From positions 1-28,227 of IMG/VR virus record IMGVR_UViG_3300045988_125232: 28,227 nucleotides of DNA; one strand, written 5' to 3'. Within the stretch, counting starts at the first letter, position 1; the number at the start of each line of letters is the position of its first letter. The notes beneath the pieces are model-generated. The model was not told the DNA's origin, ran no database searches, and was given only the letters and a program-made list of their open reading frames with translations. Positions 1-28,227 of this stretch are shown here, one piece after another. Source of the stretch: a virus (taxonomy: Duplodnaviria; Heunggongvirae; Uroviricota; Caudoviricetes). The translations under genes were made by a program, and so were the position numbers.

Positions 1-242
1 GGTATCTGATTCGCCCCAGTCCCCACATTCCTTTTCGCCGCTTCTCCCAAACCAACCTTTGATGGAATGGGCGCGTGCAGTCATATTGGTTGTATTAGCT
101 CGGCCCCCTGATTTTTCACATTCCCGACGGCACGCGTCACGGCGTGCCATATAAATTTATCAGCCAATAGAATTTGGTTAGAGAGATAAAAGCGGGATGC
201 ACAAAACTCTGCATTAGTTCGCAGAGGGGTGGGGAGTAATCC

Positions 243-272
243 TGATGTGATGTGATGGGATGGGATGGGATG
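243..272. repeat. Tandem pentanucleotide tract, (TGATG)x3 followed by (GGATG)x3
   Basis: Six consecutive 5-nt units read directly in the sequence, in non-coding DNA upstream of the tRNA-derived segment. Confidence 0.5.
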
Positions 273-396
273 TGTGCCAGTTTTGTGTCGCACGAGGATT
301 GTTACGATACTTCATCTTCATGCATGTGCCATTAACTTGAGGCGTGTGAATGCGGTAATGGCTATATAAAACAGTTAGTTAAATGTGGTTCTACTA

Positions 397-442
397 ATTC
401 GTAATGCGAAGGTCGTAGGTTCGACTCCTATTATCGGCACCA
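397..442 (+). other. Partial tRNA-Thr gene (3' 46 nt, anticodon loop to CCA); prophage attachment-site core
   Basis: Matches the 3' portion of an enterobacterial tRNA-Thr (thrW-type, anticodon CGU) as I recall it, ending in ...GGTTCGACTCCTATTATCGGCACCA. The upstream bases cannot form the complementary acceptor stem (GCCGATA is absent), so this is a fragment. It lies 14 nt from the integrase stop codon. Confidence 0.7.
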
Positions 443-456
443 TTTAAATCAATAAG

Positions 457-1620
457 TTACACATCATTAGTACCTTCCTTATTTCTTGACTGGGACAAAT
501 TTGGGACCGATGGGTTCAGAATCGAGTCTATTTGCCGTGCGTGTTCGGTAAGGTGATTAGGTGCGAGGTGAGCATATCGACGAACCATTTCGATAGACTC
601 CCAGCCTCCCATTTCCTGTAACACTGATAACGGGACTCCGGCTTGAACCAGCCAACTTGCCCAGGTGTGTCTCAAGTCGTGAAATCTGAAATCATCAATA
701 CCTGCTCGTCTCAGCGCCGCTTTCCAGGCTATGTTTGCGTCATACCGCATCTTCCTGACTGTTGGCGCTTTCGTTCCGTCTGGTTTGGTACAGCTTTCCT
801 TATACACAAATACCCAACGGTGATGATTCCCGATTTGTTTTTTCAATACGCGACATGCAGTATCATTCAGCGCAACGCCAATTGCGCGGTTTGATTTACT
901 CTCTTCCGGGTTTATCCATGCCACCCGGCGCTGCATGTCTATTTGTTGCCATTCAAGGTTGATGATGTTCGAGCGTCTTAAGCCTGTTGCAAGTGCAAAT
1001 TCAACAACAGACTTTAATGGCTCCGGACATTCATCAATCAGCCTTTGTGCTTCATGAGGCTCCAGCCAGCGGATCCGTTTATTCTTTGGTTGAGGCACTT
1101 TAATAATTGGTGCCTTATCCAGCATTTTCCATTCACGCTCTGCGGCTCTTAGCAGGGCCTTTATAAATGAAAGATGCGTAGCCTTCGTTGCAACGGACGC
1201 TGGTTTTGGCGTGTATTCTGGAACAGGTTTCCCTTTTTTTCTGCATGCTTCTGCCCTGAGTTTCCAGTTTTCCTCATGACGCCGGTTCGTCATTTTCTGC
1301 ATTGCTGAATAAATTTTTGATTCAGTAATGTCTCTTAGTTGCATTCCTGCGAAATGTTGAAGCCAGAATCCGATCCGGCTTTTGTCATCGTCCAGTGATT
1401 TTTTATGTGCTTTCTCTTCAAGCCACCTGACACACGCTTCCTCGAACGTTATATCAGGAATTTCACCAAGTTTGCTGACCCGCCATGCTTCAGCCTTTAG
1501 CTTGTCATGGAGTTCTGTCGCCTGCCTTTTGTCCTTTGTTCCAAGAGACTGTTTAAATCTTTTACCGTTCGGCAATGTGAAACTGGCGTACCATATTTCA
1601 CCTCTGCGGAAGAGTGACAT
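457..1620 (-). CDS. int: Tyrosine-type site-specific integrase (P22/Sf6-like)
   Basis: 387-aa ORF. The C-terminal region carries tyrosine-recombinase signatures ([10 protein letters not shown] and RRYAHL with the catalytic Tyr). The N-terminus [14 protein letters not shown] resembles P22-family Int as I recall it. Its 3' end abuts the tRNA-derived att core. Confidence 0.95.
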
Positions 1621-1847
1621 TTTCTTTCCTCTGTTATGCCATCACCCGCGCTCACCTGGACAGTATGCAGCGGAGACTGAAGCGCCGCAATGCAGGCTTG
1701 TCGTGTTGTGAGGTAAGGAGATTTATTCTTAGTGGGATCTTTGCGTGTTGCCTGCAGACGCCCTGTGCGTATCCAGTTAATGGCAGTCGGTCTGGATATC
1801 TTGAGAAAATGACAGGCCTCATCTAGCGTGAGGCTGTATGGTTCCAT
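1497..1847 (-). CDS. xis: Excisionase (Xis, P22-type)
   Basis: Internal Met of the 144-aa ORF gives a 116-aa product beginning [29 protein letters not shown], a winged-helix excisionase-like N-terminus. It has a GAGGTG Shine-Dalgarno, sits directly upstream of int and overlaps the int start, the usual xis-int arrangement. Confidence 0.75.
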
Positions 1848-2152
1848 TATTTCACCTCTTGCTGTGATATTGTTGAAAAATGAATGCCAGCTCGTTGTTG
1901 CCAGACGATCCAACCGAGAGTCATATCCCATGCCATGTATTCGTTATCGCCGTTTTTTGCTCTCCGACTATCTACTAAGCCACCGAAACGTTTTTCCATA
2001 AATAATTCATAGGATTCGCGTTCATCTGGCTCTACTTCCAGAGATAGGAGTGCGATTTCATAAGCACGGCGCTCAATATCGTCTCGCACGTCAAGGCTGC
2101 TGATACGCTCTTTGATTTCTTTAATCAGTTCTTTGTCGGTAAAAGTGGTCAT
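1847..2152 (-). CDS. Hypothetical early-left operon protein (101 aa, acidic)
   Basis: ORF translationally coupled at both ends by overlapping stop/start codons in the leftward operon; no recognisable motif. Confidence 0.55.
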   Translation of the reverse strand: MTTFTDKELIKEIKERISSLDVRDDIERRAYEIALLSLEVEPDERESYELFMEKRFGGLVDSRRAKNGDNEYMAWDMTLGWIVWQQRAGIHFSTISQQEVK

Positions 2153-2514
2153 TATGCTCCAGCCTCCGGTGCTTTTGGCATTACTGCCCAGTGAGTGATA
2201 TTGACGTTTTCAAGGTCCCCGACCTGAAATGTCCACTGCCAGTCTCCGGTTTCTTTTTGTCCCCAGGTGTACCAGAGAGAACGCCAGCCAATTAGCCAGC
2301 CTTCTCCGTTAGCATCGAATAACAAAACACTTTCATTTGCTGGTGGCAGTTCAGTTGACACTGGTATTACTTTGTTTTCCAGTGCCGCACATTTAGCTTC
2401 AAGCGCATCGAATTTACGCACCAGGTATTCAGCATCCGTTTCATTCACTTTCAGATCTCGCGGTACACATTTCCCGCGAAGAAACCCTTCCATTTCGAAA
2501 ACATTCATGCGCAT
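2152..2514 (-). CDS. Hypothetical early-left operon protein (120 aa, Trp-rich C-terminal half)
   Basis: ORF coupled to its neighbours; resembles small conserved prophage proteins of unknown function; no catalytic motif. Confidence 0.55.
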   Translation of the reverse strand: MRMNVFEMEGFLRGKCVPRDLKVNETDAEYLVRKFDALEAKCAALENKVIPVSTELPPANESVLLFDANGEGWLIGWRSLWYTWGQKETGDWQWTFQVGDLENVNITHWAVMPKAPEAGA

Positions 2515-3041
2515 TTGCGTAACTCCGATAACTCGTTAAAACGTTCCATAAACATCCCGTAGGCATGGCCTGGCGACAGTGGAATAACTTTGAACATCTC
2601 TGTTGCTGGGATACCTTCCAGTAGAGGCCAGAAAGAGCCATCATCAAGCCCGAGATCGCGGCGTTCGGTTGCCAGCATGATGAGATCGGCATATTTCACG
2701 GGCGTGCTCATAACCGGGGGTAACCCGTATTTCTCACGGATTACGGCGTCTATTTTTTCTTCCATCCGTTTATAGTCAGGAAGAAGGCGTTTCAGTTGCG
2801 CGGGGATGTCCTGACAATACGCTTCTGTTGCATCATGCATTAACGCTTCAAAGGCGAACTCTGGCGCCACAAGTTGACTGCACAGAACGGAATGCTGCGC
2901 CACGCTGTAAAAATCCGGCAAGTGTCCCGCGAAGCGGCAGATATTTGAAAGCGCACCGGCGATATCCTCGATATAAATATCGTCAATGGTGGAGTTGATA
3001 TAATTGAACTTCTTACCGGTAAGAGTCTGGATAAAACTCAT
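2505..3041 (-). CDS. HD-domain phosphohydrolase (YfbR-like 5'-deoxynucleotidase family)
   Basis: 178-aa ORF with a His...His-Asp metal-binding signature (VAQHSV ... LMHDATEAY); AAGGAG ribosome-binding site upstream of the ATG. Confidence 0.75.
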   Translation of the reverse strand: MSFIQTLTGKKFNYINSTIDDIYIEDIAGALSNICRFAGHLPDFYSVAQHSVLCSQLVAPEFAFEALMHDATEAYCQDIPAQLKRLLPDYKRMEEKIDAVIREKYGLPPVMSTPVKYADLIMLATERRDLGLDDGSFWPLLEGIPATEMFKVIPLSPGHAYGMFMERFNELSELRKCA

Positions 3042-3198
3042 CGTTAGTTCTCCTTAATTGGTGCGCTGCACCGCACGATTTTTGGTTGCACGAATCCCTC
3101 GCCATAAGGCGATTAAAAGTTTTGGTTTCGTTTCAGTAAATGCCCCATCCAGAGGCACTTAGTGCAACGGGCGGCTGCCATCGCCAGTTATTTTCCCC

Positions 3199-3283
3199 AC
3201 TCAATTGAAAGCGCGTTCCGGAGGTTTTGGACTTAACGAACTGGCACTTAATGACAAGGGACAGAACGCGCTTTCAGTTGAGT
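3199..3283. repeat. Long imperfect inverted repeat (20-bp arms, about 45-bp spacer)
   Basis: ACTCAATTGAAAGCGCGTTC and GAACGCGCTTTCAGTTGAGT are reverse complements with one mismatch, in the non-coding gap between the HD gene and the moron. Confidence 0.5.
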
Positions 3284-3424
3284 AAAAAGGTGGCTATTCA
3301 TCAGAACATTGTCGCCTTCATTAGGTTTATCTGTTGAAGATCTGTAAGCCGCTTATAAATAAGTAGATATAAGATATTAGGAAAAGAAGAAGGACGTTAT
3401 AGTTTTATTTGTGATGTGCAAAGT

Positions 3425-3455
3425 ATATTTGAATAAAACCCGCCCAGCGGGTTCT
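3425..3455 (-). terminator. Rho-independent terminator downstream of the 198-aa moron gene
   Basis: GC-rich hairpin (AACCCGC...GCGGGTT) followed on the minus strand by a U-rich tract, just past the stop codon at 3464. Confidence 0.5.
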
Positions 3456-3463
3456 AAAGTGTT

Positions 3464-4060
3464 TTAATGATTGTCGTAATAATTAATTGGCTCATCATTT
3501 TTTTGGTCTGGCATAGTTATGGACCACTTTATATTCTTTAGGCTGTTATGTTTTTTATTGACCTTAAGCTCTCTCTTTGCTTCAGAGATAATATCGTCTA
3601 GTAATACTTTTAATTTATCAAGTCTTGACTTGTGGGCATCTATCAACTCTATACTATCAAACTCCCATTGTATAAATAGATTTTCTTCATTTTCAATGAA
3701 TGAACGGATTTTATCCCCACACTCTTCTGTTAAGAATAATGAAGATAGCTCACCTATTCTACTGAGTTTTTCAAGCTCATTAGAGAAAGATTTGCTAAGG
3801 ATTTCATTTTCTTCTTTTGATTTGTAACTAAAGTAGGTTGGGAATTGTGAAGCGTGATGTAACTCATGTTTATACCAATAGTCAGCTGTGTTTTTTAGAA
3901 GATAAACACAGTCAACTAATTGCGTATACAAATCTATTCTTTTGTCCCACCATTTTTCTTTATAATAACGGCCGAGTGCATATCGCGCAGTTAAGTAAGC
4001 TGCGATTGAGCCTGTAACAAGTCCGATAATTACCTTTGATATAAGGTCATGCCAATCCAT
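3464..4060 (-). CDS. Membrane-anchored protein of unknown function (moron; candidate lysogen-expressed exclusion or abortive-infection factor)
   Basis: 198-aa ORF with one N-terminal hydrophobic helix (VIIGLVTGSIAAYLTA), then a charged, Lys/Glu-rich helical body. Visibly AT-rich compared with flanking phage genes, with its own AT-rich upstream region and its own terminator. Confidence 0.7.
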   Translation of the reverse strand: MDWHDLISKVIIGLVTGSIAAYLTARYALGRYYKEKWWDKRIDLYTQLVDCVYLLKNTADYWYKHELHHASQFPTYFSYKSKEENEILSKSFSNELEKLSRIGELSSLFLTEECGDKIRSFIENEENLFIQWEFDSIELIDAHKSRLDKLKVLLDDIISEAKRELKVNKKHNSLKNIKWSITMPDQKNDEPINYYDNH

Positions 4061-4511
4061 TTTTATTTTTCCTACATTATGTTATATAATTGTTCATATC
4101 ATACAATTGTTGAGTATAGATGTCTCGTTATTCATCAACATTTACTCCTGTTAAATTAGGGGGAGTATGTATTAAAAATATTCATCTGGGTCGTCTAAAT
4201 ATTTTTGATAAACTAATAGCAATAACACTATCAATATTGCCTGCCCTCACGTCGTTCTTGCTCTCGCGCGATTTTTAACTAAACACTAGCAGGATTTATC
4301 ATGGTGCTACGCTACATTTACTTGTAGGGAGCTAAACAGATCATTGACGCTGAAAATATTCAAATTGTTAAAGAGCGAAGCGTCCTATGGGCGTTTTGTT
4401 GCTAACGAATCATCTTGGACTTCATATGCCCCAGGCGGCTACTTCGTGGACGTCCTGCCTGTTTGTTGTTTCTCTTGGGTACATTATGTATCTCAAAGGT
4501 ACATTGTCAAG

Positions 4512-4538
4512 TATAAAAAAACCTGCCGAAGCAGGTTC
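4512..4538 (-). terminator. Rho-independent terminator after the repressor gene
   Basis: Hairpin AACCTGC-CGAA-GCAGGTT followed on the minus strand by a run of U residues, immediately downstream of the repressor stop (4550). Confidence 0.55.
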
Positions 4539-4549
4539 ATAAACATTGA

Positions 4550-5224
4550 TTAGGCTTTGATTTTGTATCTTCTTGGTTTTCCTGAGAAAATCACTGTACC
4601 AATTATAGAGCAATTACCGTTGATCTTAATGTAAGGCTCAGGCCAGTTTGGGTTTAACGCTTTGAGATAACGCTGTGTCCCATCTTCTATCAACCTTTTG
4701 AAGGTGGTTTCACCTGTATCGTGCATCAATGCAATAACGTCGTCACCGTGGCAGGCAGGTACTTCAGGATCGACAAAAATCATGTCTCCCGGGCGGTACT
4801 CATCAATCATTGAATCACCTATCACCCGCAAGATATAAGTCATTTCCCCACAGGGGACAGGGCAGGGATACGTTTCTGCTGTGCTCAAATCAACCTCAGA
4901 ATATCCAACTTCTTTCCATGCTCCGGCCTGTACCCATGATATGACAGGGACTAATGTGATTTGTTTATTAGTGATTGAAACATCAGGTTTTTTTGTGATG
5001 TTCGTTGTCTGGTGTTCTTGATCGAGCCATCCGACAGGCAGGTCGAAACATTTTTCGATGTGTCGTGCCATGCTGTCACCGATATTTTTAGTAGCACCAT
5101 CTCCCATAAACCTGCTGGTCTGGGTTGGCTCGCGATCAATCATAGTGGCAAAGGAAGAATTCCCGCCAACACCATCTCTCAGTTTTCTGGCGTTAGACCG
5201 CCGGATGTCATGGATTGTTTTCAT
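4550..5224 (-). CDS. cI: CI-type prophage repressor (HTH plus S24 LexA-like autopeptidase domain)
   Basis: 224-aa ORF. The C-terminal domain carries the Ser/Lys dyad context (VIGDSM ... FKRL) and its end (LNPNWPEPYIKINGNCSIIGTVI) resembles P22 C2 / lambda CI. Divergently arranged against the cro-like gene. Confidence 0.9.
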   Translation of the reverse strand: MKTIHDIRRSNARKLRDGVGGNSSFATMIDREPTQTSRFMGDGATKNIGDSMARHIEKCFDLPVGWLDQEHQTTNITKKPDVSITNKQITLVPVISWVQAGAWKEVGYSEVDLSTAETYPCPVPCGEMTYILRVIGDSMIDEYRPGDMIFVDPEVPACHGDDVIALMHDTGETTFKRLIEDGTQRYLKALNPNWPEPYIKINGNCSIIGTVIFSGKPRRYKIKA

Positions 5225-5239
5225 AACGAAATTAAAACC

Positions 5240-5311
5240 CTTGTACCGTTAAGGTACAAGTATCTTGAAGGTTCATTTCAATCATGTAATATGTACATCG
5301 GAGGTACATAT
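5240..5311. promoter_or_regulatory. Operator/promoter region between the repressor and cro (three dyad-symmetric sites)
   Basis: Dyads read in sequence: CTTGTACC-N5-GGTACAAG, TTGAA-N7-TTCAA and ATATGTAC-N7-GTACATAT. A TAATAT -10-like hexamer and GGAGGT ribosome-binding site precede the cro ATG. Confidence 0.6.
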
Positions 5312-5314
5312 TGT

Positions 5315-5515
5315 ATGAAAGCGTATTGGGACTCTTTAACCAAAGAACAGCAGGGCGAGTTGGCCGGAAAAGTTGGCTCAACACCTGGCTACTTACGGCT
5401 GGTTTTCAATGGCTATAAAAAAGCCAGTTTTGTGCTGGCTAAAAAACTTGAGCAATGCACGTCAGGTGCAATTACGAAATCTGACTTAAGACCGGATATC
5501 TATCCGAAAGATTAG
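5315..5515 (+). CDS. cro: Cro-like HTH regulator (YdaS/Cro family)
   Basis: 66-aa product from an internal ATG with a GGAGGT Shine-Dalgarno; HTH-like segment and conserved LRPD motif typical of YdaS-type Cro analogues. The 167-aa ORF in the track is an upstream extension through the operator region. Confidence 0.7.
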   Translation: MKAYWDSLTKEQQGELAGKVGSTPGYLRLVFNGYKKASFVLAKKLEQCTSGAITKSDLRPDIYPKD

Positions 5516-5546
5516 CAGAACACTTTCAATTTTTAACCACAGAACG

Positions 5547-6116
5547 ATGAGGCTAATCGTGGGTAAGCATCACTGGAAAATAGAAAAACAGCCTGAGTGG
5601 TACGTGAAAGCTGTCAGAAAAACTATCGCGGCGTTGCCGGGTGGTTACGCTGAAGCGGCTGACTGGCTCGATGTAACAGAAAACGCTTTATTCAACCGCC
5701 TTCGTGCAGATGGCGATCAGATTTTCCCGCTGGGATGGGCAATGGTTTTACAGCGTGCTGGTGGCACTCACTTCATTGCTGATGCTGTGGCGCAGTCTGC
5801 AAATGGCGTCTTTGTGTCTCTTCCTGACGTCGAGGATGTGGACAACGCCGATATTAACCAGCGTCTGCTGGAAGTCATTGAACAGATCGGCAGTTATTCA
5901 AAACAGATTCGTTCAGCAATCGAAGACGGTGTAGTGGAACCGCATGAGAAGACAGCAATTAACGACGAGCTGTATCTCTCAATTTCGAAGCTGCAGGAGC
6001 ATGCAGCACTTGTCTACAAAATTTTTTGCATTTCAGAAAGTAATGACGCCCGCGAGTGTGCAGCTCCGGGCGTCGTGGCGTCGATTGCTTCTGGTTGTGG
6101 AGAAACTAACGCATGA
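5547..6116 (+). CDS. Putative CII-like / YdaT-like early regulatory protein (189 aa)
   Basis: Position immediately downstream of cro, same strand; assignment by synteny only. Confidence 0.5.
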
Positions 6117-6291
6117 ACAGTTTAACAACACACTACCGTCGCTCGCAACTGATTGCGCTTCCTGTACCGGGTGGAAAAGCGAAGGTGGAATATTGCTATG
6201 CAGTGAATGTACCAGGTGACAGGGAAATTGTAACCCACAGCTTTGCAGAGTGGGCTGTGGGTGATTTCAACCGGCAGAAGGAGACAGTCCT

Positions 6292-6471
6292 TTGCGACAA
6301 GTTAACCGCTGGTTCAAAGATCACTACGGAGTACCCGTCAGAGTCATTCGTTGGGAGCCGGAAACACAACGGGTTATCTACCTCCGCGAAGACTATGAGC
6401 ATGAGTGCTTCAGCCCGCTCGAACAGTTTCGTCGTAAATTCAGGGAAATAGAGGTCGGTCATGAGCACTAA
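6292..6471 (+). CDS. Small protein (59 aa, TTG start) translationally coupled to the replication gene
   Basis: AAGGAG ribosome-binding site 8 nt upstream of TTG; its stop overlaps the ATG of the next gene. The product (…[35 protein letters not shown]…) is more protein-like than the serine-rich tail of the overlapping 112-aa ORF. Confidence 0.35.
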
Positions 6472-7402
6472 ATTAACCGGCTATGTATGGGATGGTTGCG
6501 CTGCGTCAGGCATGAAATTATCCAGCGTGGCAATTATGGCCCGCCTGGCTGATTTCAGTAATGACGAAGGTGTGTGCTGGCCATCAATTGAAACCATTGC
6601 CCGTCAGATTGGCGCGGGGATGAGTACCGTCAGAACGGCTATCGCACGGCTGGAAGCAGAAGGCTGGTTAACGCGTAAGGCGCGTCGCCAGGGTAACCGC
6701 AATGCGTCGAATGTTTATCAGCTTAACGTTGCGAAGCTTCAGGCAGCGGCATTTTCTCAACTGTCAGATTCTGACCCGTCAAAATCTGACGCATCAAAAT
6801 CTGACCCGTCAAAATTTGATGCGTCGAAATCTGGCAAAAAAGCGGGTTTTCACCCGTCAGAATCTGGCGGGGATCCGTCAGTAAAATCAAAACATGATCC
6901 GTCAGATAAAAAAACTTCTCGTCCGGACGCTTCGCAACCGGACACGCAGACGGCTGAACAGGAGTTTTTAACTCGCCATCCTGATGCGGTTGTATTCAGC
7001 CCTAAAAAGCGCCAGTGGGGAACGCAGGATGATTTGACCTGCGCACAGTGGCTCTGGAAAAAAATCATCGCCCTGTACGAGCAGGCCGCCGAATGTGACG
7101 GCGAGGTGGTTCGTCCCAAAGAACCGAACTGGACAGCCTGGGCAAACGAAATTCGCCTGATGTGTGTGCAGGATGGTCGTACTCACAAACAAATCTGCGA
7201 GATGTACAGCCGCGTCAGCCGCGATCCGTTCTGGTGCCGTAACGTGCTCAGCCCGTCGAAGCTGCGGGAAAAATGGGATGAGCTTTCCCTGCGCTTATCG
7301 CCGTCCGTCAGCACGTACACCGAAAAACGCGAAGACCCGTACTTCAAAGCCAGTTACGACAACGTGGACTACAGCCAGATCCCGGCAGGATTCAGGGGGT
7401 GA
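6461..7402 (+). CDS. Replication initiator (O-like, N-terminal winged-helix DNA-binding domain)
   Basis: 313-aa ORF with an N-terminal HTH typical of phage/plasmid replication initiators (…WPSIETIARQIGAGMSTVRTAIARLEAEGWL…); a repeat-encoded low-complexity linker (DPSKSDASKSDPSKFDASKS) overlies DNA iterons. Confidence 0.8.
   Translation: MSTKLTGYVWDGCAASGMKLSSVAIMARLADFSNDEGVCWPSIETIARQIGAGMSTVRTAIARLEAEGWLTRKARRQGNRNASNVYQLNVAKLQAAAFSQLSDSDPSKSDASKSDPSKFDASKSGKKAGFHPSESGGDPSVKSKHDPSDKKTSRPDASQPDTQTAEQEFLTRHPDAVVFSPKKRQWGTQDDLTCAQWLWKKIIALYEQAAECDGEVVRPKEPNWTAWANEIRLMCVQDGRTHKQICEMYSRVSRDPFWCRNVLSPSKLREKWDELSLRLSPSVSTYTEKREDPYFKASYDNVDYSQIPAGFRG
6761..6845. repeat. Iteron array inside the replication gene (putative origin)
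   Basis: At least four tandem 15-bp units (TCTGACCCGTCAAAA, TCTGACGCATCAAAA, TCTGACCCGTCAAAA, TTTGATGCGTCGAAA), with further CCGTCAG repeats and A-rich tracts out to about 6905. Confidence 0.6.
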
Positions 7403-7404
7403 TC

Positions 7405-7893
7405 ATGAGTCTTTTGAATGAAGTTCAGAAATACATTGAAGCCCATCCGGGGTGTACTTCCGGAGACATTGCGGATGCTTTTGCAGGTTACTCACGGCAG
7501 CGCGTTCTGCAGTCAGCAAGCAAGTTACGTCAGAGTGGTCGTGTGGCTCACCGTTGTGAAGGGGATACACGCAGACATTTCCCGCGCCTGACTGAGAGAG
7601 CGCAGGAGGCGGAACCGCAACCAGTTCGTGAAACCAGACCTGTGCGCAATTTCTATGTCGGCACTAACGACCCGCGGGAGATTTTGTGCCTGACCCGCCA
7701 GGCGGAAGAACTGGAGTCCAGGGGCTTATACCGTCGTGCTGCAACGGTGTGGATGGCGGCATTCCGTGAAAGCCACTCCCAGCCAGAACGAAACAATTTT
7801 CTGGCGCGTCGTGAGCGGTGCTTACGGAAAAGCAGCAAGCGCGCTGCATCGGGTGAAGAGTGGTATCTGTCAGGGAATTACGTGGGGGCTTAA
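7405..7893 (+). CDS. Regulatory protein with a PerC-like C-terminal domain
   Basis: The C-terminal segment AEELESRGLYRRAATVWMAAF matches the conserved PerC/Pch core as I recall it; the N-terminal 60 aa look like a small HTH. AGGGGG ribosome-binding site 5 nt before the ATG (an alternative GTG start lies at 7399). Confidence 0.6.
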   Translation: MSLLNEVQKYIEAHPGCTSGDIADAFAGYSRQRVLQSASKLRQSGRVAHRCEGDTRRHFPRLTERAQEAEPQPVRETRPVRNFYVGTNDPREILCLTRQAEELESRGLYRRAATVWMAAFRESHSQPERNNFLARRERCLRKSSKRAASGEEWYLSGNYVGA

Positions 7894-8546
7894 TGAGTAA
7901 TAAATATTGCCAGGCGCTGGTGGAACTGCGGAACAAACCAGCCCATGAACTGAAGGAAGTGGGCGATCAGTGGCGCACGCCGGACAACATTTTCTGGGGA
8001 ATTAACACCCTGTTTGGCCCGTTTGTTCTGGATCTGTTCACTGACGGTGATAACGCCAAATGTGCCGCGTATTACACGGCGGAAGACAACGCGCTGGCGC
8101 ATGACTGGTCAGAACGTCTTGCGGAGCTTAAAGGTGCTGCCTTTGGTAATCCCCCATACAGCCGCGCCAGTCAGCATGAGGGGCAATACATCACCGGCAT
8201 GCGTTACATCATGAAGCATGCCAGTGCCATGCGTGATAAAGGCGGGCGCTATGTTTTCCTGATCAAAGCTGCCACCAGCGAAGTGTGGTGGCCGGAAAAT
8301 GCAGATCATATTGCTTTTATTCGCGGGCGTATTGGTTTTGAACTGCCTGTCTGGTTTATCCCGAAAGACGAGAAGCAGGTACCGACAGGCGCTTTCTTCG
8401 CTGGTGCTATTGCTGTTTTCGACAAGACCTGGAAGGGACCGGCAATCAGCTACATCGGGCGCGATGAACTTGAGGCATGTGGTGAGGCCTTTCTGGCGCA
8501 GGTTCGCCAGCAGGCGGAAAAACTGGTCAGGGAGATGGCGGCATGA
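7893..8546 (+). CDS. Phage DNA N6-adenine methyltransferase (Dam-type)
   Basis: Catalytic NPPY motif (FGNPPYS) with size and context typical of lambdoid orphan methyltransferases. ATG overlaps the upstream stop (TAATG); an alternative GTG start lies at 7860. Confidence 0.85.
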   Translation: MSNKYCQALVELRNKPAHELKEVGDQWRTPDNIFWGINTLFGPFVLDLFTDGDNAKCAAYYTAEDNALAHDWSERLAELKGAAFGNPPYSRASQHEGQYITGMRYIMKHASAMRDKGGRYVFLIKAATSEVWWPENADHIAFIRGRIGFELPVWFIPKDEKQVPTGAFFAGAIAVFDKTWKGPAISYIGRDELEACGEAFLAQVRQQAEKLVREMAA

Positions 8547-8869
8547 CGACGTTAACTCAATGCCAGCAGCAGGTGCTGGATATGCTGATTTCTTACCAGA
8601 AAGAGCGTGGCTTTCCGCCAACCAATCAGGAGGTGGCAACCATGCTGGGATATCGTTCAGTGAATGCAGCGGTGGAGCATCTTCGCGCACTGGAGAAAAA
8701 AGGCGTCATCACGATAAAGCGTGGTGTGGCCCGGGGGATAACGCTTCATACCGCGGTGAAGGACGACGACAGCGAGGCGGTCGGGATTATCCGCTCACTG
8801 CTTGCCGGTGAGGAAAACGCCAGGCTGCGTGCAGCCCACTGGTTACATGAGAGGGGTCTGAAAGTATGA
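8543..8869 (+). CDS. LexA-like DNA-binding-domain protein lacking the autopeptidase domain
   Basis: Residues 1-70 align well with the LexA N-terminal winged helix (QQQVLDMLISYQKERGFPPTNQEVATMLGYRSVNAAVEHLRALEKKGVI...RGI-L). There is no S24 domain; a short helical tail follows. Confidence 0.75.
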   Translation: MTTLTQCQQQVLDMLISYQKERGFPPTNQEVATMLGYRSVNAAVEHLRALEKKGVITIKRGVARGITLHTAVKDDDSEAVGIIRSLLAGEENARLRAAHWLHERGLKV

Positions 8870-9255
8870 AGCTGATTCTGCCTTTCCCGCCCAGCGTGAA
8901 CACGTACTGGCGACACCCCAACAAAGGGGCGTTTGCAGGTAAGAGCCTGATAAGCGCGGCGGGGCGCAAATTCCAGAGCGCGGCGTGTGCAGCAATAGTT
9001 GAGCAGTTACGTCGTCTGCCAAAACCAACGTCGGCACCTGCTTCAGTGGAGATCGTGTTGTTTCCTCCGGATAACCGGATCCGCGATCTGGACAACTATA
9101 ACAAGGCGCTGTTTGACGCCCTGACCCACGCGGGTGTGTGGGAAGACGACAGTCAGGTGAAAAGAATGCTGGTGGAGTGGGGACCGGTTATCCCGGAAGG
9201 GAAGGTCGAGATCACTATCAGTAAGTACGAGAAAACGGCGGGTGCAGCCGCCTGA
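8866..9255 (+). CDS. rusA: Holliday-junction resolvase RusA
   Basis: 129-aa ORF with RusA signatures (LPFPPSVNTYWRH ... RDLDNYNKALFDALT...W.DD), at the usual nin-region position. Confidence 0.9.
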   Translation: MKLILPFPPSVNTYWRHPNKGAFAGKSLISAAGRKFQSAACAAIVEQLRRLPKPTSAPASVEIVLFPPDNRIRDLDNYNKALFDALTHAGVWEDDSQVKRMLVEWGPVIPEGKVEITISKYEKTAGAAA

Positions 9256-9274
9256 TTAAGAGGAGAAACGAAGT

Positions 9275-10072
9275 ATGAATAATCTGATGGTCATTGATGG
9301 TATTGAAGTTCGTCGTGATGCTTATGGGCGTTACAGCCTGAACGATCTGCACAGGGCTGCCGGTTCTCTGGATAAGCATAAGCCTGCATTCTGGCTCCGC
9401 AATGAGCAAACTGAGCGTTTAATAAGCGAGTTGCAGATTTGCAACTCGGTCAATATAGAGCCAGTTAACGTTATTCGTGGCGGAAATAACCAGGGGACGT
9501 ATGTCTGCAAAGAACTGGTGTATGCCTATGCAATGTGGATCAGCCCGTCATTCCATCTGAAGGTGATCCGTACTTTCGACATGGTAACCAGCGCACCGGA
9601 AAAATTATCCGGACAGGCTGCTGACAAGATGCAGGCTGGTGTGATTCTGCTGGACTTTATGCGCCGGGAGTTAAATCTGTCTAACTCTTCAGTGCTTGGA
9701 GCCTGTCAGAAACTTCAGGAGGCTGTTGGCTTACCGAATCTGGCACCGCGCTATGCCATTGATGCTCCTGCTGACGCGCCTGATGGCTCAAGCCGCCCCA
9801 CGCTGTCACTGAGTGCACTGCTGAAGCAGTATGGTATCCGCCTTACGGCTAATCAGGCATATCACCAGATGGCGAAGCTGGGGATCGTCGAACAGCGCGA
9901 ACGATACAGCCGTACAGCGATTAACAACATCAAAAAATTCTGGTCGCTGACAGCGAAAGGCTGCATGTTCGGCAAGAATATCACCAGTCCCGCAAATCCG
10001 CGTGAGACGCAGCCGCATTTCTTCGAATCCCGATTCCCTGAGCTGTTAAAGCTGCTCGATACCGTTCATTGA
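9275..10072 (+). CDS. KilA-N domain protein (antirepressor-like, probable KilAC-type C-terminus)
   Basis: N-terminal KilA-N signature (GRYSLNDLHRAAG...KHKP..WLR...GGNNQGTYVCKELVYAYAMWISP.F); strong ribosome-binding site AGAGGAGA. Confidence 0.8.
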   Translation: MNNLMVIDGIEVRRDAYGRYSLNDLHRAAGSLDKHKPAFWLRNEQTERLISELQICNSVNIEPVNVIRGGNNQGTYVCKELVYAYAMWISPSFHLKVIRTFDMVTSAPEKLSGQAADKMQAGVILLDFMRRELNLSNSSVLGACQKLQEAVGLPNLAPRYAIDAPADAPDGSSRPTLSLSALLKQYGIRLTANQAYHQMAKLGIVEQRERYSRTAINNIKKFWSLTAKGCMFGKNITSPANPRETQPHFFESRFPELLKLLDTVH

Positions 10073-10073
10073 G

Positions 10074-11069
10074 GTGACCGTGAGAGCACTACTGACCCCT
10101 GAAATTGCCCCGCGTATGGGGATCGTATTGTTCAGACCAGGTTCAGAGCTGATGCCCCTGTTTATGCAGGGGCGTGTCCTGCTGGAGCCTGAGCCGGAAC
10201 GTTATTCATCTTTCGCCAGTGGTGCTGTTCCGGCGGCATCACAACCGCTGGCGGATGATCCTGACGTTCGGGCCGTGTTCCGCAATGAGGCAGTGATCCG
10301 TCGTGCTGGTGGCGTGGAATGTCTTGAAAGCTGGTTACTTCGTGAAAAAGGCTGCCAGTGGCCTCATTCCGACTGGCACAGCGAGAACATGACAACAATG
10401 CGACACGCGCCGGGCGCAATCCGTCTGTGCTGGCACTGCGATAAACAGCTGCGCGATCAGTTCACGGAACGGCTGGAATCAATGGCAACGGATAACTGTG
10501 CCCGCTGGGTGTTGTCTGTTGTGCGTCGGGATCTCGGTTTTGATGATAGTCACGTTGTGACAATGCCGGAACTGTGCTGGTGGCTGATTCGTAATGACCT
10601 GGCGGATGCCTTACCGGAAAGTGCAGCCCGTAAGGCACTGAGATTACCGAAGCCTGTTGTGCCGTCTGTCACCCGGGAAAGTGACCTTGTGCCTTCGGTT
10701 CCTGCCACCAGCATCATCCAGGATAAGGTGAAAAAGGTGCTGGCGCTGAAAGTGGATCCGGAGTCGCCGGAGTCTTTTATGTTACGCCCAAAACGTCGCC
10801 GCTGGGTTAATGAAAAGTACACACGCTGGGTTAAGACACAGCCGTGTGCATGTTGTGGAAAGCCTGCTGATGATCCCCACCACCTGATAGGCCACGGTCA
10901 GGGGGGAATGGGTACAAAAGCGCATGACCTCTTTGTGTTGCCTTTGTGCAGAAAGCATCACGACGAGCTGCATGCGGATACCGTGGCATTTGAAGAGAAG
11001 TATGGTTCCCAGCTGGAGCTGATATTTCGTTTTATCGATCGTGCGCTGGCAATAGGCGTACTGGCGTAA
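10074..11069 (+). CDS. DUF968-family prophage protein with C-terminal HNH/zinc-finger-like motif (YdfU-like)
   Basis: 331-aa ORF (GTG start) with C-terminal CACCGKP...HHLIGHG...LCRKHHDELH, located immediately upstream of Q as ydfU is in Qin-type prophages. Confidence 0.75.
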   Translation: MTVRALLTPEIAPRMGIVLFRPGSELMPLFMQGRVLLEPEPERYSSFASGAVPAASQPLADDPDVRAVFRNEAVIRRAGGVECLESWLLREKGCQWPHSDWHSENMTTMRHAPGAIRLCWHCDKQLRDQFTERLESMATDNCARWVLSVVRRDLGFDDSHVVTMPELCWWLIRNDLADALPESAARKALRLPKPVVPSVTRESDLVPSVPATSIIQDKVKKVLALKVDPESPESFMLRPKRRRWVNEKYTRWVKTQPCACCGKPADDPHHLIGHGQGGMGTKAHDLFVLPLCRKHHDELHADTVAFEEKYGSQLELIFRFIDRALAIGVLA

Positions 11070-11082
11070 GTGGAGAACGAGC

Positions 11083-11835
11083 ATGAACCTTGAAGCCTTA
11101 CCGAAATATTACTCCCCGAAATCTCCAAAACTGAGCGATGACGCACCGGCGACAGGCTCTGGTGGTTTAACGATTACGGATGTGATGGCTGCGCAGGGGA
11201 TGGTGCAGTCGAAAGCACCGCTTGGGTTTGCCTTATTCCTGGCAAAAGTTGGTGTTCAGGATCCTCAGTTTGCGATTGAAGGTCTGCTCAATTACGCGAT
11301 GGCACTGGATAACCCGACATTGAATAAATTGAGTGAAGAAACCCGGCTACAGATCATTCCTTACCTTGTGAATTTTGCCTTTGCTGATTATTCCAGGTCT
11401 GCGGCAAGTAAGGCTCGCTGTGAGCATTGTGCTGGTACTGGATTTCATAATGTATTGCGCGAGGTGGTGAAACACTCCAGAAGCGGGGAATCTGTTATCA
11501 AGGAAGAGTGGGTGAAGGAACTATGTCAGCATTGTCATGGTAAGGGAGAAGTCAGCACAGCGTGCAGAGGGTGTAAGGGTAAAGGTATTGTCCTGGATGA
11601 AAAAAGGACCCGGCTTCATGGCACGCCTGTTTATAAGATTTGTGGGCGTTGCAATGGAAACCGGTTTAGCCGTTTACCAACTACACTGGCACGACGTCAT
11701 GTCCAGAAGCTGGTTCCAGACCTGACTGATTATCAGTGGTACAAAGGATATGCAGACGTAATTGATAAACTAGTAACAAAGTGCTGGCAGGAAGAAGCAT
11801 ATGCTGAAACGCAATTGAGAAAGGTGACGAGATAA
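11083..11835 (+). CDS. Q: Late-gene antitermination protein Q
   Basis: 250-aa ORF with cysteine clusters (CEHCAGTG, CQHCHGKG, CRGCKGKG, CGRCNG) typical of Q-family zinc-binding antiterminators; followed by a promoter and terminator, then the lysis genes. Confidence 0.8.
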   Translation: MNLEALPKYYSPKSPKLSDDAPATGSGGLTITDVMAAQGMVQSKAPLGFALFLAKVGVQDPQFAIEGLLNYAMALDNPTLNKLSEETRLQIIPYLVNFAFADYSRSAASKARCEHCAGTGFHNVLREVVKHSRSGESVIKEEWVKELCQHCHGKGEVSTACRGCKGKGIVLDEKRTRLHGTPVYKICGRCNGNRFSRLPTTLARRHVQKLVPDLTDYQWYKGYADVIDKLVTKCWQEEAYAETQLRKVTR

Positions 11836-11866
11836 GTGATTTTCGCCGAAGATGGCGACATGAAGC

Positions 11867-11895
11867 TTGCATTTTTCAAAAAATATGGATAAGAT
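11867..11895 (+). promoter_or_regulatory. Candidate late promoter (pR'-like)
   Basis: TTGCAT, 17-bp spacer, TAAGAT, located between Q and the downstream terminator. Confidence 0.3.
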
Positions 11896-11941
11896 TTTCT
11901 CAACGATGGGCTTTGTATGTCTGCCGTTGATAATTTTCACG

Positions 11942-11968
11942 AACCCGCTGTTGAGCGGGTTTTTATTT
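11942..11968 (+). terminator. Rho-independent terminator (tR'-like)
   Basis: Hairpin ACCCGC-TGTTGA-GCGGGT followed by TTTTTATTT, downstream of the candidate late promoter. Confidence 0.6.
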
Positions 11969-12020
11969 ACTTGTACTGAAACACATTATATAACCTCATA
12001 TCAGTTAAAAAGGAGGTTGT

Positions 12021-12356
12021 ATGATTAATGCCGTTGAGTACAGATTACCGTTAGGAAATATCTCTCCAGAGAATCTTGACGCGTTGTCAGAGCTTATCGT
12101 TAAGCATTCCGATAAATTTAATAACTATGTACTTAGTTCTATTTCTGATGATGATATTCGATATTCTTACGATTACTACAATTTTGAAATCACAGAGATA
12201 GATGAATATGGGTTTCACTTTATAGCACCATATAGCTATTATGAAGGATGCGTTGACAATAACTTCTCAGGAGAGGTTGAAGGTTATGCAGAATACGAAA
12301 TCATTGATAATGAATTAGTCTTCTCTCTTGAGGAACTACCTTGGGATGTAAAATAA
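12021..12356 (+). CDS. Highly acidic small protein of unknown function (moron downstream of Q)
   Basis: 111-aa ORF with a strong AAGGAGG ribosome-binding site. AT-rich, bracketed by the upstream terminator and its own downstream terminator; Asp/Glu residues far outnumber basic ones. Confidence 0.7.
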   Translation: MINAVEYRLPLGNISPENLDALSELIVKHSDKFNNYVLSSISDDDIRYSYDYYNFEITEIDEYGFHFIAPYSYYEGCVDNNFSGEVEGYAEYEIIDNELVFSLEELPWDVK

Positions 12357-12367
12357 ATATCAATAAT

Positions 12368-12398
12368 AAAGGCCGTAACGAACGGCCTTTATTATTAT
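12368..12398. terminator. Bidirectional-looking rho-independent terminator
   Basis: Hairpin AAAGGCCGT-AACGA-ACGGCCTTT flanked by A-run and T-run. Confidence 0.6.
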
Positions 12399-12507
12399 AA
12401 AATCATCAATGCCTGATGAATTAGAATGTAATTTTCGAATTAATAATAAATCAACATATCATTTCACGCTCCGATTTTCTGTCGGAGGCGAAACTGCGGC
12501 TATTCAT

Positions 12508-12813
12508 ATGCACGAAAAAGAGAATCTTGCTGGAGCGTTCTGGCTCGTTTTGCTGATCATCGCAGGTTGGGGCGGTCTGGTCCGCTACCTGATAGATGTG
12601 AAGCAGAGTAAAGCAACGTGGAGTTGGATAAATGCTCTGGCTCAGATAGTGGTATCAGGATTCACCGGTGTTATTGGTGGCCTGATCAGCATCGAAAGTG
12701 GATTCAGTATTTACATGATTCTCGCGACAGCGGGGATTAGTGGTGCGATGGGTTCGGTTGCACTGACGTACTTCTGGGAACGACTGACAGGGGTGAAAAA
12801 TGCAAAATCTTAA
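12508..12813 (+). CDS. Holin (three predicted transmembrane segments)
   Basis: Hydrophobic about 100-aa product immediately upstream of, and overlapping, the endolysin. The start is uncertain: the ORF extends up to an ATG at 12409, and a GGAGG lies 19 nt before the 12508 ATG. Confidence 0.6.
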   Translation: MHEKENLAGAFWLVLLIIAGWGGLVRYLIDVKQSKATWSWINALAQIVVSGFTGVIGGLISIESGFSIYMILATAGISGAMGSVALTYFWERLTGVKNAKS

Positions 12814-13276
12814 TCCTCAGCGTAAAGCTTTCCTCGATATGGTGGCATGGTCAGAAGGAACGGATAACGGGCGACAACCGACACGTAACCACGGTTATGA
12901 TATTATTGTCGGTGGTGAACTCTTCACTGATTACTCCGATCACCCTCGCAAACTTGTCACGCTAAACCCCAAACTCAAATCAACAGCTGCAGGCCGTTAT
13001 CAACTTCTTTCACGCTGGTGGGATGCTTACCGCAAGCAGCTTGGGCTGAAAGACTTCTCTCCAAAAAGCCAGGATGCTGTGGCATTGCAGCAGATTAAAG
13101 AGCGTGGCGCTTTACCGATGATTGATCGCGGCGATATTCGTCAGGCTATCGATCGTTGCAGCAATATCTGGGCTTCACTGCCGGGCGCTGGTTACGGTCA
13201 GTATGAACATAAAATCGGTGACCTGATTGCCCGATTCAAAGAGGCTGGCGGGGTGGTAAATGAAGTTGAGCTATAA
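12800..13276 (+). CDS. R: Endolysin, lambda R-type lytic transglycosylase
   Basis: 158 aa, near-collinear with lambda R as I recall it (...QRKAFLDMVAWSEGTDNGRQ...GYDIIVGGELFTDYSDHPRKLVTLNPKLKSTAAGRYQLLSRWWDAYRKQLGLKDFSPKSQDAVALQQIKERGALPMIDRGDIRQAIDRCSNIWASLPGAGYGQ...). Confidence 0.95.
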   Translation: MQNLNPQRKAFLDMVAWSEGTDNGRQPTRNHGYDIIVGGELFTDYSDHPRKLVTLNPKLKSTAAGRYQLLSRWWDAYRKQLGLKDFSPKSQDAVALQQIKERGALPMIDRGDIRQAIDRCSNIWASLPGAGYGQYEHKIGDLIARFKEAGGVVNEVEL

Positions 13277-13721
13277 GCTGGTTATCGCTGCATTCTTCGT
13301 TACTGTCATTGGTTCTTTTATCTGTTCAGCAAATTATTACCACAGCAAAGCCATCGAATACAAAAAGCAGCGTGATGAGAATGCTATGGCATTAGATTCG
13401 GCTATGGCGACTATCTCTGATATGCAGAAGCGTCAACGTGACGTAGCAGAACTTGACGCCAGATACACAAAGGAGCTTGCTGATGCTAACGCGACTATCG
13501 AAAGTCTCCGTGCTGATGTTTCTTCTGGGCGTAAGCGCCTGCAAGTCGCCGCCACCTGTGCAAAATCAACGACCAGAGCCAGCGGCATGGGCGATGGAGA
13601 AAGCCCAGGACTTACAGCAGATGCTGAACTCAATTATTACCGTCTCCGAAGTGGAATCGACAGGATAACCGCACAGGTTAACTACCTGCAGGAGTACATC
13701 AGGACGCAATGCCTTCGATGA
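13260..13721 (+). CDS. Rz: Spanin inner-membrane subunit Rz
   Basis: 153 aa with an N-terminal TM helix and coiled-coil body, similar to lambda Rz (…YKKQRDENA…DMQKRQRDVAELDARYTKELADA…); overlaps the endolysin stop. Confidence 0.9.
   Translation: MKLSYKLVIAAFFVTVIGSFICSANYYHSKAIEYKKQRDENAMALDSAMATISDMQKRQRDVAELDARYTKELADANATIESLRADVSSGRKRLQVAATCAKSTTRASGMGDGESPGLTADAELNYYRLRSGIDRITAQVNYLQEYIRTQCLR
13483..13668 (+). CDS. Rz1: Spanin outer-membrane lipoprotein Rz1 (embedded in Rz, +1 frame)
   Basis: ORF nested within Rz with a lipobox (LLGVSAC) and a proline-rich mature part (KSPPPVQNQRPEPAAW), as in lambda Rz1; the start Met is uncertain. Confidence 0.7.
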   Translation: MLTRLSKVSVLMFLLGVSACKSPPPVQNQRPEPAAWAMEKAQDLQQMLNSIITVSEVESTG

Positions 13722-13988
13722 TAGCGATAATTTTACTCATCATCCTTCACATCAGGCCCTGTAGACAGAGTGGTGATTACTTCTGGAGTGGATTCAGATT
13801 AAACATCTCATTGCTAATGTTTGAGGTTAAGCATCTGGCGCGCGGTAAGTGGTTGCGTTGAAATAAGAGCCAGTCCATTACAAATTTCATCAAGCGTTAT
13901 TGGTAAGGGTGATAATTATGAGATACCTCTTCACTAAGAGTAATCTTAAGGGTAATGTGTAACCTCACTTTTTAATACGGAGGTTGTA

Positions 13989-14213
13989 ATGTTAGAGAAT
14001 TATTTCCCTTCAGGAATAGGTGCTCAGCCTGTAACTCAAGCTCAAAAACAGAGGGTTATAGCTGTTCAAGCTGCCCTTGAATTAGTTAAGGCCTCACTTT
14101 CTTCTGCAGGTGGTCAGGCTACAAGTGCAAAATTTGAACAGGAATTAAAAGCAGCTATTGGCTTAATTGAACCATTAGCCGATGCCATTCAGAAAGCAAT
14201 CAGCAAAGAATAA
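13989..14213 (+). CDS. Small helical protein of unknown function (74 aa)
   Basis: Strong ribosome-binding site (ACGGAGGTTGTAATG) and AT-rich flanks, between the lysis cassette and the HNH/terminase genes. Confidence 0.6.
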   Translation: MLENYFPSGIGAQPVTQAQKQRVIAVQAALELVKASLSSAGGQATSAKFEQELKAAIGLIEPLADAIQKAISKE

Positions 14214-14318
14214 ATAAACCACCTGCATTTTGTTTTATTTCCCAACTAACGGGTGTAATAATCTTAATGTTTCCCGTGGATAGATAAGACAATAAGTATT
14301 CACCTTCAAGATATAAAC

Positions 14319-14345
14319 GAGCCTCGCTAATGCGAGGCTTTTTTA
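14319..14345 (+). terminator. Rho-independent terminator
   Basis: Hairpin GCCTCGC-TAAT-GCGAGGC followed by TTTTTTACG. Confidence 0.55.
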
Positions 14346-14379
14346 CGCATTGTAAGCGTGCACCAAAGAGGGGATATAA

Positions 14380-14730
14380 ATGCCACCACGAACCCCAAAA
14401 GCCTGCCGTTTTCGCGGTTGCCGCAATACCACGACTGATCCGTCAGGCTATTGCGAAAGCCACAAAAGCGAGGGCTGGAAGCAATACAAGCCAGGACAAT
14501 CCCGTCATCAGCGCGGTTATGGTTCGAAGTGGGACAGTATCCGCGCGGGTGTCCTGAAGCGTGACAAAGGCCTGTGTCAGTTATGTCTGCGTGCTGGTGT
14601 GGTGCGTGAGGCGAAAACCGTTGACCACATCATCCCTAAAGCGCATGGCGGCACTGATGCCGACTGTAATCTGCAGAGTCTGTGCTGGCCGTGTCATAAG
14701 GCGAAGACGGCCCGTGAACGACTTAAGTGA
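14380..14730 (+). CDS. HNH endonuclease (terminase-associated)
   Basis: 116 aa with an N-terminal Cys cluster and HNH core (DHIIPKAHGGTDADCNLQSLCWPCHKAK); located directly upstream of the terminase genes as in HK97-like cos phages. Confidence 0.9.
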   Translation: MPPRTPKACRFRGCRNTTTDPSGYCESHKSEGWKQYKPGQSRHQRGYGSKWDSIRAGVLKRDKGLCQLCLRAGVVREAKTVDHIIPKAHGGTDADCNLQSLCWPCHKAKTARERLK

Positions 14731-14750
14731 TAATAATTCTCAACTGTCTG

Positions 14751-14810
14751 AGGGGAGGGGCGGGTCAAATCTCTGTGACCTGACGTCTTCCGGACTGCCC
14801 GCCCCATCGT
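14751..14810. other. G-rich dyad element between HNH and terminase genes (candidate cos/packaging region)
   Basis: GAGGGGAGGGGCGGG ... CCCGCCCC inverted repeat followed by a T-run; the position matches where cos sits in HK97-like phages. The function is inferred from position only. Confidence 0.3.
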
Positions 14811-14855
14811 TTTTTTATACCCGCGAAAAATGAAATTTAACCAGGAGTGCCGCAT

Positions 14856-15350
14856 ATGGCTGGAACGGCGGGGCGTTCCGGGCGTCGCCCCAAGCCAACG
14901 GCGCGCAAGGCGCTGGCCGGAAACCCCGGCAAGCGAGCCCTGAATAAAGATGAACCTGTTTTTACGCCCATCAAAGGTGTTGAGCCACCGGAGTGGTTCG
15001 CTGAAGAAGATCTCCCTCTCGCTACGATCATGTGGCAACTGACAACTAAAGAACTCTGCGGTCAGGGCCTGCTGTGCGTGACTGACCTTGCGGTGCTTGA
15101 GCGGTGGTGCGTGGCCTACGAGTTCTGGCGACGTGCCGTGAAAAATATTGCCAGACAGGGCAACACCATCACCGGTGCAATGGGCGGTATGGTCAAAAAT
15201 CCGGAGCTGACTGCCAAAAAAGAACAGGAGTCCGAGATGAGCAGTACGGGGGCAATGCTCGGACTCGACCCCAGCAGCCGCCAGCGTCTGATTGGCCTGG
15301 CGGGGAAGAAGAAAGCCACTAACCCGTTTCTGAAAATCATCGAATCATGA
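14856..15350 (+). CDS. Terminase small subunit (P27 family)
   Basis: Basic N-terminus ([13 protein letters not shown]), size, and position immediately upstream of and overlapping the large terminase. AGGAG lies 8 nt before the ATG at 14856 (the track ORF begins at a GTG at 14847). Confidence 0.85.
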
Positions 15351-17080
15351 GCCGGAAATCTTACCCCAACGTAAATGCTGCAAATCAGTATGCCCGGGAT
15401 GTCGTGCGCGGAAAGATTGTTGCCTGCCAGTTTGTGATTCAGGCCTGCCAGCGCCATCTTGATGACCTGATGGCGGAAAAAAGTAAGTCGTTTCGTTACC
15501 GCTTCGACAAGGACCTGGCTGAACGGGCCGCGAAATTTATTCAGCTGTTGCCGCACACCAAGGGGGAGTGGGCATTCAAACGGATGCCCATCACGCTGGA
15601 GCCGTGGCAGCTATTTGTGATCTGCTGTGCGTTTGGCTGGGTCAATAAAGGCACCCGGTTGCGCCGCTTCCGGGAGGTGTACACCGAAATCCCCCGTAAG
15701 AACGGCAAATCAGCAATCTCTGCCGGTGTTGCCCTGTATTGTTTTGCCTGTGATAACGAGTTTGGCGCGGAAGTGTATTCCGGTGCCACGACAGAGAAAC
15801 AGGCGTGGGAAGTCTTTCGCCCGGCGCGACTGATGTGTAAACGCACACCCATGCTGACGGAAGCGTTCGGGATTGAGGTTAACGCCTCAAACATGAACCG
15901 TCCGGAGGATGGCGCGCGGTTTGAACCGCTGATCGGCAACCCAGGTGATGGTTCATCACCCCACTGTGCCGTGGTTGATGAATATCACGAGCATGCCACC
16001 GATGCGCTTTATACCACAATGCTTACCGGGATGGGGGCGCGACGTCAGCCACTGATGTGGGCCATCACCACCGCCGGGTACAACATTGAGGGGCCGTGCT
16101 ACGACAAGCGGCGGGAAGTCATCGAGATGCTCAACGGCTCGGTGCCTAACGATGAACTGTTCGGGATCATCTATACCGTTGATGAAGGTGACGACTGGAC
16201 CGACCCGCAGGTGCTGGAAAAAGCCAATCCAAATATTGGCGTGTCGGTTTATCGCGAATTTTTGTTAAGTCAGCAGCAGCGTGCGAAAAATAACGCCCGT
16301 CTGGCAAACGTCTTTAAAACAAAACACCTCAATATCTGGGTGTCGGCGCGTTCGGCGTATTTCAACCTGGTGAGCTGGCAGAGCTGCGAGGATAAATCAC
16401 TGACTCTTGAGCAGTTCGAGGGGCAGCCGTGCATTCTGGCCTTTGACCTGGCGCGTAAGCTGGATATGAACAGCATGGCGCGACTTTATACCCGCGAGAT
16501 TGACGGTAAAACGCATTACTACAGTGTGGCCCCGCGTTTCTGGGTACCGTATGACACGGTGTACAGCGTCGAGAAAAATGAAGATCGCCGGACAGCCGAA
16601 CGCTTTCAGAAATGGGTGGAAATGGGCGTTCTGACCGTTACCGATGGTGCAGAGGTGGATTATCGCTACATCCTCGAAGAGGCCAAAGCGGCGAACAAAA
16701 TCAGCCCGGTCAGTGAGTCACCCATCGACCCTTTCGGAGCGACCGGGCTGTCACATGACCTTGCTGATGAAGACCTGAATCCCGTTACTATCGTCCAGAA
16801 CTTCGCCAATATGTCCGACCCGATGAAAGAGCTGGAGGCAGCGATTGAATCGGGACGCTTTCATCATGACGGCAATCCCATCATGACCTGGTGTATCGGC
16901 AATGTGGTCGGCAAAACCATTCCGGGTAACGATGATTTAGTGAAGCCCGTCAAAGAGCAGGCGGAAAACAAAATCGATGGTGCAGTTGCGCTGATTATGG
17001 CGGTTGGCAGAGCCATGCTGTACGAGAAAGAAGACACGCTGTCTGACCACATTGAGTCCTATGGGATCCGCTCGCTTTAA
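15347..17080 (+). CDS. Terminase large subunit
   Basis: 577 aa with a P-loop-like ATPase segment ([10 protein letters not shown]) and C-terminal nuclease-like region; overlaps the small subunit stop. Confidence 0.95.
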
Positions 17081-17091
17081 CTGAGGTAATT

Positions 17092-17274
17092 ATGATCATG
17101 CTGATTCTCGCGCCTCTGGTGGGCGTGCTGGGGGCGCTTTTGCTGGCGTATGGTGCCTGGCTGATTTATCCCCCGGCGGGGTTTGTTGTTGCCGGGGCGT
17201 TGTGTCTGTTCTGGTCGTGGCTGGTGGCGCGATATCTCGACCGTACACAGTCGTCTGTCGGCGGAGGTAAATAG
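17092..17274 (+). CDS. Small two-helix membrane protein (60 aa)
   Basis: GAGGT ribosome-binding site 7 nt before the ATG; two hydrophobic helices. Sits between terminase and portal. Confidence 0.4.
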
Positions 17275-18515
17275 TGTTCTTTTCGGGATTATTTCAACGA
17301 AAAAGTGACGCACCGGTGACCACGCCAGCAGAGCTGGCGGATGCTATCGGGTTGTCCTACGACACCTATACCGGAAAGCAGATCAGCAGCCAGCGGGCCA
17401 TGCGACTGACGGCGGTTTTTTCCTGTGTCAGGGTGCTGGCGGAGTCGGTCGGGATGTTGCCCTGCAACCTGTATCACCTGAACGGCAGTCTGAAGCAGAG
17501 AGCCGCTGGCGAACGTCTGCATAAGCTGATCTCCACGCATCCCAATGGCTATATGACGCCGCAGGAGTTCTGGGAGCTGGTGGTCACCTGTCTGTGCCTG
17601 CGGGGAAACTTTTACGCCTACAAAGTGAAAGCATTTGGCGAAGTGGCTGAACTGCTGCCCGTCGATCCCGGCTGTGTGGTACCGAAGCTTAACAGTAGCT
17701 GGGAGCCGGTCTATCAGGTCACATTCCCGGATGGCTCCACGGATGTACTGAGCCAGAAGGATATCTGGCATGTGCGCACGCTGACGCTGGACGGACTGGT
17801 GGGGCTGAATCCCATCGCCTATGCCCGCGAGGCAATATCGCTGGCGGCAGCGACCGAAGAGCACGGGGCCAGACTGTTCAGCAATGGCGCGGTGACGTCG
17901 GGTGTGTTGCGTACAGAGCAGACGCTGTCAGATCAGGCTTATGAGCGCCTGAAGAAAGATTTTGAGGAGCGTCACACCGGGCTTGGCAATGCTCACCGCC
18001 CGATGATCCTTGAGATGGGGCTGGACTGGAAGTCGATGGCGCTGAACGCCGAGGACAGCCAGTTCCTGGAAACCCGCAAGTTTCAGCTTGAAGAAATCTG
18101 TCGTCTGTTCCGGGTGCCGTTGCACATGGTGCAGAACACCGATCGCGCCACCTTCAACAATATCGAAGAGCTGGGGCTGGGATTTATCAACTATTCACTG
18201 GTGCCGTATCTGACCCGCATCGAACAGCGGATCAACACCGGACTGGTACGAAAAAGTAAGCAGGGCGTTTATTACGCCAAATTTAACGCCGGGGCGTTAC
18301 TGCGCGGGGATATGAAGTCCCGTTTTGAAGCCTACGCCACCGGGATCAACTGGGGAATTTACTCTCCCAATGACTGCCGCGACCTGGAAGATATGAATCC
18401 ACGACCCGGTGGTGATGTCTATCTCACACCGATGAACATGACCACGAAACCCTCCGATGGCAGTAAAGCCGGTAAGCAGAAGGATAACGCCAATGCAGAC
18501 GAAACAACGTCTTGA
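17274..18515 (+). CDS. Portal protein (HK97 family)
   Basis: 413 aa, GTG start after GGAGG; size and position between terminase and prohead protease. Confidence 0.9.
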   Translation: MFFSGLFQRKSDAPVTTPAELADAIGLSYDTYTGKQISSQRAMRLTAVFSCVRVLAESVGMLPCNLYHLNGSLKQRAAGERLHKLISTHPNGYMTPQEFWELVVTCLCLRGNFYAYKVKAFGEVAELLPVDPGCVVPKLNSSWEPVYQVTFPDGSTDVLSQKDIWHVRTLTLDGLVGLNPIAYAREAISLAAATEEHGARLFSNGAVTSGVLRTEQTLSDQAYERLKKDFEERHTGLGNAHRPMILEMGLDWKSMALNAEDSQFLETRKFQLEEICRLFRVPLHMVQNTDRATFNNIEELGLGFINYSLVPYLTRIEQRINTGLVRKSKQGVYYAKFNAGALLRGDMKSRFEAYATGINWGIYSPNDCRDLEDMNPRPGGDVYLTPMNMTTKPSDGSKAGKQKDNANADETTS

Positions 18516-19143
18516 TGTACCGCTGAGTCTGAAATCTGTCAGTGACTCCGGTGAGTTTGAAGGGTATGGCTCCGTCTTTGGTGTAAAGGACAGCCACGAT
18601 GATGTGGTGATGTCCGGGGCATTTGCTGCTTCCCTGCGGGCGTGGAGTGACAGAAAAGCGTTACCTGCGCTGCTCTGGCAGCACCGCATGGATGAACCCA
18701 TCGGTGTTTACACCGAAATGAAGGAAGACGATGTCGGGCTTTACGTCAGGGGACGGTTGCTTATTGATGATGATCCCCTCGCAAAACGCGCACATGCACA
18801 CATGAAGGCCGGTTCGTTAACCGGCCTTTCTATTGGGTACGTCCTGAAAGACTGGGAATACGACCGGAGCAAAGAAGCCTTTCTGCTGAAAGAAATCGAC
18901 CTCTGGGAAGTCAGCCTGGTGACGTTCCCGTCTAACGACGAGGCGCGGATCAGCGACGTCAAGAACGCACTGGCCCGCGGGGAAATCCCCGAACAGAAAA
19001 AAATCGAAAGAGTCCTGCGTGATGTCGGACTCTCCCGTACCCAGGCCAAAGCATTCATGGCCGGGGGCTATGGCGCACTGTCCCTGCGCGACGCTGAGGA
19101 TGTGGGCTCTGCACTGAATGCACTGAAAAATCTGAACTTCTAA
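18493..19143 (+). CDS. Prohead maturation protease (HK97 family)
   Basis: AGGA ribosome-binding site before the internal ATG, which overlaps the portal 3' end; followed directly by the capsid gene. Confidence 0.85.
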   Translation: MQTKQRLDVPLSLKSVSDSGEFEGYGSVFGVKDSHDDVVMSGAFAASLRAWSDRKALPALLWQHRMDEPIGVYTEMKEDDVGLYVRGRLLIDDDPLAKRAHAHMKAGSLTGLSIGYVLKDWEYDRSKEAFLLKEIDLWEVSLVTFPSNDEARISDVKNALARGEIPEQKKIERVLRDVGLSRTQAKAFMAGGYGALSLRDAEDVGSALNALKNLNF

Positions 19144-19157
19144 TCAGGAGAAATACG

Positions 19158-20363
19158 ATGGCGGTTGATATTAAAGATGTCGAACAGGTCGCGCAGGAGC
19201 TGCAGCAGAAGTTTGACGACTTCAAAGCAAAGAACGACAAGCGCGTTGAGGCGATTGAGCAGGAAAAAGGCAAACTTGCCGGGCAGGTGGAAACCCTGAA
19301 CGGAAAACTCAGCGAGCTGGAAAATCTCAAAAGCGATCTTGAAAAAGAGCTGCTTGAGCTGAAACGTCCGGCAGGTGGTGCGCAAAATAAACTGACCACC
19401 GAGCATAAAGAAGCGTTTGTGGGCTTCCTGCGTAAAGGCCGTGAAGATGGTCTGCGCGATCTGGAGCGCAAGGCATTACAGGTGGGCACCGATGAAGACG
19501 GCGGCTATGCCGTGCCGGAAGCGCTGGATCGCAACATTCTGACCTTGCTGAAAGATGAAGTGGTGATGCGTCAGGAAGCCACGGTGATCACCATTGGTGG
19601 TTCCGACTACAAAAAACTGGTGAATCTGGGCGGCACGGCTTCCGGATGGGTTGGCGAGACTGACGCGCGCTCCCAGACTGCCACCTCAAAACTGGGCCTG
19701 ATTGAACCTTTCATGGGGGAAATCTACGGTAACCCGCAGGCCACCCAGAAAATGCTGGATGATGCCTTTTTCAACGTGGAAGCATGGATCAACAGCGAGC
19801 TGGCAACCGAATTTGCCGAACAGGAAGAAATTGCCTTTACCTCAGGCGATGGCACCAAGAAGCCGAAAGGGTTCCTGGCGTATGAATCCACTGATGAAAC
19901 CGATAAGGTCCGGGCGTTCGGCAAACTTCAGCATATTGTATCCGGCGAAGCGACTGCGGTGACCGCAGACGCCATTATCAAACTGATTTACACGCTGCGT
20001 AAGGCACACCGCACTGGCGCGAAGTTCATGATGAACAACAACAGCCTGTTTGCCATTCGTCTGTTGAAAGACAACGAGGGTAACTATCTGTGGCGTCCGG
20101 GGCTGGAACTGGGGCAGCCTTCTTCTCTGCTGGGGTACGGTATTGCTGAAAACGAACAGATGCCGGATATTGCTGCGGATGCGAAAGCCATCGCATTTGG
20201 TAACTTCAAACGGGGTTACACCATCGTTGACCGTATCGGCACCCGCATTCTGCGTGACCCGTACACCAATAAACCGTTTGTCGGTTTTTATACCACCAAG
20301 CGCACCGGCGGAATGCTGGTCGATTCGCAGGCCATCAAACTGCTGAAGATTGCAGAGAAGTAA
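19158..20363 (+). CDS. Major capsid protein (HK97 fold) with N-terminal scaffolding/delta domain
   Basis: 401 aa; N-terminal coiled-coil region (…LQQKFDDFKAKNDKRVEAIEQEKGKLAGQVETLNGKLSELENLKSDLEKELLELK) followed by the capsid body; AGGAG ribosome-binding site. Confidence 0.9.
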   Translation: MAVDIKDVEQVAQELQQKFDDFKAKNDKRVEAIEQEKGKLAGQVETLNGKLSELENLKSDLEKELLELKRPAGGAQNKLTTEHKEAFVGFLRKGREDGLRDLERKALQVGTDEDGGYAVPEALDRNILTLLKDEVVMRQEATVITIGGSDYKKLVNLGGTASGWVGETDARSQTATSKLGLIEPFMGEIYGNPQATQKMLDDAFFNVEAWINSELATEFAEQEEIAFTSGDGTKKPKGFLAYESTDETDKVRAFGKLQHIVSGEATAVTADAIIKLIYTLRKAHRTGAKFMMNNNSLFAIRLLKDNEGNYLWRPGLELGQPSSLLGYGIAENEQMPDIAADAKAIAFGNFKRGYTIVDRIGTRILRDPYTNKPFVGFYTTKRTGGMLVDSQAIKLLKIAEK

Positions 20364-20412
20364 TCGCTCATGGGCGCGGTTCCGCGCCCCCTGTTCTGAA
20401 GGGTGAAGAATC

Positions 20413-20640
20413 ATGATCCTGAAACAAGATCTTAAATGGTCACCGGACGGTATGCGTGTTGAGGTCATTCGGGCCGGTGAGTATGACGACGGGGCGCTTC
20501 CTGCCCGGGTGCAGGAGATTGCACTTCAGGCCGGGTTAGCAGAGCGCGGAACCAGTGCAAAAAGCAGTAAAGCGGCAAAAGAGAAAAAGCCACGGCCAGT
20601 AAAGAGGGATGAGAATGCTTCTGACACTGGAAGAGATTAA
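20413..20640 (+). CDS. Possible small head-associated protein (75 aa)
   Basis: ORF with ATG after GAAG, between capsid and connector genes; weak support. Confidence 0.3.
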   Translation: MILKQDLKWSPDGMRVEVIRAGEYDDGALPARVQEIALQAGLAERGTSAKSSKAAKEKKPRPVKRDENASDTGRD

Positions 20641-20938
20641 AGCCCAACTCCGGCTGGATGAGGATTTCGATGCCGATGACCGCCATCTGCAACTGCTGGC
20701 CTGTGCGGCGCAAAAGCGGACGGAAACGTATCTGAACCGGAAGCTCTATGCACCGGATGAATCCATTCCGGACAGCGATCCGGACGGGCTGCACCTGCCG
20801 GATGATATTCGTCTTGGGATGCTGATGCTTATCAGCCACTTTTACGAAAACCGCTCGTCGGTTACGGAAGTGGAGAAACTCGACATGCCGCAGAGTTTTG
20901 GCTGGCTTGTCAGCCCGTACAGGTACTTTCCGCAATGA
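20609..20938 (+). CDS. Head-tail connector protein (gp6-like)
   Basis: 109 aa; the N-terminal LTLEEIKAQLRLD segment is characteristic of gp6-like connector/DNA-packaging proteins; position after the capsid gene. Confidence 0.7.
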   Translation: MRMLLTLEEIKAQLRLDEDFDADDRHLQLLACAAQKRTETYLNRKLYAPDESIPDSDPDGLHLPDDIRLGMLMLISHFYENRSSVTEVEKLDMPQSFGWLVSPYRYFPQ

Positions 20939-21345
20939 AAATTAGCCAGGCACAGACCAGCGCAACCTACATTCTGCCGGACCCCGGTGAACTGAATAAA
21001 CGCGTCCTGATCCGCCAGCGGGTGGATATGCCCGCAGATAACTTTGGCGTGGAGCCTCAATACCCGGTTGCGTTCAGTACATGGGCGAAGGTTATCCAGA
21101 CCAGTGCCACCACCTGGCAGGAAACCGCGCAGACCGGAGACGCCATCACCCATTACATCACCATTCGTTACCGCCGGGGGATCACCTCTGATTATGAGGT
21201 GGTCTGCGGTGACAGTGTGTACCGGGTGAAACGTCAGCGCGATCTGAACGGAGCGCGGCGCTTTCTGCTGCTAGAGTGTACGGAGCTGGGCGAATGTAGG
21301 CAGAGTCACGGAGGCAGCAATGGCGACTTCCTTTTTGCACGTTGA
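20935..21345 (+). CDS. Head-tail joining (head closure) protein
   Basis: 136 aa, translationally coupled in the head-completion block; assignment by position and size. Confidence 0.65.
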   Translation: MKISQAQTSATYILPDPGELNKRVLIRQRVDMPADNFGVEPQYPVAFSTWAKVIQTSATTWQETAQTGDAITHYITIRYRRGITSDYEVVCGDSVYRVKRQRDLNGARRFLLLECTELGECRQSHGGSNGDFLFAR

Positions 21346-21826
21346 TTTTCAGCAGCCCACGGAGATGCGCTTTAACCGCGCCCGTGTCCGGCGGGCGTTT
21401 GTCACGATTGGTCAGCGTCATATGCGTGATGCCCGTCGGCTGGTGATGCGCCGTGCGCGGTCGGCACCGGGTGAAAACCCCGGTTATCAGACCGGACGCC
21501 TGGCTCGTTCGATTGGTTACATGGTACCCAGAGCCAGTAAACATCGCCCTGGTTTTATGGCACGTATAGCCCCTAACCAGCGTAATGGAGAGGGAAACCG
21601 CCGTATCACTGGTGATTTTTATCCGGCTTTTTTGTTCTATGGCGTGAGGCGAGGGGCAAAGCGTCGTCGCAGCCATCATCGTGGTGCATCCGGTGGCAGC
21701 GGCTGGCGACTGGCTCCACGTAATAACTTCATGATGGAAACGCTTGAAAAGAACCGCAGCTGGACACGCTATTTTCTGGCGCGGGAATTGCGTAAATCAC
21801 TGAAGCCGGAGCGACGACACAGATGA
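21320..21826 (+). CDS. HK97 gp10-family virion protein
   Basis: 168 aa, basic, in the head-tail completion block; contains a GENPG...TG.L..SI segment typical of the gp10 family. Confidence 0.65.
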   Translation: MATSFLHVDFQQPTEMRFNRARVRRAFVTIGQRHMRDARRLVMRRARSAPGENPGYQTGRLARSIGYMVPRASKHRPGFMARIAPNQRNGEGNRRITGDFYPAFLFYGVRRGAKRRRSHHRGASGGSGWRLAPRNNFMMETLEKNRSWTRYFLARELRKSLKPERRHR

Positions 21827-22383
21827 AACTGACGCCTGTTATTGCTGCACTGCGTGCCCGCTGTCCGTATTTTGAAAACCGGGTTGCAGGTGCGGCCCAG
21901 TTCAAAAATCTGCCGGAGGTCGGAAAGCTGAAACTCCCGGCGGCATATGTTGTACCGGGTGATGATTCTCCGGGAGAAAACAAAAGCCAGACCGACTACT
22001 GGCAGGCGCTGAAAGAGGGTTTCTCCGTGGTTGTCATACTGAGTAACGGGCGTGATGAGCGCGGTCAGTTTGCCTCGTATGATGTGGTGGACGATGTCCG
22101 GCAGATGCTCTTTAAGGCTCTGCTGGGCTGGAACCCGGAGGCGTGCGGTAACCCGATTACCTATGACGGCGGCACGCTGCTGGATCTGAATCGTCATGAG
22201 CTGATTTATCAGTTCGATTTTTCGGTCATCAGCGAGCTGACTGAAGACGATACCCGCCAGCAGGATGATCTGAACAGTCTGGATGAACTGCAAACGCTGG
22301 CGATTGATGTTGATTATCTCGATCCAGGTAACGGGCCTGACGGCGATATCGAACATCACACAGAAATAACCATTCCTTCCTGA
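21823..22383 (+). CDS. Tail completion/terminator-like protein (Mu gp37 position)
   Basis: 186 aa, immediately upstream of a small ORF and the sheath gene; assignment by synteny. Confidence 0.55.
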   Translation: MKLTPVIAALRARCPYFENRVAGAAQFKNLPEVGKLKLPAAYVVPGDDSPGENKSQTDYWQALKEGFSVVVILSNGRDERGQFASYDVVDDVRQMLFKALLGWNPEACGNPITYDGGTLLDLNRHELIYQFDFSVISELTEDDTRQQDDLNSLDELQTLAIDVDYLDPGNGPDGDIEHHTEITIPS

Positions 22384-22391
22384 GGATCCTC

Positions 22392-22562
22392 ATGTTTGTG
22401 AAACCTGTTAAAGGGCGGTCAGTGCCTGACCCTGCCCGCAGCGACCTTTTGCCCGCCGAAGGGCGAAATGTTGACGAGAACAACTACTGGCTGCGCCGTG
22501 AAGCAGCGGGTGATATCCGGCGCGTGAATAAAAAGGTGAACACCGATGACGATAAGCTTTAA
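22392..22562 (+). CDS. Small conserved Mu-like tail-module protein (DUF2635-like, 56 aa)
   Basis: ATG at 22392; the product (MFVKPVKGRSVPDPARSDLLPAEGRNVDENNYWLRREAAGDIRRV…) resembles the small protein that precedes the sheath gene in Mu-type tails; overlaps the sheath start. Below the 60-aa cutoff of the ORF track. Confidence 0.45.
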   Translation: MFVKPVKGRSVPDPARSDLLPAEGRNVDENNYWLRREAAGDIRRVNKKVNTDDDKL

Positions 22563-24042
22563 CACCATTCCGTCGAATACGCTGGTTCCGCTGTTTTATG
22601 CGGAAATGGATAACCAGGCGGCGAATACTGCACAGGACAGCGGAGCATCGCTGCTGATTGGTCATGCCAGTAACGGTGCAGAGATTGTTGCCAACAGTCT
22701 GGTGCTGATGCCGTCGGCAGACTATGCACGCCAGATTTGTGGTGCGGGAAGTCAGCTGGCGCGTATGGTCGAGGCTTATCGCCAGACCGACCCGTTTGGT
22801 GAGCTGTATGTGATTGCCGTTCCGGAAGCCACAGGCGCGGCGGCAACGGTTACGCTGACGGTGACCGGGGAAGCAACCGAAAGCGGCACGGTGAATGTCT
22901 ATGTGGGACGTACCCGCGTGCAGGCTCCGGTGACCAACGGCGATAACGTCACGACGATTGCCAGCAGTATCAAAGATGCCATCAATGCCGTTCCGGCCCT
23001 GCCGTTTACGGCTTCATCTTCGGCAGGTGTGGTCACACTGACCGCGCGTCATAAGGGGCTTTGCGGGAATGAAATTCCTGTCAGCCTCAATTACTACGGC
23101 TTTGGTGGGGGCGAAGTGCTGCCAGCGGGCGTACAGATTGCCGTGGCGACGGGTACCGCCGGAACGGGTGCTCCGGTTCTCACCGGCGCGGTGGCTGCAA
23201 TGGCGGATGAGCCGTTTGATTATATCGGCCTGCCGTTCAACGACACGGCCTCCGTTAACACGCTGGTGACCGAGATGAACGATACCAGCGGTCGCTGGAG
23301 CTATGCGCGTCAGCTGTATGGTCATGTGTATACGGCAAAGATCGGCACGCTGTCAGAACTGGTGACCGCAGGTGACCAGTTTAACCAGCAGCACATTACC
23401 CTGGCGGGGTACGAAAAAGAGACCCAGACGCCTGCCGACGAACTGGCGGCAAGCCGTACCGCCCGCGCAGCGGTGTTTATTCGCAACGATCCGGCACGTC
23501 CCACGCAGACCGGTGAGCTGGTGGGTATGCTGCCTGCGCCGAAGGGGAAACGGTTCACGATGACCGAACAACAGACCCTGCTGTCTCATGGCGTGGCAAC
23601 GGCGTATGTCGAAAGCGGGGTACTGCGCATTCAGCGTGATGTCACCACGTACAGGAAAAACGCTTACGGGGTTGCGGATAACAGCTACCTCGACAGTGAG
23701 ACACTGCATACCAGCGCGTATGTACTGCGCAAACTGAAATCCGTCATTACCAGTAAGTACGGGCGTCACAAGCTTGCCAGTGACGGTACCCGCTTTGGTC
23801 CCGGTCAGGCGATTGTCACCCCGGCGGTGATCAAAGGGGAACTGCTGGCAACCTACCGTCAGCTTGAGCGTGCGGGGATCGTGGAAAACTACGAACTGTT
23901 TAAGCAGTACCTGGTTGTGGAGCGTGATGCCAGCGATCCGAACCGCCTGAACACGCTGTTCCCGCCTGACTATGTTAACCAGTTGCGTGTCTTTGCCGTG
24001 GTTAACCAGTTCCGTCTTCAGTATTCAGAGGAGTCTGCATAA
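22546..24042 (+). CDS. Contractile tail sheath protein (Mu-type)
   Basis: 498 aa, followed by tube, frameshifted chaperone and tape-measure genes in canonical myovirus order. Confidence 0.9.
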   Translation: MTISFNTIPSNTLVPLFYAEMDNQAANTAQDSGASLLIGHASNGAEIVANSLVLMPSADYARQICGAGSQLARMVEAYRQTDPFGELYVIAVPEATGAAATVTLTVTGEATESGTVNVYVGRTRVQAPVTNGDNVTTIASSIKDAINAVPALPFTASSSAGVVTLTARHKGLCGNEIPVSLNYYGFGGGEVLPAGVQIAVATGTAGTGAPVLTGAVAAMADEPFDYIGLPFNDTASVNTLVTEMNDTSGRWSYARQLYGHVYTAKIGTLSELVTAGDQFNQQHITLAGYEKETQTPADELAASRTARAAVFIRNDPARPTQTGELVGMLPAPKGKRFTMTEQQTLLSHGVATAYVESGVLRIQRDVTTYRKNAYGVADNSYLDSETLHTSAYVLRKLKSVITSKYGRHKLASDGTRFGPGQAIVTPAVIKGELLATYRQLERAGIVENYELFKQYLVVERDASDPNRLNTLFPPDYVNQLRVFAVVNQFRLQYSEESA

Positions 24043-24398
24043 TGGCCCGTATCGGGGGAACCTGTTATTTCAAAATTGACGGTCAGCAGCTATCGCTGAC
24101 CGGCGGCATTGAGGTGCCCATGAACAGGACGGTCAATGATGACATCATCGGCCTGGACGGTTCAGTGGACCGCAAGGAAACTCACCGTGCGCCCTATGTC
24201 AAAGGGACCTTCAAGGTGCCGAAGAATTTTCCGGTGAGCAAAATCACCTCGTCTGATGAGATGACCATCACTGCCGAGCTGGCGAACGGTCAGGTCTATG
24301 TACTGTCGTCTGCCTGGCTGCACGGCGAAGCGAACCATAATGCCGAAGAAGGCACGGTTGATCTTGAGTTCCACGGTGAAGAAGGGGATTACCAGTAA
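24042..24398 (+). CDS. Tail tube protein
   Basis: 118 aa, coupled to the sheath gene (stop/start overlap). Confidence 0.85.
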   Translation: MARIGGTCYFKIDGQQLSLTGGIEVPMNRTVNDDIIGLDGSVDRKETHRAPYVKGTFKVPKNFPVSKITSSDEMTITAELANGQVYVLSSAWLHGEANHNAEEGTVDLEFHGEEGDYQ

Positions 24399-24667
24399 TG
24401 AAAGAGCTTGAGTTAAAGAAACCGATTACTGCTCATGGCGAGACACTCTCCGTACTTGAGTTTGATGAGCCCACCGGGAAAGATGTCCGCGAGCTGGGGT
24501 ATCCCTACCAGATGAATCAGGATGAGTCAGTCAGACTTCTGGCGCATGTGGTATCGAAATACATTGTGCGGCTGGCGAAAGTGCCGCAAAACTCTGTCGA
24601 CCAGATGTCTCCGGCAGACCTGAATGCAGCGGCGTGGCTTGTGGCCGGTTTTTTCCTCCAGGCCTGA
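24398..24667 (+). CDS. Tail assembly chaperone (upstream frame)
   Basis: 89 aa, coupled to the tube gene; ends just after a T TTT TTC heptamer. Confidence 0.65.
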   Translation: MKELELKKPITAHGETLSVLEFDEPTGKDVRELGYPYQMNQDESVRLLAHVVSKYIVRLAKVPQNSVDQMSPADLNAAAWLVAGFFLQA

Positions 24668-24816
24668 CGGCTGAATACCTCACTGATCGCTTCTTTGACT
24701 GCGCCAGTTACTGGCGCATTAATCCTTTCGAATTGCTGAATATGCCGATCAGTGAAATTCCCTTGCTGGTCAGTCAGGCAAACAGGATAGAGCAGGAGAA
24801 ACGCACACATGGCTGA
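24634..24816 (+). CDS. Tail assembly chaperone, -1 frameshift extension
   Basis: Overlapping ORF in the -1 frame running from the slippery heptamer (about 24649-24655) to just inside the tape-measure start, matching the conserved programmed frameshift between tube and tape-measure genes. Confidence 0.55.
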   Translation: MACGRFFPPGLTAEYLTDRFFDCASYWRINPFELLNMPISEIPLLVSQANRIEQEKRTHG

Positions 24817-26641
24817 ATTTGAGCTTAAGGCGTTGATCACCGGTGTCGACAGACTTTCTCCCGCGCTGTCGAAAATGCAAAAGAAAATCCGGGGATTTAA
24901 ACGCCAGGCGGAAGAAGCATCACAGGGTGGGCTGGCGCTTGGTGGCGGACTGGCAGCGGGTCTGACGCTTTCCCTGAAATCTTATGCCGATCAGGAAAAC
25001 GCCGCCACCGGGCTGAAAGTCGCCATGATGGATGCGAACGGCGAGGTCGGAAAGAGCTTTCAGGACATCAATAAACTGGCTATTGGCCTGGGTAACCAGC
25101 TACCCGGTACAACGGCTGATTTCCAGAACATGATGCAGATGCTGGTGCGTCAGGGGATCCCGGCAGAAAATATTCTTGGCGGTGTGGGTAAAGCGACAGC
25201 TTATCTTGCGGTACAACTGAAAAAAACACCGGAAGCGGCTGCTGAGTTTGCTGCAAAGATGCAGGATGCTACCGGAACGGCGTCAGAAGACATGATGGGG
25301 CTGTTCGACACTATCCAGAAGGCGTTTTATCTGGGCGTTGACGATACCAACATGTTGTCCTTCTTCACTAAAACCAGTTCTGTTCTGAAGATGGTGAACA
25401 AGGACGGTCTTCAGGCTGCACAGAGCCTTGCCCCCATCAGCGTCATGATGGATCAGATGGGGATGAACGGGGAGTCGGCAGGTAATGCCCTGCGAAAAGT
25501 TATCCAGTCCGGATTAAGCGTTAAGAAAATCAGGGACGTTAATAAAGTTATGGCCCGCCAGAAACTCGGGGTACAGCTCGATTTTACTGACGGCAAAGGG
25601 AGTTTTGGCGGTCTTGATAACATGTTCAGGCAACTGGCAAAGCTGCGAAAACTGACCGACGTTAAGCGAACCGGTGTACTTAAGGCAATATTTGGTGATG
25701 ATGCCGAAACCCTTCAGGTGGTCAATGCTCTGATCGATAAAGGAAAGGATGGTTACGATCAGATCCAGCAGAAGATGAATAAACAGGCCAGCCTGAATAA
25801 ACGTGTTCAGGCCCAGCTTGGTACGCTGTCCAACCTGTGGGAGGCAATGACGGGGACCGCAACTAACGGCCTTGCGGCTATTGGCGGCGCATTTTCTGGT
25901 GACGTCAAAAATATCACGCAATGGCTGGGGGAGTTAGGGGAAAAATTCACGAAGTTTGCGGATGAAAATCCCCGGGTTATTCGCGGCGTCGTCGGGCTTG
26001 CTGCCGGTCTTGCGATTCTGAAACTGGGATTGATGGGCGTGGGCAGTGCCATCAGTATCGTCAGCAGGATCATGTCGATGACGCCGATTGGCATGATTGC
26101 GACGGCGATTGCCCTGGCTGCGGGATTAATTATCACTAACTGGGATGTTGTCGGACCTTATTTTAAGAAGCTCTGGGAAACCATTAGTCCTTATTTTGAG
26201 GCTGGCTGGGAACTTCTGAAGAAGGTTTTTGCCTGGTCGCCGCTGGGGATGGTGATCAATAACTGGGGACCGGTTGTTAAGTGGTTTCAGGATATGTGGG
26301 ATAAGCTGAAGCCGATTATTGAATGGTTTACCGACAGTTCCGGTGACACGGTCGATGCCATTAACTCGGCGCAGTGGGGCGCGGGTGCTTATGATGCTTA
26401 TGGGACGGGAATACCGCCACGGGGATACACTCCTTATCCGGAGGTGGATCCGGCTCAGGCAAACAACGCCTCCGGTGCCACAGGTCCGAATCCCTTCATG
26501 ATTAATAAAGCTACCGCGCCAAAAGTTGATGGTGAGATCAAGGTATCATTTATAAATATGCCACCAGGTATGCGGGTTACGGAAACACGCTCCAGTGGCA
26601 TTGATATAAATCACGATGTTGGCTATACCCGATTTTGGTAG
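24809..26641 (+). CDS. Tail tape measure protein
   Basis: 610 aa, helical, with Gly/Ala-rich hydrophobic segments in the C-terminal third; position after the chaperone pair. Confidence 0.9.
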   Translation: MAEFELKALITGVDRLSPALSKMQKKIRGFKRQAEEASQGGLALGGGLAAGLTLSLKSYADQENAATGLKVAMMDANGEVGKSFQDINKLAIGLGNQLPGTTADFQNMMQMLVRQGIPAENILGGVGKATAYLAVQLKKTPEAAAEFAAKMQDATGTASEDMMGLFDTIQKAFYLGVDDTNMLSFFTKTSSVLKMVNKDGLQAAQSLAPISVMMDQMGMNGESAGNALRKVIQSGLSVKKIRDVNKVMARQKLGVQLDFTDGKGSFGGLDNMFRQLAKLRKLTDVKRTGVLKAIFGDDAETLQVVNALIDKGKDGYDQIQQKMNKQASLNKRVQAQLGTLSNLWEAMTGTATNGLAAIGGAFSGDVKNITQWLGELGEKFTKFADENPRVIRGVVGLAAGLAILKLGLMGVGSAISIVSRIMSMTPIGMIATAIALAAGLIITNWDVVGPYFKKLWETISPYFEAGWELLKKVFAWSPLGMVINNWGPVVKWFQDMWDKLKPIIEWFTDSSGDTVDAINSAQWGAGAYDAYGTGIPPRGYTPYPEVDPAQANNASGATGPNPFMINKATAPKVDGEIKVSFINMPPGMRVTETRSSGIDINHDVGYTRFW

Positions 26642-26669
26642 CCAGGATTCCCCTCACAGGTATTGCTGG

Positions 26670-26697
26670 TTGTAAGTCATAAATAGAGTGATAGAAT
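26670..26697 (+). promoter_or_regulatory. Candidate sigma70 promoter for the tail-region moron
   Basis: TTGTAA, 16-bp spacer, TAGAAT in the AT-rich gap after the tape-measure stop. Confidence 0.35.
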
Positions 26698-26732
26698 TAA
26701 TGCACATTTAGAAAAATGTTAATAGGCGAAAA

Positions 26733-27263
26733 ATGAAAGGCTATATCACAGCAAGTGTAATTCTTGGAGCAGCGGCTATTTTTTCATCTCTCATAATCTC
26801 TGGCAACATCTCCTTTAAAGATGAACATATTATTCAGTTATCTGGAGGAGCCATAAAACTTGGTGATGTTTATAAAGAAAATAAATTGATAAGTGCAAAG
26901 ATTATTTTTCCAGATAATCAGGGTGAACAGATTCTTGTTGTCGACGGCAATCCTGAAAACTTTAAGGAGGATTTTCAGGAGAAATTAAATAAAGTAATAA
27001 AAACTTTAAATGCGTCAAAGAAAAAAGATGAAGAGAAAGTTAGCCTGGATAATTTAAGTGTTATTGAAGAGTCTAAACTAGAGCTCGTTTCTGCGGTGCG
27101 TTACTCTGCTCAGTATGTTCCTATGTTTACTCTGACGCTGGACAAAAAAGAAATTACCATGCCTAAAAATACGGTAATATTTCCATTTGCCAGCGATGAA
27201 ACAGCTAAGTATTTAAATGAACAACAGCAAAAGTATAAAGATTCGTTGTTTCTGACTCGCTAA
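26733..27263 (+). CDS. Signal-anchored/exported protein of unknown function (moron inside the tail gene cluster)
   Basis: 176-aa ORF with an N-terminal hydrophobic signal or anchor (ITASVILGAAAIFSSLIISG) and a Lys/Glu-rich body. Strongly AT-rich against GC-rich tail genes, with its own promoter-like elements and terminator. Confidence 0.75.
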   Translation: MKGYITASVILGAAAIFSSLIISGNISFKDEHIIQLSGGAIKLGDVYKENKLISAKIIFPDNQGEQILVVDGNPENFKEDFQEKLNKVIKTLNASKKKDEEKVSLDNLSVIEESKLELVSAVRYSAQYVPMFTLTLDKKEITMPKNTVIFPFASDETAKYLNEQQQKYKDSLFLTR

Positions 27264-27281
27264 TTAATAAAATTCATTACA

Positions 27282-27312
27282 AGGCCACCTTCTAATAGGT
27301 GGCTTTTTAATT
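27282..27312 (+). terminator. Rho-independent terminator after the tail-region moron
   Basis: Hairpin GGCCACCT-TCTAAT-AGGTGGC followed by TTTTTAATTTT. Confidence 0.6.
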
Positions 27313-27324
27313 TTCGGAGTATAT

Positions 27325-28227
27325 ATGACGTGGAAAGACAGGCTTCAGGACGCGTCATTTCGCGGCGTGCCGTTTAAGGTTGAAGAAGAAAGTGCGGGAA
27401 CCGGTCGCCGTGTGGAAACACATGAATACCCGAACCGCGACAAACCCTATACCGAAGACCTGGGGAAAATCACTTTTCGCCCGTCCATCACGGATTATGT
27501 GGTGGGAGATGACTGCTTTGACCAGCGCGATCGCCTGATTGAAGCGCTGAATAAACCAGGTCCCGGCACGCTTGTCCACCCGACATATGGTGAGCTGAAA
27601 GTCTGTGTTGACGGGGAAGTTCGGGTCAGCACATCGAAAAGTGAAGGGCGTATTGTCCGCTTTGACCTGAAGTTTGTCGAAGCAGGAGAACTCTCTTACC
27701 CCACATCAGGTGCGGCGACGGCGCAGACGCTGATGTCATCCTGTTCTGCACTGGATGACTGCATCAGTGACAGCTTCAGCGGTTTCAGTATCGATGGTGT
27801 GGCGGATTTCGTGCAGAACGACGTTATCGGTAATGCCAGCATAATGCTGGGGTATGTTTCTGATGCGATGAAAGTGGTGGATTCTGCCGTATCGGATGCC
27901 GCCAGGCTGTTGCAGGGGGATATCTCGGTACTTCTGCCGCCGCCATCGTCAGGCAAAAATTTCGTTGAGCAGGTGCAGAAAATGTGGCGTACCGGGAAAC
28001 GCCTTTATGGTAACGCCAGCGACCTGGTCACCATGATCAAAACGCTTTCTGGTGTCAGCCTCGGCAGCGATTTGCAACCGCGCGGCGTCTGGAAAACGGA
28101 CAGTAAAACCACCGCCACGGCGACGCAGCAGCGTAACGTGGTTGCCAGCACCCTTCGTGCGACCGCAATCAGCGAAGCGGCGTATGCCGTTACCCGATTG
28201 CCTGCGCCAACAACTTCCGCGGTGATG
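27325..28227 (+). CDS. DNA circulation protein (Mu gpN-like), N-terminal part; continues beyond the window
   Basis: ATG at 27325 after a GGAG ribosome-binding site; open to the window end. N-terminus MTWKDRLQDASFRGVPFKVEEESAGTGRRVETHEYPNRDKPYTEDLG matches the conserved N-domain of Mu-type DNA circulation proteins as I recall it. Not in the ORF track because no stop is reached. Confidence 0.8.
   Translation, partial: MTWKDRLQDASFRGVPFKVEEESAGTGRRVETHEYPNRDKPYTEDLGKITFRPSITDYVVGDDCFDQRDRLIEALNKPGPGTLVHPTYGELKVCVDGEVRVSTSKSEGRIVRFDLKFVEAGELSYPTSGAATAQTLMSSCSALDDCISDSFSGFSIDGVADFVQNDVIGNASIMLGYVSDAMKVVDSAVSDAARLLQGDISVLLPPPSSGKNFVEQVQKMWRTGKRLYGNASDLVTMIKTLSGVSLGSDLQPRGVWKTDSKTTATATQQRNVVASTLRATAISEAAYAVTRLPAPTTSAVM

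Follow-up and report, generated by a model that had tools for sequence, protein, structure and literature searches.

The window analysed here is the whole stretch of 28,227 nt of DNA from a tailed virus (Caudoviricetes; IMG/VR record IMGVR_UViG_3300045988_125232). Its first 456 nt consist of a left flank of 396 nt, a 46-nt fragment of a tRNA-Thr gene, and a 14-nt spacer that separates this fragment from the stop codon of an integrase gene. The integrase gene is convergent with the tRNA fragment and is followed by an excisionase gene and by the body of a prophage (Table 1). Below we refer to the phage on the right as prophage Y and to the putative element on the left as element X.

Table 1. Features of the window; offsets in brackets are counted from the att core
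Feature	Position	Strand	Remarks
Probable int-distal end of a neighbouring thrW-integrating phage (element X)	1-396		edge of a tail-fibre segment, SRAP remnant and type-2 att arm
Pin/Hin-family invertase crossover site, edge of an invertible tail-fibre segment	41-68		41-61 is CTTCTCCCAAACCAACCTTTG
SOS-response-associated peptidase (SRAP) 3' gene remnant	81-165	-	holds the palindrome 129-148
Pentanucleotide microsatellite (GATGK)n, copy number variable	243-274	+	TRF period 5, 6.4 copies
TGTGCCA, candidate type-2 Int arm-type site	273-279 (-124)	+	same offset in the attR of 1218KP and in the attP contigs L037 and L055
TGTGCCA, candidate type-2 Int arm-type site	325-331 (-72)	+	motif also at +49 and +60 beside every type-2 int
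CGTGTGA-containing element	343-358 (about 54 nt from the core)	+	conserved in both arm families (SfI arm and window arm)
att core, 46 bp	397-442	+	thrW positions 31-76; would be common to X (attR core) and Y (attL core)
Type-1 tyrosine integrase (SfV/SfI/SfII/SfIV type) of prophage Y	457-1620	-	387 aa; Pfam Phage_integrase, E=2e-47
TGGGAC, two copies, candidate type-1 Int arm-type sites	491-496, 502-507 (+49, +60)	+	inside the 3' end of int
Excisionase (xis)	1497-1931	-	HTH_17 domain; homologous ORF annotated as xis in SfI, SfV and SfII
Prophage Y body	1932-28227		genes for early functions, lysis, an HK97-like head and a contractile tail, the last ones being those of the tape measure and the DNA circularisation protein; cut off where the window ends

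The tRNA fragment, ATTCGTAATGCGAAGGTCGTAGGTTCGACTCCTATTATCGGCACCA, is 100% identical to a part of the annotated tRNA-Thr genes of about 5000 E. coli genomes. Comparison with the intact thrW genes of two other loci (L008 and L013) shows that it comprises positions 31-76 of the tRNA, i.e., its last 46 nt. The initial annotation had described a 3' fragment of tRNA-Thr with the integrase gene on its 3' side and no intact tRNA gene next to it, and this description holds in all its parts. ARAGORN found no tRNA genes in the whole window. A search of positions 250-520 against Rfam with Infernal gave no match to the general tRNA family RF00005 even at E<=10; the sole tRNA-like match in this region was to tRNA-Sec and had 12.9 bits against a gathering score of 47, which is noise level.

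The same 46 bases have been published as the core of attP, attL and attR of SfI, SfII, SfV, SfX and P22 (PMC3636060). The 23-bp attP site of P22, ATGCGAAGGTCGTAGGTTCGACT (PMC8022706), is found inside them at 404-426. The locus has the composition of a thrW att site of the P22/SfV family: a 46-bp core with the 23-bp P22 site and an integrase gene of the family, adjacent and convergent. There is one copy of the core in the window. Positions 361-396 are suggestive by eye of a vestigial 5' half of the tRNA, but we rejected this candidate, since its local alignment was non-significant in comparison with shuffled sequences (fraction 0.28).

On the right side of the core the window is easily recognized. 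Its DNA from position 389 on matches the attP-int-xis region of SfIV, SfV, SfII and SfI with 98% identity. The two TGGGAC motifs in the 3' end of int recur with identical offsets in SfI, SfV, L162, phage L and prophages of the ECONIH4/L008 type. Prophages in ECONIH4, 0H26, LR536430 and other chromosomes match positions 3300-28227 with 100% identity, and for ECONIH4 the identity begins exactly at 397. The ORF at 6461-7402 includes an array of about six iteron-like 15-nt direct repeats (TCAAAATCTGAC-like; 6749-6871), which resembles a lambdoid replication origin within a replication-initiator gene.

The exact integrase protein is encoded in 899 blocks of the collection, where its commonest neighbours are thrW, proA and proB. 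Its commonest setting is int-[thrW]-proA-proB, seen in L008 and in 17 similar places. Among the informative IMG/VR loci with a window-type int, the gene stands beside an intact tRNA in 60 cases out of 70 and beside a partial copy in the other 10; int is next to an intact thrW in 1218KP, E423 and ES9 as well. These observations bear out the earlier statement that a single integration would place int beside the intact tRNA. In six of the 24 long contigs a further integrase comes after the exact protein, a sign of tandem islands.

The left flank is of a different nature. It is present in only two of the 5426 complete E. coli genomes and consists of phage DNA, not of conserved core chromosome. Its counterpart in E. 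coli 1218KP, with 96% identity, forms the phage side of attR, and the locus there is arranged as proB-proA-thrW(intact)-int(type 2)-prophage-tail fibre-[sequence similar to 1-396]-core-ykfI. Two contigs from IMG/VR and two from metagenomes have the same arm, again at junctions of the attR type (L004, L005/L014, L015).

The flank starts with the edge of an invertible tail-fibre segment. The crossover site, which we take to resemble hix, gix and cix sites, matches at 41-61 the 20-nt inverted repeats that bound a 1.8-kb segment beside pinE in ECONIH4. In ECONIH4 the pinE gene adjoins; in the window no pin gene follows the site. Homology to other genomes breaks at 54-64, and the ECONIH4 prophage, which is otherwise identical, has at its equivalent tail-fibre site only 88% identity with positions 1-60. 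The SRAP remnant shares about 93% identity with full-length SRAP genes at their 3' end and is annotated by RefSeq as a pseudogene fragment in 1218KP and ET5. An ORF of 70 aa at 81-293 gave no Pfam match, and no record lists it as a called gene. The short palindrome, placed at about 126-145 in the initial annotation, is real; it has a 7-bp perfect stem (129-135/142-148) and a 6-nt loop, and its size is only marginally above chance in 400 nt. We considered it as a terminator and dropped the idea: no T-run comes after it, it lies inside the SRAP remnant, and the terminator scan made no call.

The pentanucleotide tract, previously noted at 243-272, is likewise genuine and extends to 274 according to TRF. 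It numbers five units in the window, seven in 1218KP and L015, and three in ET5, in arms that are otherwise about 96% identical; it is missing from the type-2 attP contigs L037 and L055. The tract abuts the TGTGCCA site at -124. An imperfect direct repeat of the CGTGTGA-containing element lies on the other side of the core, at 536-551.

A part of the flank has an independent existence in ET5 (L002 6001-6337), where a module that corresponds to positions 54-400 of the window, with the SRAP remnant and the type-2 arm, stands at the end of a lambda-like prophage that carries a DGR and lies near yecD. The identity ends at window position 400, inside the old core, and four TTGGGGCA repeats follow. 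This module may be a fossil att arm left by a swap of integration modules. The breakpoint at 400 could also be read as an anticodon-loop crossover; we abandoned this reading in view of the published P22 attP site at 404-426.

To compare the arms, we aligned 110-300 nt on either side of every fetched copy of the core. The arms form two families. Three types of integrases use one identical 46-bp thrW core, and the arm motifs co-vary with Int residues at about 8-25 (L003, L016, L017, L037, L055, L013, L288). The integrase of 1218KP, which represents type 2, is 68% identical to the type-1 integrase of the window. Type-1 and P22-like integrases are accompanied by TGGGAC at +49, +60 and -60 and in some cases at -125, while type-2 integrases are accompanied by TGTGCCA at +49, +60, -72 and -124. 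The third type, found in E423, is 56% identical to type 1 and 63% identical to type 2 and has TGTGCCG/TGTGCCA at +49 and +60. TGTGCC(A/G) goes with Int types 2 and 3 and TGGGAC with type-1 and P22-like integrases. The N-terminal (arm-binding) region of Int groups the proteins alike: types 2 and 3 have ..WHCDFVxPxGxRxRRS.., and type 1 and P22 share another string. Judging by their position and co-variation, TGGGAC and TGTGCCA are probably arm-type binding sites of Int, and they look like determinants of arm-type specificity.

The conserved TGGGAC arm occurs together with a type-1 Int in the attP of SfI, SfV, SfII and SfIV, in phi458, in L162, and at the attR of ECONIH4, whose prophage is 100% identical to the phage of the window; the P22-like phage L is similar. 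TGGGAC is present on both sides in six of six distinct cognate attPs of type-1 and P22-like phages, with the reservation that the cognate examples are partly close relatives (Sf phages), so that independent lineages are fewer than the raw counts suggest. The arm of the window type is paired with a type-2 Int in all five cases in which the int is known (1218KP, L004/L062, L005/L021, L037, L055). In two of them the type-2 Int is encoded at the opposite end of the arm-bearing contigs, with identities of 95% (L005/L021) and 92% (L004/L062). The metagenomic contigs L037 and L055 hold a cognate type-2 attP, in which a type-2 arm is followed by the core and a type-2 int.

Two further observations concern type-2 phages. 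Some of them supply a thrW 3' part with a compensatory change in the T-stem, T to G at core position 20 and A to C at core position 34 (L013 45000-45045, i.e., attL of 1218KP, and L043, L047, L049, L075 and L079); the rebuilt tRNA differs from the host allele and the helix is kept. In a contig of 14.3 kb (L229/L022, IMGVR_UViG_3300042922_001299), thrW adjoins a type-2 int and host DNA adjoins a type-2 arm, which suggests a very small element, degraded or satellite-like, that uses the type-2 system.

The window itself has TGGGAC on the int side and two copies of TGTGCCA on the distal side, and a motif search found no TGGGAC throughout 1-396. By these motifs it is a mismatched hybrid, in which a type-2 distal arm is joined via the core to a type-1 int. 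It differs from a cognate attP, as the free form of a phage would carry it, in that the distal motif is not the int-proximal one. Since the arm motif of the left flank belongs to a different type of integrase than the adjacent int, the flank most likely belongs to another element. The initial annotation had raised this possibility for the left 396 bp, and it gains from the findings that this is mobile-element DNA, that it corresponds to the phage-side arm of the attR of 1218KP, and that it is of the wrong arm type for its neighbour. The two arm families are distantly homologous and have the CGTGTGA element in common; because of this, some cross-function between them is conceivable.

Mixed junctions are not confined to the window. 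An arm related to that of the window, also of the TGTGCC type (arm-2b), adjoins a type-1 int in about 13 IMG/VR contigs out of 42, and 31 complete E. coli genomes contain the arm-2b/type-1 int junction. The element that has arm-2b as its distal arm in E423 encodes the third type of Int. In ES9 the whole array can be read: proB-proA-thrW-int(type 3)-xis-degraded P22-like prophage-tailspike-gtrCBA-arm-2b-core-int(type 1)-xis-second prophage. The suggestion that type-1 phages legitimately carry arms of the TGTGCC type was rejected, as these two complete genomes assign arm-2b to the third type of Int. Contig L153 was rejected as direct proof of an array of a type-2 and a type-1 element: the neighbour in it is without the exact int-side motif of type 2, and it carries arm-2b.

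Tandem islands are also present in ECONIH4 and in L009-L012. In these cases (for ECONIH4, L006 6983-8534) the identical prophage is followed by a partial core and then by a P4-like or other integrase, and the thrW locus often stacks at least three elements. The architecture is thus found in finished chromosomes, and in the window too the left flank looks like an int-distal arm, from another element integrated at the same core. The exact junction of a type-2 arm with a type-1 int did not turn up in exact-junction scans (IMG/VR, GTDB genomes, JGI metagenomes), in BLAST searches (E. coli genomes, phages) or through look-ups of exact proteins. A tandem of SfI and SfX at thrW has been produced experimentally (PMC3306764).

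We consider it likely that positions 1-456 are the seam of two different prophages that lie in tandem at thrW. The initial annotation had pointed out that a partial copy followed by int is what tandem integration produces. The mismatch between the arm and Int, the ES9 array, the 31 genomes with mixed junctions and the SfI/SfX precedent argue for the same conclusion, and we hold it with high confidence.

The following arrangement can be proposed. Element X on the left would be a phage with a type-2 thrW integrase, which ends in a tail-fibre invertible segment, the SRAP remnant and the int-distal arm. The core at 397-442 would double as the attR core of X and the attL core of Y, and prophage Y would begin right after it with the int-proximal arm and the type-1 (SfV/SfI-like) integrase. 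We infer that the integrase of X and an intact thrW are upstream of the window: the intact gene, made of the 5' part from the host and the 3' part supplied by the phage, would be located at the far left of X, beside its integrase and proA. A third copy of the core, preceded by a type-1 arm, would close Y past the right end of the window. The infections could have come in either order: Y may have used the attR core of a resident X, or X the rebuilt thrW (attL) of a resident Y. Either phage could presumably still excise alone, because the two arms of each would offer its integrase the matching arm-type sites.

Our first hypothesis, suggested by the layout of SfI, was that the DNA comes from a free phage, excised or circular, and that 1-456 is its own attP, which would then be recombinant, with a type-1 int module and a heterologous type-2 distal arm. 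The order of distal arm, 46-bp core and int is the normal one in the records of SfI, SfV, SfII, SfIV and phage L. Mosaicism is common among phages, the case of ET5 demonstrates that the module 54-400 is movable to another phage context, and the window, which is a fragment, could be a part of a circular genome. The comparison of arms and motifs made us reject this as the main explanation, and we now regard it as improbable. We found no prophage that combines a type-1 int at one end with a type-2 arm at the opposite end. Wherever a type-2 arm adjoins host DNA and the int is known, the partner is a type-2 Int; the type-1 arm pairs with type-1 Int, and the prophages identical to that of the window have a type-1 arm at attR. 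The distal arm of the window is entirely devoid of TGGGAC. Lambda integration has P-arm requirements, and by analogy a hybrid attP would be expected to integrate poorly. If such a recombinant phage did exist, either an integrase of the SfV type would tolerate heterologous arm-type sites or the phage would persist without proper integration.

It seems distinctly improbable that the junction is an assembly artefact, i.e., a chimeric join of the attR of one phage and the attL of another across the 46-bp (or slightly longer) repeat, as could happen in a metagenome or a short-read draft. Analogous mixed junctions are present in complete genomes, and the sequence of the window gives no signal of a mis-join. 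Such a join would be consistent with two facts: the core repeat with a few additional bases is the only sequence common to both sides, and the exact junction is unique among everything searched. However, two thrW phages in one isolate chromosome would form a tandem array anyway, and only their order would be in doubt. Finally, the loss of the 5' half of the tRNA, which the initial annotation had offered as an alternative and which would imply a single prophage beside a thrW with a deleted or replaced 5' half and rearranged host DNA on the left, is scarcely credible even at a locus with frequent IS elements and deletions, as the flank can be recognised as the att arm of a phage, stops precisely where the core begins in six independent contexts, both attR and attP, is preceded by phage tail-fibre and SRAP remnants, and is without significant similarity to the 5' half of thrW.

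The tandem arrangement of two prophages, which we prefer, would add one more example to a kind of arrangement that is known and fairly common, and implies no new biology. It has practical consequences for annotation. A partial copy of the tRNA gene beside int would mark the boundary between two elements rather than a damaged tRNA gene or the end of a prophage, and prophage callers that merge or mis-trim such a region should split it at 397-442. The distinct arm motifs on a common core make it possible to recognise mixed junctions as tandem arrays from sequence alone, and the choice between TGGGAC and TGTGCC at conserved offsets may help to delimit and type elements at thrW.

The layout of the arms is comparable to that of lambda-type heterobivalent integrases (PMC2951348), with short motifs that recur on each arm at set distances from the core and co-vary with the N-terminal domain of Int. 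Unlike in lambda, the sites of the window are candidates proposed by sequence, and the arm motifs themselves differ from those of lambda. The attPs of SfV, SfI, SfII, SfIV and P22-like phages (PMC3636060, PMC8022706) have the identical core, the 23-bp P22 site, a convergent int 14 nt away and TGGGAC at +49 and +60, all as in the window. Their distal arm has TGGGAC at -60, and in some cases at -125, whereas the window has TGTGCCA and is thus no cognate attP.

The closest chromosomal counterparts are ES9 and E423, where thrW, int, the element, its arm and the core are followed by the next element; in ES9 a type-1 int comes directly after an arm of the TGTGCC type. In these genomes the element on the left, a degraded P22-like gtr phage, has the third type of Int and arm-2b, while the arm of the window is of the kind found in 1218KP (type 2). 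The window also resembles the tandem SfI-SfX lysogen of S. flexneri (PMC3306764), in which two phages integrated successively at the same 46-bp thrW core. The internal junction of that lysogen consists of the distal arm of the first phage, the core and the int of the second phage, and the intact tRNA is present only at the proA end. In contrast to the array proposed here, of which only the junction is visible, both SfI and SfX are serotype converters that carry gtr, and their tandem was followed experimentally. The left neighbour in the window ends in a tail-fibre/SRAP remnant and has a different arm type, which implies that two different types of integrases would share one thrW core here.

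What the first reader, a model, noticed from the sequence alone, without database searches (positions are those of the whole stretch)
1847..3041. Early-left three-gene block with an HD-domain phosphohydrolase
Two small proteins of unknown function and a YfbR-like HD hydrolase are translationally coupled between xis and the moron. HD hydrolases in phages may adjust nucleotide pools or degrade nucleotide second messengers, which would be relevant to counter-defence against cyclic-nucleotide-based immunity. That is speculative; the simplest reading is a dNMP nucleotidase.
Basis: inference. Interest (0 to 1): 0.4.

Follow-up and report, generated by a model that had tools for sequence, protein, structure and literature searches.

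The report
Known prophage yfdR-yfdS-yfdT gene block
The three genes are real and intact, but they are the already described yfdR-yfdS-yfdT genes of Shigella/E. coli temperate phages, whose HD enzyme is a weak deoxynucleotidase that also binds the host replication initiator DnaA, so the finding is ordinary.

Summary
Three minus-strand genes at 2505-3041, 2152-2514 and 1847-2152 overlap by 10, 1 and 1 nt and run into xis and int.

They are not unknown. They are orthologues of E. coli K-12 CPS-53 yfdR, yfdS and yfdT (87/97/92% aa identity, same lengths, same overlaps). The region is 96-97.5% identical to Shigella phages SfIV, SfII and SfV. At least 80% of the block occurs in 1599 of 5426 complete E. 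coli genomes.

K-12 YfdR is annotated as a 5'-deoxynucleotidase. Published work shows it binds DnaA domain I and, together with YfdQ and YfdS or YfdT, inhibits oriC initiation when overexpressed. The catalytic HD residues are intact here. yfdP and yfdQ are missing, replaced by a low-GC moron.

Across relatives, the HD gene travels with yfdQ and yfdP, not with yfdS or yfdT, so the trio is a lineage-specific arrangement rather than a system. Nothing supports a counter-defence role.

One thing does deserve attention. The untranslated region upstream of the HD gene (about 3042-3290) is a conserved multi-hairpin RNA with compensatory base changes. It is found in at least 180 viral contigs, in front of at least six unrelated genes, and has no Rfam match. 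Its function is unknown.

The parts
2505..3041 (-). yfdR orthologue: 178-aa HD-superfamily phosphohydrolase
   Evidence: 87% identical over all 178 aa to K-12 YfdR (b2361, '5'-deoxynucleotidase'). phrog_318 E=1e-102. R36, H50, H69, D70, E73, D78 and D119 are invariant or near-invariant across the family. Family profile against PDB: 2gz4 E=2.7e-29, YfbR 2paq E=2.4e-4. The first ~60 codons are mosaic, with 53-87% nt identity to K-12 against 93-97% further on.
2152..2514 (-). yfdS orthologue: 120 aa, short N-terminal helix plus C-terminal DUF551
   Evidence: 97% identical to K-12 YfdS. DUF551 scores 22.2 bits against a cut-off of 22. phrog_583 E=3e-82. The DUF551 part is fused to Ead/Ea22-like or other N-termini in relatives. 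The AlphaFold model is unusable, pLDDT 54.
1847..2152 (-). yfdT orthologue: 101 aa, predicted all-helical, no Pfam family
   Evidence: 92% identical to K-12 YfdT. phrog_660 E=7e-29. The N-terminal ~42 aa are shared with other mosaic proteins; the conserved core is residues ~43-90. The model has pLDDT 61.
1497..1847 (-). excisionase (xis), start overlapping the yfdT stop (TAATG)
   Evidence: HTH_17 E=7e-9, TIGR01764, phrog_2907 excisionase. The RefSeq CDS has the same coordinates.
457..1620 (-). tyrosine integrase, overlapping the xis 3' end; last gene of the leftward chain
   Evidence: ORF. RefSeq annotates a 'tyrosine-type recombinase/integrase'. SfII/SfIV int is 96-97% identical at DNA level.
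3042..3290 (-). Conserved structured untranslated leader of the block. Elements: long hairpin B (arms 3199-3218 / 3264-3283), hairpin C (3166-3185), hairpin H1 (stem 3137-3161), hairpin H2 (3099-3112) followed by the invariant GGGAUUCG..CAACCAAAA (3077-3098), hairpin H3 (3061-3076), and SD ~3048-3053.
   Evidence: The proximal part is conserved in K-12, SfII, cdtI, ST64B, mEp390 and others. At least 120 plus 62 viral contigs carry it. Covariation is reported. There is one copy per phage. No Rfam match. Whole-region fold z=-2.8.
3437..3460 (-). Intrinsic terminator directly after the moron, upstream of the leader
   Evidence: AACCCGC-UGG-GCGGGUU followed by UUAUU; -13.6 kcal/mol, z=-3.6.
3464..4060 (-). 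Low-GC moron (198 aa, hydrophobic N-terminus noted by eye) in the place where relatives carry yfdP-yfdQ
   Evidence: GC 0.32-0.33 against about 0.46-0.50 in the flanks. phrog_17948, unknown function. No Pfam, NCBIfam or PADLOC family. yfdP and yfdQ are absent from the window but lie upstream of yfdR in K-12, cdtI, 2H10, ST64B and phiNP.
4467..4510 (-). pL-like promoter with two 17-mer operators; the probable origin of the leftward early transcript
   Evidence: TTGACA-16-CATAAT, 11 of 12 matches. Operator family TGTAyC-N5-GGTACA at 4467-4483 and 4487-4503, and also at 5242-5308 between the cI-like and cro-like genes.

Best explanation
This is the distal part of the early-left (pL) operon of an SfII/SfIV/SfV/CPS-53-type temperate phage: yfdR, yfdS, yfdT, xis, int.

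Shown here. The three proteins are orthologues of K-12 YfdR, YfdS and YfdT. The reading frames are chained by overlapping stop and start codons. The HD active-site residues are intact. The genes are under purifying selection.

Shown by others for the K-12 orthologues. YfdR is a phosphohydrolase with low nucleotide affinity. Purified YfdR binds DnaA domain I in a Phe46-dependent way and competes moderately with DiaA and DnaB. Extra copies of yfdQ + yfdR + (yfdS or yfdT) inhibit initiation at oriC.

Inferred. The cI-like repressor keeps the block silent in the lysogen. On induction or infection, transcription from pL passes the terminator and the structured leader, and the five proteins are made by coupled translation. 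YfdR then damps new rounds of host chromosome initiation by occupying the DnaB/DiaA site on DnaA. Its weak (d)NMP phosphatase activity is a secondary or ancestral function. YfdS and YfdT are interchangeable mosaic accessory proteins, not obligate partners. Because yfdQ is missing here, the effect on DnaA may be weaker than in K-12 experiments.
For: Orthology and synteny.
Identical block annotated in RefSeq genomes at thrW.
96-97.5% DNA identity to SfIV, SfII and SfV.
Same gene order cI ... HD-DUF551-yfdT-xis-int in SfII.
Catalytic residues conserved, including against YfbR.
Purifying selection, dN/dS 0.12-0.15.
pL and operators.
DnaA binding, gene requirements and the authors' phage-takeover suggestion: PMC4776307 and the review PMC5448010.
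Nucleotidase annotation and the low-affinity statement.
Against: The DnaA effect was seen only on overexpression. Deleting yfdQRST had no initiation phenotype, and the authors themselves allow that it may be an artefact.

yfdQ was required for the phenotype and is absent from this window.

The HD family is very large: 15,043 cluster representatives at E<=1e-10. It occurs in virulent phages of Caulobacter, Bacillus and Stenotrophomonas and in many bacterial phyla. That breadth argues for a general enzymatic role rather than a DnaA-specific one.

The N-terminal 60 residues differ from K-12 YfdR, and the DnaA-binding surface has not been mapped.

A canonical terminator lies between pL and the block, and no sigma-70-like promoter was found after it. 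How the block is transcribed is therefore not established.
Confidence: 0.5

Rival explanations
1. YfdR is purely a nucleotide-pool enzyme. It is a metal-dependent 5'-(deoxy)nucleotidase that dephosphorylates dNMPs or NMPs, or an unidentified modified or damaged nucleotide, during phage development. DnaA binding is an overexpression artefact.
For: All HD and YfbR-type catalytic residues are conserved. K-12 yfdR is annotated as a 5'-deoxynucleotidase. The family is huge and present in unrelated virulent phages and many phyla. The authors concede a possible artefact.
Against: [quoted passage not shown] Deleting yfdR did not change CMP accumulation in an engineered strain. Direct, Phe46-specific binding of purified YfdR to DnaA was shown.
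Confidence: 0.3
2. The HD protein is a counter-defence enzyme that degrades signalling nucleotides (cyclic oligonucleotides, cADPR isomers, (p)ppGpp) and so blocks CBASS-, Thoeris- or Pycsar-type immunity.
For: Only circumstantial. The gene sits in an accessory, mosaic region next to a moron. The true substrate is unsettled.
Against: No match to any PADLOC model. Searches found no paper giving this family an anti-defence role. The residues shared with YfbR are its catalytic HD-core residues, and YfbR is a 5'-monophosphate phosphatase; whether they define a monophosphate pocket rests on my recollection of the YfbR structure paper, which I could not read. Its conserved neighbours elsewhere are yfdP and yfdQ, not known anti-defence genes.
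Confidence: 0.04
3. The three proteins form one obligate three-component system, a YfdR-YfdS-YfdT complex.
For: The stop-start overlaps are tight and conserved, and identical in K-12. The trio is present in about 1600 E. coli genomes. YfdS or YfdT was needed for the K-12 phenotype.
Against: Among 54 viral loci with an HD homologue, 42 have yfdQ and 37 have yfdP, but only 3 have yfdS and 2 have yfdT. Among 77 species-representative genomes, 4 and 2 do. In cdtI, 2H10, ST64B, Eeyore and YeP3, other genes follow the HD gene. S and T are domain mosaics. The paper's pull-downs suggest that YfdQ, YfdS and YfdT have no high affinity for YfdR or DnaA. S and T substitute for each other.
Confidence: 0.08
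4. The block is kept mainly for the benefit of the lysogen (stress tolerance), not for lytic growth.
For: Noguchi and Katayama cite Wang et al. 2010 for the finding that deleting CPS-53, yfdQ or yfdS increases H2O2 or acid sensitivity. The genes are under purifying selection even in the decayed K-12 prophage.
Against: The block lies behind a repressor-controlled pL and a terminator, so little expression is expected in a lysogen. It is retained in fully functional phages such as SfII, SfIV and SfV.
Confidence: 0.08

Closest known systems
E. coli K-12 CPS-53 (KpLE1) yfdR-yfdS-yfdT (b2361-b2363)
   Same: Same three proteins (87/97/92% identity) with the same lengths (178/120/101 aa). Same 10-nt and 1-nt overlaps, and the same position just before the excisionase. 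yfdM, yfdN and yfdO homologues are also present in the window.
   Different: K-12 has yfdP-yfdQ directly upstream; here a low-GC moron takes their place. The first ~60 codons of yfdR and its leader belong to a different (ST64B/mEp390-like) sequence type. CPS-53 is decayed and sits at argW. The window's closest E. coli relatives sit at thrW and look intact.
Shigella serotype-converting phages SfII, SfIV, SfV (the SfII_32-34 block; SfV 'orf29-31' as cited by Noguchi and Katayama)
   Same: 96-97.5% DNA identity over int, xis, the block, the repressor and the replication genes. The gene order is identical in SfII. Their genome papers call these ORFs hypothetical.
   Different: They carry small ORFs (SfII) or a DUF2303 yfdQ homologue (SfIV, by its annotation) upstream of the HD gene instead of this moron.
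E. coli YfbR, 5'-deoxynucleotidase (PDB 2paq)
   Same: HD-superfamily core, with the HD dyad, the following Glu and Asp, the first His and the N-terminal Arg all aligned. hhalign probability 92.8%.
   Different: Only about 21% identity, confined to ~65 columns. Scores are below the Pfam PF12917 and NCBIfam NF003009 cut-offs. YfbR is a chromosomal housekeeping gene. [quoted passage not shown]
Agrobacterium Atu1052 (PDB 2gz4)
   Same: The closest solved relative; it aligns over nearly the full length (E=3.7e-13 with the single sequence, 2.7e-29 with the family profile).
   Different: It is deposited as a hypothetical protein, so it gives the fold but no function.
Other proteins that act on DnaA: lambda P, B. 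subtilis SirA, E. coli DiaA, Dps, L2
   Same: Works alike. YfdR binds DnaA domain I at the Phe46 patch used by DiaA and DnaB, as SirA does at Phe49 in Bacillus. Lambda P is the precedent for a phage protein that inhibits DnaA.
   Different: I know of no sequence relationship to any of them, and none was tested here. YfdR has an enzyme fold. Lambda P binds domain III.
Phage T5 Dmp (deoxynucleoside-5'-monophosphatase)
   Same: Same functional label in phage annotation.
   Different: No detectable sequence similarity (BLASTP E=50). At most an analogue, not a homologue.

Membership tests
YfdR orthologue group (CPS-53 / Sf-phage HD protein) | Full-length, high-identity match to K-12 YfdR | tested here: met
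   154 of 178 residues identical, no gaps, E=3e-118.
YfdR orthologue group (CPS-53 / Sf-phage HD protein) | Conserved neighbourhood yfdR-yfdS-yfdT-xis with the same overlaps | tested here: met
YfdR orthologue group (CPS-53 / Sf-phage HD protein) | Binds DnaA domain I (Phe46) and inhibits oriC initiation | not testable with these tools
   Known only for the K-12 protein (PMC4776307). yfdQ, which that phenotype required, is absent here.
YfdR orthologue group (CPS-53 / Sf-phage HD protein) | 5'-(deoxy)nucleotidase activity | not testable with these tools
   Rests on the K-12 annotation and on second-hand statements. The primary paper (Zimmerman et al. 2008) is not held in the library.
HD-domain metal-dependent phosphohydrolase superfamily | H...HD...D metal-binding motif | tested here: met
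   H50, H69-D70 and D119 are invariant or near-invariant in 29 family members. They align with the YfbR motif.
YfbR-like 5'-deoxynucleotidase (Pfam PF12917; NCBIfam NF003009 equivalog) | Score at or above the curated family cut-off | tested here: not met
   PF12917: 18.7 bits against 25.9. NF003009: 12.9 bits against 122. A distant relative only.
DUF551 (PF04448), for the 120-aa protein | Score at or above the Pfam gathering cut-off | tested here: met
   22.2 bits against 22.0, residues 50-117, so marginal. Supported by DUF551-annotated homologues.
Known anti-phage defence systems (PADLOC) | Match to any defence-system protein model | tested here: not met
   No hits for the three proteins or the moron at E<=0.1.
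Anti-CBASS / anti-Thoeris / anti-Pycsar nucleotide-degrading enzymes (Acb1, Apyc1 and the like) | Homology to a known member, or hydrolysis of signalling nucleotides | not tested
   No anti-defence profile library was available. Literature searches found nothing for this family.
T5 Dmp-type deoxynucleoside monophosphatase | Sequence homology to T5 Dmp | tested here: not met
   BLASTP E=50.
Rfam RNA families (for the upstream leader) | Match to any of 4227 covariance models at E<=1 | tested here: not met
   No match in window 1-6000.
nut/put-type antitermination sites (for the upstream leader) | Paired copies in the left and right early operons, and similarity to HK022 put | tested here: not met
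   The covariance model R1 finds one copy per phage and nothing in the HK022 early region. Only the proximal 70-nt core was modelled.

The most novel reading that the evidence does not exclude
The conserved, multi-hairpin untranslated RNA immediately upstream of the HD gene (window about 3042-3290) is a previously undescribed cis-acting regulatory RNA of temperate enterobacterial phages. It would control expression of the distal early-left genes (here yfdRST-xis-int) that lie behind an intrinsic terminator. Possible modes are RNA-mediated antitermination, RNase-dependent processing or stabilisation, or a structural switch: 'AAACG' can pair either upstream or with the invariant GGGAUUCGU. The evidence does not exclude this. 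It also shows neither the function nor that the element is undescribed in the literature.
Probability: 0.3. Interest if true: 0.55.

Novelty: already known. Interest (0 to 1): 0.15.

Why it matters
As a gene finding it matters little. It re-identifies a common, named prophage module found in about 30% of complete E. coli genomes, whose HD protein already has an assigned activity and a published interaction with DnaA.

Two smaller points have value. First, the comparative data show that the conserved partners of yfdR are yfdP and yfdQ, not yfdS and yfdT. This prophage and SfII are natural 'yfdQ-less' variants, which is useful for anyone testing whether DnaA inhibition is the real function. Second, the block's upstream leader is a widespread structured RNA with covariation and no Rfam family. 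If it regulates passage of early-left transcription into xis and int, it would bear on how N-less lambdoid phages control that operon.

Tried and rejected
1. AlphaFold2 models of the two small proteins came out at pLDDT 54 and 61. They are too poor for fold searches, so none were run.

2. PDB sequence searches for YfdS and YfdT found nothing meaningful.

3. The primary biochemical paper on YfdR and YfbR (Zimmerman et al. 2008) is not held in the library. The enzymology is therefore second-hand.

4. I expected T5 Dmp to be the source of the PHROG label and a homologue. BLASTP shows no similarity.

5. Leader as a palindromic operator pair (GAAnGCGCnTTC): only the two arms of hairpin B match, no more than chance. 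G-U pairs and compensatory changes favour RNA structure.

6. Leader as a sigma-70 promoter, a CII-type site or a sigma-54 site: inspected by eye and, with no convincing match.

7. Leader as a small ORF across hairpins C and H1: rejected, because the start codon is replaced by ATT in variants that keep the base pairing.

8. Leader as a repeated element (REP/ERIC-like): rejected, one copy per genome in only 25 E. coli genomes.

9. A possible pseudoknot between the U-rich internal loop and the A-rich tail was considered but not tested. The register is not conserved in the K-12-type variant.

10. The P1 helix register is ambiguous between leader subtypes. RNAalifold prefers pairing of 'AAACG' with upstream 'CGUUU'. 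P1 should be treated as tentative.

11. Literature searches for anti-defence roles of HD or YfbR-like phage proteins, and for HK639-type antitermination, gave nothing usable.
Full report
OBSERVATION

The window region 1847-3041 holds three minus-strand ORFs: 2505..3041 (178 aa), 2152..2514 (120 aa) and 1847..2152 (101 aa). Reading the sequence directly:
- The first stop overlaps the second start by 10 nt.
- The second stop and third start share TAATG (2150-2154).
- The third stop and the start of the next gene share TAATG (1845-1849).
- Each start has a GGAG-type ribosome-binding site.

The next gene (1497-1847) is an excisionase (HTH_17, TIGR01764, phrog_2907). It overlaps the integrase ORF at 457-1620. 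RefSeq annotates exactly these CDSs in E. coli genomes that are 100% identical over 1600-3500.

CONTEXT

Upstream, at higher coordinates, lie in turn:
- a 420-nt untranslated stretch;
- an intrinsic terminator (3437-3460);
- a 198-aa gene with 32-33% GC (3464-4060);
- a strong promoter match, TTGACA-16-CATAAT, at 4510..4483 on the minus strand. It overlaps two copies of a 17-mer, TGTAyC-N5-GGTACA, which recurs three times between the LexA-like repressor gene (4550-5224) and the cro-like gene.

This is a pL/OL-pR/OR layout, so 'early-left' is justified.

The first 8 kb are 96-97.5% identical to the Shigella serotype-converting phages SfIV, SfII and SfV. In E. coli E7476 an identical copy sits next to tRNA-Thr (thrW) after proA. 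In the window itself, only the last ~46 nt of that tRNA are present. Positions 1-396 resemble the far end of such phages, so the window is in an attP-like configuration.

IDENTITY

E. coli K-12 carries, in the cryptic prophage CPS-53, the genes yfdR (537 bp, '5'-deoxynucleotidase'), yfdS (363 bp) and yfdT (306 bp). They have the same 10-nt and 1-nt overlaps and sit just before the excisionase torI. The window proteins are 87%, 97% and 92% identical to them over their full lengths. yfdM, yfdN and yfdO homologues are also in the window. K-12 'ypdJ' matches the 5' part of the long xis ORF here.

At least 80% of the block occurs in 1599 of 5426 complete E. coli genomes, and parts of it in 3357. 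dN/dS against K-12 is 0.13, 0.12 and 0.15. The block is therefore a common, named and conserved prophage module.

WHAT IS KNOWN ABOUT IT

Noguchi and Katayama (PMC4776307) isolated yfdQ-yfdR-yfdS-yfdT as a multicopy suppressor of over-initiation in hda-185. Their findings:
- The minimal set was yfdQ + yfdR + (yfdS or yfdT).
- Extra copies inhibited initiation in several backgrounds.
- Purified YfdR bound DnaA in a Phe46-dependent manner and moderately competed with DiaA and DnaB.
- Deleting the genes had no phenotype.
- The authors allow that the overexpression effect may be an artefact.
- They suggest an original role in phage growth, by analogy with lambda P, and note homologues in SfV.

They also state that YfdR is a structural homologue of the dNMP phosphatase YfbR but with much lower nucleotide affinities. 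I could not read the primary paper. A metabolic-engineering paper lists yfdR as a reported CMP phosphatase whose deletion had no effect. A review lists YfdR among the DnaA domain I binders that inhibit initiation. The SfIV genome paper calls the corresponding ORFs hypothetical.

THE HD PROTEIN

Pfam and NCBIfam give only sub-threshold matches to YfbR-like models. PHROGs places it in phrog_318 (E=1e-102).

A family alignment shows H50, D78, K84 and E126 invariant, and R36, H69-D70, E73, E94 and D119 nearly so. YfbR aligns over the HD core. hhalign against YfbR gives 92.8% probability over 65 columns. A family profile finds PDB 2gz4 (Atu1052, a hypothetical protein) at 2.7e-29 and YfbR (2paq) at 2.4e-4. 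The protein is thus a catalytically competent-looking HD phosphohydrolase, distantly related to YfbR.

T5 Dmp carries the same functional label in phage annotation but is not detectably related.

The family is very large: 22,330 cluster representatives at E<=1e-3 and 15,043 at E<=1e-10. It occurs in temperate and virulent phages of many hosts and in many bacterial phyla.

Relative to K-12, the first ~60 codons are of a different sequence type (53-87% nt identity against 93-97% afterwards). The E. coli megablast matches also stop 57-75 nt short of the 5' end. A mosaic junction therefore lies inside the gene.

THE TWO SMALL PROTEINS

YfdS has a short N-terminal helical segment and a C-terminal DUF551 domain that just reaches the Pfam cut-off. 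In relatives the same DUF551 part is joined to Ead/Ea22-like or other N-termini (see also PMC10834534).

YfdT has a variable N-terminal ~42 residues and a conserved core, DER..YE.FM..RFG..VD.RRAKNGDNEYMAWDM.LGWIVWQ, which also occurs fused to DUF551.

Neither has a solved relative. AlphaFold models were of low confidence. None of the proteins matches a defence-system model.

IS IT A THREE-GENE SYSTEM?

No.
- Among 54 viral loci encoding an HD homologue, 42 also encode YfdQ and 37 YfdP, but only 3 encode YfdS and 2 YfdT.
- Among 77 species-representative genomes, the numbers are 4, 4, 4 and 2.
- In cdtI, 2H10, ST64B, phiNP, Eeyore and YeP3, different genes follow the HD gene.

The trio is an E. 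coli/Shigella-lineage arrangement of a widespread enzyme gene with two mosaic accessory genes. In this window the usual upstream partners yfdP and yfdQ are absent, and a low-GC moron stands in their place, as small ORFs do in SfII.

MOST LIKELY MECHANISM

The block is silent in the lysogen and is expressed from pL on induction, by coupled translation with xis and int. I favour the following, with moderate confidence. YfdR acts as a host-takeover factor that occupies the DiaA/DnaB-binding patch of DnaA domain I. Its weak (d)NMP phosphatase activity is secondary or ancestral.

The main rival is a purely enzymatic role, and the breadth of the family supports it. The counter-defence idea has no positive evidence.

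How transcription reaches the block past the terminator at 3437-3460 is open. No sigma-70-like site was found between the terminator and the HD gene.

AN UNEXPECTED FEATURE: THE LEADER

The ~125 nt before the HD start codon are conserved in K-12, SfII, cdtI, ST64B and 2H10. More divergent forms occur in Serratia, Ewingella, Klebsiella, Citrobacter and Pantoea phages.

The core is a 5-bp hairpin (H2) followed by a near-invariant GGGAUUCG..CAACCAAAA tract. H2 is 98.9% paired in 38 sequences, with CG<->UA (7), GC<->AU (2) and GU (5) variants.

A variant pattern found 62 more, confirmed by a covariance model. The element precedes at least six unrelated first genes, including the HD gene, a coiled-coil/ParB pair as in mEp390, and a small gene as in Pantoea phage AH07. 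It is therefore a portable operon element and not an HD-specific riboswitch.

In the window, in mEp390 and in at least 43 viral loci, the structured region extends a further ~150 nt upstream. In those relatives it directly follows an intrinsic terminator. RNAalifold on 25 sequences predicts 41 pairs, with compensatory changes in:
- a long hairpin B (UA<->CG 7);
- hairpin C (GC<->AU 7);
- an extended H1 (UA<->CG 6);
- H2.

A small ORF across C and H1 is not conserved, whereas the pairing is. There is one copy per phage, none in the HK022 early region, no Rfam match, and only 25 E. coli genomes carry the distal part. The register of a proposed helix P1 is ambiguous.

I cannot assign a function. 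The candidates are RNA-mediated antitermination, processing or stability control, or a translational switch.

VERDICT

Its interest is low. The structured leader is the only part that may be new, and I report it as a lead.

Noticed in passing
window 3042-3290 (minus strand): A conserved multi-hairpin untranslated RNA lies upstream of the HD gene: hairpins B, C, H1, H2 and H3, plus the invariant GGGAUUCG..CAACCAAAA tract. It shows compensatory base changes and is present in at least 180 viral contigs, in front of at least six unrelated genes. There is one copy per phage and no Rfam family. Function unknown.
   Followed up: partly
window 3464-4060 (minus strand), terminator 3437-3460: A low-GC (32-33%) 198-aa gene with a hydrophobic N-terminus (noted by eye) and its own intrinsic terminator occupies the place of yfdP-yfdQ. 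It matches only phrog_17948 (unknown function). It has distant (~30% identity) relatives in two Enterobacter and Serratia phages, and no Pfam, NCBIfam or PADLOC match.
   Followed up: partly
window 4467-4510 and 5242-5308: An operator family TGTAyC-N5-GGTACA has two copies over a near-consensus leftward promoter and three copies between the LexA-like repressor and the cro-like gene. A terminator-like hairpin (4519-4538) follows the repressor gene.
   Followed up: partly
window 1-456: Only the 3' ~46 nt of tRNA-Thr (thrW) are present, and ARAGORN finds no tRNA. Positions 1-396 do not match the proA-thrW side. They match DNA next to 'SOS response-associated peptidase / tail fiber assembly' genes. 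The window is therefore in an attP-like (phage or circular) configuration, or sits next to another phage element, unlike the otherwise identical prophage in strain E7476.
   Followed up: partly
window 1794-1931 (minus strand); L002 12095-12235: K-12 'ypdJ' (46 aa) is 83% identical to the start of the long ORF 1497..1931, which contains xis and overlaps the 3' end of the yfdT orthologue. ypdJ therefore looks like the remnant of this excisionase region in the decayed CPS-53 prophage.
   Followed up: no
window 2860-3041: A mosaic junction lies inside the HD gene. The first ~60 codons and the leader are of an ST64B/mEp390-like type (53-87% nt identity to K-12). The rest of the gene is 93-97% identical to K-12 yfdR.
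   Followed up: partly
window 2996-3085 (plus strand): By eye, a perfect extended -10 (TGATATAAT, 2996-3004) lies on the strand antisense to the HD gene's 5' end. About 55 nt downstream is hairpin H3 read on the plus strand, with a T-run (3059-3085, listed as terminator-like). Together they could give a ~70-nt antisense RNA over the HD ribosome-binding site. The -10 is not conserved in K-12, so this may be chance.
   Followed up: no
L006 (phage mEp390) 2994-3503: The RefSeq CDS gp35 of mEp390 starts at a TTG/GTG inside the conserved structured leader. The conserved ATG with a GGAG site at 3145 is the more likely start, so the annotated N-terminal ~50 residues are probably untranslated leader.
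   Followed up: partly

Follow-up and report, generated by a model that had tools for sequence, protein, structure and literature searches.

The inverted repeat at positions 3199-3283 of a 28,227-nucleotide caudoviral DNA (the whole stretch that was analysed, hereafter the window) belongs to a family of long hairpins, not annotated before, which stand at the start of the leftward early operon in many enterobacterial lambda-like prophages and are kept there by compensating mutations. It is a hairpin under selection, located between the immunity repressor with PL and the first leftward early gene, and one member of a homologous family. Its role is best explained, if only tentatively, as that of an RNA hairpin in the leftward PL transcript, which may serve as a processing or stability signal for a double-strand-specific nuclease of the RNase III type.

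The repeat search returned two arms of 20 nt each, 3199-3218 (ACTCAATTGAAAGCGCGTTC) and 3264-3283 (GAACGCGCTTTCAGTTGAGT), which are complementary at 19 of 20 positions (95%) and enclose a 45-nt interior (3219-3263), giving a long hairpin of 85 nt (IR1, no strand assigned). The sequence-only reading that first pointed to these arms had called them near-perfect reverse complements with a 45-bp spacer, and the pairing is far above chance: a query of the entire 28-kb window allowing up to 3 mismatches found the two arms only, with 0.00 expected from 100 shuffles. Only T3205 opposite G3277 departs from Watson-Crick pairing, forming a G.U wobble in + strand RNA and a C.A mismatch in - strand RNA. 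As RNA, the 103-nt segment folds at -35.6 kcal/mol on the - strand (z = -5.07, equalled by 0 of 200 shuffles) and at -34.7 kcal/mol on the + strand (z = -4.00, equalled by 1 of 200). The covariance model R1 scores IR1 at 94.1 bits (E 7e-24) and finds no second copy in the window. The interior holds a conserved core, TTAACGAAC (3233..3241, no strand assigned; TTAACGA(A)C in relatives), and beside the left arm lies a pyrimidine run, TTTTCCCC (3191..3198, no strand assigned; TTCTCC in relatives), which is kept in all sequence types. On the - strand this becomes the purine run GGGGAAAA, which can pair with the U-run across the hairpin and lengthen the helix, bringing the stem to ~27 bp. After the stem comes AAAAAGG on the + strand and GGGGAAAAT on the - strand, in agreement with the earlier remark that a U-tract is missing. 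With a 45-nt loop, no U-run after the stem on either strand and no flag in the terminator scan, a standard intrinsic terminator was rejected, as it had been from the letters alone.

The early-left intergenic placement proposed at the outset also holds. IR1 lies between the gene of an HD-family hydrolase resembling deoxyribonucleoside 5'-monophosphate phosphatases (2505..3041, - strand), which is the first leftward early-operon gene and stands downstream of the leader, and a 198-aa ORF to its right (the insert gene; 3464-4060, - strand); it lies to the left of the S24/LexA-type repressor (4550-5224, - strand), and the only integrase in the window is a phage tyrosine integrase (457-1620). A PL-like promoter (TTGACA-16-CATAAT, 11/12; 4483..4510, - strand), over which TGTAC..GTACA operator-like dyads extend, presumably gives rise to the leftward transcript across the hairpin, and equivalent leftward promoters are present in L002 and mEp390. 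The genes flanking the hairpin and the tRNA-Arg of relatives all run leftward. Scans of the window, L002 and L004 found neither a promoter nor a terminator belonging to IR1 itself. In the window an intrinsic terminator, that of the insert gene (AACCCGC-TGG-GCGGGTT followed by TTTATT; 3430..3456, - strand), stands between the PL-like promoter and the hairpin, 146 nt upstream of the latter in the leftward direction. Of 99 distinct relatives, 93 have the hairpin immediately next to the U-tract of an intrinsic terminator that points leftward, and such a terminator is missing from the window's lineage. The segment that forms this U-tract in relatives corresponds to the A-run AAAAAGG and the homology breakpoint of the window (3284..3290, no strand assigned), where the adjoining terminator has been lost and replaced by an AT-rich insert.

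The arms found at this place in relatives comprise at least 7 different sequences, and the stem that they form is always 19-23 bp long. In alignment A1, which comprises 18 representatives of 6 sequence types, standard pairs make up 84.6% of the stem versus 27-48% when partners are slid by 1-3 columns, and the covariation score is 0.190 versus 0.092 (0 of 500 shuffles). Eight pairs are changed on both sides, a count reached by 6 of 500 shuffles, so that selection acts on the structure as such. In an independent prediction RNAalifold gave 18 of the stem pairs, six of which show compensatory changes. A seventh type (L130, L165, L181, L200 and L133) has arms and an interior unrelated in sequence, and keeps the stem length, the flanks (TTCTCC ... 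AAAAA) and the position. A reader that recognises sequence is disfavoured by such freedom of the arms with kept complementarity. That related phages should conserve the dyad, which the sequence-only reading had named as a check, was borne out in more than 100 contigs, with compensatory changes and across at least 7 sequence types. Furthermore, arms of type A accompany an S24 repressor and the HD hydrolase in the window and an XRE repressor and a ParB operon in L002; this independence of arm type from repressor type and first gene suggests that the reader belongs to the host and not to a particular phage. The interior (38-52 nt) is partly conserved, its core columns being invariant in A1 among types A-E and G, and the outer box CACAAC/GTTGTG is conserved. 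Type F lacks the core and has a different, GC-rich interior segment of 50 nt with two inner helices. The conservation of the outer box and of TTAACGAAC exceeds what a purely structure-specific signal needs. Two relatives have lost one arm (L114, L194) and another the whole element (L218), and the element is therefore dispensable in at least some prophages. Carriers include Citrobacter, Enterobacter, Kluyvera, Buttiauxella, Mixta and some E. coli.

IR1 forms the right-hand end, which is the upstream edge in the leftward direction, of a non-coding block of ~250 nt (3043-3290), which more than 100 phage or prophage contigs have in front of their first leftward early gene. This leader is highly structured and better conserved than the genes downstream of it. 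Hairpin D (GGCGGCTGCCATCGCC; 3170..3185, - strand) is kept in relatives with stem changes, as in GGCGACTGCAATCGCC of L002. Hairpin C (3137..3161, - strand) has a predicted 10-bp stem with G.U pairs on the - strand only and provides the principal helix when 115 leaders are folded to a - strand consensus, while hairpin B (TCGCC-ATAA-GGCGA; 3099..3112, - strand) is predicted on both strands and combines a variable loop with a covarying stem (CGCA/TGCG in L123). A highly conserved 17-mer, GGTTGCACGAATCCCTC (3084..3100, no strand assigned), has exact matches in at least 120 viral contigs and in the genomes of ~16 Enterobacteriaceae species. Hairpin A (GTGCG-CTGCAC-CGCAC; 3061..3083, no strand assigned) lies shortly before the ribosome-binding site from which the first gene is translated, with a T-run on the + strand and stem variants GCGCT/AGCGC, GCGCC/GGCGC, GCGTC/GACGC and CGCAG/CTGCG; it was flagged as + strand terminator-like in the window, L002 and L004. 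The consensus fold of the leader reaches -23.4 kcal/mol on the - strand versus -11.1 on the + strand.

In the RNase III-type model, RNA rather than DNA would fold, the - strand would be the folding strand, and RNase III would be the reader. A transcript from the PL-like promoter (4510-4483) would run leftward, reading through the upstream terminator, and the hairpin would fold in this RNA as about two helical turns of duplex, which the flanking U-run and purine run may extend to ~27 bp. A host double-strand RNase would then recognise the duplex by its structure and tolerate differences in sequence. Its cut would separate the early-left mRNA, with the leader, from the PL-proximal RNA, including the insert gene, tRNA and terminator, and would fix both the 5' end and the stability of this mRNA. 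A stem of ~19-23 bp has the size of a minimal RNase III substrate, and the window copy, with 19 Watson-Crick pairs and one wobble or mismatch in 20 bp, is a duplex of at least 20 bp that is mostly Watson-Crick, as such sites are. Counted in favour were the stem length held at ~19-23 bp in all types, the location on the transcribed path and the better folding of the leader as - strand RNA; counted against were the wobbles of + strand type, the loss of arms or of the element in some relatives, and the lack of the usual terminator partner at the window copy.

Known RNase III sites of phages, namely those of the lambda N-leader, lambda sib and T7 R0.3-R1.1, likewise are hairpins of ~20 bp or more in leaders or intergenic segments of early polycistronic transcripts and are defined by structure. 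T7 sites have an internal mismatch in mid-stem between two helices of ~10 bp, and the common variants of the present stem show the same arrangement on the - strand. As in lambda sib, the hairpin adjoins a terminator that read-through transcripts would cross; unlike in sib, the adjacent terminator contributes only its U-tract, not its stem, to the long helix. The large (38-52 nt), partly conserved interior and the conserved outer box also set IR1 apart from these sites, and there is no sequence similarity to those of lambda or T7.

A wider role was also considered, although with rather low probability: the terminator and the family modules, with stems of ~20 bp and interiors of 35-100 nt and in the order hairpin - (tRNA) - terminator - hairpin - leader, may form a dedicated control point for PL transcription entering the early-left (recombination and excision) operon, for example a processing-coupled or polymerase-modifying switch in place of N/nut, which these phages appear to lack. 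The repeat would then be the founding example of an undescribed long-stem RNA family.

Paralogous hairpins occur further upstream of IR1 in relatives, one to three of them standing between variable modules, and IR1 and these paralogues together have ends near CACAAC.../...GTTGTG, stems of 17-23 bp and interiors of 34-99 nt. One paralogue, IR2, lies flush with the 5' end of a phage tRNA-Arg; this end is an RNA processing site and was counted for RNase III-type processing. In L092 the leftward order is hairpin 3, a pseudo-tRNA (Rfam tRNA, 45.9 bits), IR2 flush with tRNA-Arg, terminator and IR1, and L003 and L069 show the same order. It is conceivable, if unlikely, that the original members of the family served as spacers or leaders within a phage tRNA cassette (hairpin - tRNA - hairpin - tRNA - terminator - hairpin) and that the window copy is a relic, riding with the leader and having little or no function of its own. 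The arrangement in these three genomes speaks for such an origin, as do a tRNA-Arg within 700 nt in 18 of 99 relatives, T-arm-like hairpins in the interiors of some paralogues, the existence of arm-loss variants, and the absence of tRNA, IR2 and abutting terminator from the window, as determined by tRNA search, covariance model and terminator survey. On the other hand, IR1 is kept by compensatory change where no tRNA is nearby (81 of 99), so that it is selected on its own account, and the copy in the window, paired at 19/20 positions, is undamaged and recurs without change in 16 E. coli genomes. Moreover, ARAGORN and the Rfam tRNA model found no tRNA in the window and gave no hit on IR1 of any type. 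The - strand of the type F interior contains CGGGCTCATAACCC, which would correspond to the initiator-tRNA anticodon arm, and this interior gave no match to the tRNA model.

A function at the level of DNA seems about equally improbable. The repeat may be a module junction that promotes or marks phage recombination, such as the exchange of insert genes beside the immunity region, or it may form a hairpin or cruciform to which a structure-specific protein binds. In fact, the alignment with divergent E. coli relatives ends exactly at the right edge, 3290, where GC content drops from 0.50 to 0.34, and the E. coli prophage L003 has only 3193-3290 in common with the window, both sides being different. 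The paralogues between variable modules fit this picture, and so do the mismatches over the stems, which are a mixture of G.T, A.C and purine-purine, as if neither RNA strand were specifically selected. PeSL cassettes of T4-type phages, which consist of an early promoter and a terminator-like stem-loop, and the lambdoid 'boundary sequences' are similarly repeated hairpin modules at module joints with coincident homology breakpoints; unlike PeSL, IR1 has no detectable promoter in or beside it and a far longer stem. However, homologous recombination alone predicts a breakpoint beside any conserved block. The element is present once per genome with no target-site duplication, and such elements are therefore not themselves mobile. 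With a spacer of 45 nt, a cruciform is unlikely on energetic grounds to extrude from duplex DNA, and the compensatory changes imply pairing in a single-stranded state, of which transcription is the simplest source. A sequence-specific protein site on duplex DNA is less likely because the arms differ yet stay complementary and because arm type is not tied to repressor type.

If RNA folds, the folding strand is ambiguous, since the wobble pattern and the gene context disagree; calling it from wobble pairs and folds was attempted four ways, with conflicting outcomes, and context favours the - strand transcript. Somewhat less probable still than the tRNA and DNA alternatives is a fold in rightward + strand RNA, antisense to the early-left leader, as a cis-antisense regulator or as the 5' part of a transcript for + strand insert genes of relatives. 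Among the commonest types the non-Watson-Crick cells of the core stem read, on the + strand, as 27 G.T versus 3 A.C, so that the common G.T positions become C.A mismatches on the - strand. One stem column occurs as U.G, C-G, A-U and U-A, all valid on the + strand only, and in L168 and L207 a G.U has turned into G-C or A-U. The + strand hairpin has the better MFE in 54 of 59 distinct cores and scores 94 bits with the covariance model versus 44 for the - strand, an asymmetry that is partly circular because + strand sequences served to build the model. The first gene to the right of the hairpin is on the + strand in L002 and L003. Yet the bias comes from three alignment columns and close relatives, and it weakens across all distinct arm pairs, with 45 G.T versus 22 A.C for IR1 and 13 versus 11 for the paralogues. 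In the flank-extension columns the non-Watson-Crick cells are 48 A.C and 0 G.T, and the flanking purine run pairs with the U-tract of the abutting terminator in - strand RNA only, so that the flank extension, like the rest of the leader, favours the - strand. No + strand promoter was found in the leader of the window, L002 or L004, and hairpin A with its T-run would halt + strand transcripts arriving from the left.

Equally doubtful is an effect on transcription in cis, for which the hairpin RNA, by itself or together with leader hairpins D-A, would modify RNA polymerase or block Rho (processive antitermination, anti-pausing) in the manner of HK022 put or rrn leaders, so that polymerases past the upstream terminator finish the early-left operon. 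Like put, which acts in cis without a phage protein, IR1 would be a structured RNA in a lambdoid early operon of a phage with no N-like gene: none is evident between PL and the early-left genes of the window or L002, and no Pfam or PHROG match suggests N in the window. The position at the head of the operon and the ~250-nt structured leader, which outdoes its genes in conservation, fit this proposal, and hairpin A combines a conserved loop with a covarying stem, as is typical where a protein contacts an RNA specifically. Nevertheless, the put sites of HK022 consist of two adjacent stem-loops of ~70 nt in total, one site lying directly after PL and the other ~270 nt after PR, and they act on terminators located downstream of them (PMC9378689). 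IR1 instead has one 20-bp stem with a 45-nt interior, occurs as a single copy in 28 kb, lies after a terminator (in relatives, downstream of an abutted one) and has no sequence match to HK022; both the two stem-loops and the paired PL and PR copies are absent, and identity with put was rejected. The arms also vary freely, which is unusual for a polymerase-docking RNA. Lastly, a chance dyad without biological meaning, for which nothing speaks except that short dyads are generally frequent in intergenic DNA of mixed AT/GC content, is refuted by the absence of a second arm-like copy in 100 shuffles, by fold z-scores of -4 to -5 and by compensatory conservation in more than 100 contigs.

From the roles listed in the sequence-only reading, which ranged from a processing or antitermination element to a small RNA and a recombination or binding site, the binding site on duplex DNA has become less likely and an independent small RNA found no supporting evidence; otherwise the list was not reduced to one. 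The larger conserved leader, the terminator abutting the hairpin in relatives, the paralogues beside tRNA genes and the ambiguity of the folding strand are points beyond that reading.

Several known elements were compared, and most were set aside. A lambda-type nut site combines boxA with a boxB of ~15 nt that has a 5-nt purine-rich loop and is matched to an N-type protein, whereas the present hairpin spans 85 nt, and no N-like ORF was found from PL to the early-left genes. The CI RNA of P4, the C4 RNAs of P1 and P7 and the CB RNA of N15 are small structured RNAs cut from an early-operon leader, beside terminators and near the immunity region, with related copies upstream and downstream on the same transcript; they pair with complementary target boxes on their own transcript and are matured by RNase P. 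Unlike these, the window has one copy, no complementary target outside the hairpin and no Rfam C4 match. A search with Rfam 15 (including AgvB, AsxR, C4, DicF and tRNA) gave no match at the gathering threshold in the window and none overlapping 3190-3290 at E up to 10, and the homologous hairpins of L003, L004, L092, L133, L165 and L181 gave no match either. Prompted by the CA-rich ACACAAC, an AgvB-like anti-GcvB sRNA was considered and rejected, there being no RF02702 match and AgvB RNAs having a different architecture, with 51-60 nt, their own terminator and a late-region location (PMC4104026). An origin from a MITE or IS was rejected, with one match per viral contig, flanks (TTTTCCCC and AAAAAGG) that are not a direct repeat, and copies that diverge by compensatory change. 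The outer 7-mers ACTCAAT/GTTGAGT fit the integron attC consensus (RYYYAAC ... GTTRRRY) at 6/7 and 7/7 positions. An attC site also has extrahelical bases, an unpaired central spacer and an integron integrase nearby; the stem here is almost fully paired with no extrahelical base, the one integrase being that of the phage, and the resemblance is regarded as superficial. A repressor operator pair does not fit, since the OR and PL operators are TGTAC..GTACA dyads unlike the arms and arm type is independent of repressor type. A promoter in the 45-nt interior was likewise rejected, with no scan match, -35-like and -10-like pieces (identified by eye) that are not conserved, and a GC-rich interior in type F. 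A small ORF in or after the hairpin was rejected, as the ORF annotated through the leader in mEp390 is closed in the window and the hairpins covary as RNA helices. An IHF site and a parS-like ParB site were rejected too, the interior core being a poor fit to the IHF consensus and the window having no ParB gene. Ribozyme motifs (hammerhead core) were absent by eye. The literature on put, mEp phages, AgvB/Pas sRNAs and RNase III in lambdoid early-left operons gave no description of the element.

The element is a new, widespread structured element in a region of some consequence. Leftward early operons of lambda-like phages carry genes for excision, recombination and host killing, and their control is well understood only in phages with N/nut and in HK022. 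Carriers of the element have no recognisable N gene, yet a terminator stands between PL and the operon, followed by a covarying hairpin. The question is directly testable in mEp390, the only cultured carrier, which is classified in the subfamily Hendrixvirinae; this subfamily also includes HK022. If the hairpin is a processing or read-through signal, it would add a family to RNA catalogues and would give a handle on how a large and mostly uncultured group of prophages gates its lytic and excision programme.

The inverted repeat that the sequence-only reading had placed in this region is borne out: a left arm at 3199-3218 (ACTCAATTGAAAGCGCGTTC) and a right arm at 3264-3283 (GAACGCGCTTTCAGTTGAGT), 20 nt each and 45 nt apart, are 95% complementary, with T3205 against G3277 as the sole imperfect pairing. 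A search of the whole window with the arm, allowing up to three mismatches, recovered the two arms only and gave nothing in 100 shuffles. RNA folding of the segment yielded -35.6 kcal/mol (z = -5.1) on the - strand and -34.7 kcal/mol (z = -4.0) on the + strand. That reading had also noted that this is no standard intrinsic terminator, and rightly so, as the 45-nt loop and the missing U-run after the stem on both strands of the window copy exclude one. The hairpin belongs to none of the families of Rfam 15 (AgvB, C4, DicF and tRNA included). Among known phage antitermination elements, a put RNA was rejected on architecture, copy number and position, and a nut site was rejected for the hairpin; a MITE was discarded because the element is single-copy, lacks a target duplication and differs between copies through compensatory change. 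The repressor's operator set is formed by TGTAC..GTACA dyads, not by the hairpin arms.

What evolution keeps at this position (IR1) is structure, through compensatory change. Conservation of the dyad in related phages, expected of a real element, was found: at least seven arm types occur here among relatives, flanked by a TTCTCC-like run and an A-run, and all seven give stems of 19-23 bp. Type A (ACTCAATTGAAAGCGCGTTC) is that of this window, while type B, with the arm CACAATTGrrAGCGCGTTC, occurs at many loci. The others are type C (CACAGATGTAAGCGCGCTCCGG / CCGGAGCGCGCTTGCATCTATG; L160, L187, L203), type D (CACAACTGGAAGCGCGCTCC / GGAGCGCGCTTTCAGTTGTG; L179), type E (...GCGCACTC / GAGTGCGC...; L193), type G (...GCGCGCTC / GAGCGCGC...; L137, L215) and type F (ACAAAACAGACAAGAGCA / TGCCCTTGTCTGTTTTGT; L130, L165, L181, L200), whose arms are unrelated to the rest and whose GC-rich, differing interior contains two inner helices that covary. 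In an alignment of 18 representatives covering six of the seven types (A1), standard pairs made up 84.6% of the stem versus 27-48% with partners shifted by 1-3 columns. Both sides had changed in eight pairs, equalled in 6 of 500 shuffles, and the covariation score was 0.190 versus 0.092 shuffled, a value that none of 500 shuffles reached. RNAalifold found the same 18 pairs, six with compensatory changes, and a covariance model built from the alignment detected a single copy in the window at 94.1 bits. On the leftward strand, the type F interior contains CGGGCTCATAACCC, which we take to be identical to the anticodon stem-loop of the E. coli initiator tRNA; a tRNA covariance model gave no match in that interior, and the likeness may reflect either a fragment or chance.

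The window is an arm of a lambda-like prophage. The integrase gene (457-1620, - strand), with small leftward genes alongside, and an HD-family hydrolase gene (2505-3041, - strand) are followed by a 422-nt gap that holds the repeat, then by a 198-aa ORF with no assigned function (3464-4060, - strand), an S24/LexA-type repressor gene (4550-5224, - strand) and, right of it, rightward ymfT/ymfL-type genes. Just past the repressor's terminator, a strong promoter-like leftward site (4510-4483; TTGACA-16-CATAAT, 11/12) resembling PL, the leftward early promoter, overlaps TGTAC..GTACA dyads similar to the dyads that lie between the repressor and cro-like genes. The latter, in the divergent promoter region at 5240-5300, read CTTGTACC-GTTAA-GGTACAAG and ATGTAC-ATCGGAG-GTACAT, and the half-sites common to both regions indicate a consistent operator set of this immunity type. 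An intrinsic terminator at 3456-3430 (- strand) closes the 198-aa ORF, so that the leftward order is PL-like promoter, insert gene, terminator, 146 nt of AT-rich DNA, hairpin, a leader of ~155 nt and the first early-left gene. The insert (3290-4480) is AT-rich, with a GC of ~0.31-0.34, and carries the 198-aa protein gene and its own terminator. This protein has a hydrophobic segment at its N-terminus and matches PHROG 17948 (unknown function), and Pfam and PADLOC searches returned no match. Its slot beside the repressor holds a BRCT-domain protein, an ECs1072-family protein or tRNA-Arg as cargo in relatives, and the ORF may encode a lysogenic-conversion or defence function. In the E. coli ECONIH4 copy of the prophage (L001, 2415-4025), an ISSpu7-family IS1634-like transposase is inserted among the early-left genes, with a second, internally stopped integrase to its left.

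A leftward terminator-like hairpin (11-bp GC-rich stem, U5) abuts the long hairpin on its right in 93 of 99 distinct relatives, with the A-run supplying its U-tract. The exceptions are the window's own lineage, a deletion variant (L086) and two loci (L107, L112) where the same terminator stem is slightly imperfect; the window copy is atypical because its partner terminator was lost. In the leftward RNA, the U-tract can pair with a purine run across the hairpin to give a helix of ~27 bp. Leftward promoter-like sites upstream of the terminator-hairpin pair in L002 and phage mEp390 place the terminator within the PL leader, not just at the end of an insert gene. In L002 the site is ~110 nt from the pair with no ORF between, so the terminator is predicted to be a leader attenuator there; this site (4380-4450, TTGACA-17-TAGATT) lies between two operator-like direct repeats, CAACAACTTTA(A/T)G(G/T)TG. 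In L092, L003 and L069, a leftward tRNA-Arg(UCU) gene begins exactly where a paralogous hairpin (IR2) ends, and L092 has another family hairpin ahead of a pseudo-tRNA. The leftward array in these relatives (L092 6510-7100; L003 4190-4342; L069) runs long hairpin, pseudo-tRNA, long hairpin with tRNA-Arg(UCU), terminator, long hairpin; the pseudo-tRNA has a 56-nt insertion and an Rfam tRNA score of 45.9 bits, and the first hairpin an 87-nt interior with two T-arm-like hairpins, GGCAGGTTCAATTCCTGCC and GTCCGTTCAATTCGGAC. One or two extra long hairpins of the family occur farther upstream in 40 of the 99 relatives, and tRNA-Arg lies at most 700 nt away in 18. Weighed with both this proximity and the compensatory changes of the stem, it is unlikely that the hairpin is a relic, a spacer left from a tRNA cassette.

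The 422-nt gap is present in 21 of 5,426 complete E. coli genomes and annotated in none. Of these copies, sixteen are identical, four align over 3043-3290 alone at 88-89% identity, and one aligns over 3193-3290 only, which is the hairpin and a few flanking bases. The alignment ends, together with a GC drop from 0.50 to 0.34 at ~3290, mark 3043-3290 as a conserved module and the DNA rightward (insert gene, terminator) as a replacement; the first genes downstream are of at least three unrelated kinds. An element acting at the DNA level at this module junction is also improbable. The only cultured phage carrying the block is mEp390. Exact matches to the right-arm 17-mer number at least 120 among IMG/VR viral contigs, one per contig. 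A leader 17-mer outside the repeat (GGTTGCACGAATCCCTC, 3084-3100), showing neither a recognisable promoter nor a known motif, likewise has exact matches in 120 or more viral contigs, is present in ~16 species-representative genomes of Enterobacteriaceae (Citrobacter, Enterobacter, Kluyvera, Buttiauxella, Mixta, Superficieibacter, Pseudocitrobacter), and is better conserved than the flanking genes. Four more small hairpins, A-D, with covarying stems lie in the block. Hairpin A (3061-3083, GTGCG-CTGCAC-CGCAC) has a loop invariant over hundreds of contigs and a freely covarying stem; on the + strand a T-run follows it, so that antisense transcripts of the early-left genes would meet a terminator here, and on the - strand it is a boxB-like hairpin, with 15-20 nt between it and the ribosome-binding site of the first gene downstream. 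Phages without the long hairpin, ST64B-like sequences among them, have hairpin A too. The remaining leader is kept where the left arm (L114, a 23-nt deletion), the right arm (L194) or the whole long hairpin with hairpin D (L218) was lost, and these loci could be used as natural knock-outs.

Evidence on which strand folds is conflicting. For the + strand, non-Watson-Crick cells of the A1 core stem are 27 G.T versus 3 A.C, a single column has U.G, C-G, A-U and U-A, and 54 of the 59 distinct cores fold more stably on it. Across all distinct arm pairs this wobble bias is weak, with G.T to A.C at 45 to 22 for IR1 and 13 to 11 for paralogues, and 24 other mismatches in total. For the - strand, the genes and tRNA are all leftward, the remaining leader has a consensus fold of -23.4 versus -11.1 kcal/mol on the + strand, and a flank extension pairs on the - strand only, its columns giving 48 A.C and 0 G.T on the + strand. 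No + strand promoter was found in the leader of the window, L002 or mEp390, which also counts for the - strand. Leftward RNA is more likely on context, and an antisense RNA from the + strand, which the wobble counts would suit, is quite unlikely.

From the data emerges a duplex of roughly two helical turns whose sequence may vary but whose length is constrained, lying where PL transcription would cross it. Directly past a terminator, it heads a conserved structured leader, and a paralogue occupies a tRNA processing site. In enterobacteria a double-strand-specific RNase would most simply read a duplex signal of this kind, and RNase III sites in the lambda N leader, in sib and in T7 early RNA are its nearest precedents. 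Inferring folding, strand and enzyme alike, we tentatively propose that the hairpin is a processing signal in leftward read-through RNA. It would fold in these transcripts and direct processing that would cut PL-proximal RNA away from the early-left mRNA and fix the 5' end and stability of the latter. That the same leftward RNA instead serves antitermination, directed at polymerase or Rho, is distinctly improbable. Beyond the processing proposal, the element is real, with firmer support than the sequence alone could give, and is unannotated, widespread in enterobacterial prophages and kept by compensatory evolution; it is rated as a structured cis-element of the phage early leader, for which mEp390 offers a cultured system suited to experiments.

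Follow-up and report, generated by a model that had tools for sequence, protein, structure and literature searches.

The AT-rich gene beside the repressor of this e14/SfV-like lambdoid prophage of E. coli, here called gene X, is a moron and plausibly an exclusion gene, and it comes from an uncharacterised protein family. The sequence-only reading had likened its position to that of rexAB in lambda, and this we had to abandon, as the cI terminator, an operator-covered pL and a nutL site intervene; by the layout of these elements, gene X sits behind a cI-repressed pL, in the slot that N takes in phi80 and lambda. An exclusion-type gene belongs to the class expected between cI and N, an interval recognised as a mosaic hotspot with rexAB and bstA (PMC8585504), and what is unusual is the replacement in the N slot behind an orphan nutL. 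The family to which gene X belongs is sizeable, un-annotated and structurally well defined.

Gene X (3464-4060, minus strand) is a 198-aa ORF with an ATG start in the window, which is the whole stretch of DNA that was analysed (28,227 nt), and its Shine-Dalgarno sequence, AGGA, lies at 4073-4070, 9 nt 5′ of the start. Comparison with orthologues of 52-84% amino acid identity gave dN/dS values of 0.12-0.20, indicating a real protein-coding gene under purifying selection. The AT-richness that had first drawn attention to it was borne out, with a GC content of 0.333 against 0.505 for the window, and the lowest-GC 597-nt segment of the entire 28 kb falls within the gene, with 1.8% of such segments being equally low. 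The minus strand also encodes an integrase (457-1620) and an HD-family hydrolase (2505-3041) that precedes gene X in coordinate order, along with an xis-like gene and small early genes. Beyond the repressor, cro/YmfT, a CII-like YmfL and the replication genes are on the plus strand, and the lysis cassette comprises a holin-like gene (12409-12813) and a lysozyme gene (12800-13276).

The repressor (4550-5224, minus strand) is a cI-type protein of the YmfK / e14-SfV immunity type that matches Peptidase_S24 (Pfam PF00717, E 1.5e-26) and is named LexA family protein or ymfK in RefSeq. Gene X is on the same strand, 490 bp downstream of it; the sequence-only reading had likewise put it on the repressor strand and just downstream. 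The repressor region is 95-98% identical to phages SfV, SfIV, PhiR29, cdtI and Stx2c, and cI itself is 98% identical to the cI of SfV, SfIV and PhiR29. Directly after the cI stop, we found an intrinsic terminator of the cI transcript (4519-4538, minus strand; dG -11.6, z -3.7), and the same site carries a terminator annotation in SfV. A pL-like early-left promoter follows (4510-4483, minus strand), with TTGACA-16-CATAAT matching the sigma70 consensus at 11/12 positions, and it is overlaid by two 17-nt operators of the form TGTAYC-N5-GGTACA (4467-4483 and 4487-4503, minus strand). The remaining copies of this operator are present only in the cI-cro intergenic region (5242-5258, 5259-5275 and 5292-5308), and one of these three is a perfect palindrome. 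Judged by these motifs, the element at 4510-4467 is the repressor-controlled early-left promoter, pL with OL. Because the cI terminator and the cI-repressed pL lie between the two genes, gene X is excluded from the pRM transcript.

Gene X had also been credited with an AT-rich upstream region of its own, which holds for 4061-4225 only, as the adjoining block at 4225-4379 (minus strand) is a phi80-type nutL (nhmmer E 1.7e-41) with a GC content of 0.40. These 155 nt are common to five diverged gene X loci, show 80% column identity in an alignment of seven sequences, and match the annotated nutL of phi80 (boxA plus core) at ~71% identity by blastn. A new RNA element was considered as an explanation of the conserved block and rejected, since the block is the annotated phi80 nutL. 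An Rfam search of 2900-5600 returned no match. The boxA, CGCTCTTTAACAA at 4377-4365, is an exact rrn-type boxA ~100 nt downstream of pL, and a boxB-like hairpin, CUACA-AGUAAA-UGUAG, is found at 4327-4312, its pairing kept by compensatory changes. In phi80, nutL is followed by the N leader and then by N. In the gene X loci, homology to phi80 ends where nutL ends, and an AT-rich 165-nt stretch then leads to gene X. No N homologue was detected in the 28-kb window by tblastn with the N proteins of lambda, phi80 and L077, and no second boxA was found there.

The cassette had been drawn at 3300-4340, and the segment concerned proved slightly wider: blastn boundaries place the variable slot that is absent from the SfV/PhiR29 backbones at 3147-4355. 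Homology to these backbones spans positions 2001-3146 and 4356/4404-5400 of the window, the SfV-like homology stopping at or just before nutL, and homology to the cassette in Citrobacter covers 3080-4401 at 77%. The cassette is not present in SfV, SfIV or PhiR29, where other ORFans fill the slot, namely orf31-33 in SfV and, in PhiR29_1, YfdQ and YfdP, which SfV also has, together with a 242-aa ORF on the opposite strand. The occupants of this slot in related phages are ORFans with no convincing Pfam or PADLOC match, the exceptions being two DUF-only Pfam hits and a single weak PADLOC hit for phi80 40A, and coiled-coil hits below threshold in one ORF. As the other occupants are also ORFans, the slot is not demonstrable as a hotspot of known defence genes.

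Among 5426 complete E. coli genomes, the cassette was found in 16 at ≥99.9% identity, several of them clonal, and the ymfK-type immunity module in 1324, about a quarter. Gene X also occurs as a natural knock-out, by the nonsense mutation Q47* in L019 and L020 and by an IS1 inserted after codon 44 in L041, showing that the gene is dispensable and perhaps costly. The proposal of a foreign single-gene cassette by the repressor stands, and phages that share this immunity type are polymorphic for it. With its distinct base composition, its own terminator, and its presence or absence among close phages, gene X has, at the sequence level, the attributes of a classic moron in the Juhala/Hendrix sense, one-gene and compositionally foreign.

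The hairpin terminator that had been seen downstream of gene X was recovered as an intrinsic terminator at 3434-3456 (minus strand; dG -13.6 kcal/mol, z -3.6), formed by GAACCCGC-UGG-GCGGGUUC and a U-tract, with 0/200 shuffles as stable. On the other side of the gene, a candidate sigma70-like promoter at 4098-4126 (minus strand) combines GAGACA (4126-4121), a 17-nt spacer and TATGAT (4103-4098), for a match of 9/12 and a predicted transcription start near 4091. AGACAT in the -35 region and TATxxT are kept in all five diverged loci, the -10 element being TATGAT, TATAAT or TATAGT. When the more distant of these loci are compared, synonymous sites in the neighbouring coding sequence are saturated or nearly so. 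Conservation of a promoter-like element next to saturated coding sites supports a predicted cassette-borne promoter. The element is not present upstream of phi80 N, and shuffled versions of the region yield single promoter-like hits just as often as the region does. As gene X lies behind a cI-repressed pL, its expression in the lysogen would depend on this weak predicted promoter (9/12).

Homology to a housekeeping early function was sought with profile and structure searches, and none was found. The gene X protein had no match in Pfam (none at E≤1) or NCBIfam, and none of the 5027 models of PADLOC-DB 2.0 gave a hit at E≤10. With 70 diverse relatives, Pfam and NCBIfam yielded nothing convincing overall, Pfam no hit to SieB (PF14163) at E≤0.01, and PADLOC only scattered hits at E>7e-4, none convincing. 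PDB sequence searches with both profiles returned nothing significant, and hhalign gave a probability of 0.4% against lambda SieB and of 1.7%, in the TM segment only, against P22 SieA, each a weak test with a single-sequence template. PHROGs places the protein in phrog_17948, labelled 'unknown function', all source names in the family read 'hypothetical', and nothing relevant was found in the literature on the accession, phrog_17948 or PhiR29/ECOR13. As far as these comparisons reach, no known family takes in gene X. Two other candidates were rejected: a HEPN protein, as there is no conserved Rx4-6H motif, and an i-spanin (Rz-like), as gene X lies in the immunity region with the lysis genes at 12409-13276, and its body is predicted to be cytoplasmic and a compact four-helix bundle.

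A word-seeded search for relatives gave no more than 10 close clusters, whose members come from E. coli, Citrobacter, Raoultella and metagenomes. Wherever flanks were available, a same-strand S24 repressor lay immediately upstream of the homologue, and five different repressor proteins were represented. An exhaustive profile search (E≤1e-3) extended the family to 376 cluster representatives at 50% identity, mostly of 150-200 aa and aligned over their full length, and at least 135 IMG/VR loci carry a member. Genomic context was surveyed at 160 loci from IMG/VR and GTDB genomes, with 1498 neighbouring ORFs clustered and identified by Pfam annotation of the cluster representatives. Members were found after a cI-type repressor (26 loci, 23 of them on the same strand), between portal/MuF-like head genes and scaffold/capsid genes (~18 loci), just upstream of xis/int (11 or more), after a lysozyme gene (10), and just after N (8). 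No conserved partner gene is shared across these contexts in the clustered neighbours.

The low GC content recurs throughout the family. At 138 of 145 loci the gene is poorer in GC than the flanking DNA, the median difference being -11.7 points, and in 65 of 66 viral contigs it falls short by more than 5 points. Temperate phages are the main carriers. The only two of 50,697 GenBank phage records with a member, Enterobacter phage CobraSix and Serratia phage OS31, are both temperate, and in both the member adjoins xis/int. Outside phages, members occupy variable chromosomal regions, some beside PIN_12, PLD-like and NOV_C, Schlafen/AlbA_2-HATPase, SNF2 helicase or transposases, and others next to ordinary metabolic or housekeeping genes. 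With this variety of phage and chromosomal sites and no shared partner, the family has the behaviour of an accessory module of temperate elements, one gene in size and promiscuous in its location.

One N-terminal TM helix with a helical body had been proposed for the product, and the AlphaFold2 model built with a 70-sequence alignment (pLDDT 89.7) agrees, with a TM helix at ~6-29, a collar at 29-41, a four-helix bundle to ~165 and a disordered tail at 166-198. The modelled helices run continuously from 3 to 70, comprising the TM segment and the first bundle helix, and then span 82-104, 112-133 and 139-164. A single hydrophobic segment starting near residue 6 is present in 70/70 relatives. The median count of K/R is none in the N-terminal flank of ~5 residues and 4 in the 15 residues past the segment, and this asymmetry predicts an N-out/C-in topology in 70/70 relatives, with the bundle in the cytoplasm. 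The bundle contains neither catalytic residues nor an enzymatic signature, in keeping with the failure to recognise a catalytic motif from the sequence, and the product is thus modelled as a bitopic inner-membrane protein, predicted N-out/C-in, without catalytic residues. A predicted cytoplasmic body speaks against receptor masking. The protein is also rich in K, E and N, from which the low GC content of the gene may in part stem.

Conservation in the protein is concentrated at three sites. The TM helix carries a stripe of small residues at positions 13, 17, 20/21, 24 and 28, which are G, A, S or T in 87-100% of members and G13, G17, A21, T24 and A28 in gene X; small-residue TM faces such as GxxxG and glycine-zipper motifs mediate tight helix-helix packing. 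The juxtamembrane collar, L29-x-R31-F32-Y33-x-E35-K36-W37-W38-E39-K40-K41, appears in the alignment as strictly conserved, amphipathic and Trp-rich, with W38 invariant. The third site is the end of the last helix, A161-K-K-D/E-L165. A Foldseek search with the model against BFVD and PDB gave nothing at E≤1e-3, the best matches being designed proteins and sensor domains, and membrane-tethered four-helix-bundle sensor modules (NarQ/NarX, 4HB_MCP) are among the closest known systems. As the four-helix bundle is generic, no functional information can be drawn from the fold.

By analogy of function and position, the closest counterpart of gene X would be SieB of lambda and P22 (PF14163), for which the homology test fails. 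Both are single genes for membrane-associated proteins of similar size (184-192 aa for SieB, 198 aa for gene X), and both are in the early-left (pL) operon adjoining the N slot. They differ in that there is no sequence relationship and that gene X has one N-terminal TM helix and a four-helix bundle, and lambda sieB is on the strand opposite to pL, unlike gene X. Ranade & Poteete 1993 reportedly found that a promoter of its own drives SieB expression in the lysogen. The exclusion genes rexAB of lambda, too, lie within the immunity region of a prophage and on the strand of the repressor, but they are two genes between cI and OL/pL that are co-transcribed from pRM, and the gene X protein has no Pfam hit to RexA or RexB. 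Nun of HK022 shares with gene X the N slot of a lambdoid phage, where it is an exclusion gene, HK022 itself doing without N; unlike gene X, Nun is a small arginine-rich RNA-binding relative of N that acts on nut RNA.

Small prophage membrane exclusion proteins acting at or near the cytoplasmic membrane include HK97 gp15 and lactococcal Sie2009, to neither of which gene X is tied by a Pfam or PHROG annotation. P22 SieA and S. aureus PdpSau are membrane exclusion or Abi morons whose site of action is likewise at or close to the cytoplasmic membrane (PMC10883804, PMC10127798). Compared with SieA, gp15, Sie2009 and PdpSau, of which the last three are likened by description, the bulk of the gene X protein is predicted to be cytoplasmic. 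BstA of BTP1 is a single-gene prophage defence encoded just downstream of the repressor and also found outside prophages; it is soluble, localises to phage DNA replication sites, and is presumed to share the repressor promoter (PMC8585504). Gene X, in contrast, encodes a membrane-anchored protein, is located past pL and has no counterpart among the PADLOC models.

Taken together, our tentative reading, which we consider quite possible, is that gene X encodes a prophage-borne anti-phage protein acting at the inner membrane by superinfection exclusion or abortive infection. The gene would have recombined into the first early-left slot of an e14/SfV-type prophage, right after pL and nutL. The predicted promoter of the cassette would then supply the lysogen with a small amount of the product, which would be made once more, as the first pL transcript, on induction or infection. 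The TM stripe may drive homo-oligomerisation or docking onto a host inner-membrane protein, with the cytoplasmic bundle serving as a regulatory or recognition module. In one version, a homo-oligomer would form a TM bundle gated by the cytoplasmic domain and, once triggered, cause an Abi-type membrane lesion. In the other, docking onto a host inner-membrane protein needed for genome entry would stop the incoming genome at the inner membrane and lead to Sie-type exclusion, as proposed for P22 SieA (PMC10883804). We infer the lysogenic expression, the anti-phage role and the oligomerisation alike.

An early lytic or host-takeover function is the likeliest of the alternatives. Here, the protein would be produced straight after induction or infection and, in place of a lysogen-expressed defence, would alter a host inner-membrane process to the phage's advantage, like the early-acting Kil, cIII or T4 Imm/Sp. 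This would suit a gene that directly follows the operator-controlled pL and the nutL and is separated from them by no predicted terminator, and would also suit the members that lie inside early-left operons just before xis/int or just after N. It is nevertheless on balance unlikely, as gene X is missing from ~99% of prophages with the same immunity module and occurs knocked out, and as other members belong to head or lysis modules or lie in chromosomal regions outside phages. In addition, gene X has its own conserved promoter-like element and terminator, the latter being odd for an internal operon gene.

Lysogenic conversion unrelated to phages, in which the product would act on host physiology (envelope stress, colonisation or signalling) as with bor and lom of lambda, seems distinctly unlikely. 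The protein has no output domain, the part predicted to be outside is an N-terminus of only ~5 residues that leaves nothing to sense with, no conserved partner gene accompanies it, and the family is strongly biased to temperate-phage genomes. A membrane toxin or addiction-like role, with the TM stripe as a pore that stabilises the prophage or sets lysis timing in a holin/antiholin-like manner, could draw on the glycine-zipper-like stripe of small residues conserved in 88-100% of members at positions 13, 17, 21, 24 and 28, on recurrent inactivation by nonsense mutation and IS1, and on the 10 family loci just after a lysozyme gene. We regard it as quite improbable, given that there is no cognate antitoxin or conserved neighbour, that where a member is linked to lysozyme it comes after the lysis cassette and not within it, and that the window has a separate lysis cassette.

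If phage exclusion is indeed what gene X does, the family would be a new compact (~165-aa core) single-gene, membrane-based type of defence that today's defence finders miss although prophages of several phyla commonly carry it, and it would matter for forecasts of host range and of failures of phage therapy in Enterobacteriaceae. Whatever the function, the locus is a clean example of module exchange at boxA/nutL, and a moron in the N slot of a phage that keeps its nut site without a recognisable N raises the question of N-independent antitermination in prophages of the e14/SfV-like type. A bolder extension of the anti-phage reading, somewhat doubtful in our view, is that gene X founds a widespread, hitherto unrecognised single-protein anti-phage family of temperate phages and has, in enterobacterial lambdoids, displaced N behind a retained phi80-type nutL, the early-left operon then relying on N-independent, rrn-style boxA/Nus antitermination.

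That gene X itself replaces N as an antiterminator is hardly credible despite its place exactly at the phi80 N position, the retention of nutL in five diverged gene X loci and the lack of an N homologue in the window, as the protein is membrane-anchored and has no arginine-rich motif, many family contexts have no nut site, the boxA of the window matches the rrn consensus, which can work with Nus factors alone (PMC5725501), and the locus L052 has the same nutL followed by an 87-aa ORF at phi80's N position, presumed to be N, with the family gene 4.6 kb further downstream. The nutL copy of L052, like those of L007 and L008, is almost identical to that of phi80.

Near-identical copies of gene X, which encodes the 198-aa membrane-anchored protein, are inactivated in other E. 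coli prophages (comparison loci L019:3357-3953, L020 and L041:5836-6440), being knocked out by Q47* in L019 and L020 and interrupted in L041 by an IS1 inserted after codon 44. An IS1634-family insertion was also observed in the same prophage arm of strain ECONIH4. In related phages, the repressor-proximal slot that holds gene X is occupied by ORFans (L003:3256-3984 and L008:2015-2788 on the plus strand; L002:3678-3974, L007:8762-9259 and L008:4611-5525 on the minus strand). The slot occupants in these four loci had no Pfam or PADLOC match, the sole exception being phi80 40A, which matched DUF7946/DUF7947 in Pfam and, weakly, PDC-S42 in PADLOC. A stretch of ~290 bp (3147-3433) separates the gene X terminator from the point where the SfV-like backbone resumes; it is conserved at 77% with the Citrobacter cassette (L012) despite containing no ORF longer than 36 aa.

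A 17-nt operator family, TGTAYC-N5-GGTACA, is present in five copies, two of them over the pL-like promoter (4467-4503) and three between cI, the repressor gene, and cro (5242-5308). The copy at 5242-5258 is a perfect palindrome, wrongly called as a hairpin terminator by the terminator scan. A phi80-type nutL lies on the minus strand (4225-4379); its boxA (4377-4365) matches the rrn consensus, and its hairpin (4327-4312) shows covariation. The 28,227-nt window contains neither a recognisable N gene nor, besides this nutL, a second boxA or nutR, suggesting either that this nutL is an orphan nut site or that the prophage uses N-independent Nus-factor antitermination.

In a related NC-SV prophage, svsR, a co293-like sRNA at the cI 3′ end, has been reported to lower phage adsorption (PMC12803456). 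The matching position in the window is the cI 3′ end, at about 4550-4650, and an Rfam search of 2900-5600, which covers it, returned no match.

Besides gene X, the window contains two further low-GC ORFs. The second (26733-27263, plus strand; 176 aa) carries an N-terminal hydrophobic helix, had no Pfam or PADLOC match and lies directly 3′ of the tape-measure gene (24809-26641), a site where other phages carry exclusion morons. The third (12021-12356, plus strand) encodes an acidic 111-aa protein just 5′ of the lysis genes, a holin-like gene (12409-12813) followed by a lysozyme gene (12800-13276), and is possibly another moron.

Follow-up and report, generated by a model that had tools for sequence, protein, structure and literature searches.

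The segment 6763-6920 is very probably, judging from its sequence, the replication origin of an SfIV/SfII/SfV/CPS-53-type lambdoid prophage, situated inside the prophage's own O-family initiator gene. The arrangement itself is of the known lambda type; here it is found in a family whose inspected records carry no annotated origin. The window, that is, the whole 28,227-nt stretch of DNA that we analysed, is a lambdoid prophage 99% identical to Shigella phage SfIV. Positions 6292-7893 showed 99.1% identity to SfIV and 98% to SfII. A sequence-only reading of the window had placed an iteron array and a probable origin at 6761-6905, within a 313-aa replication gene. These coordinates turned out to be accurate, although the functional unit probably extends to about 6920. 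The features of the region are collected in Table 1.

Table 1. Positions, in the window, of the proposed origin elements and of the surrounding genes.
Feature	Position	Strand	Description or basis
Five contiguous 15-bp units	6763-6835		Starts 6763, 6778, 6793, 6808, 6823; proposed iterons for the initiator N-domain
Sixth, spaced palindrome, GTCAGAATCTGGC	6856-6868		Adjoins the GATC boxes
Box 1, GATCCGTCAGTAA	6872-6884	+	Dam site (GATC) plus one palindrome half-site
Box 2, GATCCGTCAGATA	6896-6908	+	Dam site (GATC) plus one half-site
A-rich, least stable 40 bp of the gene	6880-6920		Proposed unwinding region; nearest-neighbour stability scan
Initiator C-terminal tail, YSQIPAGFRG	7370-7399	+	Candidate docking peptide for P-independent helicase loading
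S24 repressor gene	4550-5224	-	
CII/CP76-like gene	5547-6116		
DUF4222 gene	6292-6471		
O-family initiator gene, 313 aa	6461-7402	+	ORF, Pfam, PHROG, BLASTP
yfdN-like (PerC-family) gene	7399-7893	+	Pfam, AlphaFold2, Foldseek
Dam gene	7860-8546		
LexA-like gene, RusA, KilA-N, DUF968, Q			Follow Dam in this order

The tandem 15-bp units proposed in the earlier reading are real: there are six palindromes, five of them at exact 15-bp spacing. Each unit consists of a 13-bp imperfect palindrome, GTCA(A/G)A(A/T)TCTGAC, and a 2-bp spacer, and the array is a series of TCTGAC and GTCAGA hexamers in alternating orientation. Tandem Repeats Finder reported the stretch 6770-6833 with a period of 15 (4.3 copies, 81% matches) and, at a period of 30, with 88% matches. 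When the palindrome pattern was searched for on both strands of the whole 28-kb window with at most two mismatches, all 11 matches fell within 6763-6868, against a chance expectation of 2.4, and none of 100 shuffles reached 11. As expected from inverted hexamers, the single strand folds well beyond shuffled controls (z = -4.8). The palindromes occupy nt 303-408 of the 942-nt gene, in frame, and encode SDSDPSKSDASKSDPSKFDASKS, in agreement with the earlier proposal that the repeats code for a linker of the replication protein.

Two GATCCGTCAG boxes lie 3' of the palindromes, in the A-rich, least stable 40 bp of the gene. They were the only two box matches in the window, where 0.17 were expected. 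The further CCGTCAG repeats that had been pointed out are also present, at 6854, 6875 and 6899, the last two inside the boxes. The A-rich tracts exist as well, in a modest form: 6880-6920 is 70% A+T, with 50% A on the plus strand, and its dG is -47.5, where the window averages -57.0, which places it in the top 3.8% of the window (z = 2.05). The instability of this tract is thus only moderate. No DnaA box (TTWTNCACA) was found near the array, and the window's three matches to this pattern are no more than expected by chance. An Rfam scan of the window returned nothing at the gathering threshold, and no sigma-70-like promoters were predicted in 5200-8000.

Two minor elements of the same region deserve description. 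All five copies of CCGTCAGA in the 28-kb window lie within 565 bp, and extra copies are found upstream of the array at 6335, 6601 and 6627, all on the plus strand and in other reading frames. The copy at 6335 is in the DUF4222 gene and those at 6601 and 6627 are in the HTH-coding part of the initiator gene; one of the latter two uses the rare AGA codon. These outlying copies are kept in Salmonella and Klebsiella relatives and not in more distant ones. The copies at 6601 and 6627 reuse the motif in two other reading frames and looked at first like additional sites, but their codons are not conserved in the homologues from Pantoea, Providencia or Citrobacter, and we treat them as putative. On the minus strand at 6843-6856, between the fifth and sixth sites, CGGGTGAAAACCCG with a T run after it forms a terminator-like hairpin. 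We rejected it as a functional element since its stem is not conserved at two other loci (L008 and L022).

The 313-aa gene encodes, by homology of its C-terminal domain, an O-family initiator. The predicted protein has a winged-helix N-domain (aa 1-100), a disordered linker (aa 101-166) and a lambda-O-type helical C-domain (about aa 167-280). It matched PHROG 391, 'replication initiation O-like', with an E-value of 1.6e-135. BLASTP aligned its C-terminal domain with lambda O (1e-25, alignment over aa 70-277), and the C-domain matched phi80 gp15 with 2e-25 and 35% identity. The lambda O N-terminus gave no BLASTP alignment with the initiator. Instead, the N-domain matched Pfam HTH_36 (4.2e-11), and the only Pfam hits to this part of the protein were HTH_36, GntR-like and MarR-like winged helices; by sequence, the protein therefore falls outside the strict lambda O family, which is defined by the Pfam Phage_rep_O N-domain. 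In the AlphaFold2 model a wHTH fold covers residues 1-100, pLDDT is below 50 for 103-166, and helices span 189-278. Foldseek grouped the N-domain with MarR/ArsR winged helices; against the PDB it matched only the N-terminal winged helix and gave no match for the C-domain, and a PDB sequence search found no solved O-like structure. We also considered a plasmid iteron replicon of the Rep_3/RepA type, in which 17-22-bp iterons flank or lie apart from the gene of a Rep_3-type initiator and are not part of it. This was rejected, because Pfam gave no Rep_3 match for the initiator, only a weak sub-threshold RP-C match, and because the repeats, spaced at 15 bp, are internal to the gene.

The closest parallel is the lambda origin in gene O. 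Both genes combine an N-terminal DNA-binding domain, a linker and a homologous C-domain, and in both, dyad-symmetric repeats are encoded mid-gene in the inter-domain linker and are followed by an A/T-rich tract. The lambda iterons, at nt 349-433 of 900, occupy the same place as the array, and the A-rich tract is placed relative to the repeats as the lambda AT-rich tract is (PMC7466680). The differences are equally clear. The N-domain here is HTH_36 rather than the lambda O type. Where lambda has four sites of about 19 bp spaced at 20-24 bp, this gene has six of 13 bp spaced at 15 bp, and its A-rich tract contains two GATC boxes. No P gene is present, and the C-terminal tail reads IPAGFRG where lambda has NTDWIYGVDL. 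At a spacing of 15 bp, each dyad would lie almost across the helix from the next, compared with about two turns in lambda, and any O-some must therefore have another geometry. The lambda O-like arrangement claimed in the sequence-only reading is supported by C-domain homology, by array position and by the co-variation and synonymous constraint described below. The likeness holds for the architecture and the C-domain, but not for the DNA-binding module.

Other systems fit the same comparison. The phi80 gene 15 origin has the same architecture and C-domain family, with four annotated gp15-binding sites at the equivalent position (nt 365-441 of 909), but its N-domain is of the lambda type, its 21-bp repeats read CCGAAAACGGGAAAA.CTTC, and a P-like gene 14 lies downstream. 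The Stx phages 933W and P27 have six iterons, and gene 18 of P22 and phage L has four repeats of about 20 bp or six of 11 bp (PMC7466680; PMC8022706). As in the present family, related phages vary in the number and sequence of their iterons, which can be read off the initiator gene (PMC7466680; PMC8022706); unlike here, a P or DnaB-type helicase gene stands beside the initiator in these phages. CPS-53 yfdO-yfdN, SfIV, SfII and SfV carry the same gene family at 98-99% DNA identity, and K-12 CPS-53 retains query positions 234-942, the array included. In oriR of plasmid P1, GATC-containing heptamers lie in an A/T-rich region next to the iterons. By analogy, the conserved Dam sites in the presumed unwinding region adjoining our repeats may be a similar feature, although our region has just two boxes, set in another sequence context.

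A period of 15 bp is a multiple of three, and the case for a DNA element therefore rests on relatives rather than on this lineage alone. The competing explanation is that the repeats, without any role at the DNA level, do no more than encode a low-complexity, slippage-prone linker made of SKSDP repeats, the origin being elsewhere or undefined. The period, the repetitive peptide, the predicted disorder of the segment and a copy number that differs among strains, as slippage would give, all agree with this explanation. To be set against it is a survey of 79 loci with the initiator's C-domain, one genome per species, of which 74 have full-length genes. A mid-gene tandem array was present in 69 of the 74, centred at 25-65% of the gene, and array density was 15 times higher in these genes than in their flanks (1.18 versus 0.077 per kb). 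Across the 74 relatives, repeat period and sequence co-varied with N-domain type, and seven types were found. The type of this window goes with 15 bp and the unit TCAAAATCTGAC; MSSKLHGLVWEG with 15 bp and the unit GTCAAATATTGAC; MSLL..PIVIN with 23 bp; MSRIFEIVQAMSG with 22 bp; MSMELMV with 24 bp; MNTAEV..RSNRMENQK with 12 bp; and the lambda-O-like type with 21 bp, corresponding to the gp15-binding sites annotated in the phi80 GenBank record. Periods of 22 and 23 are not multiples of three, and arrays of these periods at the equivalent place thus cannot encode protein repeats. Two mosaic relatives, E. coli UTAK-22 and phage mEp460_4F5, have a near-identical C-domain from about 6915 but an unrelated N-domain, and at the equivalent place they carry 5.4 copies of a 23-bp repeat, GGTCAAAATGACACGATCCATCG. 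The junction at about 6915 is sharp and falls just past the proposed origin (L001, 2999-3000; L002), so that recombination exchanges the N-domain plus iterons as one cassette. That an exchanged N-domain in mosaics brings its own repeat type with it is not what a mere peptide linker would give, and the rule that the repeats go with the N-domain holds across all seven types.

Codon choice points in the same direction. Homologues from Pantoea, Providencia and an uncultured Enterobacteriaceae MAG have the same unit, TCAAAATCTGAC+3, and divergent unit variants occur in Citrobacter (L009) and at one further locus (L018). Serine was encoded by TCA or TCT in 151 of 191 linker codons versus 64 of 206 elsewhere, and lysine by AAA in 62 of 63 versus 111 of 172, statistics that are inflated by recent unit duplication and shared ancestry. 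The comparison of conserved amino-acid columns was the sole codon test to hold phylogeny constant, being made within the same 15 homologues from nine genera, and it gave a codon diversity of 0.25 in the linker versus 0.54 elsewhere (Mann-Whitney p = 0.002). The box codons GAT CCG TCA GTA are conserved at synonymous positions in the 15 homologues of nine genera, and the codons of both GATC boxes are almost invariant. Residue changes that leave the DNA near the consensus are tolerated (Ser to Phe or Cys, and the P/A/T position on the spacer). Constrained synonymous positions combined with tolerance of motif-preserving non-synonymous changes argue against selection on the peptide alone, for which the dyad symmetry inside each unit would moreover be meaningless. 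Overall, the sequence comparisons favour repeats that act at the DNA level and not purely as peptide, and we regard the linker-only explanation as very improbable. Comparing iteron number across relatives had been suggested as a check on the origin. Copy number varied by whole 15-bp units, from 2 to 8; six sites were found in 76 of 84 near-identical copies, and the rest had five, seven or eight. The shortest variants fetched, from Salmonella (L168) and Klebsiella (L169), have two sites each, next to the boxes, namely the sixth copy (6856-6868) and one neighbour. In lambda, two iterons adjoining the AT-rich tract suffice in vitro (PMC7466680).

A DNA-level role could still be one of control. 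On this account the repeats are initiator sites for autoregulation, titration, incompatibility or exclusion, with unwinding and helicase loading taking place elsewhere. Iterons of plasmids also act in copy control and incompatibility, the CCGTCAGA copies outside the array would suit such a role, and the AT-rich tract is weak. Nevertheless, the early region contains no other repeat cluster and no other AT-rich, repeat-flanked site. DNA-level conservation is seen for both boxes of the A-rich segment, and more distant homologues have not kept the outlying CCGTCAGA copies. The layout, in addition, copies the lambda O origin (PMC7466680) and the annotated gp15 sites of phi80. Control sites with an origin elsewhere are therefore unlikely, and an origin at 6763-6920 remains the preferred reading.

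Binding, unwinding, origin activity and the helicase route are what we infer from the sequence, along the following lines. The six 13-bp palindromes would be bound by the N-terminal winged helix of the initiator, a step that would turn the array into an O-some-like nucleoprotein complex. This complex would destabilise the adjacent A-rich segment 6880-6920, which carries the two conserved GATC half-site boxes. The lambda-O-type C-domain would then recruit the replicative helicase. With no homologue of P, DnaC or DnaB in the phage, the helicase would have to be the DnaB of the host, with host DnaC as its most likely means of delivery, and the IPAGFRG tail at the C-terminus is a candidate for the helicase-loading contact. 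The peptide encoded by the origin would be a disordered linker, its sequence largely dictated by the DNA sites. The two conserved Dam sites in the presumed unwinding region might add methylation/SeqA control of firing. Dam-type methyltransferase genes are often found one or two genes downstream of such initiators (in the window and at L015, L168 and L169), and methylation may be linked to origin firing.

The sequence-only reading had also stated that no helicase-loader gene of the P or DnaC type follows the initiator and that the next gene is a PerC-like regulator. Pfam, PHROG, tblastn and a comparison with P proteins all bore this out. The yfdN-like gene overlaps the stop codon of the initiator gene, and its product matched Pfam PerC (7.5e-09) and showed no similarity to lambda P. 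The AlphaFold2 model of this product combines a wHTH with a three-helix (PerC) domain, and Foldseek matched it to winged-helix regulators only. Searching the whole window by tblastn with seven P-like proteins (lambda P and six from the surveyed loci) and two DnaC-like proteins gave no match, and neither PHROG scans of 16 early-region ORFs nor the PGAP annotation of an identical prophage revealed a loader. As far as sequence can tell, the locus is thus not a lambda O/P module, which has a P-, DnaC- or DnaB-like gene beside the initiator. Among the 79 loci, the downstream gene was P-like in 43, YfdN-like in 8, a methyltransferase in 6, DUF977 in 4, DUF1627 in 3 and DnaC-like in 2, with other genes in the remainder. 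An O-type initiator without an adjacent loader is therefore common. A review of phage replication modules by Weigel and Seitz reportedly describes 'initiator-solo' modules; that term occurred in none of the papers listed by our literature search.

The position of the yfdN-like gene suggests a further alternative, namely that its product is a non-homologous replacement for lambda P that docks on the initiator and delivers DnaB. The gene sits where P would be, with a stop/start overlap, and YfdN-like genes follow O-like genes of four N-domain types in eight species. However, the protein resembles P or DnaC neither in sequence nor in fold, looking instead like a winged-helix/PerC regulator, and relatives of the same tail class that have no YfdN carry a methyltransferase, DUF977, DUF1627 or DnaC-like gene. 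A role as P substitute seems quite unlikely to us, and delivery of host DnaB by host DnaC remains the favoured route. At other P-less loci, different small winged-helix genes (DUF977, DUF1627) occupy the YfdN position.

The last 10-25 or so residues of the initiators (window; loci L004-L083) fall into three tail classes, and in 78 loci these sorted perfectly with whether a P-like gene was present. All loci that have P had a Trp-rich tail, either HWNSPEAWENTL or the lambda O-like NTDWINGV; three EWNTDEGWRGML tails belong to this Trp class. The 36 loci lacking P had IPxGFRG in 20 cases, including SQIPAGFRG of the window, and AWxxIWxQAxE in 16. On a tree of the core C-domain, P presence changed about eight times independently, with the tail changing in step. 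Part of this sorting could come from the tail being physically linked to the DNA downstream. Even so, the GFRG tail occurred with at least six different downstream genes, two of them phage DnaC-like, and its pairing with a DnaC-like gene was also seen in a related E. coli element. We infer only that the GFRG tail may serve a P-independent, DnaC-type route. More broadly, and tentatively, O-family initiators may form helicase-recruitment classes set by their last 10-25 or so residues, the Trp-rich tails (WNxxExWE/NTDW) always going with P and the IPxGFRG and AWxxIWxQAxE tails always without it, and IPAGFRG may be a docking peptide for direct use of host DnaB-DnaC or another host factor; we consider this generalisation less likely than not. 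If it were true, the initiator gene would be a one-gene replication module.

The initiator gene was matched in 2725 of 5426 complete E. coli genomes, about half, the matches including the truncated yfdO-yfdN remnant of the K-12 prophage CPS-53 (KpLE1). The SfIV/SfII-type module belongs to viable, inducible phages and is also present in the Shigella serotype-converting phage SfV (PMC3851460). Database records that we inspected for the SfIV-type/CPS-53 gene family contain no origin feature and label the gene 'primosomal protein', 'helix-turn-helix protein' or 'replication protein O', and the SfIV and SfI genome papers mention neither origin nor iterons. The module is thus carried by about half of the complete E. 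coli genomes and by the serotype-converting phages SfIV, SfII and SfV, yet its origin is unannotated in the inspected records. A known origin with its 13-bp sites would offer a handle for mapping prophage replication after induction and would be useful for building lambda-dv-like vectors. The sites would also predict replication specificity, and hence compatibility among co-resident prophages.

A few observations were made beside the main analysis. A 15,977-bp circular 'plasmid' record (NZ_CP148542.1; L171) represents a prophage early region and resembles a natural lambda-dv; its genes are a repressor, cro, a related O-like gene with 15-bp repeats, DnaC-like, DUF1627, DUF977, RusA and Q. We did not take it as evidence for autonomous replication, because its O-like gene is frameshifted in the record. 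In the window, a 198-aa ORF on the minus strand (3464-4060) lies between the early-left genes and the repressor; its sole match was phrog_17948, of unknown function, and moron or exclusion genes typically lie at such a position. Beside the integrase gene (457-1620), a short TGATG / TGATGGGATG tandem repeat occupies 243-274 and is possibly near the attachment site.

Follow-up and report, generated by a model that had tools for sequence, protein, structure and literature searches.

yfdN of a lambdoid prophage encodes a two-domain PerC-family protein and lies directly after the replication initiator gene

The open reading frame at 7405–7893 (+) of the window, by which we mean the whole 28,227-nucleotide stretch of viral DNA that was analysed, is yfdN of an SfV/SfIV/ST64B-type lambdoid prophage, and its product is a two-domain member of the PerC family. 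Its context shows that yfdN is an optional cassette, that it opens the nin-equivalent region, and that it is translationally coupled within the early-right (PR-type) operon. By analogy with its short relatives, we give a probability of about 0.5 to the reading that YfdN is a DNA-tethered PerC module that would alter H-NS-type silencing, or a partner regulator, on prophage induction. That yfdN belongs to the PerC family was already known from the RefSeq and PHROGs labels and from the EHEC literature; the small additions made here are a winged-helix plus TPR-like model of the protein, the recognition that the C-terminal half of short PerC proteins is missing, an invariant map position, and evidence against moron and replication roles.

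The DNA of the reading frame is 99.6–99.8% identical to RefSeq genes annotated "yfdN: PerC family transcriptional regulator", and 157 of 164 residues (96%) are identical in its K-12 orthologue, YfdN of CPS-53. Of 5426 complete E. coli genomes, 2668 carry the gene, as do 49 phage records, those of SfIV, mEp460, Stx2c phages and some Stx2a phages included; the Stx2a and Stx2c phages of O157 are among the carriers. An exhaustive search of 1.84 billion representatives yielded 104 clusters of YfdN relatives, with E. coli, Shigella, Salmonella, Enterobacter, Citrobacter and Hafnia as named sources of the family. Many of these clusters are of proteins of 140–165 aa that align end to end at 25–47% identity, and the two-domain architecture is that of an old, diversified subfamily. 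In earlier work yfdN was named "the K12 unique PerC homologue" and was deleted from a ler-lacZ reporter strain (PMC5931665), and overexpression of K-12 yfdN gave a glycogen-deficient phenotype, one of 58 found among 4123 clones (PMC2853380). Our literature search found no paper assaying YfdN itself, and the UniProt and EcoCyc entries label it uncharacterised.

The surrounding DNA is that of a known prophage: positions 397–25000 of the window match at ~100% a prophage that several strains carry at tRNA-Thr, beside proA. Compared with the prophage of strain 0H26, only five positions differ between 397 and ~27500. Two of the five (7784 and 7788) lie inside yfdN, and amount to P129 here versus Q and one synonymous change; of the two forms, K-12 has that of the window. 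Positions 1–396 contain a run of short repeats rich in GATGG/GATGT. They do not match the proA/tRNA-Thr junction flanking the near-identical prophage in 0H26 and others, and this prophage copy therefore has a different left flank.

Two start codons can be considered for yfdN. Translation from the ATG at 7405 to the TAA stop at 7891–7893 gives a protein of 162 aa, and translation from a GTG at 7399 (open reading frame 7399–7893, +) gives the 164-aa form of the RefSeq and K-12 models. The ATG appears the more likely start, because a Shine-Dalgarno sequence, AGGGGG, lies at 7394–7399 (+), 5 nt before it, because homologues down to 25% identity start with MSL in the family alignments, and because an AGGGGG/AGAGGA-spacer-ATG junction recurs in distant homologous loci. 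The AGGGGG doubles as the last two codons (R-G) of the tail encoded by the preceding initiator gene, which stops with the TGA at 7400–7402. The first-pass annotation of this DNA had placed the gene at 7405–7893, which stands as the 162-aa frame from the ATG; the length of 164 aa that it gave for those coordinates does not, and belongs to the GTG start.

That annotation had also recognised a PerC/Pch-like core at AEELESRGLYRRAATVW (residues 102–118 in 164-aa numbering, nt 7702–7752) and had named a profile search against the PerC family as the way to check it. The search was positive, with a match much stronger than chance would give: the Pfam PerC model (PF06069) scored 36.2 bits (E = 7.4e-9), the gathering cut-off being 22.6, over residues 98–149 of the 162-aa form (100–151 of the 164-aa form; nt 7696–7851), the match covering only positions 5–56 of the 90 in the model. 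PHROG 1324 ("transcriptional activator") matched the full length of the protein (residues 1–161, E = 4.8e-77), and separate PHROGs exist for its N half and its C half. In profile comparisons with hhalign, the YfdN family matched a 104-aa Pch-type protein with a probability of 96.3% (E = 1.7e-9), PchE of O157 Sakai with 96.4% (E = 1e-9) and an IncF-plasmid PerC-family protein with 96.6%. Two NCBIfam models stayed below threshold: ANR_neg_reg (NF033650) reached 23.4 bits on residues 96–142, where the cut-off is 32, and a MarR-type model (BilQ) aligned with residues 10–69.

YfdN is nevertheless not a full-length PerC domain, by which we mean a protein of ~90–104 aa with an N-terminal core and a C-terminal half corresponding to Pfam positions 57–90. 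The C-terminal half is present in the Pch, PchE and IncF homologues and absent from YfdN. Instead, YfdN shows every feature of what we call the YfdN-type subfamily: a winged helix-turn-helix, a linker, a PerC core and a WxLxGxxxG tail. Its 162 or 164 aa make it longer than typical PerC, as had been noticed before; among the short members, PchE of O157 Sakai measures 90 aa and one Pch-type protein 104 aa, while the Pfam model is 90 positions long.

To describe this architecture we modelled the protein with AlphaFold2 on a 36-sequence alignment (mean pLDDT 76; residue numbers are those of the 164-aa form). The earlier suggestion of an HTH-like region fused to the PerC core is borne out in the model by a predicted winged helix-turn-helix at residues 5–62 (7411–7584, +), composed of helices at 5–15, 21–27 and 33–46 and beta strands at 49–54 and 57–62 with pLDDT 72–84. 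It is followed by a variable, predicted-disordered linker at residues 63–91 (7585–7671, +), with pLDDT <50 for 65–81 and with indels and low conservation in the family alignments. The PerC core (7672–7830, +), which contains AEELESRGLYRRAATVW, is predicted to form three TPR-like helices at residues 92–108, 111–124 and 128–144, with pLDDT >90, after which comes a short terminal helix. The protein ends in a tail, ...EEWYLSGNYVGA (7852–7890, +; family consensus W-x-L-A/S-G-x-x-x-G), that stands where short PerC/Pch proteins have their C-terminal half. The N-domain is basic in all 36 members of the alignment (mean net charge +5.25, pI ~10), which fits nucleic-acid binding without proving it, and the order of winged helix, linker and PerC core is kept down to 25% identity across the Enterobacterales.

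Structural searches added little to the model. A PDB sequence search with YfdN found no homologue; a single-sequence AlphaFold2 model compared with the PDB by Foldseek gave weak MIT/TPR matches only, and is superseded by the alignment-based model; and a search of BFVD gave generic MarR/ArsR matches only. The winged-helix fold predicted for the N-domain is shared with MarR/ArsR/MecI-type regulators, but YfdN has neither their dimerisation helices nor their ligand domain and scores far below the cut-offs of those families.

The position of yfdN in the phage genome is that of an early-operon gene. The window carries, in order, an S24 repressor gene on the opposite strand, a cro-like gene, a CII-like (CP76) gene, a DUF4222 gene, the replication initiator gene and yfdN, after which come genes for a Dam methyltransferase, a LexA-DNA-binding-domain-only protein, RusA, a KilA-N protein and a DUF968 protein, and then Q. 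The placement in the nin region proposed earlier thus holds, with yfdN as the first gene after the initiator and before Q. It overlaps both neighbours: upstream, in the arrangement GTGA...ATG, at the stop of the initiator gene (6461–7402, +; N-terminal HTH_36, lambda O-like C-domain, tail ...IPAGFRG), and downstream in TAATG, where its stop overlaps the ATG of the gene for a phage N6-adenine DNA methyltransferase of the Dam family (7893–8546, +). No promoter-like or terminator-like site was found on the + strand from ~6100 to 9250, and the GC content of yfdN, 55%, is the same as that of its neighbours.

A YfdN-like gene directly follows the initiator gene in 10 of 10 loci, namely the window and nine others drawn from six sequence subgroups. 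The same position holds after three or four unrelated initiator types, including the Phg_2220_C and SfV types, and is kept even where YfdN is only 25–33% identical or where the methyltransferase is of the MT-A70 kind. In the isolated phage mEp390 the initiator ends in the same tail, the downstream genes are the same, and a methyltransferase is absent; translation of mEp390 in six frames yielded no YfdN-family reading frame (best E 0.61 against the family HMM, compared with 3.8e-71 for the window). We conclude that yfdN is dispensable and an optional cassette, which is what is expected of a nin-region gene. The methyltransferase gene is optional independently of yfdN, as SfIV shows: in SfIV and many E. 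coli prophages yfdN is followed directly by the LexA_DNA_bind gene, with no methyltransferase.

Several observations concern the neighbours of yfdN. The slot after the gene (7893–8546) is swappable, being occupied by a Dam-family gene here, by an MT-A70 gene elsewhere and by nothing in SfIV; at one locus (L013) it holds a gene for a 250-aa protein without a Pfam match. The 108-aa protein encoded at 8543–8869 (+) comprises nothing but a LexA DNA-binding domain (Pfam LexA_DNA_bind, 69 bits), the S24 cleavage domain being absent, and is conserved in every related phage examined, mEp390, SfIV and SfV among them; it could be a non-cleavable LexA-like binder of SOS boxes. A 198-aa reading frame at 3464–4060 (−), between the early-left genes and the repressor gene, had no match in PADLOC, which returned nothing meaningful for YfdN either. 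A 112-aa reading frame at 6113–6451 (+), upstream of the initiator gene, had no Pfam or PADLOC match, and RefSeq calls a DUF4222 reading frame in another frame there.

The initiator gene itself has two features of note. Inside it, at 6749–6871, lie six tandem 15-bp iterons (consensus TCTGACCCGTCAAAA, with internal dyads GTCAGATTCTGAC) that coincide with a low-complexity DPSKSDASKSD linker of the protein and that probably are the phage origin, analogous to the lambda origin inside gene O. At its end (7331–7402) it encodes a conserved tail, ...N-(T/V)-D-Y-x-x-(I/V)-P-(A/P)-G-F-R-G, that is common to initiators whose N-terminal and central regions are unrelated (HTH_36/lambda-O-like, Phg_2220_C, SfV type and DUF1376 YdaU). 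Besides the window, the tail is seen in loci L004–L016, L010, L017 (ydaU) and L025 (mEp390), and the C-terminus of lambda O (...NTDWIYGVDL) is related to it. The tail also occurs in phages without YfdN and is not specific to YfdN carriers.

Comparison with characterised relatives sets out what YfdN shares with them and what it lacks. PerC of the EPEC plasmid pEAF and PchA, PchB and PchC of EHEC prophages have a homologous core, A-E-x-L-E-x-(K/R)-G-L-(Y/W)-R-R-A-A-x-x-W...R-R-x-x-C, and like YfdN are carried on mobile elements of Enterobacterales. However, these short proteins are of 90–104 aa, with the core at residues 5–57 and a conserved C-terminal half (..L.EIK.AV.R...ELGM..), whereas YfdN has a winged helix and linker before the core, lacks the C-terminal half and ends in WYLSGNYVGA. 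Furthermore, the pch genes are accessory genes with transcription of their own, whereas yfdN lies inside a phage early operon. PchE (ECs_1588) has a PerC core like that of YfdN and is transcribed in a polycistronic early transcript of its own mobile element (PMC7369912). By experiment PchE is a repressor of csgD and curli and a regulator of flagella, with minimal effect on ler (PMC6265319, PMC7369912). Unlike YfdN it is 90 aa long without a winged helix, and since it also sits in the Sp7 satellite of O157 Sakai we rejected it as a YfdN-type protein. The ANR family (Aar, Rnr and Cnr; NF033650) provides a small helical module that aligns with residues 96–142 of the YfdN core, but ANR proteins are <10 kDa, single-domain and paired with AraC-type activators, and the YfdN score lies under the family cut-off; with a two-domain protein of 162 aa and such a score, we rejected membership of that family. 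Lambda Ren (PHROG 142) has the same map position, being the first small gene after the replication genes with a 4-bp overlap with the preceding gene, and aligns weakly but in register with the HTH-like N-domain of YfdN; it has no PerC core, and homology of the N-domain to Ren is not supported (PHROG 142 E 0.0024, hhalign probability 1.9%).

On the reading that we prefer, yfdN would be made on prophage induction or infection and not in the stable lysogen, because of its position in the early-right operon under repressor control. The winged helix would bind DNA, and the PerC core would be a protein-binding module, as is suggested by its relatives Pch and ANR/Aar, for which such a role has been described. 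At the sites bound, YfdN would then alter nucleoprotein silencing of the H-NS/StpA/Hha type or the action of a partner transcription factor, and any effect on host genes, positive or negative, would follow from this activity rather than from a function dedicated to activating ler. In particular, Pch activates LEE1 only by relieving silencing by H-NS, StpA, Hha and YdgT, and lowers H-NS binding at LEE1 (PMC4764244), and ANR proteins work through protein–protein contacts with AraC-type regulators and H-NS (PMC4038620, PMC5570504). The weak match of the YfdN core to the ANR model also counts for this analogy-based mechanism, and the glycogen-deficient overexpression phenotype counts as perturbation of the host by K-12 yfdN (PMC2853380). 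Against it counts the absence from YfdN of the C-terminal half (Pfam positions 57–90), a half that Pch may require in order to act. The effects of short PerC homologues vary: PchA, PchB and PchC activate ler, PchD and PchE hardly do (PMC5931665), PchE represses csgD (PMC6265319), and a PICI homologue represses LEE1 (PMC11773190). Transfer of function to YfdN is therefore unsafe, and by these analogies the sign of any YfdN effect would be unpredictable.

The reading most directly suggested by the family name, and close to that of the first-pass annotation, is that yfdN is a lysogenic-conversion moron, that is, a PerC/Pch-like activator expressed in the lysogen that switches on host virulence regulons such as ler and the LEE. 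Membership of the PerC family, the activation of LEE1 by PchABC and PerC (PMC5931665, PMC4764244) and the presence of yfdN in Stx2a and Stx2c phages of O157 are in its favour, but we regard it as unlikely. Lying in a repressor-controlled early operon, where it overlaps the genes on either side, yfdN has neither a promoter nor a terminator to itself, and with a GC content equal to that of its neighbours it is not AT-rich; this context argues against yfdN being a typical lysogen-expressed, AT-rich virulence moron. Moreover, YfdN is without the C-terminal half of Pch, ler is scarcely affected by the non-group-1 homologues PchD and PchE (PMC5931665), and the MG1655 ler-lacZ strain, from which yfdN was deleted as a precaution only, gives no evidence of activation. 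The gene is also common in K-12, Salmonella, Enterobacter, Citrobacter and Hafnia, which are not generally known as carriers of the LEE. Rather doubtful, too, is a reading in which YfdN is an ANR-like anti-activator or repressor whose core binds and inactivates an AraC-family regulator and/or H-NS, causing repression. It can draw on the ANR_neg_reg match, on the binding of AggR-type regulators and H-NS by ANR proteins (PMC4038620, PMC5570504), and on a PerC-annotated PICI protein, EcCIMP1_025, that silences LEE1 and has been suggested to be ANR-like (PMC11773190). However, the ANR score falls short of its cut-off whereas the PerC score exceeds its own, and no AraC-type gene of the kind with which the small, single-domain ANR proteins are paired lies near yfdN. 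This reading and the preferred one differ mainly in the sign of the effect.

Two further readings confine YfdN to the phage. Because yfdN always directly follows a single initiator gene with a 4-bp overlap, it occupies the slot of lambda P, the helicase loader, and could encode a replication accessory that docks on the initiator tail and recruits DnaB. Genes for P, DnaC or DnaB-like proteins are absent from these phages, the C-domain of the window initiator is lambda O-like, the tail ...NxDY...IPAGFRG is common to unrelated initiators, and terminal peptides are often bound by TPR-like folds. Two natural controls largely refute this role, which we rejected as highly improbable: the Rac initiator YdaU has the tail ...IPPGFRG and is followed by the DnaC-like YdaV, without YfdN, and mEp390 has the same initiator tail with no YfdN-family reading frame in any frame. 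YfdN also resembles P and DnaC neither in sequence nor in fold. Alternatively, YfdN could control the adjacent orphan DNA methyltransferase, in the manner of a C protein, or phage late genes only, with no role in the host. A Dam or MT-A70 gene lies directly downstream in most loci with an overlap of 1–4 bp, even where YfdN is 25–33% identical. An obligatory pairing is contradicted by SfIV and many E. coli prophages, which have yfdN without a methyltransferase, and was rejected; in L013, too, the next gene has no methyltransferase Pfam match. We consider control of the methyltransferase or of late genes alone to be distinctly unlikely.

As a gene, yfdN is ordinary, being already annotated and very common; its domain layout offers a concrete handle on how the PerC core works. 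We tentatively suggest, as a possibility drawn from analogy, that YfdN-type proteins may be the first PerC members with a DNA-targeting domain of their own, in which the winged helix would tether the TPR-like PerC module to specific sites, and that SfV/ST64B/Stx2c-type lambdoid phages may use YfdN soon after induction to remodel silencing complexes of the H-NS/Hha type, be it on phage or on host DNA. If this is true, the PerC core would in general be a protein-binding adaptor and not a DNA-binding activator, and about half of complete E. coli genomes (2668/5426) would carry an induction-dependent anti-silencer or silencer. An effect of YfdN on H-NS-controlled genes at prophage induction would, moreover, bear on virulence regulation under SOS-inducing antibiotics.

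Follow-up and report, generated by a model that had tools for sequence, protein, structure and literature searches.

The question and the genomic location of the gene

What does a lambdoid prophage do with a LexA-type DNA-binding head that carries no autocleavage domain? The question is raised by an ATG-initiated CDS (8543..8869, + strand, stop codon included; 108 aa in the ORF list) in the window, that is, the whole 28,227-nucleotide stretch of phage DNA analysed here. [quoted passage not shown]

A Shine-Dalgarno sequence, GGGAGA, could be read 7 nt 5' of the ATG. Direct reading of the sequence also revealed an ATGA overlap at either end of the gene: its start overlaps the stop of dam (8543..8546, +), and its stop overlaps the start of rusA (8866..8869, +), an arrangement suggestive of translational coupling. 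According to Pfam matches, the gene belongs to a co-directional nin-type module of the early-right operon (7399..11835, +), that encodes a PerC-like protein (7399–7893), a Dam-type methyltransferase (about 7894–8546), RusA (8866–9255), a KilA-N protein (9275–10072), a DUF968/HNH protein (10074–11069) and the antiterminator Q (11083–11835), all on the + strand. The same gene order was found in the O157:H7 Stx2a prophage, in SfV, and in prophages of Citrobacter, Salmonella, Kosakonia and Cronobacter. A nin-type location in a lambdoid prophage, upstream of DUF968 and Q, was common to the window and 12 other contexts. The prophage of the window encodes its own CI-type S24 repressor, as judged by Pfam. 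The possibility of a promoter of the gene's own was also considered. The SfV record places a dam promoter inside orf40; its hexamers are weak and its –35 element is not conserved in the window, and it was therefore rejected as evidence of expression in the lysogen.

Distribution and conservation of the family

The 108-aa protein is 100% identical in Stx2a phages and O157:H7 chromosomes. In 2233 of the 5426 complete E. coli genomes (about 40%), the gene is found with a phage methyltransferase on one side and RusA on the other; its carriers include Stx2a and Stx2c phages as well as Shigella serotype-converting phages. The whole chain matched PHROG 362, a family of phage 'transcriptional repressors' of about 106 aa (E = 1.4e-59, residues 1–108 against positions 1–106 of 106). 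The name 'LexA family transcriptional regulator' already exists for WP_000210164 and its relatives, for SfV orf42 and for PHROG 362. Between our protein and this PHROG/RefSeq family there is no structural difference, and the labels 'repressor' and 'regulator' are homology-based. In the literature we came across catalogue mentions of the family only (e.g., pham 237, PMC8136144), and no experimental or functional study. The gene is thus already annotated in thousands of genomes, and its novelty is lower than the earlier note implied.

The architecture of 106–135 aa is kept across at least nine genera. The gene is under purifying selection, with dN of 0.24–0.66, dS saturated, and omega of 0.13–0.40 wherever it was computable. 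The kept architecture, the saturated dS and the low omega together rule out a pseudogene or a truncation artefact.

The head is specifically LexA-like

Residues 1–69 (8543..8749, +) form a LexA-type winged helix-turn-helix, as judged by AF2 modelling, Foldseek and hhalign. The model used was built on the family alignment and had an overall pLDDT of 85, with about 90 in the head; it superseded a poor single-sequence model (pLDDT 61). It places helices at residues 6–22, 28–35 and 40–52, followed by a beta wing at 56–68. When the protein was searched against Pfam, its sole domain was PF01726 (LexA_DNA_bind), matched at E = 2.9e-19 over residues 1–65 against the full profile (1–65 of 65), with a score of 69 bits that is well above the gathering cutoff of 23.7. 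All other winged-helix families in this search had E values of 0.0015 or higher and fell under their cutoffs. A PDB sequence search matched the N-terminal domain of E. coli LexA (1lea, E = 7e-16, residues 2–69), and Foldseek superimposed the model on DNA-bound LexA (3jso) with an rmsd of 1.0 Å over 68 columns at 50% identity. The hhalign probability to LexA was 99.7%. The alignment of the first 70 residues with LexA, proposed earlier from the letters alone, is thus borne out. It was also conceivable that the similarity was confined to a generic winged helix; however, the closest non-LexA winged helix gave only E = 0.011 at 20% identity. Compared with the strong matches to PF01726, 1lea and 3jso, this makes the likeness LexA-specific and not that of a generic winged helix.

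The S24 domain is absent

No match to the S24 peptidase domain (PF00717) was obtained for the 108-aa protein in Pfam; the chain stops at residue 108, RusA being encoded by the ORF that follows. The lexA equivalog model of NCBIfam, TIGR00498, scored 70.8 bits against a cutoff of 110.95, and its match spanned only positions 1–91 of the 203-position profile. The Ser119/Lys156 module of LexA is likewise absent. Therefore, the protein is unable to cleave itself, in agreement with what had been claimed for it.

LexA dimerises via its C-terminal S24 domain, as seen in the crystal structures 1JHH and 3JSO. Since that domain is missing here, the dominant-negative heterodimer with host LexA that had also been suggested is unlikely.

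The tail is a conserved helical hairpin

The head is followed by an acidic flexible linker, TAVKD (residues 70–74; 8750..8764, +), where the pLDDT fell below 50 (residues 71–75). The length and sequence of this linker differ across the family alignment. Beyond it lies a family-specific helical hairpin (residues 75–103; 8765..8851, +) made up of helices 75–88 and 93–103, predicted by AF2 with a pLDDT of about 90. The pTM was 0.58 despite the overall pLDDT of 85, the hairpin being joined to the head by the low-confidence linker.

Alignments with 30 family representatives showed that the 108-aa protein carries the conserved hairpin motif of the family after the variable linker. The conserved positions are A79, V/L80, L/I82–83, R84, L86, L/V87, A93, R94, R96, A97, F/W/Y100, L101 and G105, and per-column counts found A97 in all 30 representatives. 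The hairpin has conserved, broad hydrophobic stripes. The tail alone gave no PDB sequence match, and neither the PDB sequence search nor hhalign detected any similarity between the hairpin and the S24 domain of LexA. The modelled hairpin is probably an oligomerisation or partner-binding module; a lone hairpin of 30 residues needs a partner, and this was counted toward oligomerisation. In the light of the above, the word 'paralogue' used earlier is too weak: the protein belongs to a conserved and widespread prophage family with a C-terminal helical hairpin of its own, and is not a bare truncation.

Within the hairpin, HMMER and hhalign align A88-G89 on the LexA cleavage site, A84-G85, in an alignment that spans LexA residues 76–87. 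The motif reads A88-G89-E-E here and A84-G85-E-P in LexA, and in the AF2 model the segment lies inside a confident helix. AGE(E/P) is the commonest form in the E. coli-type subgroup. The Ala-Gly pair survives in fewer than half of the representatives of the family, and hardly occurs in a sister subfamily of 125–140 aa (NDEP, HNEP, AEEP). A functional cleavage site was down-weighted, as the motif is not conserved across the family; the alignment suggests instead that it may be a vestige of the LexA cleavage motif.

Conservation of the DNA-contact residues

The recognition helix (residues 40–52, VNAAVEHLRALEK; 8660..8698, +) aligns to S39-P-N41-A42-A-E44-E45 of LexA, and S39 (8657–8659, +) aligns to the LexA contact position just before this helix. 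The DNA-contact residues of E. coli LexA are S39, N41, A42, E44 and E45 (PMC3091678). Four of these five are kept in the 108-aa protein (S39, N41, A42 and E45), while E44 is replaced by Val.

Among 170 family members, S39 was present in all 170, N41 in 168, A42 in 154 and E45 in 126; in the wing, R64 was found in 169 and G65 in 168. These reading-head residues stay the same from genus to genus, in spite of an overall identity of only about 40%. Not one of the 170 members has Glu at position 44. E45 is replaced in about a quarter of them, positions 44/45 being LL, TL or LT in some Klebsiella-type proteins, and yet such proteins are still located behind canonical LexA boxes. When 21 full-length LexA-sized proteins were sampled, positions 44/45 were found to vary, and S39/N41/A42 were general. 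Hence the conserved residues are no proof of specificity for CTGT. As Glu never occurs at position 44 in the 170 members, the sequence suggests that the DNA specificity of the family need not equal that of LexA.

At the level of sequence, what is new is a conserved prophage family of Enterobacteriaceae with its own predicted C-terminal hairpin of about 30 residues. Also new are the kept contacts without E44, the putatively vestigial Ala-Gly motif, and a sister subfamily linked to LexA boxes.

LexA boxes and candidate operators

No exact CTGT-N8-ACAG site occurs in the 28-kb window. Sites with one mismatch numbered 10, against 8.7 expected. A PWM scan of the window, using a matrix derived from E. 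coli SOS boxes, gave a best site of 10.8 bits, lower than the mean shuffle maximum (11.2) and than the weakest training site (13.3). Thus none of the three systematic scans (exact, one-mismatch, PWM) exceeded chance, and the earlier impression from a quick read, that the window holds no canonical box, was correct. The looser palindrome CTG-N10-CAG was enriched in the window (18 sites against 6.7 expected). These sites all lack an AT-rich core and are mostly located within coding sequence; the excess is likely caused by the usage of CTG and CAG codons, which dinucleotide shuffles do not preserve.

A private operator was also sought. The palindromes in the intergenic regions of the window, or shared by eight family-bearing loci, were only CI/Cro operators (motif TGTAC-N7-GTACA), terminators and homologous coding DNA. 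No candidate for a site of the type used by gp6 of phage GIL01 was found in the Q-to-lysis interval or elsewhere. With no LexA box or candidate operator in the 28-kb window, any target would lie outside it.

LexA boxes were found in relatives, and include TACTGTTTATTTATACAGTA and TACTGTTTTTATATACAGTA. The Stx2a prophage with the identical gene has two strong boxes, and SfV has one. In the sister subfamily of 125–140 aa, all eight loci examined (L006–8, L013, L015–18) have the gene as part of a co-directional cluster at whose head stands a single strong LexA box, of 21–27 bits. The box overlaps the sigma-70 –10 hexamer in a Klebsiella locus (L006), and lies just downstream of a putative –10 in an Enterobacter locus (L013). 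Six of these clusters begin with dinI, one with recA (L016) and one with a phrog_1813 ORF (L013). This linkage to dinI, recA and LexA boxes belongs to the sister subfamily and not to the subfamily of the window gene itself. The relatives in such operons tie the family to the SOS system, which fits the occupancy of SOS boxes regardless of damage that had been put forward for the protein.

A proposed role in lytic growth

The best reading, to which we give a probability of about 0.4, is that the gene product is a phage transcription regulator descended from LexA, with the S24 dimerisation domain swapped for the hairpin of about 30 residues, and that it is a RecA-insensitive repressor of SOS-box-like sites produced in lytic growth. 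The gene would be expressed as part of the early-right (PR) operon, with its translation coupled to that of the flanking methyltransferase and rusA genes. From the gene order and the overlapping start and stop codons, we infer that the protein is made after induction or infection and not in the quiescent lysogen. The hairpin would pair two subunits, so that two LexA-type heads could read a palindrome. Given that S39, N41, A42 and E45 are retained in the head, and R64/G65 in its wing, the preferred site may be an SOS-box-like CTG...CAG palindrome; the change of E44 to Val may shift or tighten the specificity. Without the catalytic Ser/Lys domain, the protein would be blind to RecA*, and could hold repression of SOS-box promoters, or impose it anew, at the time when host LexA is lost to cleavage. 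As candidate targets we consider the SOS genes of the host, and genes under LexA control that belong to other prophages in the same cell or to other elements. For the sister subfamily, a candidate target is its own LexA-box/dinI operon, which would amount to negative feedback.

A bolder form of this reading, which we regard as unlikely, makes the protein a RecA-proof 'LexA surrogate' of enterobacterial lambdoid prophages. It would dimerise by a hairpin evolved from the cleavage-site segment of LexA and re-close SOS operators during induction; in the Klebsiella/Raoultella/Enterobacter subfamily it would act with dinI or recA in a feedback operon under SOS-box control.

Alternative explanations

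The main rival, a possible though somewhat unlikely one, has the LexA-derived head drift to a private operator on the phage or in the host. The protein would then be a phage-specific factor comparable to GIL01 gp6, and would activate or repress a phage promoter and time delayed-early or late expression, with no direct action on SOS boxes. The precedent is gp6, a truncated LexA homologue that activates the late promoter P3 (PMC6182141). The window without an SOS box, the location of the gene just upstream of Q in a delayed-early operon, and the residues at positions 44 (always non-Glu) and 45 (variable) would all suit such a factor. However, family-bearing prophages share no conserved palindrome beyond CI operators and homologous coding DNA, and the module moves among phages that differ in immunity, Q and late regions, as would not be expected if its target were fixed in cis on the phage. 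The constancy of the head residues across genera at about 40% overall identity, and the linkage of the sister subfamily to LexA boxes, dinI and recA, weigh in the same direction. We consider it improbable that the protein is instead a DNA-targeting accessory of its neighbours (the orphan methyltransferase, RusA and DUF968/HNH), controlling the methyltransferase as a C protein would, or recruiting RusA or HNH, and not a transcription factor. Its sole domain is a winged helix of the transcription-factor type. It is true that the gene lies directly 3' of methyltransferases from three unrelated families (PF05869, PF02086 and PF00145) and directly 5' of RusA with overlapping stop and start codons, and that DUF968 occurs in every context; but the methyltransferase is missing from the Citrobacter, Klebsiella, Raoultella and Enterobacter contexts and RusA from those of Klebsiella and Raoultella, and gene order in the nin region is kept for positional reasons.

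Two further possibilities concern direct contact with other proteins. The tail might serve as a decoy or pseudo-substrate, docking in the active site of host LexA, prophage CI or UmuD, or being cleaved in trans, and modulating RecA*-dependent cleavage. Kim and Little reportedly described, in 1993, intermolecular cleavage by the C-terminal domain of LexA, and the alignment of A88-G89 on A84-G85, with AGE(E/P) commonest in the E. coli-type subgroup, would agree with such a role. Nevertheless, it is very improbable: Ala-Gly is found in a minority of representatives and hardly at all in the 125–140-aa subfamily, AF2 puts the segment in a confident helix rather than an extended strand or loop, and a decoy would have no need of DNA-reading residues so strongly conserved. 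Dominant-negative mixed dimers with host LexA are what we would expect least of all, for the two proteins share the N-terminal domain only, and the dimer interface of LexA is in the absent S24 domain, to which the hairpin bears no detectable resemblance.

Comparison with known systems

With E. coli LexA (TIGR00498; 1LEA, 1JHH, 3JSO) the protein shares a head that is about 50% identical and superimposes to 1.0 Å, the numbering of the recognition helix, the residues S39, N41, A42, E45 and R64/G65, and an alignment that runs through the linker to Ala-Gly. Unlike LexA, it lacks S24 and E44, has its own hairpin, and is encoded in an early lytic operon.

GIL01 gp6 (Q5ILC6) is the only characterised phage-encoded truncated LexA homologue, and is 44% identical to the LexA head of its host (PMC6182141). 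It binds a non-LexA palindrome, GaCACAC GTGTGaC, at –43.5 and activates P3 as a class II activator, the palindrome overlapping the –35 of the late promoter (PMC6182141). Compared by description, both proteins are phage-encoded LexA DNA-binding domains without a protease, of similar identity to host LexA (44% there, about 50% here), and both would be produced at an early lytic stage by a temperate phage that the SOS response can induce. On the other hand, gp6 is essentially a bare winged helix (PMC6182141) and the present family adds a hairpin of about 30 residues; GIL01, a Gram-positive tectivirus, relies on host LexA for repression, whereas the prophage of the window has its own CI-type S24 repressor. 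The LexA-domain proteins of tectiviruses were only weak structural matches, at ranks 15–16 with E of about 4e-3.

The BlaI/MecI, MarR and DtxR-type repressors likewise combine an N-terminal winged helix with a C-terminal helical oligomerisation element. The weak full-length Foldseek matches, 2g9w, MepR and MntR (E about 0.02), were of this kind; the likeness is at the level of fold only, with full-length rmsd of 9–13 Å, and the head here is LexA-specific. DinI acts on RecA filaments, not on DNA. As with DinI and other prophage SOS modulators, we may be dealing with a small prophage protein that could damp the SOS response, and members of the sister subfamily are clustered with dinI (recA in one locus) behind a LexA box and are putatively co-transcribed. 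There is no relationship to DinI in sequence or fold.

Implications

Prophage induction, the release of Shiga toxin, mutagenesis and the spread of mobile elements are all under the control of the SOS response. A RecA-proof LexA head would free part of the SOS regulon from its dependence on DNA damage wherever the prophage is active, and if it truly acted on SOS boxes, this would be of consequence for the dynamics of induction in multi-prophage pathogens. Should the protein be a private regulator comparable to GIL01 gp6, it would show for a second time, and now on the Gram-negative side, a phage turning LexA into a transcription factor of its own, a useful but modest result. If it is indeed a RecA-proof surrogate of LexA, phages would be rewriting the host SOS programme and silencing LexA-controlled rivals, such as antirepressors of other prophages and colicins. 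This would be an unrecognised layer in SOS control, in prophage–prophage competition and in Shiga-toxin induction, given that about 40% of complete E. coli genomes carry the gene.

The LexA-type head and its probable origin

The LexA-head gene occupies 8543..8869 on the plus strand (108 codons) and starts with an ATG, 7 nt 3' of a Shine-Dalgarno sequence, GGGAGA. The sole Pfam family found in its product was LexA_DNA_bind (PF01726, E=2.9e-19), which covered residues 1-65 over the full 65-position profile; all other winged-helix families scored under the thresholds. The top match among solved structures was the N-terminal domain of E. coli LexA (1lea, E=7e-16, residues 2-69). An AlphaFold model, built from a 19-sequence family alignment (mean pLDDT 85), superposed on DNA-complexed LexA (3jso) with an rmsd of 1.0 Å over 68 columns at 50% identity, whereas PefI, the top non-LexA winged helix against the same model, gave E=0.011 and only 20% identity. 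The similarity is therefore specific to LexA and not that of a generic winged helix, and the resemblance claimed in the earlier note is borne out. The absence of the S24 peptidase domain is likewise confirmed, as Pfam detected none and the next gene is RusA. The protein scored 70.8 bits against the NCBIfam lexA equivalog cutoff of 110.95. Because it lacks the S24 domain and falls short of this score, it is not a LexA; it is a member of the PF01726-domain proteins and of PHROGs family 362, labeled "transcriptional repressor".

E. coli LexA contacts DNA through Ser39, Asn41, Ala42, Glu44 and Glu45 (PMC3091678). In LexA numbering, the window protein has S39, N41, A42, V44 and E45. When these positions were counted over 170 family members, S39 was present in 100%, N41 in 99%, A42 in 91% and E45 in 74% (Asp in 13%), and the wing residues R64 and G65 in about 100%; position 44 was never Glu, but A, V, T, L or F. 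The family head therefore closely resembles that of LexA and departs from it systematically at a single position. Among 21 full-length LexA-sized proteins, a small sample, S39, N41 and A42 were general and positions 44 and 45 variable, so the conserved head residues are no proof of CTGT specificity.

Alignment by HMMER and hhalign continued beyond the winged helix as far as LexA residue 87 and placed A88-G89-E-E of the LexA-head protein on the LexA cleavage site, A84-G85-E-P. AGE(E/P) is the commonest motif at this site in the E. coli-type subgroup; in the 125-140-aa subfamily, Ala-Gly is nearly lost (NDEP, HNEP or AEEP). The A88-G89 segment is predicted to be helical (AlphaFold). On these grounds the motif reads as a vestige, the family deriving from a full-length LexA truncated just past the cleavage region, which reads as having been rebuilt into the first helix of a hairpin.

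The C-terminal hairpin and selection on the family

Full-length relatives, 39-90% identical, emerged from an exhaustive profile search and a further homology search; they represent Escherichia, Shigella, Salmonella, Citrobacter, Hafnia, Cronobacter, Kosakonia, Klebsiella, Raoultella and Enterobacter. Every member combines the LexA head with a short variable linker and a conserved tail of ~30 residues. In the AlphaFold model of the window protein, the linker had pLDDT <50 at residues 71-75, and the tail was predicted as two helices, 75-88 and 93-103, at pLDDT about 90. Over 30 representatives of <80% mutual identity, the tail kept small or hydrophobic residues (A79, V/L80, L/I82, L/I83, L86, L/V87, A93, A97, L101), with A97 in all 30, as well as an aromatic residue at 100, arginines R84, R94 and R96, and G105. 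No match to the tail was found in the PDB by sequence. The pTM of the model was only 0.58 despite the high pLDDT. Given this, the broad hydrophobic stripes and the flexible tether, we infer from the model that the hairpin would pair with a second copy or with a partner protein.

Between genera, synonymous sites were saturated and dN was 0.24-0.66; omega was 0.13-0.40 where computable. Hence, the gene is under purifying selection; the low omega and the saturated synonymous sites rule out a decaying fragment.

The search with representatives also returned many proteins of 140-350 aa with two separate LexA-head matches (e.g. P0127, P0129, P0130, P0134, P0136, P0139, P0141, P0142 and P0144). These may carry tandem LexA DNA-binding domains in a single chain, which, if real, would be another route to palindrome reading without an S24 dimer.

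Genomic setting and distribution

The window comes from E. coli or Shigella and represents a lambdoid prophage of the SfV/SfII type; over long stretches it shares 96-97% identity with SfV, SfI, SfII and related E. coli myoviruses. The integrase (457-1620) and the CI-type S24 repressor (4550-5224) lie on the minus strand. They are followed by a CII-like gene (5547-6116), an HTH_36 replication protein (6461-7402), a PerC-like gene (7399-7893), a Dam-type methyltransferase (about 7894-8546), the LexA-head gene, RusA (8866-9255), a KilA-N protein (9275-10072), DUF968/HNH (10074-11069) and antiterminator Q (11083-11835), after which come the lysis and morphogenesis genes. Stop/start overlaps chain the PerC-like, Dam, LexA-head and RusA genes (TAATG at 7891-7896; ATGA at 8543-8546 and at 8866-8869, both on the plus strand), which suggests that the four are translated as a single coupled unit. 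Within the rightward operon, the LexA-head gene would thus be part of the delayed-early "nin-type" segment and translationally coupled to its neighbors; from this place its expression is expected upon induction or infection, whereas the resting lysogen would not express it. A promoter annotated upstream of dam in SfV was considered and set aside, being weak and not conserved in the window. Within the HTH_36 gene, a repetitive low-complexity stretch, SDSDPSKSDASKSDPSKFDASKSG, was observed at about 6740-6900; at the DNA level, its repeats may be origin iterons within the initiator gene, as in lambda O.

Identical copies of the LexA-head gene occur in Stx2a phages, and copies of 97-98% identity in Stx2c phages, SfII, SfIV and ECOR prophages. 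It was found in 2233 of 5426 complete E. coli genomes, always between a phage N6-adenine methyltransferase and RusA, annotated as "LexA family transcriptional regulator". In SfV it is orf42, "unknown"; in 15 Stx phages it is pham 237, "LexA family transcriptional regulator pfam01726" (PMC8136144). Our search of the full-text literature found no experiments on the family, only catalogue mentions. The gene is already known as an annotated object.

SOS boxes in the window and in relatives

The absence of a canonical SOS box from the window, noted earlier on a quick read, was upheld by systematic search. There was no exact CTGT-N8-ACAG, and one-mismatch boxes were at chance (10 vs 8.7 expected). 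With a PWM trained on E. coli SOS boxes, the best site scored 10.8 bits, below both the mean shuffle maximum (11.2) and the weakest true site (13.3). CTG-N10-CAG occurred 18 times vs 6.7 expected from dinucleotide shuffles (e.g. 9677-9692 and 9703-9718 within the KilA-N gene); none of the 18 had an AT-rich SOS-like core, and the excess probably stems from CTG/CAG codon usage, a bias lost in the shuffles. The region from the CI-type repressor to the rightward genes contains two TGTAC-N7-GTACA palindromes, at 5240-5260 (CTTGTACCGTTAAGGTACAAG) and 5288-5312 (AATATGTACATCGGAGGTACATATT), presumably CI/Cro operators; the palindrome also occurs in Citrobacter and Cronobacter relatives with the same repressor type.

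In the short subfamily (<=118 aa), which includes the window gene, the order is PerC, methyltransferase, LexA-head, RusA, (KilA-N or ANT antirepressor-like), DUF968 and Q. The methyltransferase belongs, by phage, to three unrelated families (PF05869, PF02086, PF00145) and is missing in Citrobacter. The long subfamily (125-140 aa) has an N-terminal extension and the order LexA box, first gene, phrog_1813 ORF, LexA-head, phrog_1212 ORF, (RusA), DUF968 and Q. A single strong LexA box, scoring 21-27 bits, was present in each of the eight loci examined (L006-L008, L013, L015-L018), which come from Klebsiella, Raoultella, Enterobacter and a metagenome; this conserved operon runs from some 600-1500 bp 5' of the LexA-head gene. 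Promoters were read in two of them: in L006 (Klebsiella) the box, TACTGTTTATTTATACAGTA, overlaps the -10 hexamer of a sigma-70 promoter (TTGAAC-N17-TATACT), and in L013 (Enterobacter) it is just 3' of a putative -10. Six loci (L006-L008, L015, L017, L018) have dinI as the first gene, L016 has a recA homologue (369 aa), and L013, with neither dinI nor recA, has the phrog_1813 ORF. DinI and RecA are core SOS modulators. The operon is apparently SOS-controlled, and its LexA-head gene very probably SOS-induced; by the gene order, a LexA-regulated promoter would then lie upstream of Q too. The long-subfamily protein would shut its own promoter if it binds this box. A homologue of DNA pol III theta is encoded just upstream in L017 and L018.

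The O157:H7 PV15-279 Stx2a prophage (L001, NZ_AP018488.1), whose LexA-head gene is identical to that of the window, has two strong LexA boxes, and SfV (L014, U82619.2) only the late-region one. A perfect 20-bp box (TACTGTTTTTATATACAGTA, 27 bits) at 7546-7565 of L001 lies within the CDS of a cI-like XRE/S24 repressor (7082-7774, minus strand), in the linker that joins its HTH and S24 domains. The late-region box (L001 17072-17091, 23.7 bits; SfV 10171-10190, 22.3 bits) overlaps the opening codons of a gene that lies between Q and the lysis/stx genes, called 'DNA-methyltransferase' in L001 and orf48 in SfV; neither this gene nor its box is present in the window. Since the window prophage lacks the strong boxes of these relatives, SOS boxes, if they are the targets of its LexA-head protein, must be elsewhere in the cell. 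In a Salmonella prophage that carries family member P0345 (L010), a pertussis-toxin S1-like ADP-ribosyltransferase gene (8373-9098) is directly 3' of Q, in the slot of stx in Stx phages.

Possible function

It is highly probable that the protein is a LexA-derived, sequence-specific DNA-binding regulator incapable of autocleavage. The best fuller explanation, to which we give a probability of roughly 40%, is that the early lytic operon makes a RecA-insensitive, hairpin-dimerized LexA-type repressor, which would bind SOS-box-like palindromes and keep such sites shut as host LexA undergoes cleavage. The only characterized phage-encoded truncated LexA homologue, gp6 of the Bacillus phage GIL01, is an activator of the late promoter and has as its binding site a non-LexA palindrome at -43.5 (PMC6182141). 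The LexA-head protein is of the same kind, and the main rival is that it too is a private phage regulator. The systematic loss of Glu44, the variable position 45, seen in some members behind canonical LexA boxes, and the lack of an SOS box in the window speak for such a role. The head is constant across mosaic phages of many genera, no shared cis palindrome was found, and the long subfamily is linked to dinI, recA and LexA boxes, all of which favor SOS boxes as targets; the private role is rated somewhat less probable than the SOS-box reading. Unlike gp6, the LexA-head protein has a conserved extra hairpin and a head closer to the LexA of its own host, belongs to a lambdoid, Gram-negative context in which CI is a separate repressor, and has a sister subfamily in an SOS-operon context.

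A service as accessory to the adjoining methyltransferase, RusA or HNH genes is improbable, and a role as decoy, trans-substrate or pseudo-substrate more so. Least probable is the dominant-negative heterodimer with host LexA proposed in the earlier note, because LexA dimerizes via the S24 domain, which is missing here. A LexA-domain regulator in a prophage will be no surprise to specialists until a target is shown; pathogenic E. coli and Shigella very commonly carry the gene for this one.

Follow-up and report, generated by a model that had tools for sequence, protein, structure and literature searches.

A KilA-N Domain Protein of the Lambdoid pR Operon With a Widespread C-Terminal Module Distinct From KilAC and BstA

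Introduction

The gene at positions 9275 to 10,072 of the caudoviricete record IMGVR_UViG_3300045988_125232 raises the question of what a KilA-N domain protein does in the early region of a temperate-type phage genome. Two functions are readily suggested by its N-terminus, that of an antirepressor and that of a BstA-type abortive-infection protein. The original prediction favoured the antirepressor, based on a C-terminal half that was thought to resemble KilAC, and kept a defence role as the second option. Here, the gene, its product, and its relatives are described in the context of the window, i.e., the entire stretch of 28,227 nucleotides that was analysed. The protein proves to combine a KilA-N domain containing a hypervariable cassette with a conserved C-terminal half that belongs to neither of the two families.

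The Gene and Its Place in the Early Operon

According to Pfam scans of the neighbouring ORFs, the window is a typical lambdoid early region. The int and xis genes lie to the left of cI, holin, lysozyme, and Rz genes are found beyond Q, and the pR operon follows the order cI-cro-cII-O-PerC-Dam-LexA_DBD-RusA-[KilA-N gene]-DUF968/HNH-Q, in which a CII/CP76 protein and an O-type replication protein are encoded upstream of PerC. The gene under study, its ribosome-binding site, and the reference points around it are located as follows.

4550-5224, minus strand: S24-type cI repressor (Pfam), about 4 kb from the KilA-N gene and on the opposite strand
8866..9255, plus strand: RusA Holliday-junction resolvase (Pfam RusA), upstream neighbour in the operon of the KilA-N gene
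9261..9266, plus strand: Shine-Dalgarno sequence GAGGAG, 9 nt 5' of the ATG, seen in the sequence; a strong ribosome-binding site
9275..10072, plus strand: coding sequence of the KilA-N protein, ATG to TGA with the stop included, 265 amino acids (ORF list)
10074..11069, plus strand: DUF968 protein with Orf-like domain and HNH motif (Pfam DUF968, 272 bits; HNHc_6), downstream neighbour
11083-11835: Q antiterminator (Pfam scan)

The reading frame is real, which confirms the initial observation. Homologues of its product were found in 3397 matches with E values as low as 1e-215, which places the ORF far beyond chance, and PHROG 129 is matched by all 265 residues of the protein from end to end (E = 5e-129).

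The gene is tightly embedded in its surroundings. A gap of 19 nt, which holds the ribosome-binding site, separates it from RusA, and the start codon of the DUF968 gene lies one base past its stop codon. On the plus strand, no terminator-like site was found from RusA to the interior of the DUF968 gene, where weak ones occur. The single promoter match near the start of the gene (9256-9283, 9 of 12 positions) is at chance level, and the GC content equals that of the neighbouring genes without any anomaly. Thus, the search, which covered promoters and terminators, gave no sign of independent expression control. Likewise, the 5' end of the gene showed no repeat. Given the tight spacing, the missing terminator, the chance-level promoter, and the equal GC content, the KilA-N gene is part of the pR delayed-early transcript (nin region), and an independently expressed gene of the moron type is ruled out. 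The placement in the nin region, between RusA and DUF968 and some 4 kb away from the repressor gene, agrees with what had been predicted.

Two further members of the same operon deserve mention in their own right. The ORF at 8543..8869 (plus strand, 108 amino acids) encodes a protein that consists of a LexA_DBD domain (69 bits) with no S24 peptidase and is conserved in SfII, Stx2a_1447, and cdtI; it could be an uncleavable SOS-box binder during lytic growth. A protein of the PerC family (36 bits) is encoded at 7399..7893 (plus strand), after the O-type replication gene and before Dam. A relationship to the PerC/Pch regulators is possible, which are encoded by prophages and act on virulence genes of pathogenic E. 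coli.

The KilA-N Domain and Its Variable Cassette

The N-terminal KilA-N domain was correctly recognised from the outset, and within it a segment of unusual variability was delimited.

9293..9589, plus strand: KilA-N domain, residues 7-105 (Pfam PF04383, 92.2 bits against a gathering threshold of 23.8, E = 2.2e-26)
9365..9490, plus strand: hypervariable cassette at residues ~31-72, within the KilA-N domain (column entropy, 104 close homologues)

The N-domain of P1 KilA is 47% identical over about 100 residues (BLASTP, E = 3e-20), and the alignment stops at residue 101. In the AF2 model, the domain reaches a pLDDT of ~90 and shows the layout beta-beta-alpha-alpha-alpha-beta-beta-alpha-alpha. 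Weak Foldseek matches link it to the fungal APSES proteins Mbp1 and PCG2 (1bm8, 1mb1, 4ux5), whose APSES domains share the fold class of KilA-N. However, these proteins are eukaryotic transcription factors, and the remainder of their chains is unrelated to the KilA-N protein.

Among 104 close homologues, the column entropy of the cassette amounts to 1.1-1.85 bits, compared with 0.15-0.4 in the rest of the protein and in its C-terminal half especially. At least four discrete cassette types can be distinguished, and in some variants a TQNLGVGSFNET repeat is present once, twice, or three times. SfII_46, SfV orf44, cdtI orf50, ST64B sb46, and Stx2a_1447_20 are the same gene in the same position between RusA and DUF968, and they differ from the gene in the window only in the cassette that fills residues 31-72. 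These residues correspond, as we take it, to the DNA-contacting helix-loop and wing region of APSES-DNA structures. From this correspondence, the cassette may set the target specificity of the protein.

A perfect 8+8 inverted repeat, GAGTTGCA-GATT-TGCAACTC, lies within the cassette at 9428-9447 (plus strand) and occurs once in the window. It was considered as an operator and dismissed as evidence for one, being a single occurrence within a variable cassette and found with a search pattern derived from the sequence itself. The repeat is probably due to chance.

The C-Terminal Half

Past residue 105, the protein gave no match in Pfam or NCBIfam. Its C-terminal half can be divided into three parts.

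9611..9727, plus strand: helical hairpin, residues 113-151 (AF2 model), a putative dimerisation element
9728..9799, plus strand: extended linker, residues 152-175, with the conserved pattern LPxLxPxYAIDAP...GSSxPT; no regular secondary structure, pLDDT 71-86
9800..10066, plus strand: basic alpha/beta domain, residues 176-264, with the pattern KGxxxGKNxTSPxNPRETQPH(F/W); AF2 pLDDT 90-97

The AF2 models are confident, with pLDDT values of 89.5 (complete protein) and 90.5 (C-terminal half), and the last domain, which corresponds to PHROG 6486, has the layout beta-alpha-alpha-beta4-alpha. In 80 relatives with 25-57% identity, Y160, R210, G233, and N235 are invariant, while P158, D163, S172, S173, T176, E244, T245, Q246, P247, and H248 are conserved in at least 90%. 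The C-terminal domain has a pI of 10.0 and a net charge of +7 (family median +5, range +1 to +10). Such a basic charge is expected of a nucleic-acid binder. A site for catalysis or ligand binding would be just as compatible with the polar residues that are nearly invariant (Y, D, S, S, T, R, N, E, T, Q, H).

Structural comparison of the full model with the PDB by Foldseek returned nothing below E = 0.35; the weak matches comprise winged-helix DNA binders (DnaD-N, RTP, PadR, and MarR types) and APSES domains. Against BFVD, nothing was found below E = 0.03. Three chance-level matches (E ≥ 0.58) were obtained in the PDB sequence search and none in the PDB profile search.

Comparison With KilAC and BstA

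The supposed KilAC-like character of the C-terminal half did not survive comparison with the family. PF03374 gave no match at E ≤ 1 in the KilA-N protein and none at E ≤ 0.01 in the 80 relatives, while the positive controls P1 KilA and P1 Ant1 scored 112 and 106 bits, respectively. In hhalign, the C-half profile built from the 80 relatives aligned to the KilAC profile with a probability of 1.4%, the KilAC profile being a shallow one of nine sequences. Reciprocal HMM searches led to the same result: the best E value of the C-half HMMs against 41 KilAC proteins was 0.4, and the HMM of the KilAC set meets members of the C-half family only via a shared Rha N-domain. The KilAC identity is therefore rejected. 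What is shared is the design. KilAC-type antirepressors (P1 Ant1/Ant2) and proteins of the type Rha+KilAC also consist of a swappable DNA-binding N-module (Rha, KilA-N, and others), a helical linker, and a C-module, yet their C-module is of a different family.

The same holds for BstA, against which the original prediction already leaned. The PADLOC BstA HMM found no match at E ≤ 1 in the KilA-N protein, compared with 412.5 bits for the control, BTP1 BstA. The latter and the KilA-N protein gave E = 0.48 in BLASTP and a probability of 0.6-0.9% in hhalign, and the C-half HMM had no match in BTP1. Genomic position tells against the identity as well. The conserved place of BstA genes is 3' of cI, and lysogens express them (PMC8585504), whereas the KilA-N gene is found about 4 kb from cI, on the plus strand, in the lytic pR operon. 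The BstA identity is thus rejected, and profile comparison of the C-terminal domain with the two families leaves it in neither. The cognate anti-BstA DNA element aba, which overlaps the 5' end of its BstA gene, is functionally defined and has no searchable consensus (PMC8585504).

A defence of the BstA type would require the lysogen to produce the KilA-N protein, which would then detect an incoming phage by its replicating DNA and bring the infection to an abortive end. The following observations could be cited in its favour. The PADLOC candidate PDC-S22 matches weakly (E = 4.6e-6), over 38 residues of the KilA-N domain only, and nin-type regions can carry defence morons (PMC13043305). Set against these are the negative comparisons with BstA and a gene that sits in a lytic operon rather than downstream of cI, with neither its own promoter or terminator nor a shift in GC content. 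Taken together, such a function is very improbable.

A C-Terminal Module With Exchangeable Partners

The relatives of the C-terminal half reveal a family that extends far beyond KilA-N proteins. When residues 106-265 were compared by phmmer with 1.8 billion cluster representatives, 788 representatives were recovered as relatives, 383 of them with E < 1e-10, and 80 diverse full-length relatives were then examined. Their N-terminal domains were Rha (Phage_pRha) in 28 cases, Bro-N in 18, KilA-N in nine, ORF6N in six, AntA in four, and P22_AR_N in one; none of the 80 matched PF03374, ORF6C, P22_AR_C, or ORF11CD3. The shuffled network of phage early 'Bro/KilA/Rha/Ant' proteins is well known. Given the variety of N-domains, the C-terminal half is the constant module of such shuffled proteins, and the family belongs to this network as one C-module that is joined to alternative N-terminal modules.

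Members were found in Pseudomonas F10, Hamiltonella APSE, Klebsiella LASTA, and in Yersinia, Morganella, Vibrio, Paenibacillus, and Ruminococcus phages. In every context inspected, which covers all of these except the Vibrio phage, the gene lies in the early-gene region. The Pseudomonas, Hamiltonella, Yersinia, Morganella, Paenibacillus, and Ruminococcus members belong to early lytic operons of temperate phages; the Klebsiella member occupies the corresponding region of LASTA. Both Gram-positive members (Paenibacillus and Ruminococcus) lie directly 3' of cro. In APSE-2, three consecutive genes of similar class are found at 4171-6864, namely G, which contains the C-half, P43, annotated as 'antirepressor', and P42, annotated as 'Roi'.

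HK022 Roi and the Rha proteins of phi80 and P22 belong to the Bro/Rha class of accessory proteins, which lambdoid phages can dispense with and encode in the nin region, close to it, or in the late region. They reportedly bind DNA and hamper phage growth when the host is IHF-deficient. Roi and Rha were rejected as relatives of the C-half, since its HMM matched nothing in BTP1 or in the nin region of HK022. The Rha protein of BTP1 is composed of Phage_pRha and ORF11CD3, and the N-domains of Roi and Rha are also unlike that of the protein in the window.

Distribution and the Conserved nin Gene Order

Within E. coli, the gene is extremely common. It is carried by 2293 of 5426 complete genomes (42%), in up to four copies, under the annotation 'KilA-N domain-containing protein', and annotated genes that are 99-100% identical occur in phages as well as in E. 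coli genomes. At the DNA level, identities of 90-98% are reached with SfII (SfII_46), SfV (orf44), and many Stx2a and Stx2c phage genes, while the C-half as protein query matches the orthologues of cdtI (orf50), mEp460, and ST64B (sb46) at 88-99% identity. The labels of the orthologues ('KilA-N domain protein', 'transcriptional regulator') were assigned by homology, and literature searches found no functional study of the gene or of its C-half family. It is thus an already catalogued prophage gene that is labelled by homology only.

Six public records (P0002, P0112, P0135, P0137, P0140, and P0153) describe 'fusions' of the KilA-N protein, or part of it, with RusA, DUF968, baseplate J, Q, tail protein J, or SipB/SseC. 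They look like chimeras produced by frameshift, deletion, or assembly, and those with RusA, Q, tail protein J, baseplate J, and SipB were set aside as alternative architectures. In the window, the reading frame of RusA differs from that of the KilA-N gene.

The surroundings of the gene are conserved along with it. The order RusA-[KilA-N gene]-DUF968-Q is identical across the phages that carry the orthologues (SfII, SfV, Stx2, cdtI, mEp460, and ST64B types), RusA-[KilA-N gene]-DUF968 is also kept in Yersinia and Morganella phages, and the RusA protein of the window is 100% identical in SfII and Stx2a_1447. The DUF968 family is described as an Orf-like DNA-binding domain fused to an HNH nuclease motif (PMC4118853). 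From these data, a DNA-targeting accessory subunit could be envisaged that would join RusA and DUF968, the Orf-like/HNH protein, in a recombination module of the nin region. Several features speak for such a module: RusA, the gene, DUF968, and Q are kept in E. coli, Salmonella, Yersinia, and Morganella phages, with stop codons that adjoin or overlap the next start codon, the order persists even where the C-half is only 59-67% identical, and the three genes travel together between phages with different cI, O, and Q. DUF968 itself has been tied to recombination functions (PMC4118853). However, the members of F10, APSE-2, LASTA, and the Paenibacillus and Ruminococcus phages have no RusA or DUF968 neighbour, so that the synteny may only reflect the inheritance of a block. 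A dedicated role in nin recombination is accordingly improbable.

A different function is suggested by P1. P1 KilA (KILA_BPP1) likewise begins with a KilA-N domain, has 266 residues compared with 265, and is encoded by an early gene under repressor control. By analogy, the protein could be a host-killing or takeover factor that would be toxic in early lytic growth through the host DNA or a conserved host protein. The 47% identity of the N-domains is in line with this, as the record of P1 KilA states that its product can kill the host, and a host target that is conserved universally would be in keeping with a C-half so extremely conserved between Proteobacteria and Firmicutes phages. On the other hand, P1 KilA has the KilAC/ANT domain (PF03374, 112 bits) as its C-terminal half, in place of which the protein of the window has an unrelated module. 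The intact carriage of the gene in 42% of the complete E. coli genomes also points away from toxicity, though with little weight, as the gene is repressed in lysogens. On balance, host killing appears unlikely.

Immunity Type and the Antirepressor Reading

An antirepressor would bind and inactivate a CI-type repressor and thereby reinforce the induction of its own prophage or cross-induce heteroimmune prophages in the same cell. Relatives of the protein are frequently labelled in this way (F10 gp36, phiRg519T2 gp25). The AntA, P22_AR_N, Rha, Bro-N, and KilA-N modules recur in antirepressors, whether proven, like P22 Ant, or presumed, and the position of the Gram-positive members directly after cro is the usual spot of 'Ant' annotations.

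If the protein acted on its own repressor, its sequence might be expected to follow the immunity type, and comparison of cI with the KilA-N protein in the window, cdtI, SfII, and Stx2a_1447 gave no such relation. The cI of the window is 99% identical to that of cdtI, yet the KilA-N cassettes differ (86.6% identity overall, 98.8% in the C-half). In SfII and Stx2a_1447, cI is unrelated to that of the window, and the KilA-N proteins are 99.2-99.6% identical to the one encoded there. The cassette type does not track the cI type, and neither does the conserved C-half.

Other arguments point in the same direction. The C-half is not KilAC (PF03374), and it is strongly basic and nearly invariant across hosts with very diverse repressors. 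The gene is located within the pR operon, which means that its product is not made until the phage's own repressor is already inactive. The 'antirepressor' annotations of the relatives, moreover, derive from homology alone. The lack of immunity tracking, the location under pR, and the basic C-half shared across phyla all argue against an antirepressor directed at the repressor of its own phage. The label favoured in the original prediction thus found no direct support, and in the wider sense of a trans-acting factor, which includes heteroimmune prophages, the antirepressor function is rather unlikely.

Proposed Role

The most likely role is that of a delayed-early, DNA-bound accessory protein in lytic growth, and not that of an antirepressor or a lysogen defence; we put the probability of this reading at about one half. 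The domain architecture, the operon position, the pattern of conservation, and the separation from BstA and KilAC are shown by the data; DNA binding by either domain, dimerisation, the time of expression, and the biological role are inferred. The gene would be non-essential and delayed-early, and its product would be made once pR is derepressed and transcription reads through towards Q. The KilA-N domain, of the APSES type, is predicted to bind DNA at one site, with the swapped helix-loop segment of residues 31-72 probably determining the target, while the helical hairpin probably dimerises the protein. The conserved linker and the basic alpha/beta domain may form the constant 'business end', which is paired with interchangeable N-terminal DNA-binding modules. 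This C-module would supply the shared effector function, by binding nucleic acid or by contacting a partner that is itself conserved. As a whole, the protein would be a two-headed DNA-bound accessory factor that regulates or organises the DNA of phage or host.

A further reading can be formulated, according to which the 160-residue C-half is an undescribed effector domain and its polar residues mark a catalytic site or a site that binds a universally conserved target, either DNA or of the host. It is a speculative and unlikely proposal. If true, 'antirepressors' of this kind would form a functional class of their own among the early proteins of phages and might act together with the recombination genes RusA and DUF968.

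Other Loci in the Window

Two further ORFs, both with no Pfam or PADLOC match, were noticed in the window. The first, at 12021..12356 (plus strand, 111 amino acids), lies between Q and holin. Its GC content is 0.34 compared with ~0.52 around it, and it is flanked by terminator-like hairpins at 11941-11962 and 12361-12397. The interval between Q and holin is the location of the stx genes in Stx phages. This ORF looks like a classic moron.

The second, at 3464..4060 (minus strand, 198 amino acids), lies directly downstream of cI. Upstream of it, a terminator-like hairpin (4538-4519) and a sigma-70 match of 11 of 12 positions (4510-4483) are found. The site is the cI-N hotspot, the home of rexAB and BstA. 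Because it sits in this hotspot, this ORF, and not the KilA-N gene, is the candidate for a lysogen-expressed defence gene.

Conclusion

The KilA-N gene reveals no new kind of system. It is among the commonest E. coli prophage genes and is also found in Stx2-converting phages, yet a label by homology is all that it has carried so far. With the analysis of its product, two tempting annotations, the KilAC antirepressor and the BstA defence protein, are removed, which helps to stop the spread of wrong labels. In their place, a C-terminal module that is unnamed but widespread, with no family model and no structural neighbour in the PDB or BFVD, has now been defined.

What the first reader, a model, noticed from the sequence alone, without database searches (positions are those of the whole stretch)
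11836..12400. Highly acidic 111-aa moron immediately downstream of Q and its terminator (the position Stx phages use for toxin genes)
The ORF at 12021-12356 is AT-rich, has a strong ribosome-binding site, and lies between the tR'-like terminator and a second terminator ahead of the holin. That is the slot where lambdoid phages carry lysogenic-conversion cargo such as stxAB. The protein is strongly acidic with aromatic clusters (YSYDYYNFE, YSYYEG). An acidic small protein here could be a DNA-mimic anti-restriction factor, an immunity or antitoxin partner, or something new; none of these is shown by the sequence.
Basis: partly seen in the sequence, partly recalled or inferred. Interest (0 to 1): 0.6.

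Follow-up and report, generated by a model that had tools for sequence, protein, structure and literature searches.

The report
Acidic orphan moron downstream of Q
A small, very acidic protein gene of unknown function sits as a self-contained, AT-rich insert between the late-gene activator Q and the lysis genes of an E. coli prophage, the same slot where related phages carry Shiga toxin; it belongs to a small uncharacterised family, and whether it mimics DNA is untested.

Summary
ORF 12021-12356 (+) encodes 111 aa (pI 4.05, net charge -19, 17% aromatic). It lies in a 34% GC block in a 50% GC prophage, between the tR'-like terminator after Q and its own hairpin terminator ahead of the holin.

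It is a real gene. It gives a full-length match to PHROG 13663 (function unknown). The DNA is present in 131 of 5426 complete E. coli genomes. About 30-45 homologue clusters exist, all named ones from Enterobacterales. Non-synonymous change is far below saturated synonymous change.

In prophages the family sits in the Q-to-holin interval, behind three different Q families and ahead of at least four holin families. A Stx2c phage with a near-identical Q carries stx2 in that interval.

A 13-bp hairpin sequesters the ribosome-binding site and the AUG.

Best reading: a classical moron encoding a cytoplasmic binding or inhibitor protein whose target is unknown. DNA mimicry is neither supported nor excluded. 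Interest is moderate.

The parts
11083..11835 (+). Q antiterminator gene (250 aa). It is the upstream anchor of the cargo slot.
   Evidence: Pfam PF03589 Antiterm, E = 3.8e-54; PHROG 127, E = 4.7e-109. RefSeq calls it 'antitermination protein'. A near-identical Q occurs in Stx2c phage LC727876.
11867..11895 (+). pR'-like late promoter: TTGCAT, 17-nt spacer, TAAGAT. Assigned by inference.
   Evidence: Read from the sequence. The block 11837-11964 is 84-93% identical to the Q-proximal region of SfV, mEp460 and Stx2c phages. It does not pass the consensus promoter scan, so the assignment rests on position and conservation only.
11941..11969 (+). tR'-like intrinsic terminator: a GAACCCGC-loop-GAGCGGGTT hairpin followed by a T-run.
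   Evidence: Terminator scan: 9 pairs, 5 of them GC, with a T tail. Annotated as a terminator in SfV. The hairpin is nearly invariant in five aligned loci. It is part of the MFE fold.
11963..12475 (+). AT-rich cargo cassette, the moron: leader, ORF, terminator and cassette-specific spacer.
   Evidence: Similarity to SfV and Stx2c phages ends at the tR' T-run. Similarity to the holin module of other E. coli prophages starts near 12476, which is query position 193. GC is 0.31-0.36 in this block.
11966..11994 (+). Promoter-like element of the cassette: TTTACT, 17-nt spacer, TATAAC. Uncertain.
   Evidence: Read from the sequence. The same spacing and hexamers, TTTACA-17-TATAAC, occur in the Salmonella and Citrobacter cassettes. 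Distant members keep TGn(C/T)ATAAC. It is not called by the consensus scan because position 6 of the -10 hexamer is C.
11985..12025 (+). 5' leader hairpin of 13 bp that pairs the Shine-Dalgarno sequence (12013-12016) and the AUG (12021-12023) with 11985-11997.
   Evidence: MFE is -13.7 kcal/mol. The z-score is -3.15, and 1 of 200 dinucleotide shuffles folds as well. The same hairpin appears in the longer transcript. Analogous anti-SD hairpins with different arm sequences occur in relatives.
12021..12356 (+). Gene for the 111-aa acidic protein (RefSeq WP_000606308.1, hypothetical protein; PHROG 13663).
12361..12397 (.). The cassette's own hairpin terminator. It looks bidirectional.
   Evidence: Terminator scan: 16 pairs, 5 of them GC. 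Every family member examined has its own GC hairpin plus T-run at this position, each with a different sequence.
12508..12813 (+). Holin, the first gene of the lysis cassette and the downstream anchor of the slot.
   Evidence: PF16083, E = 1.5e-21; PHROG 785. The RefSeq start corresponds to 12508. The same holin follows a lambda-type Q directly, with no cargo, in DLP12-like prophages.

Best explanation
This is a classical moron. A roughly 0.5-kb AT-rich cassette sits immediately after the tR' terminator of an SfV/e14-like E. coli prophage. It consists of a leader with a weak promoter-like element, an RBS-occluding hairpin, one ORF and its own intrinsic terminator.

Shown:
- The cassette is a discrete mosaic unit.
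- The ORF is a conserved gene under purifying selection.
- In prophages the family is tied to the Q-to-lysis interval, whichever Q family or holin family flanks it.
- The product is a soluble, single-domain alpha+beta protein whose large negative charge is conserved across the family.

Inferred:
- The gene is transcribed as the first gene of the Q-antiterminated late transcript from pR', and possibly also from its own weak promoter.
- Translation is damped or gated by the hairpin that pairs the SD and the AUG.
- The protein acts stoichiometrically. It binds and blocks a positively charged, probably nucleic-acid-binding, surface of a host or competitor protein. It would therefore be a counter-defence or host-takeover inhibitor, not an enzyme, lysis factor or virion part.

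The target is unknown.
For: Anatomy and composition.

Discrete unit:
- Similarity to SfV and Stx2c phages stops at the tR' T-run.
- Similarity to other prophages' holin module resumes near 12476.
- The same holin follows Q directly in DLP12-like prophages.
- In Klebsiella a 31%-identical homologue with its own terminator lies between an orf47-like gene and a DNA methyltransferase. Those two genes are adjacent in SfV.

Real gene:
- PHROG 13663 full-length match, E = 9.4e-54.
- DNA present in 131 of 5426 complete E. coli genomes.
- 24 clusters by exhaustive phmmer and 31 by profile search.
- pN is 0.17-0.24 against pS of about 0.8. dN/dS is 0.28 for the one unsaturated pair.

Slot fidelity:
- The upstream gene is a Q of PF03589, PF06530/DUF1133 or PF06323.
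- The downstream holin belongs to PF16083, PF16931, PF04971/PF16080 or PF05106.
- Cargo that shares the slot includes N6_N4 DNA methyltransferase, SocA/Panacea, TerB (faint hit) and, in a Stx2c phage, stx2.

Protein:
- No hydrophobic segment; the highest 19-residue Kyte-Doolittle mean is 0.59.
- Net charge is -9 to -22, median -17, in 41 members that are only 28-40% identical.
- Most of the charge is not fixed in position, which suggests selection on overall charge.
- The AF2 model has pLDDT 87.6 and pTM 0.79.

Hairpin. Fisher combination over one representative per lineage gives p about 0.01.
Against: - No binding partner, phenotype or expression data exist.
- Q-dependent late expression is the wrong time to protect incoming DNA from restriction.
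- An invariant set of residues (D45, Y48, G76, C77, W108, plus D79 and D/E104-E105) looks like a specific site and could equally be a ligand pocket.
- Some members are stand-alone chromosomal genes outside any recognisable late operon.
- The promoter-like element has C at the last -10 position and fails the consensus scan.
- The anti-SD hairpin is individually significant in only two lineages, and RNAalifold found no consensus on a MAFFT alignment.
Confidence: 0.4

Rival explanations
1. The gene is a lysogenic-conversion or defence moron. It is expressed from its own promoter in the lysogen and benefits the host, for example as a decoy that blocks a DNA-binding protein of superinfecting phages. 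Under this reading it does not serve the phage's own lytic cycle.
For: - A conserved promoter-like element lies between tR' and the ATG (TTTAC[T/A]-17-TATAAC; TGnCATAAC in distant members).
- The cassette has its own terminator.
- In the window, a transcript starting just after TATAAC would lack the 5' arm of the hairpin. Only that transcript would then have a free RBS (inference).
- Stand-alone chromosomal copies exist. If they are expressed, it must be without Q.
- The composition is AT-rich, as is typical of morons.
Against: - The -10 hexamer lacks the conserved final T and fails the scan.
- In the window's subgroup the TATAAC conservation is confounded, because the hexamer lies inside the hairpin arm.
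- In distant members the hairpin lies downstream of the promoter-like motif, so the transcript-specific logic does not generalise.
- There is no PADLOC hit.
Confidence: 0.2
2. The protein is a small-molecule-binding protein, or a small enzyme, with a cystatin/NTF2-like cone. For example, it could act as a sponge for a signalling or toxic metabolite. The invariant Asp, Tyr, Cys and Trp residues and the aromatic residues would line a pocket.
For: - Invariant or near-invariant F33, D45, Y48, F55, G76, C77 and W108, plus D79, Y73/Y74 and Y92.
Against: - A net charge of -19 is unfavourable for binding nucleotide-type immune signals.
- No Pfam or PDB sequence relationship to any enzyme or known sponge was found.
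- W108 lies in the low-confidence C-terminal tail.
Confidence: 0.15
3. The protein is a lysis-associated factor, for example a cytoplasmic regulator of holin timing. It would be kept next to the lysis cassette because it works with it.
For: In most prophage loci the gene is immediately upstream of the holin and in the same transcription unit.
Against: - The downstream holins belong to at least four unrelated Pfam families.
- In Klebsiella and Salmonella, 1-4.5 kb of other cargo separates the gene from the holin.
- A terminator separates it from the holin in every locus.
- The same holin works without it in DLP12-like prophages.
- It has no membrane segment.
- Stand-alone chromosomal copies exist.
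Confidence: 0.07
4. The ORF is a functionless or decaying passenger.
For: There is no known domain, the taxonomic range is narrow, and the family is small.
Against: - Strong purifying selection.
- Seven invariant residues across sequences that are 28-40% identical.
- A confident fold prediction.
- A strong SD sequence.
- The probability of an open frame of this length by chance is about 1e-4.
Confidence: 0.03

Closest known systems
PHROG 13663 (phage/prophage orthologous group, function unknown); RefSeq WP_000606308.1 'hypothetical protein'
   Same: Full-length HMM match, residues 1-111 to profile positions 1-111, E = 9.4e-54. The protein is identical in many E. coli genomes.
   Different: Nothing differs. 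This is the same family, and it carries no functional annotation. It has no Pfam, NCBIfam or PADLOC model.
Cargo ('moron') genes of the Q-to-S interval of lambdoid phages: stx1/stx2 of Stx phages, SfV orf47/orf48 (DNA methyltransferase)
   Same: - Same slot, directly after pR'-tR'.
- Same near-identical Q and tR' as Stx2c phages and SfV.
- Atypical base composition and its own terminator.
   Different: The product is unrelated. It has no signal peptide, so it is not a secreted toxin. It has no methyltransferase domain. The cassette has one gene.
DNA-mimic anti-restriction proteins Ocr (T7 gp0.3) and ArdA
   Same: Small size, cytoplasmic, very acidic (pI about 4), aromatic-rich, carried by a mobile element.
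   Different: - No sequence relationship: hhalign against Ocr gives a probability of 0.09%, and the PDB profile search gives no hit.
- The predicted fold is an alpha+beta roll, whereas Ocr is an all-helical dimer (established knowledge, PDB 1S7Z).
- The gene is in a late transcription unit, whereas ocr and ardA are the first genes expressed on entry (established knowledge).
Cystatin-like / NTF2-like / VirB8-like alpha+beta rolls
SD-sequestering leader hairpins (RNA-thermometer-like or translational-gating stem-loops)
   Same: A single stem pairs the SD and the AUG. It has an AU/GU-rich lower part and an A-rich loop.
   Different: - No Rfam family matches above its gathering threshold.
- Temperature or ligand dependence was not tested.
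- Conservation across the family is only moderately significant.

Membership tests
Moron (extra transcription unit in a phage genome, in the sense of Hendrix and Juhala) | The gene is present in some closely related phage genomes and absent from others at the same position. | tested here: met
   SfV and Stx2c phages share Q, pR' and tR' but carry different cargo after the T-run. DLP12-like prophages have the same holin directly after Q. Only 131 of about 1020 E. coli genomes that match the pR'-tR' block carry the ORF.
Moron (extra transcription unit in a phage genome, in the sense of Hendrix and Juhala) | Its own transcription terminator downstream. | tested here: met
   Hairpin at 12361-12397. 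Every homologue examined has its own GC hairpin plus T-run, each with a different sequence.
Moron (extra transcription unit in a phage genome, in the sense of Hendrix and Juhala) | Its own promoter upstream. | tested here: inconclusive
   TTTACT-17-TATAAC lies at 11966-11994 and is conserved in Salmonella and Citrobacter. Distant members keep TGnCATAAC. The consensus scan reports no promoter there.
Moron (extra transcription unit in a phage genome, in the sense of Hendrix and Juhala) | Base composition differs from that of the flanking phage genes. | tested here: met
   GC is 0.34, against 0.47-0.55 for the neighbouring genes and 0.505 for the window.
Moron (extra transcription unit in a phage genome, in the sense of Hendrix and Juhala) | Expressed from the repressed prophage. 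| not testable with these tools
   This needs RNA-seq or 5'-RACE of a lysogen.
Ocr family (T7 gp0.3) | Sequence or profile similarity to Ocr. | tested here: not met
   hhalign of family alignment A3 against T7 gp0.3: probability 0.09%, one aligned column. The PDB profile search gives no hit.
Ocr family (T7 gp0.3) | All-helical fold that mimics bent B-DNA. | tested here: not met
   The AF2 model has six to seven beta strands and two helices.
ArdA / KlcA-ArdB and other solved anti-restriction or DNA-mimic proteins | Sequence similarity to a solved member. | tested here: not met
DNA mimic (a functional class, not a homology family) | Surface array of carboxylates spaced like DNA phosphates, and binding to a DNA-binding protein. 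| not testable with these tools
   Only the net charge (-19; -9 to -22 across the family) could be measured.
PHROG 13663 | Full-length match to the family HMM. | tested here: met
   E = 9.4e-54, residues 1-111 to profile positions 1-111 of 111.
Holin / antiholin / spanin (lysis proteins) | A transmembrane segment or lipoprotein signal, or homology to a lysis family. | tested here: not met
   The highest 19-residue hydropathy is 0.59. There are no Pfam or PHROG lysis hits.
Known anti-phage defence proteins (PADLOC-DB) | HMM match. | tested here: not met
   No family at E <= 10.

The most novel reading that the evidence does not exclude
The family is a new structural class of acidic protein inhibitor, carried as the leader cargo of lambdoid late operons. 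It would neutralise a host system that acts late in infection, for example a defence that senses or attacks replicating or packaging DNA or late proteins. The SD-sequestering hairpin would make its translation depend on which transcript carries it: the moron's own promoter or Q read-through.
Probability: 0.15. Interest if true: 0.65.

Novelty: new member of a known kind. Interest (0 to 1): 0.4.

Why it matters
The Q-to-lysis interval of lambdoid prophages is where Shiga toxins and other conversion genes ride, because Q antitermination gives them a burst of expression at induction.

This work identifies a conserved cargo family in that slot that has not been studied. The family is catalogued only as an unknown PHROG. 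Its features are:
- extreme negative charge conserved across the family;
- no close structural relative;
- a fixed position behind three unrelated Q families.

That makes it a well-defined candidate for counter-defence or host-manipulation screens. The gene is present in about 2.4% of complete E. coli genomes, including the type strain ATCC 11775 and the meningitis strain S88, so strains and prophages for testing are easy to obtain.

If it proves to be an inhibitor of a DNA-binding defence or repair protein, it would add a new fold to the DNA-mimic and anti-defence repertoire. If not, it remains an ordinary orphan moron.

Tried and rejected
- Pfam, NCBIfam and PADLOC scans of the protein and of 30 family members found nothing above chance.
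- tblastn against 50,697 GenBank phage records found no match. Against plasmids it found only a 37.7-kb circular record of strain CX04, which is probably the excised phage.
- A PDB sequence-profile search found only a chance-level hit to actophorin.
- Foldseek against BFVD found nothing. The AFDB50 library was not available.
- hhalign against T7 Ocr showed no relationship.
- A 3121-aa hit with eight matched stretches (P0012) is a bacterial cadherin-like repeat adhesin. A weak 45-residue beta-hairpin similarity (33% identity) is multiplied by identical repeats. Rejected as spurious.
- P0005 (134 aa) has an N-terminus identical to this protein and then an unrelated domain. It is treated as a chimeric metagenome call.
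- RNAalifold on a MAFFT alignment of 17 leaders found no consensus structure. I replaced it with a duplex-energy-versus-shuffle test.
- A simple 'probability that the SD is paired' metric did not distinguish this gene from other window genes.
- Rfam found nothing above gathering scores in 11700-12600.
- A search for an 'empty site' with both window flanks found none. All 131 genomes with both flanks contain the cassette.
- The search for related loci with the full family alignment failed for lack of a conserved stretch. A subset alignment found only one locus in GTDB genomes but 21 in IMG/VR.
- Literature searches for the accession, the PHROG id and the topic found nothing specific.
Full report

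Yes. The window has an ATG-initiated ORF at 12021-12356 (+) of 111 codons, preceded by AAGGAGG four bases upstream. Its GC content is 0.339, against 0.505 for the whole window. A 300-nt sliding profile drops to 0.31-0.36 between about 11850 and 12450 and returns to about 0.48-0.50 on both sides.

The product has 24 Asp+Glu and 5 Lys+Arg, giving a net charge of -19 and a pI of 4.05. It has 12 Tyr, and F+W+Y make up 17% of residues. It has no hydrophobic segment; the highest 19-residue Kyte-Doolittle mean is 0.59. With the local base composition, the chance of 111 codons without a stop is about 1e-4.

**2. Anatomy of the locus**

- The gene upstream (11083-11835) is a Q antiterminator (PF03589, E = 3.8e-54; PHROG 127).
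- Between Q and the ORF lie a pR'-like promoter (TTGCAT-17-TAAGAT, 11867-11895, read) and a terminator-like hairpin at 11941-11962 followed by a T-run.
- This 130-bp block is 84-93% identical to the Q-proximal region of SfV, mEp460, Ayreon and fifteen Stx2c phages. In SfV the hairpin is annotated as a terminator.
- After the ORF comes a 16-bp hairpin at 12361-12397. Its GC core is followed by TTTATTATT on the plus strand and by a T-rich tail on the minus strand.
- Then come the holin (PF16083; RefSeq start equivalent to 12508), the endolysin and an Rz-like gene.
- The prophage as a whole is SfV/e14-like: ymfT/ymfL/ymfR homologues, an HK97-type head and a P27-type small terminase.

**3. The ORF sits in a discrete cassette**

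- Alignment with SfV and a Stx2c phage shows that similarity ends exactly at the tR' T-run.
- A query made of the two flanks shows that similarity to the holin module of more than a thousand other E. coli prophages starts only at about 12476. The cassette is therefore about 11963-12475.
- DLP12-like prophages in O157:H7 and ST131 have this same holin about 320 nt after a lambda-type Q, with nothing in between.
- The Stx2c phage LC727876 has a near-identical Q and pR'-tR'. Downstream it carries a 141-aa lipoprotein-like gene, an orf47-like gene, a DNA methyltransferase and then stxA2/stxB2. SfV carries orf47 plus a methyltransferase between two terminators.
- No 'empty site' with both of the window's own flanks exists among 5426 complete E. 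coli genomes. All 131 genomes with both flanks contain the cassette.

**4. The gene and its family**

- The protein matches PHROG 13663 over its full length (E = 9.4e-54, function unknown). In RefSeq it is WP_000606308.1, 'hypothetical protein'.
- The DNA occurs at 99% identity or more in 130 records, from 131 of 5426 complete E. coli genomes. These include the type strain ATCC 11775 and strain S88.
- A 5.8-billion-protein search found only Salmonella (72% identity) and Citrobacter (69%) homologues.
- An exhaustive phmmer search of 1.84 billion cluster representatives found 24 clusters at E <= 1e-3, nearly all of 106-118 aa. A profile search found 31 clusters. All names given by the sources are Enterobacterales: Klebsiella, Citrobacter, Salmonella, Erwinia and Erwiniaceae.
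- Across 30 sequences that are 26-40% identical to the window protein, F33, D45, Y48, F55, G76, C77 and W108 are invariant.
- In a 47-sequence alignment, D79, D/E104, E105 and a set of aromatic positions are also conserved.
- Between the window gene and its closest homologues, synonymous sites are saturated (pS about 0.8) while pN is 0.17-0.24. The one unsaturated pair gives dN/dS of 0.28.
- Net charge is -9 to -22 (median -17) in 41 members. Only about ten columns are acidic in at least 70% of members, so the charge is largely selected as a bulk property.

**5. Genomic context of the family**

In every prophage locus with enough flanking sequence, the gene lies after a Q antiterminator and before the lysis cassette.

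- The Q belongs to three different Pfam families: PF03589, PF06530/DUF1133 and PF06323.
- The holin belongs to at least four: PF16083, PF16931 with PF05449, PF04971/PF16080, and PF05106.
- In Klebsiella and some Salmonella prophages the gene is not adjacent to the holin. It lies between an orf47-like winged-helix gene and an N6_N4 DNA methyltransferase, followed by other cargo (SocA/Panacea, a faint TerB hit).
- Because orf47 and the methyltransferase are adjacent in SfV, the acidic-protein gene with its own terminator behaves there as an insertion.
- Exceptions are stand-alone chromosomal copies flanked by long non-coding stretches or tiny ORFs. One is next to an ExoI-like gene. One is in a minC to dsbB/fadR region. 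One is in a decayed, IS-ridden prophage of Erwinia tracheiphila.

**6. Structure**

- With four sequences, AF2 gave pLDDT 74. With 30 sequences it gave pLDDT 87.6 and pTM 0.79.
- The topology is beta(3-10), alpha(19-28), alpha(30-41), beta(48-50), beta(56-60), beta(64-73), beta(82-95), beta(98-105). The last four residues, including invariant W108, are low-confidence.
- Foldseek against BFVD gives nothing at E <= 0.001. AFDB50 was not available.
- A profile search of all PDB chain sequences returns only a chance-level hit. hhalign against T7 Ocr gives 0.09% probability.
- The protein is therefore not a member of the Ocr, ArdA or any other solved anti-restriction family. This does not exclude mimicry as a mechanism.
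- From the strand register, E84, E86, E90 and E92 and then E98, S102 and E104 would point to one face of the sheet. This is inference.

**7. Regulatory features of the cassette**

(a) Terminator. Each family member has its own GC hairpin plus T-run, with a different sequence in each lineage.

(b) Promoter-like element. The window has TTTACT-17-TATAAC at 11966-11994, overlapping the tR' T-run. The Salmonella and Citrobacter cassettes have TTTACA-17-TATAAC. Distant members keep TGn(C/T)ATAAC, often preceded by a direct repeat of TTTCTGAC. The final C of the -10 hexamer is atypical and the consensus scan does not call it, so an autonomous promoter is possible but unproven.

(c) Leader hairpin. 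A 13-bp hairpin (11985-11997 with 12013-12025) pairs the SD and the AUG. Its MFE is -13.7 kcal/mol, with z = -3.15, and 1 of 200 shuffles folds as well. It persists in the longer transcript.
- Relatives have analogous anti-SD stems with different sequences: AACCTC/GAGGTT, TCACC/GGTGA, ATCCAC/GTGGAT and TTCCTT/AAGGAA.
- Duplex energy between the SD region and the upstream leader beats dinucleotide shuffles at p <= 0.01 in five of 17 leaders, from two lineages. It is weaker elsewhere.
- Fisher combination over one representative per lineage gives p of about 0.01.
- RNAalifold on a MAFFT alignment found no consensus. A simple SD-pairing probability did not set this gene apart from other genes in the window.
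- I therefore rate RBS gating as likely in the window's own lineage and suggestive for the family.

**8. How it most likely works**

Established knowledge of lambdoid Q proteins says that RNA polymerase modified at pR' reads through tR' and later terminators. The ORF would then be the first gene of the late transcript. This is inference.

The conserved bulk negative charge, the small single domain, the absence of any catalytic signature or membrane segment, and the company it keeps in the slot (DNA methyltransferases, TA-related domains, toxins) make a stoichiometric binding or inhibitor role against a basic, probably nucleic-acid-binding, protein the most economical mechanism. My confidence is about 0.4, including the moron anatomy, which on its own is about 0.85.

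Rivals:
- a lysogen-expressed host-benefit or defence decoy (0.2);
- a ligand-binding pocket protein that uses the invariant D45, Y48, C77, D79 and W108 (0.15);
- a lysis-timing factor (0.07), which the variety of holin families, the intervening cargo and the stand-alone copies make unlikely;
- a functionless ORF (0.03), which purifying selection contradicts.

Late expression argues against a classical role in protecting incoming DNA. A target that acts late in infection, or expression in the lysogen, would fit better.

**9. Comparison with what is known, and novelty**

As a genetic element this is a textbook moron in a well-known cargo slot. Three of four testable defining features are met and the promoter is inconclusive.

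As a protein it belongs to an uncharacterised family catalogued only as PHROG 13663. I found no literature on it.

I file it as a new member of a known kind. If a new inhibitor fold or transcript-dependent translational gating were demonstrated, it would become a new variant of a known kind. Interest is moderate (0.4): it is a clean, testable candidate, but nothing about it is yet surprising to a phage specialist.

Noticed in passing
window 3464-4060 (-) and 26733-27263 (+): Two more AT-rich orphan ORFs (198 aa at GC about 0.31, and 176 aa at GC 0.34) have no Pfam hit. The first lies between the integrase/early-left genes and the S24 repressor. The second lies in the tail region. They are probably further morons.
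   Followed up: partly
window 13989-14213 (+): A 74-aa ORF with a good SD sequence lies in an AT-rich stretch (GC about 0.39) between the Rz-like gene and the HNH/terminase genes. It has no Pfam hit and is annotated as hypothetical in RefSeq.
   Followed up: partly
window 12409-12813: The holin frame is open from 12409 (134 aa). The RefSeq start corresponds to 12508 (101 aa), and similarity to other prophages' holin module begins only near 12476. The N-terminal extension is therefore probably not translated.
   Followed up: partly
window 11941-11969; L002, L007, L012, L022, L027 upstream of the family gene: The tR' hairpin (G/A)AACCCGC-N4-GAGCGGG followed by a T-run is almost unchanged downstream of three unrelated Q families (PF03589, PF06530/DUF1133, PF06323). 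The sequences between Q and the hairpin differ.
   Followed up: no
L012 about 4870-4905, L019, L022, L024 (upstream of distant family members): A conserved non-coding motif, TTTCTGAC-N9-TTTCTG(A/G)CATAAC, forms a direct repeat that overlaps an extended -10-like element. It lies 45-55 nt upstream of the ATG. It may be a regulator site or promoter.
   Followed up: no
L026 5001-5333; L065 4340-4675; L016/L032 (Erwinia tracheiphila): Stand-alone chromosomal copies of the family lie outside any intact late operon. In L016 and L026 about 950 nt without a called gene follows the copy, and L026 has a similar gap upstream. In L065 the copy lies among tiny ORFs.
   Followed up: partly
NZ_CP081716.1 (37,667-bp circular 'plasmid' record of E. 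coli CX04), 30801-31386: This record carries the cassette at 99.5% identity, and the same strain also has a chromosomal copy. The record is probably the excised circular phage genome, which suggests the prophage is active.
   Followed up: no
P0005 (metagenome protein, 134 aa): Its first 47 residues are identical to those of the window protein. The rest is an unrelated PF13306 leucine-rich-repeat-like sequence. It is probably an assembly or gene-calling chimera.
   Followed up: no
L007-L011 (Citrobacter prophage), 2181-3275 (-): A colicin-domain (PF01024) gene of 364 aa lies in the early region of the Citrobacter prophages that carry the 69%-identical homologue. A pyocin-S/DNase with its immunity gene follows the lysis cassette in the Erwiniaceae prophage L024.
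   Followed up: no
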